61,562 bases of DNA, filler included, from Sphacelaria rigidula (GCA_964200075.2; 6 parts of 6 records of this genome joined end to end with filler, not necessarily neighbours in it), one strand, 5' to 3'. Positions 1 through 61,562 are shown, counted from the whole stretch's first letter. Notes: generated by a model from the sequence alone, not told the origin. Numbers and translations are program-made.

Positions 1-75
1 AGTGTGGGGAAAGCACTGTTTTAGGCTTGAGCCTCATCTCGAAGTTAAACCTCAATTCTCACAATTTGTTGTTAC

Positions 76-1105
76 ATGTTGGTAATCATGGATGATTTGA
101 GCAACTTCGTGGCTTTGGAACCAGTAGCAGCGTGTACTGCCGAATCGACCGCTGCATCTTTGCTGGATTGGTGCAAAACTTTGGGGGTGCCGCGTGTGTG
201 GGTGAGTGATACCGCCACGCATTTCAAGAATGCGATCTTGACCCGTTTGCGAGAGGCATTACACGTTGATCATCGGTTTGCGGTGGCATATTCTCCGTGG
301 TCTAACGGTACGTGCGAGCGCGTGGTCAAGGCAGTAGTTCGTGCCCTTCGCTCTATTCTTCTCGAGCAGCGTCGAGAGGTGACCGAGTGGATGGACGTGT
401 TGCCCGCTGTGCAATGGGCGCTAAATACAGCATATCACCTTCGGTACGATAGTACGCCGTATCACGTGATGTTTGGTGGTGCACCTCGGACGTCTTTCTC
501 TCGGTGTTGGCGTCCTCATCGGCGGGGGAGTGGAACTGAGATGTCTTAGACGATGCGCAACTAAAGTGTGCGTTGCAAGGAGTTCTGGAGTTGCAGGAAA
601 GTTTCCACACGTTCAAGTGCAGGAGCGTGTTGCCGCTGAACGTGCGCGTAGACGTGAAGGGTCTTCGTCGGGGCTGGAATTGCCGAATTTCGAGGTAGGC
701 GATTATGTTTTGTATGCACGCGTGCGTCGCCCAGGAGTACGCCTGAATTGATGGCGACGTGGACTGGTCCGTGGAGGGTGGTTGGTGCTCATCACCCGCA
801 TGTGTTTGAAGTCTAAAACATTGTTTCGGGTCGTGTTCAGACCGCCCATGTAGCTCGTCGGGGTTNNNNNNNNCTTCAACCAGGGTCAATTTCAGATGGC
901 TGGGATTGTTCGCGTGGCAGAGGCAGAGGATCGTTCGTTGATCGTGTTGGTCGACTGGGTTGGTTTTGAAGCTGAGGAGCGTACGTGGGAGCCTTTGAAG
1001 CAAAATTGAGGCCGCTTCGGAATTTCTCAAAAAGAAGTTGCGTAAGGTGCGAGTGACTCGTTCCATTGCTGCTCGCATTACGCGTAAGTTTGGTATTCAC
1101 TTGTG
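76..1105 (+). mobile_element. Ty3/gypsy (chromovirus-type) pol 3' end: integrase core plus chromodomain, with frameshifts and stops
   Basis: ORF 76-549 has rve motifs (LVIMDDLSNF; WVSDTATHF; YSPWSNGTCER; QWALNT..TPY). A shifted frame gives FEVGDYVL..WTGPWRV. After the 8-N gap comes the chromodomain VLVDWVGFEAEERTWEPL. Confidence 0.9.
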
Positions 1106-1185
1106 ACTTGCTCAATCGTTTTGTCGTTATTTTTCTGAATGTCAAGCTTGTTGCTCGATTCTCGTCCAACGCGCTTTGGAGGTGC

Positions 1186-1445
1186 TGTGACGAAATCACG
1201 CCGTCACGTTGAGTATATAGTGATGATATGGATGATGGCTCGGGATCTGTTAGTGATGGTATGGATGATGACATGGACACAAGGGTGATACCCTGATGTG
1301 GTATATGGAGCGTGTATGCCTGGGTGACACTCCAGGATAATAAAATGTGTTGTGAAGGCTGACAACTGAAACCTGAGGCCAGTGGAACTGGGGAGTCCCT
1401 CAACAGCATTAGACGCTGCAGTACTAGCAACTTGCTGGCGTCACA
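1186..1445 (+). mobile_element. 3' LTR (260 bp) of the gypsy element
   Basis: Begins TGTGACG and ends CGTCACA (perfect 7-bp inverted termini). It follows pol and a short purine-rich tract (GGAGG) and contains TATATA and AATAAA. A related LTR start occurs at 10108. Confidence 0.85.
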
Positions 1446-1680
1446 GGTCGAAATCACCGTCGCCGTCCGACGATAGACTGCCGAGTGTAATCACCCTCGG
1501 TGTTTTCGTGATCACGCCGTAAACCACGTTGTTCTGGAGGAAGAGTCCGCCTACGTCGTAAACCTTGTTGTCACGGATGCCGAACTTCACGAACTTACCG
1601 CTTCTCTTGTAGCGCTGAGTTTTGTCGCCGTACTTCATCGACGAGCCGACCACTTCGCTCTTCTTGGTTTGCTTTACCAT
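1446..1680 (-). pseudogene. Virus-like hypothetical ORF, 3'-truncated by the LTR
   Basis: MVKQTKKSEVV..GDGDFD stays open up to the LTR edge, and its stop is supplied by the LTR. It is co-oriented and tightly packed with the SET and ATPase genes. Confidence 0.5.
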
Positions 1681-1722
1681 CGCTATCGCGCTGATTTGAA
1701 CTAATTTATTGATGCTGTGTTA

Positions 1723-2340
1723 TCAACATTTGGAGTATATTTTGGTCCTTTTAAACAAGGTGCCGACATGTTTGTACACTGTGTCGATCAGGTCGCGATA
1801 CTGTTGCTTGCTCGTGATACACGGGGTGTAGCCGCGCTCACTGTAGTCGTTGCCATAGCATGTCAGCACTTCCGTCCCCTTCGGGGGGTCCTTGACTACA
1901 ACGACGTATATTTCTGGAGTTGGCAACTTTTTCACCAGAGAACGTTGGACATCGACTTTGGAGATGTTGTGGTTGCTCACCAATAAAGCGTTCGGCAGAC
2001 AGCCGTCGCTCGCCTCGTTGGTTTGACACGCCAGTGTCTTGAATGCTTCGAGCTTTTCATCTGAGGCAGCCGAGGATCGCCGTCCACGGACAAACCTTCC
2101 GCGGTTGGTTAGTTTACAAACGCCGTCGGGTAATCAGCGGCGATCACGTAGGTGCGATAATTATCTGGGTTTGTTTTGTCATCATCTTCGCTGTCATCAT
2201 CATCCTTGATTGTGATGTCGTAATTCGGAAGGATCGTTCCAGCACTTACTTTTCTGACACAGAGACGCCGTTTCCGCGTTCTCGCCTTGCTCAGATTTCC
2301 TGCACTCGAAAACACCATCCTTCTTTAATACAAATACCAT
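1723..2340 (-). pseudogene. SET-domain lysine methyltransferase, viral type, frameshifted
   Basis: Joined frames read MVFVLKKDGVFECRKSEQGENA/GNGV../RKVSAGTILPNY...YVIAADY..DGDP/LACQTNEASDGCLPNA..IYVVVVKDPPKGTEVLTCYGNDY. These match the SET motifs GxG, (N[HE]xxxxPN) and GxELxxxYG. Confidence 0.75.
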
Positions 2341-2389
2341 AATGTATACGTCCTGACGACATACTTTTTGTTTTTCGGGGAGAAGACTC

Positions 2390-2838
2390 ACGAACTGACG
2401 CCCTTGCACCCGGCCATGATGCCGCTGAGAGACGTCAACTCTTCCAGAGAAGAAGAGGCTATATCTAGTATTTCCTTCGGCATGTCTACGGTGCCCTTTA
2501 GAGAAAGTTTTTTTGCCAGATCGAAAGAAAGAGGAACAGAGCCTTGAATACTTCTGTGAACAGATTGGGGAGGATATCATCGCTGAACTTGTTCTCGTGA
2601 CCCAGTACGACGTACACAAGGGCATCTGCGAACATTGTAATCTCTTGCTTGATAAAAAATTTGATGCAACTTGCCGGTGCTTTCAAAACCTTGGCCAGGC
2701 CGAGGAGGCTCGACGAAAATGCCTGCAGAGACAACATGTAATCCGGGACGGAGTAAAAAGATCTACCGACACTTTTGTGTGCGAGGTAGCACGTCTCGCT
2801 TAGCGTTGCTATGGTTGTTGCAACCACTCGTCTCCATA
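2390..2838 (-). pseudogene. Virus-like hypothetical protein, frameshifted
   Basis: ORF 2498-2827 continues in another frame (LKGTVDMPKEILDIASSSLEELTSLSGIMAGCKGVSS*). Intron-less and packed between its neighbours. No family recognised. Confidence 0.4.
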
Positions 2839-2879
2839 TATAGATACAAATTAGTTAAGTACGAACAGGACTGTGGTCG

Positions 2880-3140
2880 TTACGGTTTGCACAACGAGCG
2901 TGAGAATGGAGAAAACGATGTCTCTTGCAAACGAGACCACGTTTGTTTGCGGCGGTCAAATGTAAACGTGGAGCTCAGTGATAGAAGTAGAGTCATCACC
3001 ACAGATCGTACTAGGACCACAGCCATCAGGATCCCGTTCGTCAGAGTAGATATTGCGATGGACGATACACCACACAGGATGCCGATGATAATCATTTTTG
3101 TGGCCTTGAGCGTTATCTCCGCATCCTGGCTGACCGCCAT
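2880..3140 (-). CDS. Small hydrophobic (about 2 TM) virus-like protein
   Basis: 86-aa ATG ORF with two hydrophobic segments (MIIIGILCGVSSIAI; ILMAVVLVRSVVMTLLLSL), directly downstream of the ATPase. Confidence 0.45.
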   Translation of the reverse strand: MAVSQDAEITLKATKMIIIGILCGVSSIAISTLTNGILMAVVLVRSVVMTLLLSLSSTFTFDRRKQTWSRLQETSFSPFSRSLCKP

Positions 3141-3201
3141 GTTCTCGCGATCGTGTTACAAACGGCCAGCATCTTGAAGTTAAGTTCGCCAATTTTGATA
3201 G

Positions 3202-4046
3202 TTAAATTCGGCAATTAGTGAATGACAAAAGTGCCGTCTTTCGATCGTATCGTGTCGGGATGAGGCCTGTTTTGCAAGAGATACCTGTCCTGAATCGAGA
3301 CATATCTAGCGTCGTGGTATTTCTAAAAATATTTCGACCCGAATCTGAACACACGGTTGGGGTAATTTTGTACCAATTAGCCATAATATTGTCAACGAGA
3401 ACACTCGTCACGATGTTGTTAAGAATCAAGCACCCAGAATCCCTGGTGAATGCATCGAAAGCGTTCTTGAAGTGCACGGGCTTTTCAAACACGCCAAAAA
3501 CGTTCTCGGACAAGTTTCTCGTGACATTTTTGTTGCCCTCTCTAAGACAAATCACTTAGTCCGTGCTGCTCCTCAGCGCGGGCGGTAGCTGCATCACGTG
3601 CTGAATTGCAACTATCAGCGTGATGTCGTAGCGCCATCCATCCATGAAAACAAACGTGAGTATCTGACTCGTCATAACTTCACGGTTTGTAGCCCATGTC
3701 GTCAAGCACGATGACAATACGCAAGTCCGTGTCTTTACCGATTTCTCTAATAATGTTTTTCTGTAGCTGCAGACGTTTCTGCTGCTCAACGATGTCTATG
3801 AGCTTGCCCTCCACGTCTTTCTCGTCAAGCATGAAATAATCCGGGATGTGCCTGCAAAAAAACCTGTTGCTCTCTTCCGTGGCCGAGAAAACACACGCTC
3901 GCGGCACCTTCCACTTGGAAAGGTAGTACCGGAGCTCGGCGATGACAACGCTCTTCCCCGTGTTCCTTTTCTCGATGACGACAGCGTTGCACTTTACCGT
4001 CAAATCGCTTTAGATTTACGTTTACTGAACCCGTCGTTGATGACAT
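3202..4046 (-). pseudogene. A32-like (FtsK/HerA) DNA-packaging ATPase, NCLDV type, disrupted
   Basis: Joined frames: NLKRFD / VVI(E)KRNTGKS (Walker A) / VFSATEESN..HIPD / IVIVLDDMGY (Walker B) / FMDGWRYDIT..QHVMQLPPALRSSTD*VICLRE..LSENVFGVF..F..FTRDSGCLILNN..WYK. This is colinear with the A32 consensus (MNGRH, QY..PP..R.N.DY). At least 2 frameshifts and 1 stop. Confidence 0.9.
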
Positions 4047-4099
4047 GATGATAATATACCTGTTAACATGTACACAATATACGAAGATTTTAGCGAATT

Positions 4100-4677
4100 T
4101 AAATCATCAGAACGTCGTCCGTCACCATCTCGCCCCCCAACGGGCTTTCGGGTAAGGATGACCGAAGCGACTTGTCGTCCGTCACACAGAGACAGCCAAG
4201 TCTTGAGAGCGGACGCAACCAATGGACCGGTTGTTGTGGATTTGGTCGACCGCGTACTGTTCGTGCCGATGGTCCTCGTCCTTGAGATGGACGTCGTGGC
4301 CGTGATGGACGTGGTTATCAAAATACGTAAATTTATTTTCTGTGTTGGTCGCAACTATGAGCGACTCGACCACAATTGACTTTGCGGACCGCCGTGTTTG
4401 TTTTGATCACGACTTTCCCTTCTGGGACCATGTACATCACGCCGTCTTTCGCAAGAACGAAAAGGCTGCCGTCGCAAGGGAAGCCGGGAGCGACGCACTT
4501 GTTGAACATTTGGTGGGTCTCGAGAGAAGAGGACAGGGCGATTTTCATCGCACATCAATCGGTGACGACAACCACGCAGAGGATGATCACCATCGTCGCG
4601 TCCGTGACCAATGAAGCAATGCTCGCGATTTTAGGGTCGGGTTTGGAGGAGTGCTGCCTCATTTTGGCTACAAGCAT
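4100..4677 (-). pseudogene. Virus-like hypothetical protein with N-terminal hydrophobic segment, disrupted
   Basis: ORF pieces 4333-4548 and 4182-4373 join with the upstream MLVAKMRQ..MVIILCVVV. Same strand and packing as the ATPase. Boundaries approximate. Confidence 0.35.
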
Positions 4678-5133
4678 ATTCAGATTACGATGTTCACCAC
4701 AGCGACGACCCGTTCATTTGAAAAGAACGAACTGTCCTTGGATCTTCCAAGGTGCTGACGCTCGCCAAAAAGCGAGGACCTTGGACTTTGGTGATCTGCC
4801 CGAAGGCGATGTTGGTGGTGCCCGAAAGCGTTTTTTTTGTTTTCATTGATCTTCACGCATTCAAAGCCAACCGCCCTGCCCCCTCATCACTCATCTTTCT
4901 CATTCAACTGCTGAAATAAAGACAAAAAAACCCAAGATCAACCGCCCGCAGGTCCACAGTCGAACTATCCTCTGCGCTAATTAGTACATGTGCTCAACCG
5001 ACCCCGACTTCGTCGCACGCGCGCGCTTGCGCCTCTTCTTTTTCTCCTCGGAGGAATTTACAACATCCGCCATTTCTTTTTTCAACAGAAGTTTGCGGGC
5101 ACGTACAAAAACAATTTTGATCCTAAAAATAAA

Positions 5134-5637
5134 ATGGTTTCAACAGGGGCAGCACTGTCCAGCTTTGAAATGTTCATCGACGTGAACATCGATCAAGTGG
5201 CTTCCTTCCTTCTCGACGCCAAGTCCATGGCGGCATTCGCGAGGGTCGGGAGGCGCGACAAAAACGTGGTGTACGCCAGCATCCCGATCGCGATTAAAAG
5301 TTCAAATGACTAAATGAAGAAATTTCAGCGAGATGTACTGAGCGATCTCGCTCAGAACTCGGGCCTGGGGCAGCTGAAAGCTCTCGTCGAGCGCAAGTGC
5401 CGCGTCTACAAGAAGAGAAACAGAGGAGGAATACGAGCCCCCTGGGGAATCCCGTCGCACCCTGAGAGCAGGAGAGGCCTCGAGGTCAACGTACGCCATG
5501 TGAATGACGAAATATCGACCGAGCTGATGTCGCTCGTCCGCTTGACGACACCGGTCAATGCCAGGGGCGGACACAGCTCGTACCACGGGCAACCCGAATA
5601 CGAAATAATTGTCCCGAAAGCCATCCCCGGCGACTGA
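5134..5637 (+). pseudogene. Divergent virus-like hypothetical ORF (one in-frame TAA at 5311, or two abutting ORFs)
   Basis: ATG follows an A-rich leader (TAAAAATAAAATG). The frame continues through TAA-ATG at 5311-5316 to 5637. Confidence 0.45.
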
Positions 5638-5638
5638 T

Positions 5639-7075
5639 GTAAGTTTGGGAAAGGCCAGACGCATCTCTTGGCCTGACCTTGTAGATTTATAGTAGAGTGG
5701 GACCTTGTACAGTCGGCCCAAAAATACATAGCTTGGTTCGCCCGCAATGTAAAGCTTCCTTCCCAACAACATGTTTTTGAGCCGATCGTGTACAGGTCTC
5801 AACAAGGGCCATATGTGAAGTTGATTTGGAAATTCAGTAGAGAACACGTGTCGTGGACCTAATGAGAGCCCGGGTTCTGTCAAGTTTGGAAAAGGCTAAA
5901 AGCATTTCTGGGCTTGAGTTAGTAGATTCTACTTTTAGCCACGGTAGTTTGAAACCTGGGTACAATCGGCCTCAACACATACAGCTTCATTCGCCCGTAA
6001 TGCTATACTTTTTTCCAGCAACATGTGTTTGGGCCGATCGTATACAGGTCTCAACAAGGGTCATTTCTGGTATTGATTGGGAAATTCAGTCGAGAACACG
6101 CACCATGGACCTGATGAAAGCTTGGGTTCTGTCAAGTTTGGGACAGGTCATACGTATTTCTAGGCCTGATTTATTTAGTAGATTCCACTTTGAATCACGG
6201 TAGTTTAAGACCTGGGTACAATCGGCCAAAATGCTCATAGCTTCGCTTGCCCGCAGTGTTATGCTTCCTTCCCAGCGACATGTGTTTGGGCCGATCGTAT
6301 ACAGGTCCCAACAAGGGTCATTCCTGGTATTGATTGAGAAATTCAGTTAAGGACACGCGCCGTGGACCTGATGAGAGCTTGGGTTCTGTCAGTTTGATTC
6401 TGTCAGTTTGATTATGTCAGTTCGGGAAAGGTCAGACGCATCTTCAGGCCTGGGTTAGTAAATTCGACATTCACTTACGGTAGTTTGAGACCTGTAAACA
6501 ATCGCCCCAAATGCACACAGTTTCGTTCGCCCGTAATGTTATGCTCGCTTTTCAGCAACCTGTATTTGGGCTGATCGTATACAGGTCCCAACAAGAGCCA
6601 TTTCTATCATTATTGGAAAATTCAGTCGAGAACACGCGCCGCGGACCCGATGAGAGCTTGGGTTCCGTCAGTTTGGGAAAGGCCAGACGCATACCTAGGC
6701 CTGAGTTAGTAGATTCCACTTCTAATCACTGTTGTTTGGGACCTACATACAACGGACCCAAATGCACATAGCTTCGTTCGCTCGTAATGGTATGCTTCCT
6801 TCCCAATAACATGTATTCGGGCCGATCGTGTTCAAGTCCCAAAAACGGCCATATCTGGTATTATTGGGACCTTCAGCTGAGAACATGCGCCGCGAACCTG
6901 ATGAGAAGTTGGGTCATGTCAAGCTTGGTCCACGCTAGACGCATCTCTAGGCTTGAGTAAGTAGATTCCACTTCCAATCACGGTAGTTTGGGGCCTGTAT
7001 ACAACCGACCCAAATTCACATAGCTTCGTTCGCCCGTAATGTTATGCTTTCTTCCCAGCAACATGTGTTTGGACC
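5639..7075. repeat. Tandem array of about 6 diverged ~250-bp units
   Basis: The blocks GT(C)AAGTTTGGGAAAGGCCAGACGCATC, CATAGCTTCGTTCGCCCGTAATG, GGGCCGATCGTATACAGGTC and GGACCTGATGAGAGCTTGGG recur, with units starting near 5639, 5879, 6131, 6415, 6667 and 6918. Confidence 0.92.
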
Positions 7076-8775
7076 GAAAGTATTCATGTGCAATCGGCCT
7101 AAAGCTTCCGTCAGGGCCTCTAGAATACGAATGGCAATGCCCCTGGACATGCGAATGGTCACCAGAACGCATACATCCTACTTGCTGATTTGAGGTCACC
7201 CTTTCCTCCCTCCCCGACCACGACATGAGAATATCTCCTCTGTAAACAACCTCAACCGGGGGGGCAGGGTTATTTGGCGTTTTAGCCATTTGCGGGCGGA
7301 CTATATGATAATGATACTTCTGAACGCATAATAGATGTCGTGAAAATATCAACACCGTTACTATCCCTAGGATAGTCGGGAGCACCATCATTCGTTTGCG
7401 ATCATTCGTTTGCGGCAGGACAAAACAGTGGATACGACCCCAGGGTACGGCTACTTTCCCATCCATGGAAAAATCATGAGCCCAACCTCCACAGGAGACT
7501 TCACCACTGCATTGAAAATGCTTTCTGTGTTGTCGTACGTGCCATGCATATAATTTTCAACTCTCCTTGATGACGCCTTGAATGCACGAAAAAAGCCGAA
7601 ACAAGAAGGGCAACGTTAGCCCACAAACTGGTCCGGATCAAATAAAAAAGGTCAGGACCGGCCGGTCGTGAGAAGTGGGCCCGCGAGAATTTGACGTGCA
7701 GTAGCACGTAGGTGCCCCTGGGTGCATCGCTTATTTGCAACCCTCGGGTGCATGATGAGTTTTCCTCGGATTGTGGTTGTTTGGTGAAGTGTATAGCGTT
7801 GAGCGCACTGATGATGAGTTCTCCGTTGCATCATTTCAGCCCCTATCCCCTGAGCCGTGGTGTCTTCAGTGCACTCAACGGTAGATTCTTGGTGTTGCAC
7901 GATAATCAGTACAGGATCAGTGTCTTCTTTATGGTCTTCGCCTTGACGACTTTTTGACCGATGACGATTAGTTTTGTATAGTTGGATTCTTTATTCTTCA
8001 TGGGCTCTTGTCATCGACGATATTTGAGGGATAATAATGAAAGTTTTCGCTTCAGTTTCATCATGACTGATGAACAACCTGAACGGCAAAGTCGCGCATG
8101 CGATCGCCAGCCTACACACAATGGCTTATTGCTTGTAGGATCCCATTTTTTTTATTTAGACTTCCGAATCATTAACGACTCATGTATATACTGTATATCT
8201 GGGCACTTGACAGTATCCTTTCCATTGGAATCGCTCGAATGTGGCGGTGGCGCGACGCGAAAAAACCTTGTAGCATCATTTTGACTCTTTATTTGGCTGG
8301 AATCGCTTCCGTCCAGATAGGTATATTTTTCCTGTGAAGCTCTGAGAAGCCAGCGTTTCGTCTTTACTTGATTTTAGACAACATGTGTTTTGGTGATACC
8401 ATTTCGCTTATTGCATTTTACTGGATATTGGGGTGAATTCTGCTTTTGCTTCGAGTACATTTGCTTCCCCTGCTGTGTTCTGCGTGGCGTTATGGAATTG
8501 TGGCTTCACGATGCTCCGTTTGATATCCTGTGCCCACGTCTCAGCGTACCCTTCGATCGTCGGATGTACCGTCATCCGTCTCGACCGCTCTTTATTTGTG
8601 GGGTCGGCATCATGTCCATTTGAGAATCGGAAGCAACGAGATAAAATCGAAAAAATGGGATAACGGTATTAGACAGTCAGCGTGCCATCGCTCTCGACTC
8701 AACACAGTCCACTCTCGGAGAAGGGTTTGAACAAGTCGAGCGTGTTTTGATCTCGCACGCATGTATCTTCCTGTG

Positions 8776-9049
8776 GAGCAATGCTACGGTAGGGATTGCA
8801 CTTTGTGTTTCTGGGTCTCTTTTTTGTAGGAGCCCAAATATATGGGGCTTTCTGTGCAACCCAAATATCCGGGGACCGGATTCCCAGGAACATGGTGTTT
8901 ACACGCAGGGACCTTCCCGTGAGTCGGCATCATTTTCAGTATTTCTCAAGTAAAAATGATACTGATTCTCAAAATGATCCGTTCAACACCCCGAGCAGCC
9001 CCGAGGAACATTTTCGGTAAGAATGTGCAACCCTACCGTGACATTTCTT
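8776..9049. mobile_element. MITE family A (GAGCAATGCTACGGTAGGG TIR), degenerate copy
   Basis: Left end GAGCAATGCTACGGTAGGGATTGCAC; right end GTGCAACCCTACCGTGACATT. Same TIR as 38606-38862. Confidence 0.7.
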
Positions 9050-10107
9050 TTTCCTACCGTCTCTGTTCTGCTGCTGCAGCTGCCGTACATGCGATTTTTT
9101 CATCATGAAAAGCTAGGTGCAATAGTGTTTCCGACTTTTTCAAATATTCATGGGCATCGTTTGCACCGGTTTCTGTACTTCTTCAAATTCGAATCGGCAC
9201 TGTGTTCACTTGGAAATTGCATCGGCAGCATGTCTGAAACGGTCAGCGTGTCTCTCTCGGTTCGAAGCGCACCTCATATTTTGTAAGTCGCTCTCAAAAC
9301 TGGTGAAAACGCTCTCGTCCGGGGTCTTCTGTACCGCTCTGAGACCTGCCGGAAAAGCTCTGAGAACACCAACGGCGACACCTTTCGGCAGGTATGCTTT
9401 CGGGTGTACTTTTCCACCGGTCGCCACCTCGTCACGAATTCTTTCGTATGCTCACAGGTGTATGAAAGCGCTCCCGAAAGTGTGTAACCGTGATGCCAAC
9501 GTTTGGGCTTCACCACAGTTCTTTCTCTTTCAGTTTTCTCAAAAAACACCTTTACACGGTCAGGTTTACCTTCTCTCGCTACTACCGCCAGTAAACATGT
9601 ATCTTGACTGTTGATCCTCTGGGCGTGGCGGCGTGAGCTGCCGAACTCTTTTGTCCCCTGCTTCTCGTCATATTTGCGTTATATCTCGACGTTTTGTGTC
9701 ATATAGCTACTATCTATGTCGTTCTGTTCGACTTTTTTCTGCTCCTTCTTGTCTTCAGCGAGTGTTTCAGTTTTATTTTTCTTGGGTACGTCTATCATGA
9801 GACCACGACTGGACCCCTGGGGGGGTCACTCCAAGTGCGGCCATCAATCAATTCAGTCAATAATGACAAATGACATCTTGGAGCCAAGAAAGGGGCGGAA
9901 GTATTTGAGGACACGTGGCGACGCGCAGACAATAAAGCGAATGTCTCCTCGAAAATGGGGTTCAACATCGCGGTGGGATTCACCCTCCTTTGGATCTTCG
10001 ACATTTCTGCCATGATGGTTTGAAAAACGAAAGCAATTCCGGATAGTCTGTTTCTGTGAGAAGCTAAGTGGGTGCAGCTAGGAGCACCCACCTCATTCGG
10101 TGTACAC

Positions 10108-10179
10108 TGTGGCGAAATCACGCCGACACGATTGAGTATATAGTGGATCCTGGATGATGACCAGGGGACAAGGGCATCC
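10108..10179 (+). mobile_element. 5' part of a second LTR of the same family as 1186-1445, cut by the contig end
   Basis: TGTGGCGAAATCACGCCGACACGATTGAGTATATAGTG versus TGTGACGAAATCACGCCGTCACGTTGAGTATATAGTG. Confidence 0.85.
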
Positions 10180-10279
10180 NNNNNNNNNNNNNNNNNNNNN
10201 NNNNNNNNNNNNNNNNNNNNNNNTTAATTAATTAANNNNNNNNNNNNNNNNNNNNNNNNNNNNNNNNNNNNNNNNNNNN
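10180..10279. other. Artificial 100-nt contig spacer (also 20458-20557, 30736-30835, 41012-41111, 51288-51387)
   Basis: Identical N44-TTAATTAATTAA-N44 at all five sites. The 12-mer puts stops in all six frames. Confidence 0.97.
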
Positions 10280-10477
10280 GATGCAGCGCCGGGCACGGGC
10301 CGACTGAATGCCACCATCAATCAGCCCCCCAAACCCTCGTGCGTGCTATCGCAAAAAAACCCCCCCCCCCCCCCGAAAAAAAAAAAATCACGATATTGCC
10401 TTCCCCGCCCAAACCTTGCTCTCCATTACACTCTCGCTCACGCAAATTCGAATGCATCAATGTGGCTTTGATCGCAG

Positions 10478-12957
10478 ACTCCAGCAACAGATCAAGGCGG
10501 GGCAAGAGCGCGTGCAAGAGCTAGAAGGGCAGGTTGCTTTCCTGGAGCGGCAAAGGGTGGAGGTCTGGGCCAGCACAACGAAAGGCCCGGGTGCTTTAGG
10601 ACGCGCTCCTTCGAAGTCCGCGGGCGGCGTTAATGGTAACAGCGGCGGCGAGCGACTAAGCAGCCGAAGCCGCATGACACCACCACATGCATCAGCCCGC
10701 CGATCTGCAAATGGCGTCACCAAGAGCCGAGACGGACATTTTGAAGCCACAGGTAGGAGAGAAGCAGCCTCTGCCACGGAAGGAGAGCATCACGTTGGTG
10801 GCCATCGTACATGGCGTTCTGCAGGTGTTGCCACCGTGGAGGAACAATGGGAAAGATCCGAGTGGGAAGAGCGGGAAAATCGAAGGACAGTTGAGGAGAA
10901 AGGAAGAGACTCTGGAACGAGGCTAGCGGTAGGGGGGCTGGTTGGTAAAGGAAGTGCTCGTCAACCGTCGCACGAAGGCGCGAGCGGAGAGTGGAGACGG
11001 ACGAATCGGGTGGATGATGATGTAGTGTCTAGGAGGAGCGGAGAAGTGTGTGGTGATCCTCAAGATGTGGCTAGGCGACGCGCCGCCAACGGCCAACCAC
11101 ACTGGGATAAGGACGAGGATCGACCTGCGGGTTGGGGAAAAGAACGGCGCGACATGACATCGTCATGGCGAGCCGATCAATCCGCCTGGCCGCCTGAATA
11201 TCATGCAGATCCGGTTGACCCACGTACTGCTTCTCCGCCAGATCCCCGCCACAACAACGCCGCCGCCGTAGAATTTTCGCAGCAGCCCGGACGGCAGCAG
11301 CGGGAAGACGTCACCACAGCTAGTGCACGGATGTCTCCAACTCCCGCCGACGATCGTTCCCCCGGCGGCGGCGATGATGATGAAAGGGTTGTGGAGGATG
11401 ACGTGCGTATGGCGGAGGAAGGGGACGAGGCGGGAGGCGTGGTGAGCAGCGGTAACCCCCGGTGGGGCGCTCCATGGGAGCGGTCGAACACACCCGACGC
11501 CCTCAAGCACGACAACTATGATCCGATGAGATATAAAACTAACGCCGGGCGGGATCGCTGGGCAGCGGATACAGCCCGTACTTCGGCCGGCGCCGCCGCT
11601 GCTGCCACCCCGTCCGCCGCTGTTCCAAACGCCGGTGACTGGAACGGTGCGGCGAGTTACAACGGTCCTCGTGTTAACTGGGCGCAAGATTATCTCGAGC
11701 CGTCTGAGCGGCGCTCGATGCCGAGTGGAGGGCAGCAGCCACCACCGCCATCATCCTTTTTGCACGATGGCAGTCAGGCGACAGCTGCAGCGGCGGAGGA
11801 GGGCCAGGGCGGGGTGGCGTCTAGACCTACAGGCGCTCGCACGCACCACGTCGTGCGGGTTGATAATGTCGATGAAAAAACGCCATATTCTAATCGCGAT
11901 AGCTCGCACCACTCGTATTCTTTCAATGGTGGCGAGCAGGGGCCATACTCCAACGACCCTGAGGAGCGACCGTACCCGAAAGACATCGGCGATCCCGTCA
12001 GATCTCAAGCAGGCTGGAAGCTGACGCAGAGCGATGGTGGTATTAGTCGCCGGGCTCGAGGTGGCGACAGCCAGCAACGATACAGCACATCTTCCCTTAC
12101 CAACACCCCCGACTCGGACGACAATGACCCGCGAACACTCAAGAGCGACTACCAAGCGCGCGGCGCATATCCACGACCTACCGGTCAAGAAGTCGACGTT
12201 GCAGCAAGCGGACAAAGGGGTGCGTACGACGAGCGGATTTCGCAGGCGGAGGGGGCAGGGGGATCGTTAGCTGCTGGGGCGGCCGCGGCGACGCGCTTGG
12301 AGGCAGTCAGGGTGTCGGCGCCGTCTGGGGTAGGGGGGATAGGGGGGAAGGTGGAGCACGTCCTGCGTGATGGGCGACGGGTGGTGCTGTTTGCGAACGG
12401 AACACAGAAGGCAGGTGGAATATTCGTCTTTTGGTTGGATTTTTGTTCAGGCACACGTTTTTATTTAATCGTGCGTGTGTCAAGGGTGCAGTAGGCGGCA
12501 TCATGCTCGGTGGTTGATTTCGGATCATCCGTCGGTCTAGTCTCTCTCTGTGTCTGTCTGTCTGTCTATCTCCCGCAGTACCCGTTCGTTGATGACGGGC
12601 ACATGAACAACCCAAGACTGATATACTCGTAGCCGTGCGTACGGAGCTGTTACTGTCGCGGCATTTTGTTTGCTTCGCGATGATGATTTGACACAAAAAC
12701 AAAACTACTTGGTGGACATGCGCTCACTGGTCCAAAGGTCAAATGTCCGCTATAAGAACAGAAATAACGCCGCTTGCCTTTCCGTTGATTCGCAGGAAAC
12801 GTCGCCAGACGGAGGGTCTGTGGTGCGCTTCGTAAACGGTGATCTCAAGCGCGTGGAAGGAGGGACGGGGGTCGTGATCTACACGTACGCTGCAGCACGC
12901 ACCACTCACACCATGCACCCTTCGGGCTTGGAAGTGTTCGAGTTTCCCAATGGACAG
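10478..12957 (+). CDS. CENPJ: Centromere protein J / SAS-4-like (Tcp10 C-terminal domain), internal exons 10478-12410 and 12796-12957; partial gene
   Basis: Coiled coil (LQQQIK..LEGQVAFLERQR), long disordered linker, then KVEHVLRDGRRVVLFANGTQK|ETSPDGGSVVRFVNGDLKR..VIYTYAAARTTHTMHPSGLEVFEFPNGQ, the TCP/G-box beta repeats. CAG acceptors at 10477 and 12795; GT donor at 12958. Confidence 0.82.
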
Positions 12958-14521
12958 GTACGCAGGCTGCTATGACCCAACTGACCTGACCCTATGCACT
13001 GTCCTGTACGAGAATCCTCGCTTTGCTGCCCCACCCCCCGATAGAGCGTGACGCCGCTTTGTGTTGAGCTTCCTTCACCGAAAGCTCATAGTGTGTGCTA
13101 TTTCTGTGTTACGCACTACATTCACCGCCTCTGCACCGGCCGGTAGGTCTGTCATTGAGAAATAGGCTACCTGTACGGTGATGAGACATGAGTTCGAAGA
13201 GGGATGAAGTATGTTCAGTAGCGAGTGCGATAGGGAAAAAAACGAGTGTTTAGTTTTAAAAAGGTATATCTTCGTGTTTTTCGCCTCCGAAAAAGTACTA
13301 TTTTGGACCAAACGCGCGAAATAGGGAAAAACGCGCCGCGAACACCGTTTTCGCTTGGAAGTATTCTGGCACATCAATTGGGGATACAGTATGACCTGCA
13401 CCCGTGCCTCGAAACAAATGGGAAAACACGTATTCTCGCCTCATCGGTGCCTCATACAGCCATTTGAACAAGAGCTTCCGTCGACCGAAGTCCGTCTTTC
13501 CTTCGTTAGGCCAGATTTCGACGTGTAAATATTATCTTGCCGGTTTTTTTTTTCCTAGATACCTTTCCTAAACTGCCCTGTCCACCTTTTCTAGGCGGAT
13601 TTGGACTACCGACAGTACGTTATGCAATCAGCGCGTGCCCTTCCCAAACGTCGATCGACCAGCACTCCTCCCCCACCGCACGACGTCGGCTCTCGTGTTA
13701 TTTTTCATGTGCTGGTCACGTCCTCAACTTTTCATCGAACATCAGATCATCCTCGAACAGACTGTGTTTATCGGGAGCCGACCCGCGACACTGTGTTGTA
13801 ACTGTATTATCCATACTGGCCGTTGGTGTGCATCTTACTGTACATTAACGAGGCGCGGCGGCATGGTGCCAAAAGTAGCCGAAGGCTCATCGCGACGGAT
13901 CTCGCTCATAGGGGTGGTATTTAGCGTACCGACGATCAGTAGAGTCTGTTCCAGTTCGGCTACAGATCTATTCATGGTTAATCCTACTTGATTTGAGAGT
14001 AGACACCGAGATTCGGATCTTTAGTCAGGCTGACAGTCCTGAGTGCTCCCGGTGTGCGCAGAACACGGTTTTGTCCAAGTTGGCGACTTCGGCGCCGATT
14101 TAGGGCCTGCCGATGCACCCTATTCGTACGATACCCTACGCAACCCCTAGCCTGAGGGGTTCTCGGTACGCCTTAGGTTGGGGTTAGGGTTAGAGTTACC
14201 GATGTTTGCAGGATGTGTCACCCGGGTGGAGATTGCGGCCGCAGTGAGACACGCCCATCCATCTCCCGGCGACACTCACCGGATTGCACGATACTCTATG
14301 CGCTGAAATGCTAGACTCCCAATATTGTTTGTGTTGCGAAAAAAAAGCAGGTTGAGCGGCATCATAAGACGGGTGAGAAGGAGATTGACTTCCCCGACGG
14401 CACGCGGAAGACTATCCTGCCTTCTGGTCGAGAGATAAGCGAATTTCCAGACGGGGTCACGGTGGTCGAATATCCTGAGGTACGATGTATGGTGCTCTAC
14501 CGGCACCGTTTGCAAGAGAGA

Positions 14522-14877
14522 TCCAAGGTTGTGTTTTGTGGGGTACATTTTTTTGTATTTCCGGGATTTTTGCCCGGGGTATTTACCTGGGTATTACCCG
14601 TACCCGATAGTTCTGTGAGTTCTATAAGCTTCCCATACCGGTATCCAACGTTTCTATAAGAGGTGTACGAAATGCAAATCAAAACTCGGGGTACGGGTAT
14701 ACCCTTGTAGAAATACCCGGTTGCGGGCAATAGTTTCTGTACAATCTCCATGCTGTACCCGACAGGTTCTGTGGGTTCTGTAACACTTCCATTCTAGCAC
14801 CCGGTAGTCCTTCGAATCCTGAAAGATATGTTATACCCTACCGAACATACCCGTACCCTACGGAACACAACGTTGGA
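14522..14877. mobile_element. MITE with TCCAAGGTTGTGTT / AACACAACGTTGGA termini and internal TACCC(G) motifs
   Basis: Inverted termini are visible directly. Internal TACCCG/CGGGTA motifs are reiterated in both orientations. Confidence 0.6.
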
Positions 14878-17800
14878 AAAGGGTCTGTTGAAATTTTGGC
14901 CGCCAGAGTGGGTAATCTGGGTCTCAACACTCCTTCTGCACGTGAAAATGATGCCGATTCAGTTGCGAAATTCCCCCTGCTGGCGGTCAAAGGGTTGATC
15001 TTCCGTACAGTTTTAAAGCAATATCAATGAACAGTACCGTTCCGTTCCAAAAGAGATGCCGACCGACAACAGTGTACCGTTTTTTACAAAAGAATTTTCT
15101 TGGCAAAGTTTGCTGTTCTGAAAAATAATCTACTTAGAGAGAAATTACCGCGGCGGCAAAAAAAATCACGCGCTCCGAAGAAATATAACAAAGACCAAAA
15201 GAAATAAAAATAGTAGCTTTCCGATTTTCATGTCTGAACAAGATAACCGTTCCGAATTCATGTCCGAAGAACATACACCCGTTAGGTGCGGCGGCAGCTG
15301 GTACCATACCGTAGCAAATGCTACTAATGTACAGTAAAACATGACGAATTTGCGCCACTCCTTGAGCAAGCATTACACGCTTTTCATGCTTGGTGTTTCA
15401 CCGTGATTGTTATGGGAAAGGGGTAAGGAGGAAATCCGTGTTGACAGGATAGGATGAGAGGAAGGCATCAAAGTAGTGGAACAAAACAGCGCACAACCAA
15501 ATCACCATTGCTCGTCCAAACCCTTGCTTGTTCATACACTCTCTCCTGTTTTTATTTACAGATCATTCGATATATGTTTTGATTTTTTTTTTCCAGTCAA
15601 GTCGTTGCCTTCATCTGTAGTATACCCATTTAATGTAATGTTTGTCATAACTTGATACCTTCGTCCATGTCATACCCATGTTGATGTGATTTTGGTCGTA
15701 ACTCAACTTCCTCCATTTTTCGGCCGGCATGTTTTGATCGATAACCTTGAGTAGACTTGAGTAGAAACCGGCCACAGCCTCAAAGGGTAGTTCAGTATCA
15801 CCCTCTACCCTTCGTGCTAACCGCCCACTACCTGGGACCAACTGACCAACAAATGAAGCAGGGGCACCGTGACGTAACATCGCCCAACGGGACGGCACAC
15901 CGGGAGCTGGCAGACGGCACCATGGAGTGCATACAACCAGACGTTCTACCTCAAAACGCAGCAGTGATTTCGGCTTGATAGGCGTCTGATTTAAGGGAGT
16001 GGAAGGGGCGGCGGGGGGTGAACTCATGCTCTTGCATTCCGTAGTCATAAGACCGTTGACCTCGCATCCCTACAAAATGGGGACGGAGCACACCGAGTTT
16101 TCGCCGGACCAGGCTCGCAATCACCAAGCGCGAAGCGCCGTGATATGTTCGGCGGGTCGTATGAGGGATGAGCTTCGTCCTGCTAAGGTTGTTCGACGCG
16201 AAGCATGCTGATAATCAATCTAGCACATGGATGACGGCATCGAATGAGTTGCTCTGATTGCACTACTTCCAGAGACAGCCACGGGTTACACACTGCCTCA
16301 TCGGTGTCTCGCCATTTCAACACTACGTAGTATGATCATCGCCTTTGCGCGGAGGTGCAGTTCTTCATCCCGCATAACATGATGTGACTCGACCATCATG
16401 GCTACCGCAAAAAAACGCAAGGGGGGGGGGAGGAAGAACGATAACCTGGCTACCTAGCTGGCCTGATTGACAGTGCCCTTGTCAACCAACGCCAACCCGT
16501 CAAGGGTGAGGGGGTACTGGGGGCACGCCGCTCAAGCTTGATATTTCGAAAACGTTGAATTCATGAACTGCGGTGTATATACCGTACTCAGGGATGAACT
16601 ACTGTCAAGACCTGGATGGTGGCGGATGGTGAAAAAATACATCAGTCTGTGTGGAAAGCGGGTACTTGTACTACTTTGCGGGGGGGAGGGGGGTTAGTAT
16701 CGGGCGATGGGATGAGCCCACCACACCGCTCATGGCTGGCCCACCCCTGCATGAGGTAGGCGCCGCCGGTGTGTGAAGATGGAGCCTTCCAGAGAGGTTG
16801 TGCTTCGCCATCGGGGTAAACCACGGTTTCGAGGTCAGCAGTTGAGGTCAGGCCAGGAAGTTGATCCGAACGGTAACTGCAACGTAGCCTCAAGTAACCC
16901 CGTAAAACGTTAGGGCCGAAGGGGTAGATGCGCCCTACACAGGGAAAGGCGTGCTCCTAGACCTTGGTCTAGGGTGAGGGTTAGGGTTGGGGATACTGTC
17001 GGGGCTCGAATGTTTTTAGGCGTACCTCCCACTGATGCTTTGCGAACAGGATCCATGCACTGGAACTGGCAACGCTTGGGCCGGGAGGCTCACAGACAGC
17101 GTGTTCCTCTGTGTGCTGGTAGCATTTGTTGGAGGCCTGACGGCGTCGTGAATTGTGAATTGTCTGGTTTGATCGCGGCAAGCACGAAAGCTGGATGGAG
17201 TGTACGCGATGGGAGGTAGCCGGGGTGTGTGATGTCGTCTTGCCTCCTCGTCCGCGTGTTTCCTTCGATGAGAGTGTTGCGTTCCTGAAAATGCGGAGAG
17301 TTGGCAGTAGAAACTGAAATATTGTACAGTAGCGAAGTATTACGTGATGTCGAGGTGCACGCGGGGAATATGGTCCACACAGTACATACAGGCATGTTTA
17401 GCGCGGCTATGGCCCGTGCACGTTTTTCTTTATTCACCAGTGTGTGTGGGGTTTTCAGAGTTGGGGGCGTTTTGTTTTGTCTCTTGTGTTTGCAGCGTTT
17501 GGGGACAGTGTGTGCTGCGTGGTTGATAATAGATACAGTACGTAGCTCCTCTGCTGATAATACCTGTTCTCAATCGTTGGAAACGTTTTCGTCTGCTTCT
17601 CTCGTCTTTTGTATTTTGTACGTACAAAATGTTTTTTTGCTCTTCAAGTGGCCTTTTGGCAAACAGAAGCACACACCCTGTATTTGTGTAGAGAGTGCCA
17701 CAGATCGTAGCCGTTGTTGTCGTTCGTGATCTACAAGTTTTGAATCGCTTTCGGAAGTTGACGTCGTTGTATATCAGAGAAGATAAGCAAAAAAGGTGAA

Positions 17801-19081
17801 GGATTAGACCGGCATAGCATTCTTGCCATCCAACCGACTACCCTCATGTTCAAGTCTCCTGTCGGCGATGGATCGTCAACGTGCCGCGTATGTATATCGG
17901 CAGGGTTAAGAGGAAGCTAACCCACTTTTCGTCAAGTGCATCGACCATGCCGCCGGACAAAAGTTGTTGCGTCGTTGGAATTTTTCGGGGTATCTCGGAT
18001 GAACGGGACATCAGCCTCAGCCCTGGCAGCCACCTGTTTGGGTTCAATTTATGCAAATGACATGACAACGCGAGTTAGTGCACGTGTCGAGGGCCATAAC
18101 TTGCACTTATTTTCTTCTCTTCTGTCATGAATTGTAAATTACAATGCGAATTAGGAGCCCGTTCAAGTTAGCAAATGGAACACAAAAGCAGCCCTTGCAC
18201 TGCACTGGCCTCTGGGCCATGGTGGGTATGATGAGGGCATCATCGGTTCTAGCAGTCGTAATTGGAGCTCTGGCTCAAGTCGAGCGTAGGGTTCCCTGCT
18301 GTATGGAGAACGCATGCGGAAGTTATTTCGAACCCCTCATTTGTCATGTATTTGCACGTGTATGCTGAAGTGTATAGTCATTGTTGAGAGCAAATTTAGC
18401 TTCCTGTGAAGTTGCGCTAATTTGACATATGCAAGAAAAAAATGGGGTACTCGATAATGGTCTCTATAACGCACTGCGTAACTACTTTTTCGACAGGTGG
18501 CGCCTGACCCATGCGACCGAACGGCCGCTTAAAGAATCAGTCACCACGAAAACGACCGTTTTTCGCCCCTTCACCTGGGGCAAAAGAAATGAAATCCCGA
18601 AAAAAGGCGTAAGAACGCTAAAATCTCTTCTTTTCAGCTTACTACGTCTTGTACAGAGGTTAGCGGCGCCTCACCCGAAACTAATCCAGTCGTTCTAGCA
18701 CCACTGTCCAGCATGAAAATGGAAAGAATCGGCCGAAGTCGGTGAAAAACGGATTCAAAGTGGCCTGAAATGGTCCAATTTCGTGCACGCGGAAAATATT
18801 TTCATATATATATCGTTCTTGTTGTGTCAGCTTTCCCATGATGCCGTCTATTCACCAATCGTAACTATAGCATCGTGAAGCGTATTTGTTCGGGAGATGA
18901 AACCTGCTCCCCATGGCCGAGCATAAGTGATTGGAGAGAGGAAGTTCACAAAACAGCGAGATCATGGTTCTCACCACCGGTGGTGCTGATGACACGACCC
19001 CGAAACCAACGGTGACACAGAGTTCATCGCCCCGGCTGTTTTGTCTTTGTATTGAGAGACGCGGCCGATGCTTCTGGTATG

Positions 19082-19487
19082 AACACGGGATTTTACAAAT
19101 TGGGGAAGGATCTTTTATTGGGGATGAAAACCCGGGGAATGAAAATCTTCGTATCCACACCAAATTTTCGAAGTATGCTCCCATTTCTTCACTTGCTGGT
19201 AGCTGTTGACAACTACTACACGCCATACAATTTTGGATTTCGATAACCAAACTGTCGGGGTCCTAGGTGAAAAACCGATTTCGGGGGGATTTTAGGTGTC
19301 CGATCGGACGTCAAAATTAGTTTTTCACCTAGGACACCGACATTTCGGGTAGTAGTTGTCAATAGCGACCAGCAAGTGAAGAATTGGAAGCATACTTCGA
19401 AGATTTGGTGTGGATACGAAGATTGTAATTCTCCGAGTTTTCATCCCCAACAAAAGGATCCATCCCCAATTAGTGAAACCCCGTGTT
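19082..19487. mobile_element. MITE family B (AACACGGG TIR, foldback)
   Basis: AACACGGGATTTTACAAATTGGGG...CCCCAATTAGTGAAACCCCGTGTT; the two halves are long imperfect inverted repeats. Flanks TATG/AATG. Related copies at 37647 and 39474. Confidence 0.85.
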
Positions 19488-19520
19488 AATGTGCTGGGGT
19501 TTTCCCGTCTTTGGTTCCCC

Positions 19521-19800
19521 CAGAGGGTATGTGCGAAAGCACTTTTTTGCCTCAATTTCGGGGTGAAAAAAGGGACGTTTTTAGCCCGAAAATGGTACCT
19601 TCGCACATACCCTGTGGGGGAGCGAAAGACGGGAAACCTCCCAAAATAGTTTTGGGGAGGTTGGGGGGCATGAGGTCGTCCATATTATGAAAGTCATACT
19701 TCGAAGTATGTAAATAAATTTAGGCTGGGAAAAGCACTGTTTCGGGGTTGAAGCTCATATTATTTGAAATTTCCAACCCCATTTCTCAGGATCCTCTGTT
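19521..19800. repeat. Dispersed repeat / probable MITE; a related fragment occupies positions 1-74
   Basis: GGGAAAAGCACTGTTTCGGGGTTGAAGCTCAT...TTCTCA...TGTTA matches window start GGGAAAGCACTGTTTTAGGCTTGAGCCTCAT...TTCTCA...TGTTA. Ends CAGAGG/CCTCTG. Confidence 0.55.
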
Positions 19801-20557
19801 AGATAGATTGCTCTATGTCCAGGGCGCTTCCAATTTCAATTCATTTCGGTTTTTGTGACGTTGCGGTCTCGAATTTTGGCGGTGAAACCGGAGTGGTGTC
19901 GGCTGGGCCCTTCAACTCTAAAATGAAGGTCTGCCCGTAACTCATCTTGTATTTACACGTGGTATCTATCCCCTCGCAGTAGGTAGTGGAGGCACTGGTG
20001 GACTCGTTTCAGTACCAAAACTCCCAGGTATTATAATGGAAAGGCTTTGTCTCGTGTCTCGTTCGAATCACGTGTTTCATGCTACAAATAAAAACTGCCT
20101 GTACTGCAGTATGGTTGCGTCCTTGTATTCCTTGACAAAAAAACTACGCTTCCCGCGCCTCGTACACAGTTCATGATAACCAGAGCATGTCGGTTGCGTT
20201 TACATCATGCGTATCCGTTTTTGAACTGGCACGGTATACTATTCGGTACAGTACGCAGCATCGGCAGTAGTACTAGATCGAAAAAAACTGGTTCACCACA
20301 CCTCCAAGTGCAATAACGATGGACTCGCTGGCGTCCCTTCTGCGTGTTTTCGAATATATCGTGATCAAACATGAGGAGCAATACTAACAGTGTTTTCGTG
20401 AGATTGAGAGTAGATGATACGATTGAGAGTGAAAAGCTGTCAATCAGTGAATGAATCNNNNNNNNNNNNNNNNNNNNNNNNNNNNNNNNNNNNNNNNNNN
20501 NTTAATTAATTAANNNNNNNNNNNNNNNNNNNNNNNNNNNNNNNNNNNNNNNNNNNN

Positions 20558-20673
20558 TCCACGGTGGAAATCATACATTACGAGAAAAAAAAACCAACGC
20601 ATCGGGAACCGAACCCCCGTTCTCTCCACCCTAATGACGACAGTCGGATCACTTTACCATCGGGGCGCGGCGG
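20558..20673 (-). mobile_element. tRNA-derived SINE, 5' part (cut by contig start)
   Basis: Reverse complement matches 56667-56785 (GTCGTCATTAGGGTGGAGA..GGTTCG.TTCCCGATGCGT..ATGTATGATTT.CACCGTGGA). Confidence 0.7.
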
Positions 20674-20841
20674 CTCAAGTGCCAACGCGACCAAGACCAT
20701 GAAACATGCAAATCCCGCTCATCATGGAGACGGTGACTACACCGCAAACCACGCCGGGCGAGTATTGAGCGCTAGAAGGTGCCCATCATCCCCTTCAGGA
20801 AAACGTGACTCACCATTCCCACCGGAAGCCCTGCGTTCCCC

Positions 20842-21314
20842 TTTTTTTTGTGGCATTTTGAACTCCTCCACTCTCTCGGGAGGGCTCCGTGGTCTCAAGG
20901 GACTTCACATCTCTCTCCCCGGTACACACCTTACTTTTTGGTCTCACATTTGGGTCAGCAATCCCACACCGCTTCAATTGTCGTCAAACAAACTCAGTCA
21001 CCCACCTTTTGCTTACTCACGTAGTTCCGCTTTCGATGATCGAAATAAGGTACTTGGAAGAAAAAATCCGACGAGTAGAGAAGTGAAGCCACGTTCTCTC
21101 CACCCTAACTGTGACGGTGGGACCATTCCACCACATATTTGAAGAAAAAACTCGAATCATATAGGATTCAACCCACGTTCTCTCCACCCTAACTGTGACG
21201 GTGGGACCATTTCACCACATATTTGAAGAAGAAACTCAAATCATATAGGATTAAACCCACGTTCTCTCCACCCTAATTGTGAGGGGGGGACCATGGCACC
21301 ACCGGGGCGCGGCG
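20842..21314 (-). mobile_element. tRNA-derived SINE with triplicated 84-bp head
   Basis: CCACGTTCTCTCCACCCTAA at 21089, 21173 and 21257. The 3' body (CCCTTGAGACCACGGAG..CCCGAG..GGAGG..TTCAAA, A-rich tail) matches 43035-43120 and 56895-56981. Confidence 0.7.
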
Positions 21315-21449
21315 CACCGCACACTACATATACGGTTCGGATCAAATAAACACACAGCGGGCGACAAAACACAGAGCGAGGAGGATAGGATACCATTACA
21401 AAAACACGAAGAGAGCACCGAATCAACAGCGGCGAATGAGCGTGACTGT

Positions 21450-23179
21450 TCACATTTCGGCCGTGCTCCCATCCGACGTTGGATTCCCGTGTTCATCAAT
21501 CACATCATCCACGTTGTATTTGGCGAACAAGTTGGACGGATTGGTCATGGCTTTGAACTCCAAGTTGTTGCCCGAAGGGTCCTTGAAGAACATCGTCCAT
21601 TGTTCGCCCGGTTGACCCTGCATGTGCACCAGTACAAAAAAAAAAAACATTTGGCATGTAGATCATTCACTTAGGCACAATGGGACCCGCCATCGCTTCC
21701 AACTTTCCTGTGACGCATGTTTTGAGCTTCGGTTCTCCTACAGGTTCACAAACCCTTCACCACAAGGGTAAGTCACCTGTGGAATCGGCATCATTTCAAC
21801 TGTGGAAGAAATGTATTCGATGAACAGATCGTTCCCCTTGGTCGTCAAAAGGGCTGACAATCATCATCAATCATCGCAGGTCGAGTAGTCACGAAAAGAT
21901 GTCAATCTTGCACGCCCTGAACATAACATTACACTGTCAAAAACTGCACTGCCTACAGTATATAATATGTTGTCTATTGCAATAGACGCAATAGTCGATA
22001 CTTGACGCAGTACACTTTATTTAAAAACGTAATCATTGTGCAGTACTTGAAATTTTGACGGATACCGCGCGGCAGACCGTCAGGGTTTCTCAACAGGCTA
22101 TGACCCCATATCGTGCGTGCTTCCGAGATGCTCAGTTGTAGCACAGCACGCGTACGCGTCGCCCACAAACCCCCTTTGTACCAATTCTCGAAAGCTATTT
22201 CAGATTGCACCTGATCTCTTTTTTCGCCATGGCACAAGTCACGAGTATATCAGCTCCGCAACTTAAGCGACGCACCAGTCGTCCACATGTGAGCGAAGTT
22301 GAGTCGTGTAAGCCAAACGAGACGCGGAGAATGAGGGGCACACATTGCTGCTACATCGTACTTCAACGCACTCATGGGGTGTTGTTTCTCACGTATCGAG
22401 TGAACTACCATGTGGAACAGCCATGACCGATGTTCGTACATTTTTCTTAGCACCAACTTCGAATTCACTCGCAGTAGAGGCATCAGGAAGAGGCCTGCGA
22501 GTACAGCTTTCGGAACCGTACCTGCCTCGTGCTTTACAAAATCAAAGAAGATAGCGGGTCAGTTGTGCTTGGTCATCACCCATTTCCCCTTCAACTTTTA
22601 TTGAAGAGCCGGTAGGTGCAGCGCGCATAGTACGCATGCCGGTCGATGAAGTCATGGTCCAACGCTGATGGAAAGCCTACTCTAGGATATACAAACGAAA
22701 CACCGGACTATGTTCCCGCCAACGTATCTACAGCGCTGCAGGCTACGCGGTGTAAGGAGCTCGAGAACCGCACTGGGACGTTGCTGATCAGCGGCAAGCC
22801 TGAAGACAAAATTATTCGTAATTCGCGGTAAAACTCCGAGTACAGACTGATTTTGGGGCGAGAATCACGGATATTTGCTTATTTTCCGCCAACTCTACGA
22901 CAAATTAAAAAAAAAGGTTATAGGACTACCAGTTTCTCCAGGAAAGTGATGTCTGCCGCAACACAAAATAGCGTCACACTCGCGCGTTCTTTCTCGTACA
23001 CGTTGAAGGTGGCATATTGAATTGTATCTCTAGTACACGCAGGAATGGACACACCTGGAACCGAAGGTGGGGTTCGATGATGAATTTGACGCCGTATCGT
23101 CGCAATCTGTCGACAAACAGGTGGAATTTTTCCACGGTCATCGCCAGTCCGGAGTGCGGTACTGGCACCCTATCCCCGT
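21450..23179 (-). CDS. VOC (glyoxalase/bleomycin-resistance/dioxygenase) family protein, last two exons 23055-23179 and 21450-21617; 5' exons not found
   Basis: DGDRVPVPHSGLAM...GVKFIIEPHLRFQ|GQPGEQWTMFFKDPSGNNLEFKA matches the VPVPHFG / EP..RF.G..GEQ.TMF..DPSGN.LEFK signature. Phase-0 GT-AG intron 21618-23054. Confidence 0.85.
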
Positions 23180-26100
23180 CTGGGTTTCGAGAGAAAAGGA
23201 GAGGAGTACGAAAAGGGCGGGAAGTTCGGAAACGAAAGGGATACGAAAATGCGGGGAATGATAAAATGAAGGAACATTTGGCCGCACTGGTGACACAGCG
23301 CCGTCCTTCGGGAGTGAGCGCCACTTGGTCGGCAAGTTTCCAGCTTGTGGTTACAAACAGGATCTCTGCAGCCGATTGCTCTCCATAGTAGAGGCAGAAT
23401 CTATTGTGTCAGGTGGATAGCCAGTAGACCTATCACTTTGGTCGTATATCTATGGCTGACAACATGACTAGTTGATTCTAGACTTGAGAAAGTTCTGAGA
23501 AAACTCATGGTTTGGGGCAGGTGAGCGGTGGACCCCGCTCGTCCAGAACGTGCTTTTGTCGAAATCAGCGCCTGCAGCGTCGATTTCAGGTCTGCCAACG
23601 CCCACTTTGCCTACGGAAACCTATGCACCCCCCTTGTCCGAGGGTCTCGTACGCCGGGGGTCGGGGTTACGGGTAGGGTTCGCGTTATATTCGTTTATTC
23701 GAAAAAATCAACCATACACATACGACCAAAACTTTGGGTCGCCTCATATAGACTGAAATCAACCGTCGTAATGTCTGTTCGAAGAGGCCCGGAATTTCGC
23801 ATGGGGTTCAGATTGAAATCAACCATCCGCGTTTGTCACGAAATCATCTTGGCTTCGGAGTACTTTGGTGAAGCCTCGAAGAGGCCCGACAGTTTTGAGT
23901 TTCAAAAACGTACCAGTCGACAGAATTGCATGAGGCCGGCTCTTTTCGGGGGCAGCAACACCTGTCGCAACCGCCGGGGCACATGTAAAACGTGCGACAC
24001 AGAACCTCACACAACAACGAATGGAACTGACAACCTCACCACCACAGTGAACGAAAAACATGGAGCTCAGGCCATAGCTGCTGATCAGCTGAGCACATCG
24101 CGTTTTGCTTTGGTCAAATCGATCCAGAATTCAACCAAAAAAAATAGTTTGTGTCAGACGTGCGCCGGAATCACCCATATATCAGGGGGGTCAGCAACGG
24201 CACGTTTTCATTGGAGATTGACACACACGCAGCCACCCTCCGGTCAATACCGAATGGATTCCCCTCAAACGGAGACTACTGTGTGTGCATGAGCAAGGGC
24301 TAGCGGTGCAGCTTACGGGCGTGAGCTGTGGGTAGACTTCCTCTGTCCCACAAGTAAAGTTGATTATGGGGTGCAGGTCATATCTCCCCAAGGGAGGTGC
24401 CCACGATGCAATATTGATAGTTAGGTTTGTTGAAAAGGTGTTTCGGTATCTTTCTTGTGTTGCAGTATTAAGACGTGAGAAAACGAACCAGTCACGGTGC
24501 ACGTTGGACGTTGGGTACTTGAAAGTAGTTCAGGATAAACTTCTCAGGACAAGAGCTCTGTTTTGGTACCCTCACCCCCCTGAAGTTTGAAGCACCGCTT
24601 CAGTGTTCGGGATAGGGGCGAGGAACATGAACCGCACCCACCACTACCGTCACAGCCAGTTCAAAGTCAACATACCCATGACAAGCAACGTGGGGCATCC
24701 ATCGCAACTGTCCTCCTCATTGCAATGGATCAGTCACGACGGAGCAACGTTGACATCGCGGACAGGCGATCTCCCTGCCGCCGCCATGGTATCAGCCTTC
24801 GCTTGCTTGTGATGCGTGAATTTGAAATGCTCGGTGTGCATAAGGCGTTGCTTTCGGGAAAGCTCTCCACTAATGCCAGCCTCTTGTGTGTTCAGCTGGA
24901 AGAAGACGGTGTGAACGGTTCTCAGTCCACCGCGCAGCAGCAGTACTGCCCTGCCGTTCCGATAGAGTTCATGACGTCTTCCACCATCGTGGTGGGTGAC
25001 ATGGTGAAAAATGTCGTTATGCGGCCTTGTTCTTTGGTTGGAAATACGGTGCCATATGGACCACTGTAACCGTACCGTGATGTACTGTACTGTAGACTGT
25101 ACGGCACTGCTGTGTACAGTAGACAACCTTTTCGCCAGATTGAGTGTCTGCGATTTAATTTGAGTGGGGGCTGCTGTTGGGAAAGGGTTTTTGTGCGTTG
25201 AATGAATAGACACAATACTACCATTTCTGAACGGTGCCGAATCTTAGCACAAATTCAATGGATATATCACTTTCTCATCGCCCAGGGTGGGCGATATTTG
25301 GAATCGGGATCACTTTACATCAATTTTCGGGTATAAATGATGCCAATTTAACGCATCACCTACCCAGTGGCCAAGGAGTTGATACGAGCGACGTTGCGAA
25401 ACACCTTTGGATTTGGAATCGTTAGCCCCACGACTGTCAATAGTCACGATAATTGATACGGTATGTGCTCATAATGTCTACCTTACTACCTTTGGACTCC
25501 ACCTTGGAGAGATTAGTGCATTAGATCCGTGACCTCTGAAGGTGCATGGTATGAGGTATGCCGTCGCTGGGAGTGGGCGACGTTTTGGCGTACGTCTGAG
25601 AAAAACGCCTGTAGGAGTGTTGAACACCAATTAAATTCAAAAATAGATTTTTAAGGACGAGGGGACGACAATAATAACCAAATAACTTGAAAATAATGCA
25701 TGTGACAAAACCATCGACAGAAGCATTCTTTTTGTCACGAACTTGTGTTCACATCATTCGGCAGGCCTGGACGACAATGAATGCATTTATCACGAGGTCT
25801 GGTCGCTAAACAAGCGGTTGATATTGCTGGGCGTAGCTCTGAATTTTAGTTCGTCGTCTTTCAAGTTGCGAGAGTCTGCCTATGCTCAGTAGGTTAAGCG
25901 TACGATTCGTGTCGTTTGGATGTATTGGCATAACATTTCGCCCTGGGTTGACACACGCTGAAGAAATACCCACATTAAACAAGAAAAAAACACATAGCCG
26001 TGGTGGCTGGTTCCCGTACCAATAAGTACCAGGGTGGCCCGTTACCGTCCAAAAAATATCTTGCGTCACCAAGGTGGCCGATTCCTGCATCAGCTACCAT

Positions 26101-26264
26101 CCAAAGAGTACCGTGCATTACCAAGGTTGCTGGATACCGCGATGAAAATTGCTTCACCTAGAAAAGTATCTTGAAGGCCGCCTCGAAAATTTCCGGAATT
26201 CTATCTTCAGAGAAGAAATATGGACATGCCAGGAGGAAAGCACATGGATGGAACCTTAACAACG

Positions 26265-26500
26265 TAGATCGAACCGGAGTGACGGCACACACCGAACCGA
26301 CACGACGTCATACATCGGATCTAAGCGAAAAAGTAGATCGAACCGGAGCGACAGCATAGGTTGAACCGAAACGATATCATACATCGAACCGGATCGACAA
26401 CGTACATCGAACCGAAACCACATCACACCTCGAATCGGATCGACAACATACATCGAACCGGGTCGACAACATACATAGAACCGAAACGACATCATACAGA
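26265..26500. repeat. Degenerate (GAACC/AACCG)-rich minisatellite block
   Basis: Reiterated ATCGAACCGG / GAACCGAAAC motifs. Confidence 0.8.
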
Positions 26501-26540
26501 CTGGTTCACGCCCATTTACCAAGATTCAGTTATATGCAAA

Positions 26541-26827
26541 TGCTCGCGCCGAGTCTTGGAGTTAGTCAGACTCTAAAATGTTGCACACATATACCACGGG
26601 GCATTGCGAACTTTCGAAAAAATGGTGGCGTGTTGTATTTCGTCGGCCATCGGGGGTTCCCGGGTCCTGGGAAAATCATGAGCCCTACACATGCCCTTCT
26701 GGAACCCCCGATAACCGGCGAATTTTGAAAAACAAATCGGAAAATAACGTGTTTTGAAAGTTTCGCAATGCCCCATAGTACAAGTGTGCAACATTTTAGA
26801 GTCCAACTCCAAGAACCGGCGTGAGCA
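26541..26827. mobile_element. MITE with long TIRs nested between AACCG blocks
   Basis: TGCTCGCGCCGAGTCTTGGAGTT..GACTCTAAAATGTTGCAC is inverted as GTGCAACATTTTAGAGTC.AACTCCAAGAACCGGCGTGAGCA. Confidence 0.7.
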
Positions 26828-27339
26828 TTCGCGCCTCTGTGCGATGAAATGAGCTTGAAAGGTACAAAATCCTGAAAACTCGATCTAGTATCGAAACGGC
26901 TTTTCTGGTAGGCTTCGAGTAACAATACAACGATCCCATTGCATCAGTGTTTCGAGTTACGGAACGAGACGTTATACAAATGGTGCTAGGACTACCCCGG
27001 GGCGAGGACATTATATTTTTGCTTTGAAGCGTCCTGTACCGGCTTCCGGGGTCCGTCCGGGCGTGGAGACCCCCGGGAGCCGGAAACGAGCAGATAAACT
27101 TCGCGATATTTTCCAACAATACATTTTCCCATTTGGAGCATCAATACCGACCGAACTGCCAAGTTTGAGGGTAATCTGAGCTTTTCTACGGCAGATACAT
27201 GAAAACCATCAGCGGGACTACGGAAATCCGACGACGCCGAAACCGCGCATCACCAAAATACCACGTTTTTGGCTATGATTCGATCCCGTAGTAACCCTTT
27301 AAAAATGTGCTATTTCGGGCGATGAGCGTGGACCAGCCT

Positions 27340-28805
27340 GTAAATCGGACCAAAACAATACCACATATCGAACCGAACCGGAACGCATACCGGAACGGAA
27401 CAATAGCATACATTAGACCTAACCAAAGAATAGACGGAAACGGAACAAAAGCATAAATTAAAGCGAACCGACCATAGGCCAAATCGGAACCAGAAAAAAT
27501 CGAACCGGAACGGAAGATAGACGGAGCAGGAACAACAGCATAAATTGAAGCGAACCAGAACATGGGCAGAACCAGAACATGGGCAGAACCAAAACAACCC
27601 GAATTAAAGCGAAACGAAAAAAAACCCGAGCCAGAAAAGCATTACAAGTTGAGGCGAACCGAAACATGAGCCTGTAGGGTATACCACCCCCAGTACATGT
27701 GCAGGTGCATGACACGCTGTCTGTGGATACAGCAATTTGAATACGAGTAACATGAGATTAGGTTGTGGGATATTCTATGGAGTATGACCATGACCGCTTC
27801 CATCTATAATATGTATGCATGGAGATCGAGGTCACTTCCGATAACGAAGGCTGTGTGTTTGTGGACAACATGTGACTTGAAGTCTCCAAGCGCGAGTGAG
27901 GGAGGAAGCCGTTGGAGCAGTCGTGCGAACTTGCTCTGAGTCCAGGAGGATCTATAAGCCGAACCGGAACAACCTAAACTGAAGCGAACCGTGACATAGA
28001 CCGAACCGGAACAACAGTACAAATCGAAGCGAACTGAAACATAGACCGAACCGGAACAACAGGATAAACTGAACCAAACGGGAAAAGACCGAAGTTAAAC
28101 CAGAGCATCAATTGAGGCGAACCGAAACACAGGTCGAACTAGAACCAGAACATGAGTTGAAGAAACCGGAGCACAGACCGAGACTGAACCAGAACAAGAA
28201 GATATATGGAAGAGAAGCGAAACATATGCCGAGCCGGAACAAGAGCAGAAATTGAAGCGGACTTAAAGATACACCAAACCGAAACTAGAATACAACTTGA
28301 CGCGAACCGAAACATACACTCAACCGGAACCGTAACATGAATTGAAACGAACCAAAACATAGACCGAAACGGAACAACAACATGCATTGAACCGCACCAA
28401 AATGTAACGCGAAACAGCGCAACAGCAACACTTCAAGCGAACCGAAACATAGGCCGTACCGGAACGAGAACATAAACAGAACAGAACGAGAATAATGACC
28501 GAAGAGGAACAACGGCGTGATCGACAGCGAACCGAAACATGACCCGAACCGTAACGAGAACATGGACTGAACCGAACCGAAACACACGCCGAACCGGGAA
28601 TACAGCACGGATTGGAGCGAACTGAAACATACGTCGAACCGGGACAACAGCATAAATTGCAGCGAACCGGAAGACAACCCGAACCAGAACAACAGCACAA
28701 ATAGAGCGAATCGCAACAAACCCGAACCGGAAAAAAGCGACCTAAATTGAACCGAACCAAAACATGGCCTGAACCGGATCAACATATCTTGAACCGAACC
28801 GAGAC
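27340..28805. repeat. Long degenerate AACCG minisatellite (~43-bp periodic), interrupted at 27672-27958 by an LTR-like fragment
   Basis: Dozens of ATTGAAGCGAACCGAAACATAGACCGAACCGGAACAACAGC-like units. The insert aligns with 36889-37195. Confidence 0.85.
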
Positions 28806-29126
28806 ATCAGTGTTGAAAATCGGACATCGATACCCGATACGATTTCGATATAGTTTAGCAGTATCTCGTGTGCAGACATCAGAAAGGGGGCGAAAGAGTA
28901 CGGCGGATGCCTTATGAATGTTTCAATTAGGCGGGAGTGAGGGTAGACGGTATTTTCAAGGGCTCTTTACGTTACACGTTACACGTTGCGTCACAAATAT
29001 GACGTATGAACAATTATAAGCTACGTCACGCCACATTTTTGTACGGGTACGTCACGTTACGTCACGCTTGTGACGAATTCAAAAGTTGTACGTTACGTTA
29101 TGTCTCTAGACTTCGGTCACTCAAGA

Positions 29127-30412
29127 TCAGATCGCTATGTGGACTCCTCCCAACACCACGCGACGCTCGTCGTCGCCGTCCGAATTGTAATCGCTAAGAG
29201 CATCACGAGCTTGCAGCCCGCTCTGCGTACCCGCTTCACGCGGGTCACACGCCTCTGTTGTTTCGTTCATGCAAGGCGTGCCCACAGCTACGCGCTGCTC
29301 CGGCGGCAATTCCGCCAACCCGGCATCCACCTGTCCTTCAAGCAGACATCCCTGCGAATCATCTGAGCGATCTCCCGCCATGTCACTGGCGCAGATAGAT
29401 TCACCATGAGCACGGCAAGCTCCTTGCTCACCCTGCTCGTTCGCAATACGCGAGTACTACCCCCCTGCAGCTTGGAGCATGCAAGGGGTATCTCCAGCTA
29501 CGCTGGCCCTGCGGCAACAAGCAACTGGGACCTCCTCCCACTAGTACTTGCTCGTTGGCCCATGTAGGCCTCGCCCTCTCAACATCTCCAACAGCAGCAG
29601 CAGTATCACCCATACTCGCCACAGCCGCCACCTCCTGTCCGGCTTGCTCCTTTACGGCAATAGCGGCAACGCCTCTAGCGCTCTCGTGCCTGTCCCCTCG
29701 GACTAGCGATGGCTGTGTGACTTGTTCGCCTCTTCCAACAGCACTGCCAGCGGCTGCTAATTCAGCACTGACTACGGTACTCTCACTGTTCTTGCTGCCC
29801 AGTGCATGTCTTCTGACAGACACATGCGTTGTCACCTTCGCGCCCCTCAAAGTGGCGCCGCGTTGTTTTCAGTCGCGGGCGAGCGGTTTCTACTACTGCA
29901 CGCTCAGCAGGTGCACTATCGTGCCTGTCCCCTCGGGCAGACACATGCTTCTCGGCTTTCACAGTGCAAGCATTTTCCCTGTATCGTTGTTTCAGACGCA
30001 GAACACCTACTGCACGTTCGGCGGGTGCACTGTCGTGCCTGTCCCCTCGGGCAGACACATGTTTCTCGGCTTTCACAGTGCAACGCGCCCCACCGGACGG
30101 CGCATGCTTGCGCAACGCGAAAAGCAGCTGCTCGCTCTCAACATCATGAACATGATTCAAGAACGTGTCACGCAGACATTTCGCAATATGTTTCGGCATG
30201 AGGTCAGAAACTGCTGCCACCTCAAGCGCATTCACCTGATATACCTCTCGCAAATATTGCTCGTATTTGCGTAAAAACTCGGGCGATTTCTCGCTCGAAA
30301 ACTTGTGGCCGTAGTACGGCATCTCCAGTGCCAGTACAGGAACAACACGACCATCGACAATGACATATTCCTGCGTCTCATCCATTTCGGTCAGCAGTAC
30401 AGCACTCCACAC
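29127..30412 (-). mobile_element. Decayed retrotransposon gag-like region with an internal ~76-bp direct repeat
   Basis: MDETQEY..EFLRKYEQYLREV..SDLMPKH resembles stramenopile gypsy gag N-termini. Downstream frames are broken. Repeat copies at ~29894 and ~30008. Confidence 0.45.
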
Positions 30413-30922
30413 CGTCTTTTTTTAACAACGAAGTCGTCTCCCCCTCACAGGAACAACAACTCTCTCGTTACACCGAGACGCGCTGTACCACCTTACAACG
30501 ACGACCACACACGCCTCTTCCTCACGCGGTTCTCACCACGTCTTCAAGTCCTTAGACTCCTCTTCCTGACCGTACCTGGCCAAGCGTGGAACACGCAACC
30601 CTAGCTGACTCCACCAGGCAGTAATTGCGCCCCTTTTTCTGGAACATTCACGGGCTCGCCACATGTCGATCAACCCCCGCACCTCACGCACGAGCGATAC
30701 CACAGCCCGCCCTAGCACTGCCTCGGAACCTCCTCNNNNNNNNNNNNNNNNNNNNNNNNNNNNNNNNNNNNNNNNNNNNTTAATTAATTAANNNNNNNNN
30801 NNNNNNNNNNNNNNNNNNNNNNNNNNNNNNNNNNNCCTTTTTATTTTTTATCGCGAGAGGGGTTCAGCAATCCCTTTCCCTCGTCGACCGTCAAGTCGAA
30901 TTGTCTATTAGATTTATTTTGC

Positions 30923-31388
30923 ACGAGCGGTTCTCCATACGAAATTTTATGGCATAACTCTCAAAAACTAAGAGGCGATATCCGGGTTTAGCTAATCTAG
31001 CGCATCTGCTCGTGATATACTGATTTTAGTATGGAAATGTATGTGTGCCATATCTCGAGATAGATTACGGATTAGGTGAAGGTGATGGTATCTATCGTCT
31101 TTCCGTGCTCCAGGGAACGTCCACCCCAAAATCCGTCGTCATCCGCTGAATGCATCGATCGGAGGTTTCATGAAGATTTTAGTATGGACGAAATCTCCCT
31201 TAGGTATAGGAATTACTAGACATGGGGTTTAATATACGAGAGAATATGGGCCCAAATGTTTTATCAGATGGGCACCTTCCCCTTGGTTAAACAAGTTATA
31301 CAATGTGCGGATCATGGCCGAACTCGTCCGCGGCGACGAGATATTACTTTGAGAGCTTAAATCCGTGTCTAGGCTGGCCCAGCTCGTA
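30923..31388. mobile_element. MITE family C (CGAGCTGGGCC TIR), degenerate
   Basis: Right end GGCTGGCCCAGCTCG-TA. Interior is the reverse complement of 50197-50500. Confidence 0.6.
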
Positions 31389-32300
31389 GGCTTCGGGGGG
31401 TCCCAGTACAAAGACACTGGAACGCGGTACAGAATGACTCAAAAGAAAAACGAATAACATGATGCGTCCCGTGCTAGTCCGAGGAACACATATACGAAGG
31501 TTTGTGGACAAAATCGAAAATCTCATCCAGTTTTTCTTGCTTAGACTTGAAATTCACCCATACAAGACGTTTTCATACTAAAACCGAGTAGTGAGAAGTT
31601 TGCACGTTTTGACCTCACATCCTCGCACAAACGCGCAAACCTTCACGCAGGTGTTAGGAGTTAGACCCTAACCCTTTGCACAAATGTGCTATAAATCACT
31701 ACTCAAGGTTCGATCAACTAGGTTTTTCTACTTCTTGAATCGTTTACCGTTTTTCGGGGGTCCGACGGGATCCAAGTCGTTTTTTCGAAGTCGTCCATTC
31801 TGGGACCCGGAGAAGCGGCACTACGATATTGTTTTCATTTTTTCGCAAACATTCTGTCGCCGCAAAACCCAAGAGAGAACCCCACAAAGTTTCGTGGCTG
31901 ACCTCGAGAAAGGGGTGCTTGAATATTCATGTTCAAGTCAAAGAAGGCGCAAAAACGATATTTTTACACTAGAATCTTGTAGTTTGCCGTTTCACAATGG
32001 CACGGCAAGATTCATCACACAAACACGAAAAACTTCACGCCGTTTAAGGAGTTAGACACTGAAATTTCGCACAGGTGCTCTATGGGTTATTACGCAATTT
32101 GGAATGAGCGAGGTTTTTTCATTTTTTTTACTGTTTCACGGGGGTCCGACTGGATCAAAGTTTCCCCGAAAAAACTGGGACCCCGGAAAGACGGTGAAAA
32201 AATCAAGTAAAAACAGCTCGACCTCGGGAAGTTGCGTATTGACCCATAAAACACCTGTGCAAAATTTTAGGGTCTTACACTTTGAAACGACGTGAAGTTT
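31389..32300. repeat. Dispersed TE-like repeat, related to 60480-60960
   Basis: Shared GGGGTCCCAGTACAAAGAC, GGGGTCCGACGGGATCCAAGTCG and CCATTCTGGGACCCGGA blocks, partly inverted. Confidence 0.7.
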
Positions 32301-34429
32301 TGCCGATGAGTGTTTTTTGGGTCTTTTCCGTGAACCAGCCTGTAGCGAAACTCCTTTTCTGCTCAACACCCGGTTCGAACTTACTACAGCGGAATGGTTT
32401 GTCGTCGATCCCCCAAAAATGCATCAGAGGATAGATGAAAGTGTCATGTGCCGAGCAAGTGTACGGAAGGCAGCCCGTTTCGCGTGTTATTTGGCACCGG
32501 AAACCTGTGATATCGCTTCGGCTTCTGCGGCACCCCGCCGAGCTTGCGGCAAGTCATGGGCATAGCCAACAGCAAGTGCAATATCGAGGACTACACTCTG
32601 AGAGATCTTGATGTCGTCGTAAGGCCGTTACTGGTTCAGCATCGTTCCGTCGGATGCCCCCAAGATGAAAATCCAATTTTCTACGCCAGCAGGGTAACGA
32701 TTTGCGTCTTTAACCGCAGCTTGGCCATCCAAATACCCTACCACCAAACGAGGAAACGGCATTTGGGAGTTTGTAGGACGGTAGTAGGAAAAAGACACAA
32801 TGTGAGTTGTAGGTGTCCAGAGCTCTCACTAAAATATGAAGAAGCCGGAGGTGTTGTTACCTATGTGCGCAAGTTAGTAAGGGGTATTGGTCCCTGAACT
32901 GCGTGGTTTTCAGCGTATTTCGTTGGATGTAGTGTTTAACACAACGCGAAAGACACCAGAAAAGTTGTCCCTCAGTTGAAATATGTAGCAGGGTACACCA
33001 AGGTGCCTCATGCTTCTGTACATGGAGGTCATTATCCCGGTGAAGAGCTGCACAACACCAGCACAGGTGGCGCTGTGGTGGCTATCATCTGTTCCGACCA
33101 GAGGGCACTGGAATATCAACCTTGTGTGCATACAAGGGTTCATTACCTTGATCTCATCAAGGTCAAGACCTCGGAAATCTCCGCGATACGCGGTTTATTT
33201 TCGGATGTGTCGGCCCACCGAGGGAACATAGGAGAAGTAAGGGTGACGTTGGGGAGCGACTGAAGGCAGGGTCAGATCGCAACCGGGCTGGTGCTGTTTG
33301 TAAGAGAGTAGCGTTCGACATAATGTTCAAATCCAAGTCTGGTCGAACAGGTAGCCTTTTCAACCTTTTTAACGATTTCAGCCTATTGTGTCTTGTTGGT
33401 GCGGGTTGGTTCGAGGTGTTGACGATAAGCGAACAATACGACACGTACTCTAGTGCTTTGGATCGGTACGCTGGTTGCTCGAGATGAAGCTCAGAGAGAG
33501 GAGGGAAACGTCACGGTGAGCATCGGTGACGCCACTGGTTCAGCTACCGATTGGCGATATTGTAGCCTATCGAATCACGTGTACAGTTTTCACAACTGTC
33601 CTGTAGGCGGCTACCACTGCCGTCTGTCAACGTTTGGCATGAAGGCACGTGATACAACCATTTACTGATAGTTGCCTTCCGCTAATTGGTGCCGCGATTG
33701 CCACGCTGTTCGCCCCACTAGCTACAGCGGTACAAGTGCTAACCATCCACAGCTTGTGGATCTAATCTCAGTGGAAAGTGATGTGCATAGAATGGTGCAG
33801 TCACTCATTATTAATCTCCCAATGTCGATTTACGTCTATCCGATTGCAGGTGTGCACGAGTGAAGAAACATCACGAGAGGTTCTACACGTGTGCTCAGCG
33901 CTCTGCTGTCTTCACTATAAATTTGTCGGCGTGGAGTGCTGAGTGATGGCGCGTTCTTGCGGCACAGTGATTTCGACTGCAAACAGTCACAGCATTGCGC
34001 GGACTGGCGTGTCTGACACCGACTTCGAAACGGCAGCAGGTGTGATGGGTCTTGAGCAGTGGAATATATATAGCAAAACCATGACGCATATAGTAGTTAC
34101 TGCTGTACAAGACCTACAGTTCCGCGAATTGTAGCCCTTGAGCACGAGCAGTTCTCTGCCAATATACTTTCGTCCGTGACTGCGAGTTATGGCCGACTGG
34201 CAGACCGACGCATTTATAAGAGTGGTCTAGTGCAAGTTTGTGAATAGCCGGTGCTATGTAACACCGCGAAGTCAACGTTCAGGATCTCCTTCACTGCCTG
34301 TGGACAAAGCTGCAGTACGTTGAAGTAGTACGAATATCTGGTGTCACCGTGGGCAAGTCGGTTAAATCCGCCGATAATTCGACATGATGACCTTTCCGCG
34401 ATTCACCTTGGGACAAGGCTGAGGAATAC

Positions 34430-36427
34430 GTGCCTACGATGTTGAATAGTGTGCAGCTTCTGTTTTCACATGCTGTAGTCCGATTCCTTCGTCGTTCGTT
34501 GAGGATATGCACCAACCCAGGTTGCGCCATCAACTCGCGACGGGTTTTGCGTCTCTGCATGATAATCCCAGCGAGTTCAACCGCACAGCGCTCGTCCCAT
34601 GTTTGTAACACAGGCAGCAACCTTTGTCTGGACGCCTTCACCACCGCCCTCAACGAGGCTTCCTCAGGGGGAAGGTCGTATTTGCCGACAAAACACTTAC
34701 AGCTGGCGTCACTGCAGCTCTGCATCGCCTGCCGCGGCGTAAGCACTCTGTTGGTGAAATTTGATGGATCTACGCCACGCAGGCTGTGGGCCGATCCCGC
34801 CGAGCAATCTCCGACTGTGACAGCTGGAAGTATGGGTAGCAATGATAACCCCCGAGTGCCTTTATTACGTGCGCACAGTATCGTGTGGACGTTGAGTGCT
34901 AATGCGGCAATCATGTTATGCAAGACCAATCTTTTGTCCAACGTGCGAAACTGGTACTTTGACCGTATGTTTGACCGTAGTCTGGACTATATTATCTGGC
35001 CCCCGCAAGTGAGGAAACTAGTGTTCCGGAGCGATGGTAGTTCAATGCGAGCAGGCTTCAATCAACCCATCACGAAGGTGGTCTGGCCTTCTTCGCTGCA
35101 GCAGCTAACGTTCGGGACAAACTTCAACCAGCCGATCGAGGGTGTGGAGTGGCCTGCGTCGCTGCAGCAACTGAAGTTTGGAGCTGACTTCAACCAGTCG
35201 ATCAAGGGTATGACGTGGCCTGCGTCGCTGCAGCAGCTGACGCTCGATTTTGCCTTCAACCAGCCTATCGCACGTGTGGCGTGGCCTGCGTCGCTGCAGC
35301 ACCTGAGGTTCGGAATTCACTTCAACCAGCCTATCGAGGGTGTGGCGTGGCCTGCGTCACTGCAGCAGCTGACCTTCGATTTTTTCTTCAACCAGCCGAT
35401 CGAGCGTGTGGCGTGGCCTGCGTCGCTGCAGCAGCTGACATTCGGCATTCACTTCAATCAGCCTATCGAGGGTGTGGCGTGGCCTGCGTCACTGCAGCAG
35501 CTGACCTTCGATCTTTTCTTCAACCAGCCGATCGAGCGTGTGGCGTGGCCTGCGTCGCTACAGCAGCTGACGCTCGGAGAATACTTCAATCAGCCGATCG
35601 AGGGTGTGGCGTGGCCCATGTCACTGCGGCAGCTGACGTTCGGATTGAGGTTAAACCAGCCGATCGAGGGTGTGGCCTGGCCTGCGTCGCTACAGCAGCT
35701 GACTTTCGGAGAATACTTCAACCAGCCGATCGAGGGTGTGGCGTGGCCCGCGTCGCTACAGCAGCTGACGTTTGGAGAATACTTCAACCAGCCGATCGAG
35801 GGTGTGGCGTGGCCCACGTCACTGCAGCAGCTGACGTTCGGATTGAGGTTAAACCAGCCGATCGAGGGTGTGGCCTGGCCTGCGTCGCTGCAGCAGCTGA
35901 CGTTCGGAGTTCACTTCAACCAGCCGATCGAGGGTGTGGCGTGGCCCGCGTCGCTGCAGCAGCTGACGTTCGGAGATTACTTTAACCAGCCTATCGAGGG
36001 TGTGGCGTGGCCTGCGTCGCTACAGCAGCTGACTTTCGGAGATGACTTCAACCAGCCGATCGGTGTTGTGGCGTGGCCCGCGTCGCTGCAGCAGTTGACG
36101 TTCGGGGATCATTTCGACCAGACGATTGAGGGTGTGGCGTGGCCTGCGTCGCTGCGGCAGCTGACGTTCGGCGCTGACTTCTGCCAGCCTATCGAGGGTA
36201 TGACGTGGCCTGCGTCGCTACAGCAGCTGACTTTCGGAGATGACTTCAACCAGCCGATCAGGGATGTGGCGTGGCCTGCATCGCTGCAGCAGCTGACGTT
36301 CGGGCATCACTTCAACCAGCCGATCCAGGATATGTCGTGGCCTTTTTCGCTGCAGCAGCTCACAATTGGATACAAAACAACAAGCCCATCAAAGGCGTCG
36401 TGTGATCTGTGTCGTTCAAACGGCTGA
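34430..36427 (+). CDS. Intron-less FNIP-repeat (22-aa LRR-like) protein; start uncertain, 3' end frameshifted
   Basis: 20 exact-length units FNQPIEGVAWPASLQQLTFGxx follow a ~200-aa unique N-terminal region. About 3 further decayed units lie at 36377-36580. Confidence 0.85.
   Translation: MPTMLNSVQLLFSHAVVRFLRRSLRICTNPGCAINSRRVLRLCMIIPASSTAQRSSHVCNTGSNLCLDAFTTALNEASSGGRSYLPTKHLQLASLQLCIACRGVSTLLVKFDGSTPRRLWADPAEQSPTVTAGSMGSNDNPRVPLLRAHSIVWTLSANAAIMLCKTNLLSNVRNWYFDRMFDRSLDYIIWPPQVRKLVFRSDGSSMRAGFNQPITKVVWPSSLQQLTFGTNFNQPIEGVEWPASLQQLKFGADFNQSIKGMTWPASLQQLTLDFAFNQPIARVAWPASLQHLRFGIHFNQPIEGVAWPASLQQLTFDFFFNQPIERVAWPASLQQLTFGIHFNQPIEGVAWPASLQQLTFDLFFNQPIERVAWPASLQQLTLGEYFNQPIEGVAWPMSLRQLTFGLRLNQPIEGVAWPASLQQLTFGEYFNQPIEGVAWPASLQQLTFGEYFNQPIEGVAWPTSLQQLTFGLRLNQPIEGVAWPASLQQLTFGVHFNQPIEGVAWPASLQQLTFGDYFNQPIEGVAWPASLQQLTFGDDFNQPIGVVAWPASLQQLTFGDHFDQTIEGVAWPASLRQLTFGADFCQPIEGMTWPASLQQLTFGDDFNQPIRDVAWPASLQQLTFGHHFNQPIQDMSWPFSLQQLTIGYKTTSPSKASCDLCRSNG
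35057..36376 (+). repeat. 66-bp coding tandem repeat x20 (FNIP units)
   Basis: TTCAACCAGCCGATCGAGGGTGTGGCGTGGCCTGCGTCGCTGCAGCAGCTGACGTTCGG at 66-bp period. Confidence 0.95.
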
Positions 36428-36885
36428 CGTTTGGAAATTGCTTCAACCAGGCTATCTAGGGTTAGCGTGACCAGCGTCGCTGCAGCAGCTGACGTTTAAG
36501 AAAACGTGAACGAGCGCATCCAAGACGTTGCATAGCGTTCATCACTGCAGAAGCTCATGTTGGGAAATGGTTCAACACGCTGCTTGAGGGGTTCTCGTGC
36601 TCGCACAGCCGCACCAGCTGCTTCGAGAACATTGATGCAAACAGCCGACAAATGTGCTGAATGATGTACGATCACCACGCAACGGGAGTTCCCGGCGGTA
36701 GCCAATGGCACTACTGGAGGCACTGCGAGATTGTCTAGCGCTGAAGGCGTGGGTATGGGTGCGGTTGAAGATACAGCGGAGTGTCTGAAGCGGCTGTAAC
36801 GGAGAACTGCAACCGGTACGATTGAACAACGATTGCGGGTTGGCAGGACAAGATATGGTCCCATACCGACGAAGGCAGGGTGAAC

Positions 36886-37623
36886 TGCTGTAGGAGAAGT
36901 GTGAATTATTACACCTCTGGTACACTTGCGAGTGCATACTGCGTGTCTGACGATACAGCGATTTGGATATAAGTTACATGACATTAGGTCATGGAATATC
37001 CCATGGAGTCTGACCATGACTGCTTCACGCGTGATATGTATGCAAGGAGGTACGTGGTTTCTTCCGATCACCAAGGCCGAATGTTTGTAATGTATGTTTG
37101 TCAAAAACATCTGTCTTGAAGTGTCCAAGCCCCGAAGAGGAAGCCCTTGGATCAGTCTTCTGACCTTGTTCTGAGTCCAGGGGGGTCTATAGAGGGGAGC
37201 GGGTCGACTTGCGCAAAGCTTGGTGACAAGTGAAGAGAATGTGGCATTTATCGTCGCAGGAGTGTAAGAGTTGGGTAAGGCATGGACGGTAGCGACAGCA
37301 GAAAGGAAGGAAGAAGCAGTGTCAAAGGCCATCTGGTCGGCTTCTGTGGGTCGCTTTTGGGGTCTCCGAACTAGGCAGCAGAAAATGGACTGAGCGCCGG
37401 GCTTGCGAAGAGTTACGGCGTTATGATAATGCTTGCAGGACTGTACCACGCGCAGTGCGACGGGACGCTGTGCGATCAAGTGCCATTTCTTCGAGAAGTC
37501 TGGGTTGCGTCCAAAGGTTGGCCAATGTCTTCTTCGGGAGCTACGTTCGATCCATGTTTGGAGGTGATGCGTCCCGGGTGATGCGTTTTTGGCGAAGAAA
37601 TTTACTGCAAGTTATGTGTAACA
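36886..37623 (+). mobile_element. Possible LTR (partial second copy at 27672-27958)
   Basis: Starts TG after purine-rich GAAGGCAGGGTGAAC, contains CTATA, ends TGTAACA followed by TGG. About 300 bp align with the insert in contig 3. Confidence 0.4.
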
Positions 37624-37646
37624 TGGCTATGGGAGCTTGCCCATAC

Positions 37647-38088
37647 AACACGGGATTTCGTAAATTGGGGATGGATGTTTCAGTGAGGATGAGAAACCCG
37701 GAGAATGACAACTTTCGTATCCACACCAAATATTTGAAATATGGCTCCGTTTCTTCGCTTGCTAGTAGCTTTTGACAACTACTACACCGCCATATATATT
37801 TGGAATCCGATAACCAAAATGTTGGGGTCATGGGTGAAGAACGATTTTGGGGAATTCCAGCGATCTGATCGGATCATCTCGATTCCCCATAATGTTTTCT
37901 TTACATAGGACCCCAACATGTCGGTTACAAGGATCCAAATTTGAATGGCGTATTGTAGTTGTTAATGGCTACCAGTAGTTTAAGGAGTGGAATTATTATT
38001 CGAAGATTCGGTGTGTATACGAAGGTTTTATTTTCCGGGCTCCCATGCTCAAAACAAAATCCATCCCCAATTTGTAAAAGATCGTGTC
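37647..38088. mobile_element. MITE family B copy with ATAC target-site duplication
   Basis: ATAC|AACACGGGATTTCGTAAATTGGGGATGG...CCATCCCCAATTTGTAAAAGATCGTGTC|ATAC. Confidence 0.8.
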
Positions 38089-38522
38089 ATACCTGGGTTG
38101 AGAGTTTTGAATGACCTGTTGAGGTGCAAGTTACCTCGGATGAGCACAGGAAAGGAAATATGGACACACCGTTGCAAGAGTATGGGGACTTGACCTGGGG
38201 CGCACGGGGGCGCATGATCTATTTAGCGAAGGCTGCAATGAAACTATCGCAATATATCGAAGATGGGACTTTTTTGAAGTCCTTGGTATACGATATGGTA
38301 TTGTTCCCATAAGTTCACGTTCCAAAAATTGAGGAGTACGCAAATGATCGTCAGACGCAAGGGACATGGAGGATTTCCCTGAGACATGTTTAGCAAAGAT
38401 ACATTATACCCCAAGAGTGGGGTGCGATGCCGTCAGTCAAGGCTTGGCCGAGCAAAACTCACGCTCGAATTGGAGGAAAGTAAAGTGTAAAACCGCCACT
38501 TGAGGGGAGGTCGAGCAAAGTA

Positions 38523-39362
38523 CGAGCTGGGCCAGCTTAAAAGCTGCTAAAACTTGCTCACACCACAGCTTCCCCAGTTTCCCGAATGAACCCGATGTAA
38601 GCATAGAGCAATGCTACGGTAGGGGTGCACCTTTTCCGCGAAATTATCTCTAGTTCAGGGACTCCTGACGATTCAAGATGCACAAAAATATGGGTCAGGA
38701 CATCCCCGTTTGCAAATTCATTGGGGATATCCCCAGTACATTGGATTAGTAATCCTGGCGTACTTCCACATATTTTCATAGGTCGCGTTTTGCATGAGAT
38801 AAAGGGCTCCTAAAAATTCTAACCTCTGAAAATATTTGTGCATCCCTACCGTAGCATCACTCCATATCCCTGAAGTGTAGAGCAACCTGGTGACAAACGG
38901 CAACGCCGCTGAATGAAAAAAAAAGAGATGTACTGCATGATGTATGACCTTAACGACAGATGAAAAAAAAGAATCTGTTGGAATTCGAACTTTTGACCTT
39001 CATAATTGGAGTCTCCCATCAATTGATTTATGGGGGTGCAGCAGCGTCACGGGGAATGTTGAACGCACGGCCCAATTCGACGAGTCTTGAGCTGAAATTT
39101 CAGGAAGACCTTCTGCGCCCAAGAGACTGATACTACACGAGTCCAGCTGTAGATTTTTTGTTTTTTACCGGACTTGAGACATTATCTTGTTTTTGCTGAA
39201 ATTTCAAATGCCCATCACTTTTTTTATTTTATTTGCTGGACCCGTGATCTTCTGCATTTTGATCATTTAAAGCTGCTGTCAAAATTTCAGCGTCCAACTC
39301 CTGATATCGCGCCGTGCATCGCATGAGCGAGATTCACTCGTACTCGTGGCTGGCCCAGCTCG
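38523..39362. mobile_element. Tc1/mariner-like non-autonomous element (family C), TA TSD, containing a nested family A MITE
   Basis: TA|CGAGCTGGGCCAGC ... GCTGGCCCAGCTCG|TA: perfect 14-bp TIR. Confidence 0.75.
38606..38862. mobile_element. MITE family A, complete, CATA TSD (Sola-like termini)
   Basis: CATA|GAGCAATGCTACGGTAGGGGTGCAC ... GTGCATCCCTACCGTAGCATCACTC|CATA. Confidence 0.85.
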
Positions 39363-39473
39363 TAGTGCTCGTGGAAGTTTAGGCTACGATATAATTTTCA
39401 AAAGGGCTGGTCTGGTCGATGAAGCATCCACTCTCCAGTTTAGGGTGTTGTGAACTACTAAAAAAAAGGATTA

Positions 39474-39895
39474 AACACGGGATCTTACAAATTGGATATG
39501 GATCCTTTATTGAGGATGAGAAATCCGGAGAGGTAAAATCTTCGTATCCACACCAAATCTTCGAAACATTGTTCCATTTCTTCACATACTGATACCTACT
39601 GAAATTAGGATTTCGGTCACCGGAATGTTGGGGTCCTAGGTGGAAAACCAATTTTGGGGAATGTCGGGTGTCCGAACGGACGCCAAAATGGTTCCGATTT
39701 TTTTTTCACCTGGGACTCTAACATTTCGGTGATCGAAATTCAAATTTCTATGGCGTGTAGCAGTTGTCAATAACTATCCGTAGGTGAACAAATGGGACCA
39801 TATTTCGAAGATCTGGCGTGGACACGAAGATTGTAATTCTCCGGGTACCTCATCCCCAATGAAAGATCCATCCCCAATTTGTAAGATCCCGTGTT
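39474..39895. mobile_element. MITE family B copy
   Basis: AACACGGGATCTTACAAATTGG ... CCAATTTGTAAGATCCCGTGTT; flanks ATTA/CTTA. Confidence 0.85.
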
Positions 39896-40580
39896 CTTAC
39901 TGTAGATGGCCAGGCACGTGCGTATGAGCTAAAATCGATGGTCGAACAAGTCGTATATGCGTAGTTTCTTGACTGGTGATATATGGCAGGAAGAGTATGT
40001 CAGGACAGGATAATCACCATGTCCTTCTCATGGTGACCTCTCTAGGCTGTAAACATGGCATTTCACAAGTTGGGGATGAATCTTTTATTGGGAACGGGTG
40101 AGGTCAAAAGTTGGACCAAAAAATACCACATATATTACTCGAAAATGAAGTTTTGTCACTTAACAGGGGATTCTATAAAATGAGGTTCATCAATGAAATG
40201 AGGTTTGAAGACCCTAGCCGTTGAATGACAAAAAGCCCTCATGAGTACCGCACGACATCGCTGATGTGCAATTTTTGGGAGGAGTAGGAAGTGCGTCCGT
40301 GGTTTCACATGCCGCCCATCCCTGGTTAGCTGCGGGCGACGGAGCATAACAACATTTGTTTGATTGTCGACGATGTTATCACTATTGTTTGTCTCGAGGC
40401 TCGTGTCCAGACAAAAATCTCGGGAGTCAAGTTGCTGTCAGTAAGGTCAGTAAGGTGCTGTCAGTGACGTGGTGGGGGGAAATCACTGCCAACGCAGTGA
40501 TGTGCCGAGCGGATGATTGGGCGTCCACTGTCCTGAAGAATTGACGGCCGATGCGTAACGTGAATAATTCATTGCACGAC

Positions 40581-40925
40581 TCAACCGTACTGTAAATACC
40601 CGTCGAGCTTTCCAATCCGGTTCGAGCATATATGAGGCGGCAATGTCTCTGTCGAAAGAGAAATCGTTGGCATCCACCCCAAGATCGCTTCGTACGGCCC
40701 CGCCATACACACGATCGCAACACCGCGATCTTGAACATTCACGGCCACAACCTTCGCCACTACCATACCTTTCTTCACTAGGCGAGCACTCTTGGCCGTG
40801 TTGACCACCTTACATACTAACGGCAACTGTGGGTCCCACCACTGCACTCCCCTGGCTACCCCTATCTCGGCTTCCTCATCTGAATCGAACAACTTTCGAG
40901 GTTCGACCAACACGAGTTGACGTTC
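40581..40925 (-). mobile_element. Gypsy pol fragment (protease-RT linker), abutting a family A MITE at 40927-41011
   Basis: LVEP..IGVARGV..LVCKVVN..LVKKGMVVAKV resembles the gypsy inter-domain region. GAGCAAAGCTACGGTAGGGGTGCAC follows. Confidence 0.45.
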
Positions 40926-41785
40926 CGAGCAAAGCTACGGTAGGGGTGCACTTTTTCGCGAAATTTTGTCTGGTTCAGGGGCTCCTAACGCTTCTAGACG
41001 CACAAGAATATNNNNNNNNNNNNNNNNNNNNNNNNNNNNNNNNNNNNNNNNNNNNTTAATTAATTAANNNNNNNNNNNNNNNNNNNNNNNNNNNNNNNNN
41101 NNNNNNNNNNNAAGCTCTCCATCGCGATTGATACTGCTTGATACATCTGTACATTGCCTGATGCACACAACACCCAATTATAGTACAGACAGTTTGTACC
41201 TAAAAATAGCTTGGATGAAATTTTCGGTCTTCATCTAAGCCTGCCGTTACAAACATTCGTTGATTTTCAGCAACATGAAGCCACCGTTTCATGCATATGC
41301 AGGACACGTCATTCCTAACCAGCCTCGTTGGTCGTTCTGGAGGCCCAGTCCGAAAAGGGTTAATTCTCGTTTCTCTTTTTGTTGATTTTCGCAAAGGGCG
41401 GTACAAGGTACGTGAGCTTCCTTGTACAGTGATGTAAGAGCGCCACTATAACAAAATCTTTCTACGCATTGCGCAGTTGTTTCTTGTATACGCTTTTATT
41501 CGTGTCAAGCGCTGGTTGGGGTATTTTTTTTGCGGCTTCCACGTACGTCCTTACCGCCCCTACCTTTTCGGTTGTGCATACTGCGTTGTGTTGCAACGAT
41601 GCTGGGCGCGTGCTCACGAATGCCTTCGAGTCAGCTTGTGTGTGTGGCGCTGCAGTATTGTTCCGCTAATTTTTCTTCATCGATCCCCTTTACGAACTTC
41701 ACTCATATGAAAACAATCTTTGAAGTTTTTCTTACCGCGCCATCGCGTCACACCGCGCTCTTTCGTGGAAAACTCGTGTGCACAG

Positions 41786-42012
41786 CCATCACCCTGGGTG
41801 TTATAGAGGAAGCCAAAAGACTGGGAGTCACTCGCCTTTGGCTCCAACCAGGAAGTGAGAACGACGAGGTTCTCTCGCGGGCCGCAGAACTCGATCTACA
41901 ACTCATACACGGCGAGCCCTGCGTGCTGGTCGAGCTAGGCTACTACGCTCCCGGGGGACTGGGTAGCAGTACCGGTGGCGACGCAAGTGGTCGGGTGGAA
42001 GCAGCCCTGTGA
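41786..42012 (+). CDS. CoA-binding domain protein (YccU-like), last exon
   Basis: After the CACAG acceptor: ITLGVIEEAKRLGVTRLWLQPGSENDEV..A....LIHGEPCVLVEL, carrying the W.QPG and C..VE signature. Confidence 0.75.
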
Positions 42013-42049
42013 CGTCGAACCTGGAGATTGTTGTCATCCTCTTCTCACG

Positions 42050-43940
42050 ATGCGGAAGTTTGCGGAGCCCGCAACGCAGAGCAGAGTTTGTGCTACAGCA
42101 ACGCCCACGTCCACTGCTAGCGCTGTGACTTCCACGCTACTGACGGTGGCCTCCACTGCCGCGTTTGTTGCCTCCACGGCCGTCCTTCTTACTGGCCTCG
42201 CACAACATTCAGGCATGTTGTATTATTTCACTCAAGATTCAACGGCCGCAACGGCGGCCACCACAAAACCCGCAGGAGAATCGATCGGATCTGCGTTGCC
42301 CCCCTCGTATTCCGCTTCAAGTCTCTCGTCGTCGTCGTTCAGCATTGGCGGGTCAGCGTGGGGCACCAGCAGCGGCGGTGGGAGCAGAGGCCACCGCCAA
42401 CCCTCCTGCGAAGCGAGCGATGATCCGGACTACACTTGTCTGTTGAGTCGGCCACCGGGTGCTTTTGACAACGAATTTAGTATATACCTTTCTTCGTCTC
42501 TTTCGGGAGGGCATCAGGGGGAGAGACGCGGTGGAACGCCGCTGCTCAACGTCAAGTTAGTTGTTTCGGGAGTCGCGAACGCCGTGGCAAACGGTGGAGA
42601 GATGGTGGAAAGGAGCGGGGTGTGGGCGTCATTAGGGTTTTCTCCCAACGGGAGGATGGCCGGACCGAGCGAAGCCGTAATTGGCGTTCTGGGAGGGGGA
42701 GAAAGCGGCCAAGGTATGTGTGTGTGTGTGTGTGTGTGTTTAAAATATTTTGTGTGTTTCCCCGCCGGGGTGGAGCTACTCCGCTGTCTCTGAACGTCTG
42801 CAATTTTCCTTGTGCTATTTGGGAGCAATGTGCACCGTGGGTGCTACCGACTTGTGTGTTTTGGATTGTTGTCGGCAGTAGTGCATCAGGGCGCATAGAT
42901 GCGTGAGTTTGCCCTGGGGTAGACTGCGCCTTGAGCCATGACATTACCGTAGGTTGGCTGGAAAGTTTCACTACATCATTATGGAAAAACGATCCAACTC
43001 TCCTCTCGTACTGCGAATTATCTGCTGTATACAGGGGGAGAGATGGGTTGATTCCTTGAGACCACGGAGTCATCCCGAGAAAGGGGAGGGGTTCGAAGCG
43101 CGACAAATAAATGAAGAAAAATAGTAGCAACTAAAAAACAGAAAAAAATGGCCTTGAGCGTAGACTTGATGACCACCGTAGCCCCCATGCTGATTGTGGA
43201 GAGGTGCCGTGTCATAGTACTCATACCTACGTGAGTGACGGGGATCGTGTTGTGTCCGCGATTAGCCATTCGTGAGTTAACATTTGTCTTGATGCAGAAG
43301 GTACAACGCAGAAGTCTGTAACGACACTCGAGGTATCGCTATACAAGGGGAAAACCCCACCGTCCGGGCCCGCCCTCATGACTCCTCGCCAACTCAGGCT
43401 CCTGTTTCCCTCTATGTCACACTCTAAACGTGGTCTTGCTGTACTTTGTTTTTAGGTCCGGGAGCCCTTCGGTATCGCATGGATGGATACAATTCCTCTT
43501 CCGTCATGCCTCTGGGTAACCGTGAACAGATCCTCACCGAAGCGACGGTGGAAACAAGCGCCGACGGGTCCTTGATCGTCCGCTTTTCCCGCCCTTTCAG
43601 CGACCCACTATCACCACCGCCACTGTTGCCACGCAAGCTCGACTGTCGCCCTCCACCGAACGAGGGGGAGGACGAGAAAATGGAGGGGGCGGGGGGCGGG
43701 GGGGGCGAAGCATCCGTCGAGAGACTGGACTTAAATCGCGGTGCGCACGCAGAGTTGTGCCCTGCCCCTGACAGCGGCTTGATGGAGGAGGAAGAGTCGA
43801 AGAATGAGATTGCGCTGGCTTGGATGGACCCCAGAGACGAGGGAGTGGTGGTGCTGTGGGCATATGGTTCTCGGGCGCCTTGGCCAAGCTATCACGAGGC
43901 CACTGGATCGTTTGTGCTGCCCGTATTGCCGGGTGTCTGA
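42050..43940 (+). CDS. DOMON-domain protein with N-terminal hydrophobic anchor; exons 42050-42713 and 43456-43940
   Basis: VWASLGFSPNGRMAGPSEAVIG..LIVRFSRPF..VVVLWAYG..SYHEATG are DOMON motifs, including the Met/His heme-ligand positions. Phase-1 GT-AG intron 42714-43455. Confidence 0.72.
43030..43125 (+). mobile_element. SINE 3' fragment in the DOMON intron
   Basis: Matches 56895-56981 (GGGGAGAGA..GGTTGAT.CCTTG.GACCA.GGA.TCATCCCGAG.AAGGGGAGGGG). Confidence 0.65.
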
Positions 43941-44399
43941 GTTCGGTATTAGGTTCGCGCTTGGGCGGTTGTTGTGTACGATTGCCAGGTTTGGCTTAGT
44001 TGGATGTGTAGGTTCTCTGCTACTCCTGGTGTGGTTCTGTTTCGTTGCGCCTTCGTGCGCTTATACGTGTGTTGTGTGCCTTCTGTGTACTTTTTCGTCG
44101 ACTCTCCAGCTGCTGTCAACTTTGTCGAGAAGATAGTAGCGGCGGTGTTGATTGTGTGCTGGCGGTCTACATTTTGTCTCTCGTCGATGCTGATACTCCG
44201 AACGAACTGCCCACCCTATGGTGGAGTCTCACACAGGTGTCCCGTACGAGGGAGTATTGGATAAAAAGTCCACATGGTGGTATCAATGGTCACCATATCA
44301 CCCCAGAGGTGCGAACAACGTCTCGGCGTTTTGCATGGTTTTGTCTGCCTTATCGCTCGCGGAGGTTTCGAAATAGTTGATTTCGCTGGCGACGTCTGC

Positions 44400-45000
44400 C
44401 GGCTGCTTATAAGCCCCCGTCGCACTTCGCGTTGATAATGTCTACGTGCAGTGAAGGTGTAGTCAGCCATTCGCAAGACTCGAGCTCTGACGACACGGGG
44501 ATGAGTCTGGACCGCAAGCAAGTGATGGTGTGAAAGTAGACCGCGCGACTGAACACATGAAAGTCTCCATTGAATGCCAGCTGTAGGCGAGCGGGCTATC
44601 TCCAATGCTCAGTCCAATGCGTGCCAGATATTATACGTCCATTCGATCGGTCCCGTGTGCATGATGATCAGCCGCACGTTTCAGGTAGACAGTTGCTCAT
44701 CGGGAGACATGTTACCTCCCCAAGACTGGTTATTGCTTGACCCGAGTGAATAATATCTTCAGCAACGTTTGAGATAACCATAACTCCCAGCTGTGCGAAA
44801 ACAACAGCAGAATTCGACGCGTATTTTGTCGCTTTGATTCCCGCATGATAGGCCGAGCCGACTGTGCTATTTGCCAGTCCTTGTTGTTGGACGTGGGGTA
44901 TGAACCGATGCCTTGTTTGGCCTCTTTGTACCCCAATACACATCACGTGCATTTCACCATCGATACGGGCCGCCAAGCCGCCAGAGTAACTGGTACATTT
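44400..45000 (-). mobile_element. Highly decayed Ty1/copia RT-RNase H remnant
   Basis: VGSAYH..AVVFAQLGV..SN..H..A..L and GDSPLAYSWHS..SVARST weakly resemble copia VGSL.Y / ISW.S..VA.ST motifs. Confidence 0.35.
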
Positions 45001-48000
45001 TGAAACCGGTCAGATTCATGCTATGGTACGGGTTGCAGGTTTGGGCCTAGATATTTCTCATGAAAGGGCTGCTGAAGTTGGGAAGCACACAAGACAGTGC
45101 ATAAAGGACTTTTCCGTTTCAAAGTTCATTCGAGATACTGTATCCCCATCCCATTGATTGCAATGCTACTGTAGTCGTGGCGTGTTCTCACAACATCCCG
45201 TGAGTCATTTTTTGGAAGAGATGTGCAGAAAAGAGGTCCTCACAATTCAAAGTTGAGAAATTTGTTGTGCACCCCTACCGTGGCATGATCCGTGACGCTG
45301 ACGTCATGGATCTGGTTCTCGGCAGCAGGTAAGAAATGTCGAAATATGAAATATTAGTTCAGGATCACCCGCTTGGGACTGCTGGGGCGTACGTAGGGTC
45401 ACGACGTTCCAGCGAGGGGTTGTTGTGAGGGTGTTACTAGCTGGCACAAATGATGGTCGAAAAGTAATTGCTCAGAGAACGTTTGAGAAAAAAAAAATGG
45501 AATCAAAGGGGCTATCTACCGTGGCATCAAAGAAGTTCGACAAAAGCCCAAACACACTCCCCGAACACACTCCCTATCGTTTTACGACCAGCAGCTACGG
45601 TCTTTTTCGCGGATCGAGTGTTTGATTTCCGTAGTTGAAAGACTTGGGGCGTCGCTAGCAAAATAATAAGGGGAAGGTGATCAAGGTTGACGTGGTGCGG
45701 AAATTTTGATCGATCCCGCGATGCCGACAAGTCAGGAATGTAAATGCTGCTACTAGCCGCAGTGAGCTACAAGTACGAAGCTGTTCACGGTATATATACC
45801 ACTGAGTATGGTCCATGAACAGTGTTACTGAACATTGACTACGGAAGGAGACGCAATTCCGTAACAATATGGCCATCGTAAAAAAATGTAAGTAGTAGTT
45901 GAATGATGGCACGATAGCCCCCCCCCCCGCGCGCGCGCGCGCAATGGGCCGAAACATTGTCACGAAGAAACGGCCATACAGCGCATCGAGATGGTGGGTG
46001 GCACAAAAACTTGAAATTTATTACGACAACGCTCAGGTAGTTGGTTTCATAACCACGTCTTGATTTTTTTTCAAGAATGCGGATATAGCTGCATTCAGGA
46101 ACCACTTCGCAAGTCTTGACATTTTTTTCGAGAATGCAGACATGGCTCATTGTAGGAGCCAGGTCTAAACACTCCATCTTTCAATTTTGCTCGATCCCCA
46201 CTACACTTTTCTGGAGGGTCCTATCGTGGAACCATTCATTCGATCAGTTAACCGGTTGTCCTATGCCTGTCAACGCCTACATGATCCACGTATACCCCGC
46301 ATCCCGAATCGTACCAGACGTACATCGTGCGCAAACGCTCGAAGCTCTCTAAAGCGATACTAAGAGTAGTGGAACGTTTCTGCACGCCGAAGCCCTGTCA
46401 TCAAAAGGAAATATCTCTTGAGTACCAACCAGGTGAGATATTTTGCACAACAAGAGCAAAACCTGACGCCCGGTGTATTTCGCGAAAATGTCAAGAACGC
46501 ATACACACACAAAACCATGTTACCGTACGCAGCAGGTGAGCAATCTCTCTTCAGCGGCGAGTGAAACATTTTCATGAAGAGAAACAAGAAAGAACAACTC
46601 CTTAAATTCCTTCAAGACAGTGTCAAAACACAAAACAGCAATTACGACGACGATAGACTTCTCTCAATCTGCTCGTGAAGGGTATTTCTAAGCAAACTAC
46701 AAGCTTCGAGTCACAAGCCCTGAAAAATCCCTCGGACAAAAACACCAACACAAAAAACATATAAAAACAAAGTCAAGATCTCCCTCATGAAGCAACGAGT
46801 GCCGTAGTTACAGGGACAGTAATACATATAATAAGACGCTGTAAATCCCACCAAGACAAGAACGAAACAGAAAACCCCTCGAAACAATGATCGTGAGCGT
46901 TCTTCAGAGAATGTCGCCTTCCCCACATTATATCCTACTATTTTCCACGTATCTGGCTGCCGCATCGTCGTATGGTGCCCGCTCGACGTTATTTTCTGAG
47001 ACGTGAGAGATAGCTCTACACACGCGTGCTATCGCCAGCAAACGAAGAATGCTGTGTGCACAGCTATACGTGTAAGTCTGAACAACGTACAACAAAAACA
47101 ATCCTCCACTCGTCCCCGCGCGTTTCTAGTAGGAGAAGAACGAACCCCGAGTGCCTGCATCAAAACCCTTCCTGGTAGACACGGTCCTTGCGCTGCCAGT
47201 CCGCCGTCGGGCACTGAATACGCCATACAACAGCAGGGGACGAAGGCATGTAGGACAGGAAGGCAGGAAGAGATAACAATGTGACACTCTTTTCTTGTGG
47301 AGTGAACAGGCCGCTCGAAGCGAGGCGTTTTTACGCGACCTATCTCCCGATCCATACGTAGTGGTACCGTCTTGATACTTCTATACATATTTCAGGACGA
47401 TGAGTCATGGACCAAAGGGGAAAATGCATATACCAAAAACTTGAAAATACTGGAACTCGAACTTACATTGTTTTTCCTCGCCAAAAATAGAACTGTGGTG
47501 TGGTTCGAGACGACGAGGGAATCTCCTAGCCGCACCGATATTGTTTCGCCTACACGTACGTACGTCGTACTTTCAGTGCGTGTTCGATAATACTTTGCTT
47601 GTGTTTTTTTTCATGACTGGCATCTGAGTTGTGCAGTGATCACACCCTGGACAAAAGATTCCATTGCCGAAAAGTATAAAGCGTAGAGTATCGACCATTG
47701 CATCTCTTGCAATAGACAATGGATTCGATACTGTGTACAGTTATTATTATTATTATTATTGAATCCTCTGTCCAGGGTGTGGCAGCGATAGAGAGGGAGG
47801 GGTGTGACGTTGCCGAAGACATTACCTGCGGGGGACGGATCGATGGGCAAGGCGGGATAACTACCCACGATTACAAATAGGAGCGTGTTGATCTTAACTA
47901 TAAACCACTGTACACGTATCTCATTAATAGTGATAACATACCAGCCCAGAAGCGTATATTTATATATACCTCGTCACACTACCGAACTCACCCACACTCT

Positions 48001-48169
48001 AGTCTACGACAAGTCGGGAAATGCTAACACACTCCGTGACACATAATGGCCAACGACCGTGCCTTTGTCGCTTGACTGTGTAGAGGCGACTCACTTTCTC
48101 AGCAACTCGACCGAAAAATATCTACATTGGAACTCCAAAACAGCACCACGGCACTGGTGTAGCAAATAC

Positions 48170-48752
48170 CTGACTCTCGACGCCACAGAGTCCGTGCCAC
48201 TCGTCAGTGATGACGTAGCGGTGGTCTTGGGTTTGTCCGGTAGCTTCTTTGCCGCTACCCTGGTGGCCGTACCCTTGATCGACTTTTCGGTTGTCATCGT
48301 AGCTGCCTCACTTCGTGCCCCTGGCTCTTGTTGCTTGTTCTGGTCCAGCGGACCCAGAGACCTTCGTCGCGGGGTCGATGCCCCTCGAGGGTTCTTCTTG
48401 TGGGTGCTGGTCGCGTTACAGGAGACTGGCGGCGATGTTGCGGAGTGTGTGCTTGCGAGCCGGGATGAGCCGGTCCTTTGCCGCGTCGTCTTGGTCATGG
48501 CGGGGGCAGCTGGGGCGGGTGTGACCGACGCGGTGGAGTCAGCGGCGTTAAACATTGAGCGACAAAAGGATGACTTGGTGCCGGTCGGAACGATCGTCGG
48601 GACGGAGAGAGTGGCAGGGAAGGCGGCAGTAGTCGTGGGCTGGGCCGACGCAACGTTTGGCGCTGCGTACGGGGCGGGGGCAGTCTTCAGGCGTGCGCTA
48701 GCTGGAGTCTTGCGGGGAAATCGCGCGACCCTTCGTTCATTTTCCTTGTTGA

Positions 48753-48792
<40 letters not shown>

Positions 48793-49491
48793 GCTCCTGC
48801 TATTGTCTTTCTTTTTGGAGTTAGTATCCCTGGTGGATTTGGTGTTGGTGTTAGCGTTGTTATCGCTGCTGCTGGTGGTGATGGCAGTGTTGTCTACCGT
48901 ATTACTAATAATACGCATCCCTCGAAGGGTGCCTGCGGCGGCATGGCGTTTCTTGTGAGAAGTCGGCAACGGTAAGAGGGTGGTGTTGTCGCCGTTATTG
49001 TTGTTGACGTTGGTGTTGTTGCTGTCGATGGTGTTGTTGTTGGCATTGCTGCTGTTGTCGTCGATATTGATGTTAACCTTTTTGTTTTCGGTGTTGATGC
49101 CAGTGTTCTTATCGTTGGTGGTGGTGGTGATGGCAGTATCACTCATGCTCATTTGGATCGCGGCAGCATGGAGTTGTCCCTGAGACTCCGGCGACGAAAA
49201 GGACAGGCGTGGGGACCCCATGACCGAAGAGAGGTCAAGGGCACTAGCGGCACCCGAGGTCATGGGCTCAGAAAAAGAAAATCCGGCGAAAGCGCCCTTC
49301 AGCTTTGCCGGAGTTGGAGTCCCGACTGTTATGAGATGGGCAGTCGCGTCTACCAGACGTCCTGCACTCTCCAGCTCGAGCTCTTGCTCCCGGAGCGCTT
49401 TTGCCTGCTCACATACGATGCAGTTGTTTCGGCTCCTAGTCTCCGCGAGCTCTCGCCGGAGCTCAGCGTTTTCCCTTCCAAGGACAGGCAC
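48170..49491 (-). CDS. Large exon of a coiled-coil plus Asn/Thr-rich low-complexity protein; possible 4-nt terminal coding exon at 47822-47825
   Basis: 1.3-kb open frame (RENAELRRELAE.., poly-N). AAG acceptor before 49491 and AG|GTATTT donor at 48169. CCCCGCAG|GTAA would complete Arg-stop. Confidence 0.6.
48747..48792. repeat. (GTT)n microsatellite encoding poly-Asn on the minus strand
   Basis: About 15 near-perfect GTT units. Confidence 0.9.
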
Positions 49492-50196
49492 CTTCGAGTC
49501 CAGCAGTGCGACGAAGCAATAGAGCAACCAGAACCAGTTCCGGCGGGGTCGGGATGTGCGTGAGCATTCGATCATACTTGGGGGCAGAAATGATTATTAT
49601 CACCAGCCAGGGCAGGGTACCCGTATTTCTCAGTACCGAGTACAGGCCGAAGATCGGGTTTCCTCAGGAACCACGCGGCGGTGGGCGGCTGAGTACTTGT
49701 GCTAACGTAACCAATACATACTACTTGAACTCTTGCTCGGTGTGGTGTAGCTGCATGACTACTGCAGTGCCGCATGTTTTGCTTTTGTTGTCGCGCGCTT
49801 ACCCATCCCCATTTCTCAAACCGAGCCCGCAGTTTCAACACATCAACCTACCCCTCCTTCCGTGCTCGCTTCACATTTCACATCGAGCATTGGGTCACCA
49901 CTGCCGCAGCTATGTTAGGGAGTGCTCGGTAGTCAAACACAGCTTGCGTTGAGAAAACCGAGAACTCGGAACTAGAGCATTTAGCAGTGCTAGATTGGCA
50001 GATACCTCGCCTTTGAGGAGGGGGGAAACAGGCTAGACCCTACTTCAGCGTCGAAAACGAGGGCATGGAGGGCGTGATCTAGGGCTGCCATTCGCGCTCA
50101 CCCGGACTACATCTACTTGTGAAAGCTTATGTCAACGAGAGTTACACTGCAGTCGTGCGTCAATTTGTTGTTGCGACGTACGTACCAAATTTGTGA

Positions 50197-50886
50197 CGAG
50201 CTGGGCCGGCCTAAACACAGATTGAAACTGTGAAGCAGTAATATCTCATCGAGGCGGACGAATTGGGTAGTGATCCGCAAATATCATTCGTCGTCTGATC
50301 AAGGAGCAGATACCCATCAACTCAACAGCTTGGTCAGGTGTTCTCTCTTCGATTAGACGCCATGTCGAGTAAATTCCGTCAAGAAAGGAGATGCCGATAC
50401 TAATGTCTACACGAGATCCCTTCACGATGTGATCAGCGGACGGTGCCGAATGTTGGGCGTGAATTTTTCTTGGGGCACGAGGAAACGATCGATACCCTCA
50501 CCTTGACCTGGTACTTTTTCTGTGGATAGATACGGCTTGTATAGAATTCCGAACGACACTCAATATGTTGCACTAAAAGCACGAAATCTGATTGTCAGCT
50601 CAGATTTGAGAGTTGTGATTTCGATTTGGCTTTGGAGCATCGCAAAGGCACAGAGAAAAATTCCGTTGAGACGATGATGATATTTTGTTTTTCGTAAATC
50701 AAGGGTGTTTCTGTGAAAAGCAGAACCCGTTTTGAGTCCTCATGCTAAACAGTCTTTATGTCTCACCGAAACCTTTTCGATCATGGCCTTGCCATTCTCC
50801 ACACCAAATTTCGAAGCACAACTCTCAGAACCGAGCTCCTCAATAACCTGCAACGATCAACTTCGCTTTTAGCCTGGCCCAACTCG
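50197..50886. mobile_element. MITE family C copy
   Basis: CGAGCTGGGCCGGC ... GCCTGGCCCAACTCG-TA termini. Confidence 0.7.
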
Positions 50887-51535
50887 TAAAGTCAAAATGT
50901 ATCTTCTTGGCTTGCCCCGGGCATCGACCTGTACCGGCTCTGGCTGAAAAGCGCCCAATGTCTGCAACCTCCAAAATAAATGCATTTCAGATTGACATGA
51001 GGGATCAGCCTAGTTGTTGATTAACCCACGAATAATCGCGCAACATCTCAAACCCTTCGTTGGAGTGTGGATCACCTGCTCGGCAAGTCCTTCTCCCACC
51101 ACCACGTCTTCCGCGACCTCCATCAGGCGCTGCCCGATGAGGGACAGCATGCTGCCCTGAGGTCGAGGAAGCAATACGAAAGCGAGCGGGAGTAGGGGGG
51201 GGGGGGGAATGATGCTTCGTTACCCGTGCTGTCGCGATAACCGCTAGGTCACCGGTCTGTGCCGTGTGTCAACGACGAGCACATCGGNNNNNNNNNNNNN
51301 NNNNNNNNNNNNNNNNNNNNNNNNNNNNNNNTTAATTAATTAANNNNNNNNNNNNNNNNNNNNNNNNNNNNNNNNNNNNNNNNNNNNTCTCCCCACCTAA
51401 AGGAGACCCCCCCCCCCCCCCCCCCCCGTCAAGACCACGAACCGGGTTGTGCTCACCTGTAATCCTCACGTACTTTTGTTTGTTTGCGCGCACGGTCGCC
51501 CCCAACTCAATCTGCCCCTGCTGTGCGGACGGAAG

Positions 51536-54500
51536 GGGAGCACCTTCGCCGCGAAACTCCCTCTGCCGAGCATGCCGCCCCGATCGACATGCCCCCGTCT
51601 ACTAGGCATAGCGGCAAAGACGCAGCTGTCACTGCGGGCGGCGACAATACATGGAGTGGTTCGCCCCGTCGTCGTCGGAGGCTGCGGCGGAATAGGTTGT
51701 CGCACGTTGCCCATGACCGAGCACTGGAGTCAGGGCACGGCGACGAAGGGGGCGAAGCACTGATGCCGGTTGGTTCCAGCGTCAGCGGCTCACAGCAAGA
51801 TCCTGAAACGCAGCCACGTACCGACGTGGATGTTGTGCGCGAGGGAGTGGAAGACTCCGCGGTGGCAGCGGCGACAGCGACTGTAGACGGGCATGACGCC
51901 GAGTCGGACGCTGCAAGAGAAGACGAGGACCAGAAGGGTAAAGGTGTCGGTATAGTTTCGGCGAGCACCGGTGATGGTGGCCAAGAGGCGGAGGAAGCTT
52001 TATCTTCTGGGAATGTCTTGGAAGTAGAAACCGAGTCGACGAGCGATGAGAACGCAGCAGAGTCGCATGGCCCTCCTTCTAGCATGGTGGCATCTTCTGC
52101 GAGCACAGAGAAGAGAGATGTGGAGGTCGTTGATCTGAGCATTAGTGCAATGGACCCTCCCCAAAATCTCGAAGTCGAAGCCGAGTTATCCAGGGGTACC
52201 GATGTTGAGGGCACTGTCGGCCGGGAGCCTTCGGAGATAAATATTCACGGGGCAACAGATCATCAAAGCTCTGCAGACGTGGGGCACCCCAACAGCGAAG
52301 CGGCGGCGCTTGCTCCCACCAGCGTAGGAGTAACGGAAGGGGATCAAATGCTTGGGCAGCCTGTTGCGTCTACGCCTGAGCCTGGCGAAGGAGTTGAGGC
52401 CGAGAAGAGGGTAGGGCAAGCGGAGAACGGTAGTGCTAGCGGTACGCTCGACAGGGCATCGGCATCGACGGGCGCAGACGTGGACGTCGTTAACGTCGAC
52501 TCTGAAGTTGAGGAGACTGCGGAGCACTCAAATCGCACCGTGGTGCCTGCTCCCGACAGCGGCGAATTGCGGGCAGCGACTGAAGCGGCTGCGAAGCACG
52601 GCAGCGATGAAGGCTTGCTTGCTACAGGGACGCACGAAGAAGGGTCAATGAAAGAACAGGGCGCTGGGGACAAAGCGGTTGACTCGGTCTCTCCCTCAGG
52701 CATGCCAAATGGGGATTTTGCTACTCAAGAAGAAGCTCCGGAGGCATTAGATAACGGCGCGGTCGGAGCCGAAGTTGCCGAGGCCGAGGGTGCCACGGAG
52801 GGTGGTGGAGAACGTATACGGGGCGAAGGCAGCGAACTGGCGTCGAGCGGTGCTCAGCAACCGCAGCTGGAAAACTCGACGGCCGTGGCTGTTCCGATGC
52901 CAAAGCAAGATGTTCAATCTTCTACGGCTACATCGAACGTTACCGAGGGGCATGAGACCAAGGAGGAACCGTGGTCAGCGGACGTGAAGATTTCAAGTGG
53001 TGCACCCGACGGGGGCTCGGCGTCCGAAGCGAAGGACGCAGGCGAAGTATCCGACCCTGCCATTTCGGGGGGTGAATCTTCGGCCGAGCAGCAGGGCTCT
53101 ACCGCTTTAACCGCAGAAGGAAACGCCTCCGTGGTAGAAGGCGAGGGGTCGTCTGTCGTCCACAGCGCTGTCCAGGGTAGCACTGCTTTGATGACCCCGG
53201 AGGCCGTCACACCGGCACCGAGCAGCGAAATTCCAGAACCGGTACTTCACACGGAGGATGAGCCAGTGTTGGAGCAGAGCGACACGGGATTGGCTGCCGA
53301 GGCGGGCGAGGAGGCATCGGGAAGCAATGCCGCACCGTCTACGCCAATCGTGACGTCGCCACCGGTTGTGGGGGCGCAAAAAGATGAAGCCGGCGGCCCC
53401 GGAGATGCCGACGAAGGGTGGTCTTGGGCAGGAACTGCAAACGCGGGAGCGAGTGGAGAGGGTGCACCGGGCGGGGGTGCTACCAATTCTGCTGTAGCCG
53501 GGTTGCCCTCACGCGGAAATGCTACGATGGCATTGGTTAACACCACTTCGCTTCCTGAAGTGGAAGTGTTGCACGAGGAGCCTGGGGTGCCGCATGGAGG
53601 AATTGGCGGAGACGGCCCACCGACATATCGTCTTTCGAATCATACAGGAGCTACTGGTCAACCTCTAAAGTCGTCAGCGGAAGTCATTCGGGAGGAAGCG
53701 GCGGGAACACGAGAAGAAGAATCCAACGAGAGCATCGCCGATCCGCCCGGGGGGTTGGTCGAAAAAGCATCAGCTGATCACGTCTCCACTACCGAGGAGG
53801 CTACGCTTCCTCCTGATGATCGGCAGGGAGGTGCGGGAGATACCTTGCACCTGATGGGTCAAGACCTTGGAGGCGGCGACGAGGAGCGCGGTAGTATGAG
53901 CCGCGGATGGGACTGGGAGGACGAGCACACGGCCGAAGGGTCAGAATCGGCGGCGGCGGCGGCGGCGGCAGCGGCGAAAACCACAGTTGATTTGGCAGCT
54001 GTGCCCGAGGATGGAGTGGATGAAAGCGCAAGAGTAGGGGAGAAGGAGCAGAGTGAAGGTGGCGGTGAGGGTGAATACGGCAGTCTTGGGGGTAAGGGTG
54101 AAGCCGTCTCTCGGGTCCCATCGACCGCGTCGTCCTCGAGCCGACAAAAGCGCTTCGGTAACGGGGCAGGCGAACAAGGTGAAGGTGATGTCACTGGTGT
54201 CGCGGTACGTAGCTCCGTCGCTGGAAGTCGATCTTCCGCTGACGGCGAAGACAACGAGAGGGAGCAAACCCAGCAGCAGCAAAATGAACTCCACGACGGT
54301 TCGATGAACGTAACTGATGGGAAGGCGTCACCTGACAAGACGCCTGACGCTGCGAACATAGAGTCCTCGCGCGGTGGCGTCAGTAGCGGTGGCGCGAAGG
54401 GATCATCCTCCCAGGATGGTCGAACGTTCACTACGGCTACTCAGGCGAGTCGGCAACAGGAGGAGGACGGTGAGGATGGAGAGGAAACGCGACATGAGGA

Positions 54501-57500
54501 CTTCATCGCTCAAGAGGAAGGTCAAGGCGAAAGCGGGCGTGAGGAGGGCGAGAATGTCAGCGAAGAGGGCGGCGGAGCATGGGGGCAGGGAGAGGAAGAG
54601 GGCGGTGGGGACGGCAAAGAAGATGAGAGGGGTGATAGCGGTAGCAATGGTGACGGAGAGGGATGTGGAGAAATTGTCGCATGCGAGGAGTGTCGCGAGA
54701 CACCCGGCTGCACTTGGGAAGCAGACGACGTCGGTCGGTGCGTCGTTGCGCAGGGCTCTATCCAGGGTGGAGCGGAGGCCAGTTGCCCTGCCGACGGCGG
54801 CAGCGGCATTCCGGAAATTGAGGCTGGTGGAGCATACGAGGAGGCGACGCCTCCGGCACTATGGATGACGGCAGGAGTACCCGTGCTGGTTGTTCTGATT
54901 TGCGGGGGGCTCCTCGTGTGCGCTGCTAAGGTGGTGCGGAAGTTCATGGCAGGCGGCGGCCGTGCAGGAGCGGACTACGCAGCGTGAGTTGGGGGTACAA
55001 AATTTGATGAATGGTCACGACAGGGTAGGGTACGGGTACTGCTCAGTATTCCACGTGTTCAGGTATTCCCGTGTTTTTTTTTCTGCAGCCAGTATCCCAA
55101 GTACCCTGAGGTTAGTCGGTTCTGTATTGTAATGCAGTTGAGACCTAGATTATACTGAGGTACGGTACCCTGCCGACATCACCTTTGTGTGGCTTGTGAG
55201 AGACTGCTATGGTGCTGGAGGGTCATGTTGTTGTACCAGATTTTTTTGCTTCGTGTACAAGAAGCGAGTTTTATTTCTACACCATACTGCGTGATGCCTG
55301 TGAAATGAGGGCATCATCTCCCGATTGTTCGTTGTGCACTGCATGTTCGCAGCCGCTTGCCCGTACTGCTCTGCACGCCTCGTGAATCACATATTACTTT
55401 CTGCTGATAACCTCCCCTCCATTGTTTCCCCCAGAGTCAACACGGCAAACTCAGACGACGCCGTCGAAGGAGGAGACAACTGGGAATGGGACGGCGAAGA
55501 CGAGGACGGGCAAGATATCGAGATGGCGCCCATCTCTACCTCCTCCGCCGGCGTTGCTGCTGCCTCAAGGTCGTCGGCGTCAGCCCCGCCGACGGAGCCC
55601 TTGACGTTCCAAGCATCTCGAGCGTCGTCCGGGTCCGGTGAATCGACAGCTTTGGCAAGCGGAGGAGCGTTAGGACAAAAACATGGGCTGATGCTAGGTG
55701 AGAGCGGCGGGCCACCGGAAGCCGGCGAGAGCGCAGAAGATGGCAGGCGAAGAGGTGGCGGCCGCGGCCGCGGCGGTCGCGGTGGAAGTGGGAGGGGGCC
55801 CAAGCCAAGCAGCAGTCGAGGAAAGCGGGAAGAAAGCGCCAGCAACATCTTGCCTGATGACGACCTTTTTGCGGTGCGTTTTCATCATGCTTGTATTCGT
55901 GTAATAGCGGGTGCCGTTGTAACTGCAGCTGCAGCTGCTGCTGCTGCTCGCCCCTATCAGGGTGAATGCCTGACATTCCCCTGACAACGGCTCAAGAGGC
56001 AGCTACTATTGTTGGCTTCTGGGGCAGAAGTTGGTGATGCTGCATGAATGACAAACCGATGAAGTTTGTGACCTCGAATCCGAATTTTTATTCGAAATAG
56101 GCACGGCATAATGCGAAGGAAACGTGTCGTACACGCCAACGTGGCAGAGAGGGGATAAGAATGTCCACGCCTATACTATAGTTGGCGTGCTGCGCTGCGA
56201 AAGGGATGACGGTTGAAGGGCACTCGTGATCTTTTGGTCGATGCGTTTTTTATTTCTGTGACGTTACGCCTCCGATCCGGCGTCCATTTTCCAATATCAC
56301 GGCGTAATTGGGTGCTCCACCTCGCCATCCCAACGGCAGCGATACGTCCGGCTCATTTCATGCGACGAGGCAGTCCTGGCGATGCTGCTGATGTTTCGCG
56401 GTGAAGCTCAACTGCTCATCTGCGCGTTTCGTCTCTCCCATGGCATGTACTTGCGTGTTCCCCCGATAAACGTCGTTACTTATTTTGGATCATGTTCAGG
56501 AGCTAGGGATCGAGGCCAAGCCCGTGTTTCGCGGGAACAAACCGCCGCCGCCTTCGAGCGCCTCCGCGCGATTGAAGGGTGCTCCCGCCAGTCTTGCTTT
56601 GGGAGATGCCGGAGATTCGGTAAGACTTGCCTCGGTGACGTTAATTCGCAAGTTGTATCCATCATTCGCCGCTTCGACCCGGTGGTGTAATGGTCCGACT
56701 GTCGTCATTAGGGTGGAGACAACGAGGGTTCGATTCCCGATGCGTCGGGGTTTTTACTTCGTCATGTATGATTTTCACCGTGGAAAGCGTGAGAACGCGA
56801 GTAAACAAAGGAGTCGACTGGATTTGTGTGGCGTGAGTTGACGCGGTGCGGGAGAGCTGACCCAATCCGCGAGACCAAAATGTAAGGCGTGACCGGGGGA
56901 GAGAGTGGTTGATCCCTTGTGACCATGGACTCATCCCGAGGAAGGGGAGGGGCTCAAAGTGCGAGGGAAAAAGAAAAAAATCCAACGATCTTAAGTTGTA
57001 GCTCTACACGTCCTTGTCATCGCATAGGTATGTTTTCGAGCCTGACCGGTCATGCGCGTTGGTCCGTGCTTTGCGAGCGCCCCAGGGGGAGAAGCATCTA
57101 CCGAGACCGCCGCGGGTTTACGCTTGCCTCTCTTGGATTTGGTCTTTGCCCGTATTGCACGTCTTGTCCTCGCTGGCGAGGCAAGGCCTCCCCAACCAGG
57201 CTCCCCAACCAGGCTCCCCAACTATATTGTTGAACATACTTGGTTGCCGTCAAGCTGTAAGGCTATCCCGAACCCAAACGCCAGCCCAAGGCAGGCCGAG
57301 AACCCTCGGGTAAGAGGGGTACATAAAGTGTGTCATAGGTAATATGTGCGTTGGTATCCGTAAAGTCGACGCTGCCGCGGGCGCCGATGTGAGCCGGAAC
57401 GCGTGCTGAATACGCTAGTCAGAGCTTCGGGACTACGAGCCCTGTAAAGCCCCGAACATGATGATTCACACACTAGAGCCAAGTATTTTCGACCATGGAA

Positions 57501-58243
57501 CTGGGGAGGCGGGTTGGGGAGAGCTCTACTGTCGCTGGTCGCCGTGGGATTGGATCTGTGAAAGTGTGTTTCGAAAACGGTGGACTGCGATGTTGTGTTC
57601 TGGATGGAAACTTGGACGCTTCTTTCAGTCTGAGCGAGCCGCAGTGTGTGGTTTCATCATGCAGTCTCGGTTTTTGCATCTAGGAAGTCCTTGAGCTTGG
57701 GAAGGGGGGAGATGGATGATTCCGGGTTCGATTCAGTGCATGATGTGTTCGGTATACCACTTCTGAGCTTGACTGCAGTTTTGGTGGTTTGAGGTGACAA
57801 TTTTGAGTTTCCCCGAGCGTGATCTGAGGCGAAATGTACAGCCCCCAAGACTATTTTCGAAGAGACGGCATGTCGTAAAGAATTAGCGTCTGGCCCGTGA
57901 AGTATTTGTCGCAAGGGAGCCTCTGAGTCTACTTGTTTTGGCCGGTTGTCAGAGATTCTTCCAAATAACCTTTTCTCGACGTACGGTGGGACTGATTTTT
58001 TGTGTGCCTGTGTCATTTTCCATGGGTCGCATTTGTAACTGACAGCGCTCATGAGTTCTGCATTTGCGTATATTTGGTGTTAGCAAGGATGTATAGTTTT
58101 AAAAGTGTCCCGTGAAAGATTCACCGCTGCCTCCCCCACCCCTTTCTGCTACTGTTTTCCCTGATGCCCTGTCGCCTCCGTTCTCCAAGCAGGGTTCCGC
58201 CGCTGCTTGGGTGGACGACGATTTGGACGACCTCCTGAAGTAG
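51536..58243 (+). CDS. Large single-pass membrane protein (acidic disordered ectodomain, Cys-rich PSI-like module, TM, acidic tail); exons ~51536-54983, 55435-55873, 56500-56619, 58193-58243; 5' end missing
   Basis: 3.4-kb open exon with C....CEEC...GCTW....RC..C and TM LWMTAGVPVLVVLICGGLLVCAA. Three GT-AG introns join in consistent phase (2,0,0) to end WVDDDLDDLLK*. Confidence 0.8.
56667..56981 (+). mobile_element. Full-length tRNA-derived SINE in an intron
   Basis: A-box TGGTGTAATGG (~56683), B-box GGTTCGATTCC (56727-56737), body shared with other copies, A-rich tail. Confidence 0.75.
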
Positions 58244-61017
58244 CTAGACTGTCTCCGTTTTTGGTGTGCAGTTGCAGTGCGGATAGGTTTATAGCGGTGT
58301 GCATTTTTTGTTTTAATTGAAGTAATGTCGGTGTCGTTCGTTGTGGGTACTGCCGGGAAAATGGTGCTTGTACGTAGATCTTCTGGTTCTTTGACGACCA
58401 ACGGGTTTGAACAGTGCTCGTCGGCGACAGTCTGATGTGGAGGCGAAAAGAAAGTGATGCACGTATTCCGTGGGAAATTGTGTCGATGTTTCGAGGGTGT
58501 GTGTGTGTGTGTGCAAGTATGGGCTATTGGGTTCTCACCTGCTGTATGTTCCTTGTGCTCTTGTGGAATCAAGTTGAAACCAAACTCGTACGTATTTCGA
58601 TTTTTTTTTTGCTGCGGCACCTTCGGCCGCCTTCAATGACCTACCTAGCTCAATCGGCCCGTCCTCGAGAGGACGCTCGCATATTTTCCTGACGTTCTTG
58701 GTGAGGCAAGCTATCTCTTTCGCCTACATCCCCACTTCGCCTCATAGTTTTGAGCGGGGTGTAAAGTGTCGAACCACTGCAGAGATACCTACCTTGTATG
58801 CCGTGGTGTGCTGCAGCAGTACATGGGTGTAGTCCGATCTGGACTGATCACCGCTGGGGGAAATGCCGAACAGTATCTGAGGTTTTTTGGGGTGCGTCCC
58901 TTTTTTTATGCTATCTTGTCACGGTCCGGTGATTCTGCGTTCGGATTGCTTCTGAGGTGCAGTATAACCCCGCGTTGTTTTTTTTTGGAGTGTCGGGGGG
59001 CACAGTCGTGTGGCGGCCAACGGAGTTTTCACCCAGACGTTCTTTGTTAATGCCTGCATCTTATATATCTTCCCTCTCTTCCTCGCGTCTGCTCTAGCGA
59101 CTAGTTTCTGTTTGTTCAACTATACCTTGGGTATGTCTACATGTCTCAGCCACCATGGCTGGATTCCTTGTAGCGGTCGGTTCAGTTCAGGTGCGACGGA
59201 ACAAGCAAGCGCGCAGGCGATATGCGGAGGTAGTGGATATATTTATGCGGAGGTGGTAGATGAGCATGCTGCGTTCGGTTGTTTCCTGTATGTGTGTATG
59301 TATTTATACGTCAACATTCCACCTTTATTCGTCTCCTCTGCGTAAATGTATATGTGCGTACGCATGTTTGTTTCGGAACGACGCGCGATTGAATTTTTTC
59401 CTCGAGGAGGGTGCTATCTAACCTAACTCTCGTGTATCTGCGCGGTATTTTTGGGGAGGATTTAGGACGCGGGCGTAGTTCGGTTCGAGGTCGAAAGCTT
59501 AGGAACTAAATTTTTACAACGATATTATTCGGTGTGCTGTGGTGATGGACGGTGCTCGGTCTGGAGTGATGCGGAATTTCCGGCGTGTCAAGCACGGTGA
59601 CATGCTTCTATGAAACCCTTCGAGTGGTATTACGGTAGGGGTGCACACACACATTGTCAAAGGTTCCAATTGTTAGGAGCCCCCCCATCTCATCCAAAAT
59701 GCGCCACTGTGGAATATTGTACGTGGAAGTATGCCACGATCAGCGTGTCAATGGGCTACTCGTGGTGATGTGTGGATGAATTTGAAGTCGGTAATGTCCA
59801 GCCTCTGACCCATACTCTTGTGTATAGCTACTAATAACACTGTTTTCGTGAGATTGAGATTACAGGATACGATTGAGAGTGAAAAACGATCAATGAATGA
59901 CTGAATCGTTTCAGTTCCGAAATGCCCCTCCACGAGGTCCGATATTCTTTCTGTAGTACAGGCTAGTTGACGGGAAAAAAAAAACTGTCATCAGCAAATG
60001 CCTTCTGCAATACGCACCCAATAGTCGCATACATGGTATCATACTGACCGCAATGAACAGACGAAGAGGGTGACAGCCGGGCTTTTGTTTTCAGGCTATA
60101 GCGGTGGCGCCATGGACAATATGTGTCTCGACCAATCAGCGCCTTTCAAACTGCTCCGAAATTGAAAATACGAATTCCAAGCCAATTTCCACCGAATCTC
60201 CACATGCTTCAAATCTTAATGACCGTCATCACCTCGAGAATCTAACGGGAGAAAAGGATTTGAAAATGGTTCCAACGGGGTCCAATTATACCCGAAACCG
60301 TACTGTTTCGGTGATGTGGAGTTTGGCGTGGTCTAATTTCCTCTCATGATACGCAGGAAAGACCCAGGGAGCCTCGTGACGATTTCCCTTATATTTGTTG
60401 TATAAAAGCTCAGATCATCCTCAAACTTGGCAGTTCCGTAGGTGTTGATGCTCCAAATAGAAAAATTGTGTTCTTGGGAAGGGTTCAAAGTTTCTCCGTT
60501 ATTTACCGGCTTCCGGGGGTCCCAGTACAAAGACGCCCTAATTGATCGAAACTTGCGTAATGATTCACAGCACATTTGTGCAAATTTTCAGGGTCTAACT
60601 CCTAATAAATGCGTGAAAATTTGCGCGTTTGTTCGAGGATGTGAGCTTAAAACGTGCAAACTCCTAACCACTTGGTTTGAGTATGAAAATATCTTCTAGA
60701 GTGAATTTTACGTCAAGGCAGGAAACGTTGTATGAGATTTTCGAGTTTCTCCGCCAAAACTTGTACATGTGTTCCTTGGACCATCCTGGGACGCATCATG
60801 TTAATATTATTATTTTTCAGTCATTCTGTACCGCCTTTTCAACGAGTTTTTCTAATTCTTGAATTCTTCACTGTTTCCCGGGGGTCCGACGGGATCCAAG
60901 TCGTGTTCTCGAAGTCATCCATTCTGGGACCCCGGAAAACCGGCACTGCAGTATTTTCCATACGTCGGACGAGTCGTCACTCGTCGAGACGAGTGCAATC
61001 GTTGATGTTTTTTGAAA

Positions 61018-61510
61018 ACACAACGAGCATGACCCGTGCGCTCAAGTCATCACCTTTTTCCACAACGAGCAATGACTCGTGTGCTCAAGTCATCACCTTT
61101 TTCCACAACGAGCAATGACTCGAGTGCTCGCCCTTTTCATTTGTTTCACAACGAGCAATGACTCGAGTGCTCGCCCCATTCATTTGTTTCACAACGAGCA
61201 ATGACTCGAGTGCTCGCCCTAATCATCTTTTGCACAACGAGCAATGACTCGTGTGCTCGCCCTATTCATTTTTTCCACAACGAGCAATGACTCGTCGAGT
61301 GCTCGCCCCATTCATTTTTTGCACAACAAGCAATGACTCGACTGCTCGCCCTATTCATTTTTTGCACAACGAGCAATGACTCGTGTGCTCAAGTCATCAC
61401 CTTTTCCCACAACGAGCAATGACTCGAGTGCTCGCCCTATTCATTTGTTTCACAACGAGCAATGACTCGAGTGCTCGCCCTTTTCATTTGTTTCACCACG
61501 GGCAATGGCC
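61018..61510. repeat. 43-bp minisatellite, about 12 units, palindromic core
   Basis: CACAACGAGCAATGACTCG(A/T)GTGCTC plus one of two linker types (GCCCTATTCATTTGTTT-like or AAGTCATCACCTTTTTC). Confidence 0.92.
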
Positions 61511-61562
61511 CTAGGACTGGGCCCAATAAGTATGTTCGCAACCAGCAAGCACGAGAGAGCGA

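Follow-up and report, generated by a model that had tools for sequence, protein, structure and literature searches.

In their normal latent life cycle, phaeoviruses integrate into the germ line, and phaeovirus EVEs and viral regions of brown algae were reportedly described by Delaroque and Boland in 2008, Cock in 2010, Denoeud in 2024 and McKeown in 2025. In one survey, 72 genomes yielded 792 viral regions of 2-705 kb, with 67 of 69 brown algal genomes carrying them, and the 2-50 kb size class, into which a 3.6-kb fragment falls, makes up 81% of the catalogued regions (10.1101/2024.02.19.579948). Another report documents small EVE pieces in a degraded, frameshifted state, and its Porterinema fragments EVE 40-2 and EVE 94 resemble the one described here (PMC11890097). 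The published genome of EsV-1 (Ectocarpus siliculosus virus 1) has 335,593 bp (PMC2373305). The present locus shares with the phaeovirus EVEs of brown algae the monoexonic genes, the brown-algal chromosome, the fragmentary state and the frameshifted core genes, and differs from them in nothing qualitative.

The window is the whole stretch of DNA analysed, 61,562 nucleotides (filler included) from Sphacelaria rigidula. Blastn and tblastx searches revealed a viral similarity on the minus strand, with a sharp left edge at 1447 and a right end at ~5067. This ~3.6-kb stretch holds the remnants of six genes, all on the minus strand by blastn and tblastn, every one of them damaged and none retaining an intact ORF (Table 1). 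A pattern search of viral_contigs with the Walker fragment gave five matches, of which only one was confirmed, the 335,593-bp IMG/VR contig L001, with an identity of 82% to that fragment. We take L001, whose ATPase is 97% identical to a protein of Ectocarpus sp. 12, to be EsV-1. Blastn of the window against L001 (E 0, 68.5% identity, 2,595 bases) gave two collinear blocks, in which 1448-3997 corresponds to 12544-10007 and 4079-4610 to 8318-7819, each with a nucleotide identity of 68.5%. Six consecutive EsV-1 genes are matched by tblastn or blastn with order and orientation kept, namely those of the 303-aa protein, the 169-aa protein, the A32 ATPase, the 265-aa membrane protein, the 204-aa SET-like protein and the 675-aa helicase, and a seventh, the 492-aa gene, is missing. 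Compared to EsV-1, no gene copy in the window is whole, each being truncated or otherwise broken, there is no 492-aa fn3-like gene, dS reaches 1.6, and the stretch has 3.6 kb against 336 kb. The gene order is EsV-1-specific: in L002, the next-closest viral contig, the SET-like gene sits on the opposite side of the ATPase, and L003 (154,641 bp), which we take to be FsV-158, has no neighbour genes of the segment within 6 kb.

Table 1. Coordinates of the viral gene remnants and flanking features in the window.
Feature	Position	Strand	Details
Retrotransposon-type integrase core remnant	76-549	+	Pfam rve E 1.6e-4, 22.3 bits, under the 32.6 cut-off; non-viral
Very high-copy repeat	900-1445		Terminus ...GTCACA abuts the viral segment
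Helicase homologue, first 80 codons only	1447-1686	-	tblastn 64% identity, residues 1-80, E 5e-27; cut at 1447
SET-domain-like pseudogene (EsV-1 204-aa)	1735-2331	-	Two frame changes, one in-frame stop
Hydrophobic membrane-protein pseudogene (EsV-1 265-aa)	2391-3131	-	Two frame changes
A32-type packaging ATPase pseudogene	3218-4046	-	Three frame changes (near 4000, 3690 and 3360), two in-frame stops
Site of the missing EsV-1 492-aa fn3-like gene	4047-4119		~75 bases here in place of ~1.6 kb in EsV-1
EsV-1 169-aa-protein pseudogene	4120-4629	-	tblastn 43% identity, 172 aligned columns with four stops, E 3e-35
EsV-1 303-aa homologue, last 47 codons	4927-5067	-	One stop; right end of detectable viral sequence
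Host tandem satellite array, ~251-bp unit	5637-7089		TRF periods 252 and 251 at 5707-7077

An earlier note on this DNA had proposed that a DNA-virus segment with an A32-type ATPase is integrated in an algal genome and now fossilising, and the homology, the disruptions and the brown-algal flank bear this out. Its interval of 1446-5637 stands from 1447 to ~5067, and the last 570 bases are left unassigned: 5070-5637 fails to match L001 even at E 10 and gives no other viral match. The ~7 short ORFs that it counted are real and represent fragments of the six viral genes, all on the minus strand. The two plus-strand ORFs at 5070-5637 (4990-5310 and 5317-5637) have neither a viral match nor a Pfam family.

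The ATPase was recovered by tblastn as four pieces in frames -1/-2/-3/-2, with identities of 73-81% over EsV-1 residues 8-287 (joint E 2e-112) and an overall amino-acid identity of ~80%. Like the blastn E of 0 for the segment, this similarity greatly exceeds chance expectation. The motifs LKRFD, KRNTGKS, SATE, VLDD, LPPALR and WYK, already read in the earlier note (with VLDD as LDD), all lie on the minus strand at 3202-4046, distributed over three reading frames. The Walker A segment reads EKRNTGKS, in which the first glycine G38, conserved in 90% or more of the 22 sequences of alignment A1, is replaced by glutamate; an intact GxxxxGK[ST] Walker A is thus lost, and the Walker B (VLDD) is retained. 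In addition, R149 of the N-G-R-H/GRH block, invariant in 22 of 22 sequences of the same alignment, is replaced by tryptophan (DGWRYD in the window, NGRHYD in EsV-1). No uninterrupted ATPase frame of ~260-300 codons exists in the window. Compared to the A32-type ATPases (PF04665, FtsK-HerA superfamily, Nucleocytoviricota), the TGKS core, the VLDD and the conserved blocks of the C-terminal part can still be recognized, but the window copy is unable to encode the enzyme. Scored singly, the pieces gave no PF04665 match. As none of the 10 window ORF fragments reaches a Pfam cut-off alone (the best being AAA_22, E 0.14), the family assignment rests on intact relatives: the EsV-1 orthologue scores 32 bits against Pfam Pox_A32 (PF04665; cut-off 22.8), and PF04665 is present in all 31 homologues at E<=1e-5, of which those with names derive from the assemblies of Ectocarpus sp. 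12 and sp. 4. The window ATPase clearly descends from the PF04665 family, as a pseudogene and not as a working member.

The other genes are in a similar state. The EsV-1 counterpart of the truncated helicase is a 675-aa superfamily-1 helicase with the Pfam domains AAA_30 and UvrD_C_2. The SET-like pseudogene consists of three tblastn pieces in frames -3/-1/-3, with identities of 50-60% (joint E 2e-50), and the EsV-1 204-aa protein itself scores 18.3 bits against Pfam SET, under the cut-off of 22.4. The homologue of the 265-aa protein is likewise split into three pieces (frames -1/-2/-1, 58-61% identity, joint E 7e-56); the small membrane protein that the earlier note had placed next to the ATPase is a real hydrophobic ORF of 86 aa (2880-3140), corresponding to the N-terminal piece of this homologue. 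At the site of the 492-aa gene, the blastn blocks jump from 10007 to 8318 in L001 while the window advances only from 3997 to 4079, and the 492-aa protein has no tblastn match in the window. The 169-aa pseudogene has a conserved N-terminal half and a scrambled C-terminal half with in-frame stops, in addition to frame changes in tblastx. The 303-aa homologue was detected by local tblastn against a 1.6-kb sub-window (47% identity, residues 256-302, E 5e-10), and also by tblastx and a 34-base blastn match. From the marker set of Denoeud et al. (MCP, PolB, D5, SF2, VLTF3, A32 and integrase), the window shows only the broken A32, by Pfam and by the tblastx comparison given below with its limited power for MCP and PolB, and the segment does not qualify as a complete or partial provirus in the sense of these authors. 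The lack of a visible capsid or polymerase gene, remarked before, holds and extends to the viral integrase.

On the left, the segment abuts a repeat with a summed contig word depth of ~10^4-10^5, against 67 over the viral part (short-read contig set X1). Loose ends at 1429/1430 indicate that other copies of the repeat reach the same ...GTCACA and then diverge, and the helicase is cut after 80 codons exactly at this terminus. We regard the repeat as the probable terminal part of a retroelement whose insertion truncated the viral helicase gene; the window begins inside the repeat. On the right, the satellite array shows ~75% identity between shifted copies by self-blastn over 5637-7089. Farther away, a CoA-binding exon at 41530-42009 has 16 matches, and the seven named ones are all brown-algal proteins with identities of 70-90%; the host chromosome is evidently that of a brown alga. 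The remaining 56 kb of the window were compared by tblastx with 84 viral loci (752 kb, mostly ATPase neighbourhoods and hence of limited power, as also for MCP and PolB, which had no references among them), which gave no further viral matches beyond FNIP repeats and two isolated matches of ~35 bits at 11001-11500 and 15001-15500. No viral Pfam family occurs in the 10 longest other ORFs of the window. Separately, an FNIP-repeat ORF (34430-36427) was considered as a gene of the element and rejected: its matches in viral_contigs run through the repeats and involve a contig of 617,453 bp and a single GVMAG contig, none of them L001.

The fragment could be a piece of a larger, still competent provirus that continues beyond the retroelement or exists as dispersed recombining pieces. 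The helicase is cut exactly at the repeat terminus, so the rest may lie to the left of the window, and dispersed pieces were envisaged for Ectocarpus by Delaroque and Boland (PMC2373305; discussed in PMC11890097). However, all six genes are broken and the ATPase lacks conserved catalytic residues, and the right side consists of non-viral sequence and a satellite, with no other viral match in the remaining 56 kb by the limited-power tblastx. That decayed viral DNA continues leftwards beyond the window is plausible, though we lean somewhat against it, and a competent provirus is very improbable.

Contigs derived from short reads cover 1407-5700 with no gaps in X1 and X3 (study P1) and in X4 (study P2). 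They bridge both junctions, spanning 1446/1447 by 40 bases. X4, the only set that counts as independent since X1 may come from the window's own source sample, differs from the window by only seven substitutions in ~4.3 kb, so that the same allele is present across two studies. A further run, X5, contains only scattered short contigs of the segment at depths of 1-5. Such a near-identical copy in a sample of a second study would be expected if the host had co-opted the fragment, either for small RNAs against phaeoviruses or as a domesticated gene, and PMC11890097 raises, without settling it, the question of whether EVE fragments become co-opted. Nevertheless, low within-species polymorphism is also expected at any neutral single-copy locus, no intact ORF is left to be used, and the long terminal branch of the ATPase (0.18, compared to 0.03-0.09 for the closest neighbours) is as under drift, which makes co-option highly unlikely.

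Phylogenetic analysis of 55 ATPase rows placed the window in a 9-row clade with a support of 100/99, the smallest well-supported clade that holds it, together with L001, P0093 (Ectocarpus sp. 12) and P0098 (Ectocarpus sp. 4); the tree covers A32 only, with the name of L001 assigned by us and without named FirrV-1, kelp-virus, PLV or virophage references. The best other viral contigs have identities to the EsV-1 ATPase of 59% (L002), 47% (L003) and at most 42%. On account of the ORFs that it did not recognize, the earlier note had suspected a lineage outside the phaeoviruses and not yet described, a small NCLDV relative or a Polinton-like virus, to which a virophage can be added as a candidate; moreover, the EsV-1 265-, 169- and 303-aa proteins have no Pfam family, and capsid and polymerase genes are missing. 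These ORFs turned out, however, to be homologues of adjacent EsV-1 genes with the order kept, and the ATPase, ~80% identical to that of L001, sits inside the EsV-1 clade. With this ATPase and with EsV-1 genes as all of its neighbours, the segment does not qualify as a PLV or virophage. Nesting within Phaeovirus and an EsV-1-like gene order, which the earlier note had itself set against its proposal, were both found (tree and collinearity), so the high novelty is refuted and a non-phaeovirus origin has only a minute chance.

It is next to impossible that errors of assembly or sequencing, or a chimera, produced the frame changes and junctions and hide intact genes: although indel errors are common in long-read assemblies and the high-copy left flank is prone to misjoins, the contigs from three samples (S1, S2 and S3) and two studies cover the segment without gaps and bridge both junctions, which also contradicts the chimeric contig that had been allowed for before, and the in-frame stops, like the changes at G38 and R149, are due to substitutions and not to indels.

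Altogether, the stretch 1447-5067 is very probably a dead fragment of an EsV-1-like endogenous phaeovirus (Nucleocytoviricota) in a brown-alga chromosome, with repeats of transposon type on one side and a satellite array on the other. The ATPase has a dN/dS of 0.07 against EsV-1 with a saturated dS of 1.6, so that most of the divergence arose under selection in a distinct virus lineage, the damage being a later overlay. Given the saturated dS and the nucleotide identity of 68.5%, the donor was not EsV-1 itself but a different phaeovirus strain or species; MCP and PolB, the usual markers for assigning a subgroup of Phaeovirus, are missing. We propose that an EsV-1-related but distinct phaeovirus integrated into the germ line, and that the resulting provirus later lost its activity and was fragmented. 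The term provirus is extrapolated here from a 3.6-kb piece, the capsid, polymerase and integrase genes being absent from the window. The end of a high-copy retroelement would have cut the helicase gene at codon 80, with unassigned sequence and then the satellite on the other side, and the remainder may have drifted without selection, acquiring frame changes and stops and losing the catalytic residues of the ATPase. To judge from its sequence, the fragment has no present viral function and no intact ORF usable by the host. We see a slim chance that the donor is an uncatalogued, unisolated phaeovirus, as the saturated dS, the ATPase identity of ~80% and the missing fn3-like gene might suggest, and that the dead fragment, kept nearly identical in samples of two studies and flanked by repeats, feeds a small-RNA or chromatin defence against incoming relatives.

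Phaeovirus fragments of this kind are already known and near-universal in brown algae, so the importance of the present one beyond annotation is small and it raises no new question. Protein databases already list at least one piece of the viral segment, of 50 aa, as a predicted protein (P0003, 100% identical). In annotations, the fragment calls for masking or for a label that marks it as a phaeovirus-derived pseudogene cluster, lest its ORF pieces pass for host genes. As a further fragment with a date and with resolved junctions, it could add to surveys of how integrated giant viruses become inactivated and fragmented in brown algae, here apparently with the aid of a retroelement.

Three-frame minus-strand translation of 1400-5700, together with the ORF list, revealed a P-loop ATPase broken across several frames at 3202-4046, with LKRFD in one frame, KRNTGKS, SATE and VLDD in another, and LPPALR and WYK in a third. 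When 10 ORF fragments of the window were each scored alone, none reached the Pfam cut-off, the best being a Walker A-B piece with a match to AAA_22 (E 0.14). An IMG/VR scan with the 107-residue Walker fragment gave five pattern matches, and the single confirmed one lies in L001, the 335,593-bp contig taken as EsV-1, with 82% identity over residues 1-105. Comparison of positions 1-12000 against a 20-kb locus of L001 by blastn showed that 1448-3997 and 4079-4610 are collinear with L001 12544-10007 and 8318-7819, respectively, each at 68.5% identity, in addition to a 34-base match at 5026-5059. These data confirm the decayed virus segment with an A32 ATPase in an algal genome proposed in an earlier note, all of whose quoted motifs are present. 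Its interval of 1446-5637 holds for the viral part and is about 570 bases too long on the right, since similarity to L001 is absent past 5067 even at E 10; the right end was thus moved to ~5067.

The matching EsV-1 stretch encodes, in order, proteins of 303, 169, 492, 290, 265, 204 and 675 residues. Pfam identified the 290-residue protein as Pox_A32 (32 bits; cut-off 22.8) and the 675-residue protein as a superfamily-1 helicase (AAA_30 and UvrD_C_2). The 204- and 492-residue proteins gave matches below threshold to SET (18.3 versus 22.4) and fn3, respectively, and those of 265, 169 and 303 residues had no Pfam match.

Features of the viral segment and its flanks; gene pieces were defined by tblastn against the EsV-1 proteins
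Feature	Coordinates	Strand	State
Integrase-core remnant, left flank	76-549		rve, below Pfam cut-off
High-copy repeat	900-1445		summed contig depth 10^3- to 10^4-fold that of the viral part
Helicase homologue	1686-1447	minus	residues 1-80 only, 64% identity; similarity ends abruptly at 1447
SET-like gene	2331-1735	minus	three pieces, frames -3/-1/-3; one in-frame stop
Membrane protein gene	3131-2391	minus	three pieces, frames -1/-2/-1
A32 ATPase	4046-3218	minus	four pieces, frames -1/-2/-3/-2, 73-81% identical; two in-frame stops
169-aa gene	4629-4120	minus	43% identity; four stops within the alignment
303-aa gene	5067-4927	minus	last 47 residues only; one stop
Tandem array	5637-7089		unit ~251 bp, copies 74-80% alike; slightly beyond the viral fragment

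The 492-residue gene has no tblastn match in the window, where ~1.6 kb of EsV-1 is represented by ~75 bases. The 86-residue "small membrane protein" of the earlier note turned out to be the N-terminus of the homologue of the 265-residue membrane protein. Across 22 aligned intact relatives, at least 90% of the rows keep G38, the first glycine of Walker A, and R149 is invariant; the window has Glu and Trp there, respectively, so that the enzyme would be badly impaired even if its frame were continuous.

A word-indexed search among longer proteins found 31 homologues of the ATPase at E<=1e-5 among 125 candidates, all 31 carrying PF04665, the closest being P0092 (86% identity) and proteins of Ectocarpus sp. 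12 (83%) and sp. 4 (79%). An exhaustive search of representatives yielded 91 proteins at E<=1e-3, nine of them at E<=1e-10. The 91 include P0003, a public protein of 50 residues that is 100% identical to the part of the ATPase pseudogene at 3680-3829; at least one piece of the pseudogene has therefore been annotated as a protein by gene callers. A profile scan of IMG/VR confirmed 560 relatives out of 600 pattern matches. Among the 80 of these that were kept, the closest to the EsV-1 protein are those of L002 (59% identity) and L003 (47%), the remainder being at most 42% identical. L003 is a contig of 154,641 bp, a length that matches that of FsV-158.

The 55-row tree (IQ-TREE, LG+C20+F+G4 with PMSF) took in the window ATPase, joined into a single row with an X placed at every break, together with 14 of 81 loci, each of the 30 proteins P0092-P0121 and 10 representatives out of the 91; the 67 loci omitted are additional members of the distant NCLDV group, and the 81 representatives omitted are weaker ones. 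Together with L001 and the Ectocarpus proteins P0093 and P0098, the window ATPase falls within a nine-row clade (support 100/99) nested in a 28-row clade (97/100), outside of which lie the L003 group and other marine NCLDV contigs. At 0.18, the end branch of the window copy is two to six times as long as those nearest to it (0.03-0.09), which is what decay would predict. The suggestion of a new, non-phaeovirus lineage is therefore wrong: the ATPase nests within Phaeovirus in an EsV-1-like gene order, an outcome that the earlier note itself had set against its high-novelty reading.

Against L002 and L003, this gene order is specific to the EsV-1 type: in L002 the SET-like gene sits on the opposite side of the ATPase, and L003 has no neighbour gene in common. 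L002 is a 6.6-kb metagenomic viral contig with the SET-like gene directly upstream of the ATPase (442-1868), rather than downstream of it beyond a membrane-protein gene. It represents a differing local gene order in a phaeovirus relative.

Compared to EsV-1, the ATPase has a dN of 0.119 and a dS of 1.63, a dN/dS ratio of 0.07 over 274 codons, and all 931 aligned codons together give 0.17. Such low ratios indicate that the bulk of the divergence is old, selected and virus-to-virus. The donor was a phaeovirus other than EsV-1 itself, and on top of this older divergence lies a later layer of changes that disable the genes.

Contigs from public runs span 1407-5700 without gaps: one 6,456-base contig in X1 and four overlapping contigs in X3, a different sample from that study, both with no differences, and one 4,644-base contig with seven substitutions in X4, from a second study. 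As the window itself may derive from X1, X4 serves as the independent witness. The contigs bridge both ends of the viral part and reproduce the frame changes, so that the locus is neither a chimera nor an indel artefact, and the samples have this dead allele in common. The surrounding genome is represented by an exon with a CoA_binding_2 domain (41530-42009), seven of whose 16 homologues are named, all brown algal at 70-90% identity (Ascophyllum, Laminaria, an "Undpi1" record, Scytosiphon, Choristocarpus and two of Ectocarpus sp. 12).

On the left, the contig word depth of the repeat is 10^4-10^5, compared to 67 for single-copy sequence in X1, and loose contig ends show that other copies extend to this ...GTCACA terminus, beyond which they diverge. 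The helicase gene is thus probably interrupted by the end of a retroelement, of which one side is visible, as the window starts inside it. The repeat adjoins the rve-type integrase remnant and is probably among the most abundant retroelement families of the genome. On the right, single-copy sequence is followed by the tandem array.

A tblastx comparison of the 61.5 kb with 84 loci (752 kb) placed viral matches only at 1001-4500, aside from hits to FNIP repeats at 34501-36500 and two lone hits of ~35 bits. Among the 10 longest other ORFs, none has a viral Pfam family and a single one has a Pfam match, a sub-threshold Tcp10_C. As the earlier note had said of the first two, genes for a capsid protein, a polymerase or an integrase are not visible in the window by tblastx and Pfam, checks whose power is limited for lack of reference sequences of such genes. 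The intronless ORF at 34430-36427 (plus strand, 665 residues) carries 19 FNIP repeats (Pfam FNIP, 418 bits); an IMG/VR giant-virus contig of 617,453 bp encodes repeat proteins that are 55-56% identical to it through the repeats. The low-complexity ORF at 10308-12494 (plus strand, 728 residues), with a C-terminal match to Tcp10_C (centriolar G-box; 29 bits, cut-off 36), probably belongs, as an exon, to a host gene for a centriole protein. Paired 44-base N runs, 12 bases apart (10180-10223 and 10236-10279), recur at a fixed ~10,278-base spacing from 20458, 30736, 41012 and 51288, with a further run at 866-873; they look like a masking or formatting artefact rather than biology, and may conceal short sequence pieces.

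A survey of 72 genomes counted 792 viral regions of 2-705 kb, 81% of them 2-50 kb; such regions occur in 67 of the 69 genomes from brown algae (10.1101/2024.02.19.579948). Dispersed viral pieces were reported in Ectocarpus in 2008 (PMC2373305), and the seven EVEs described in one genome span everything from nearly complete elements to small fragments, with frameshifted core genes (PMC11890097). Transposon insertion is explicitly discussed as an inactivation route in the latter source and in a 2026 review (PMC12993054). Compared to these catalogued brown algal EVEs, the present locus is one more such fragment, and it belongs to an already known kind, the phaeovirus-derived pseudogene relic.
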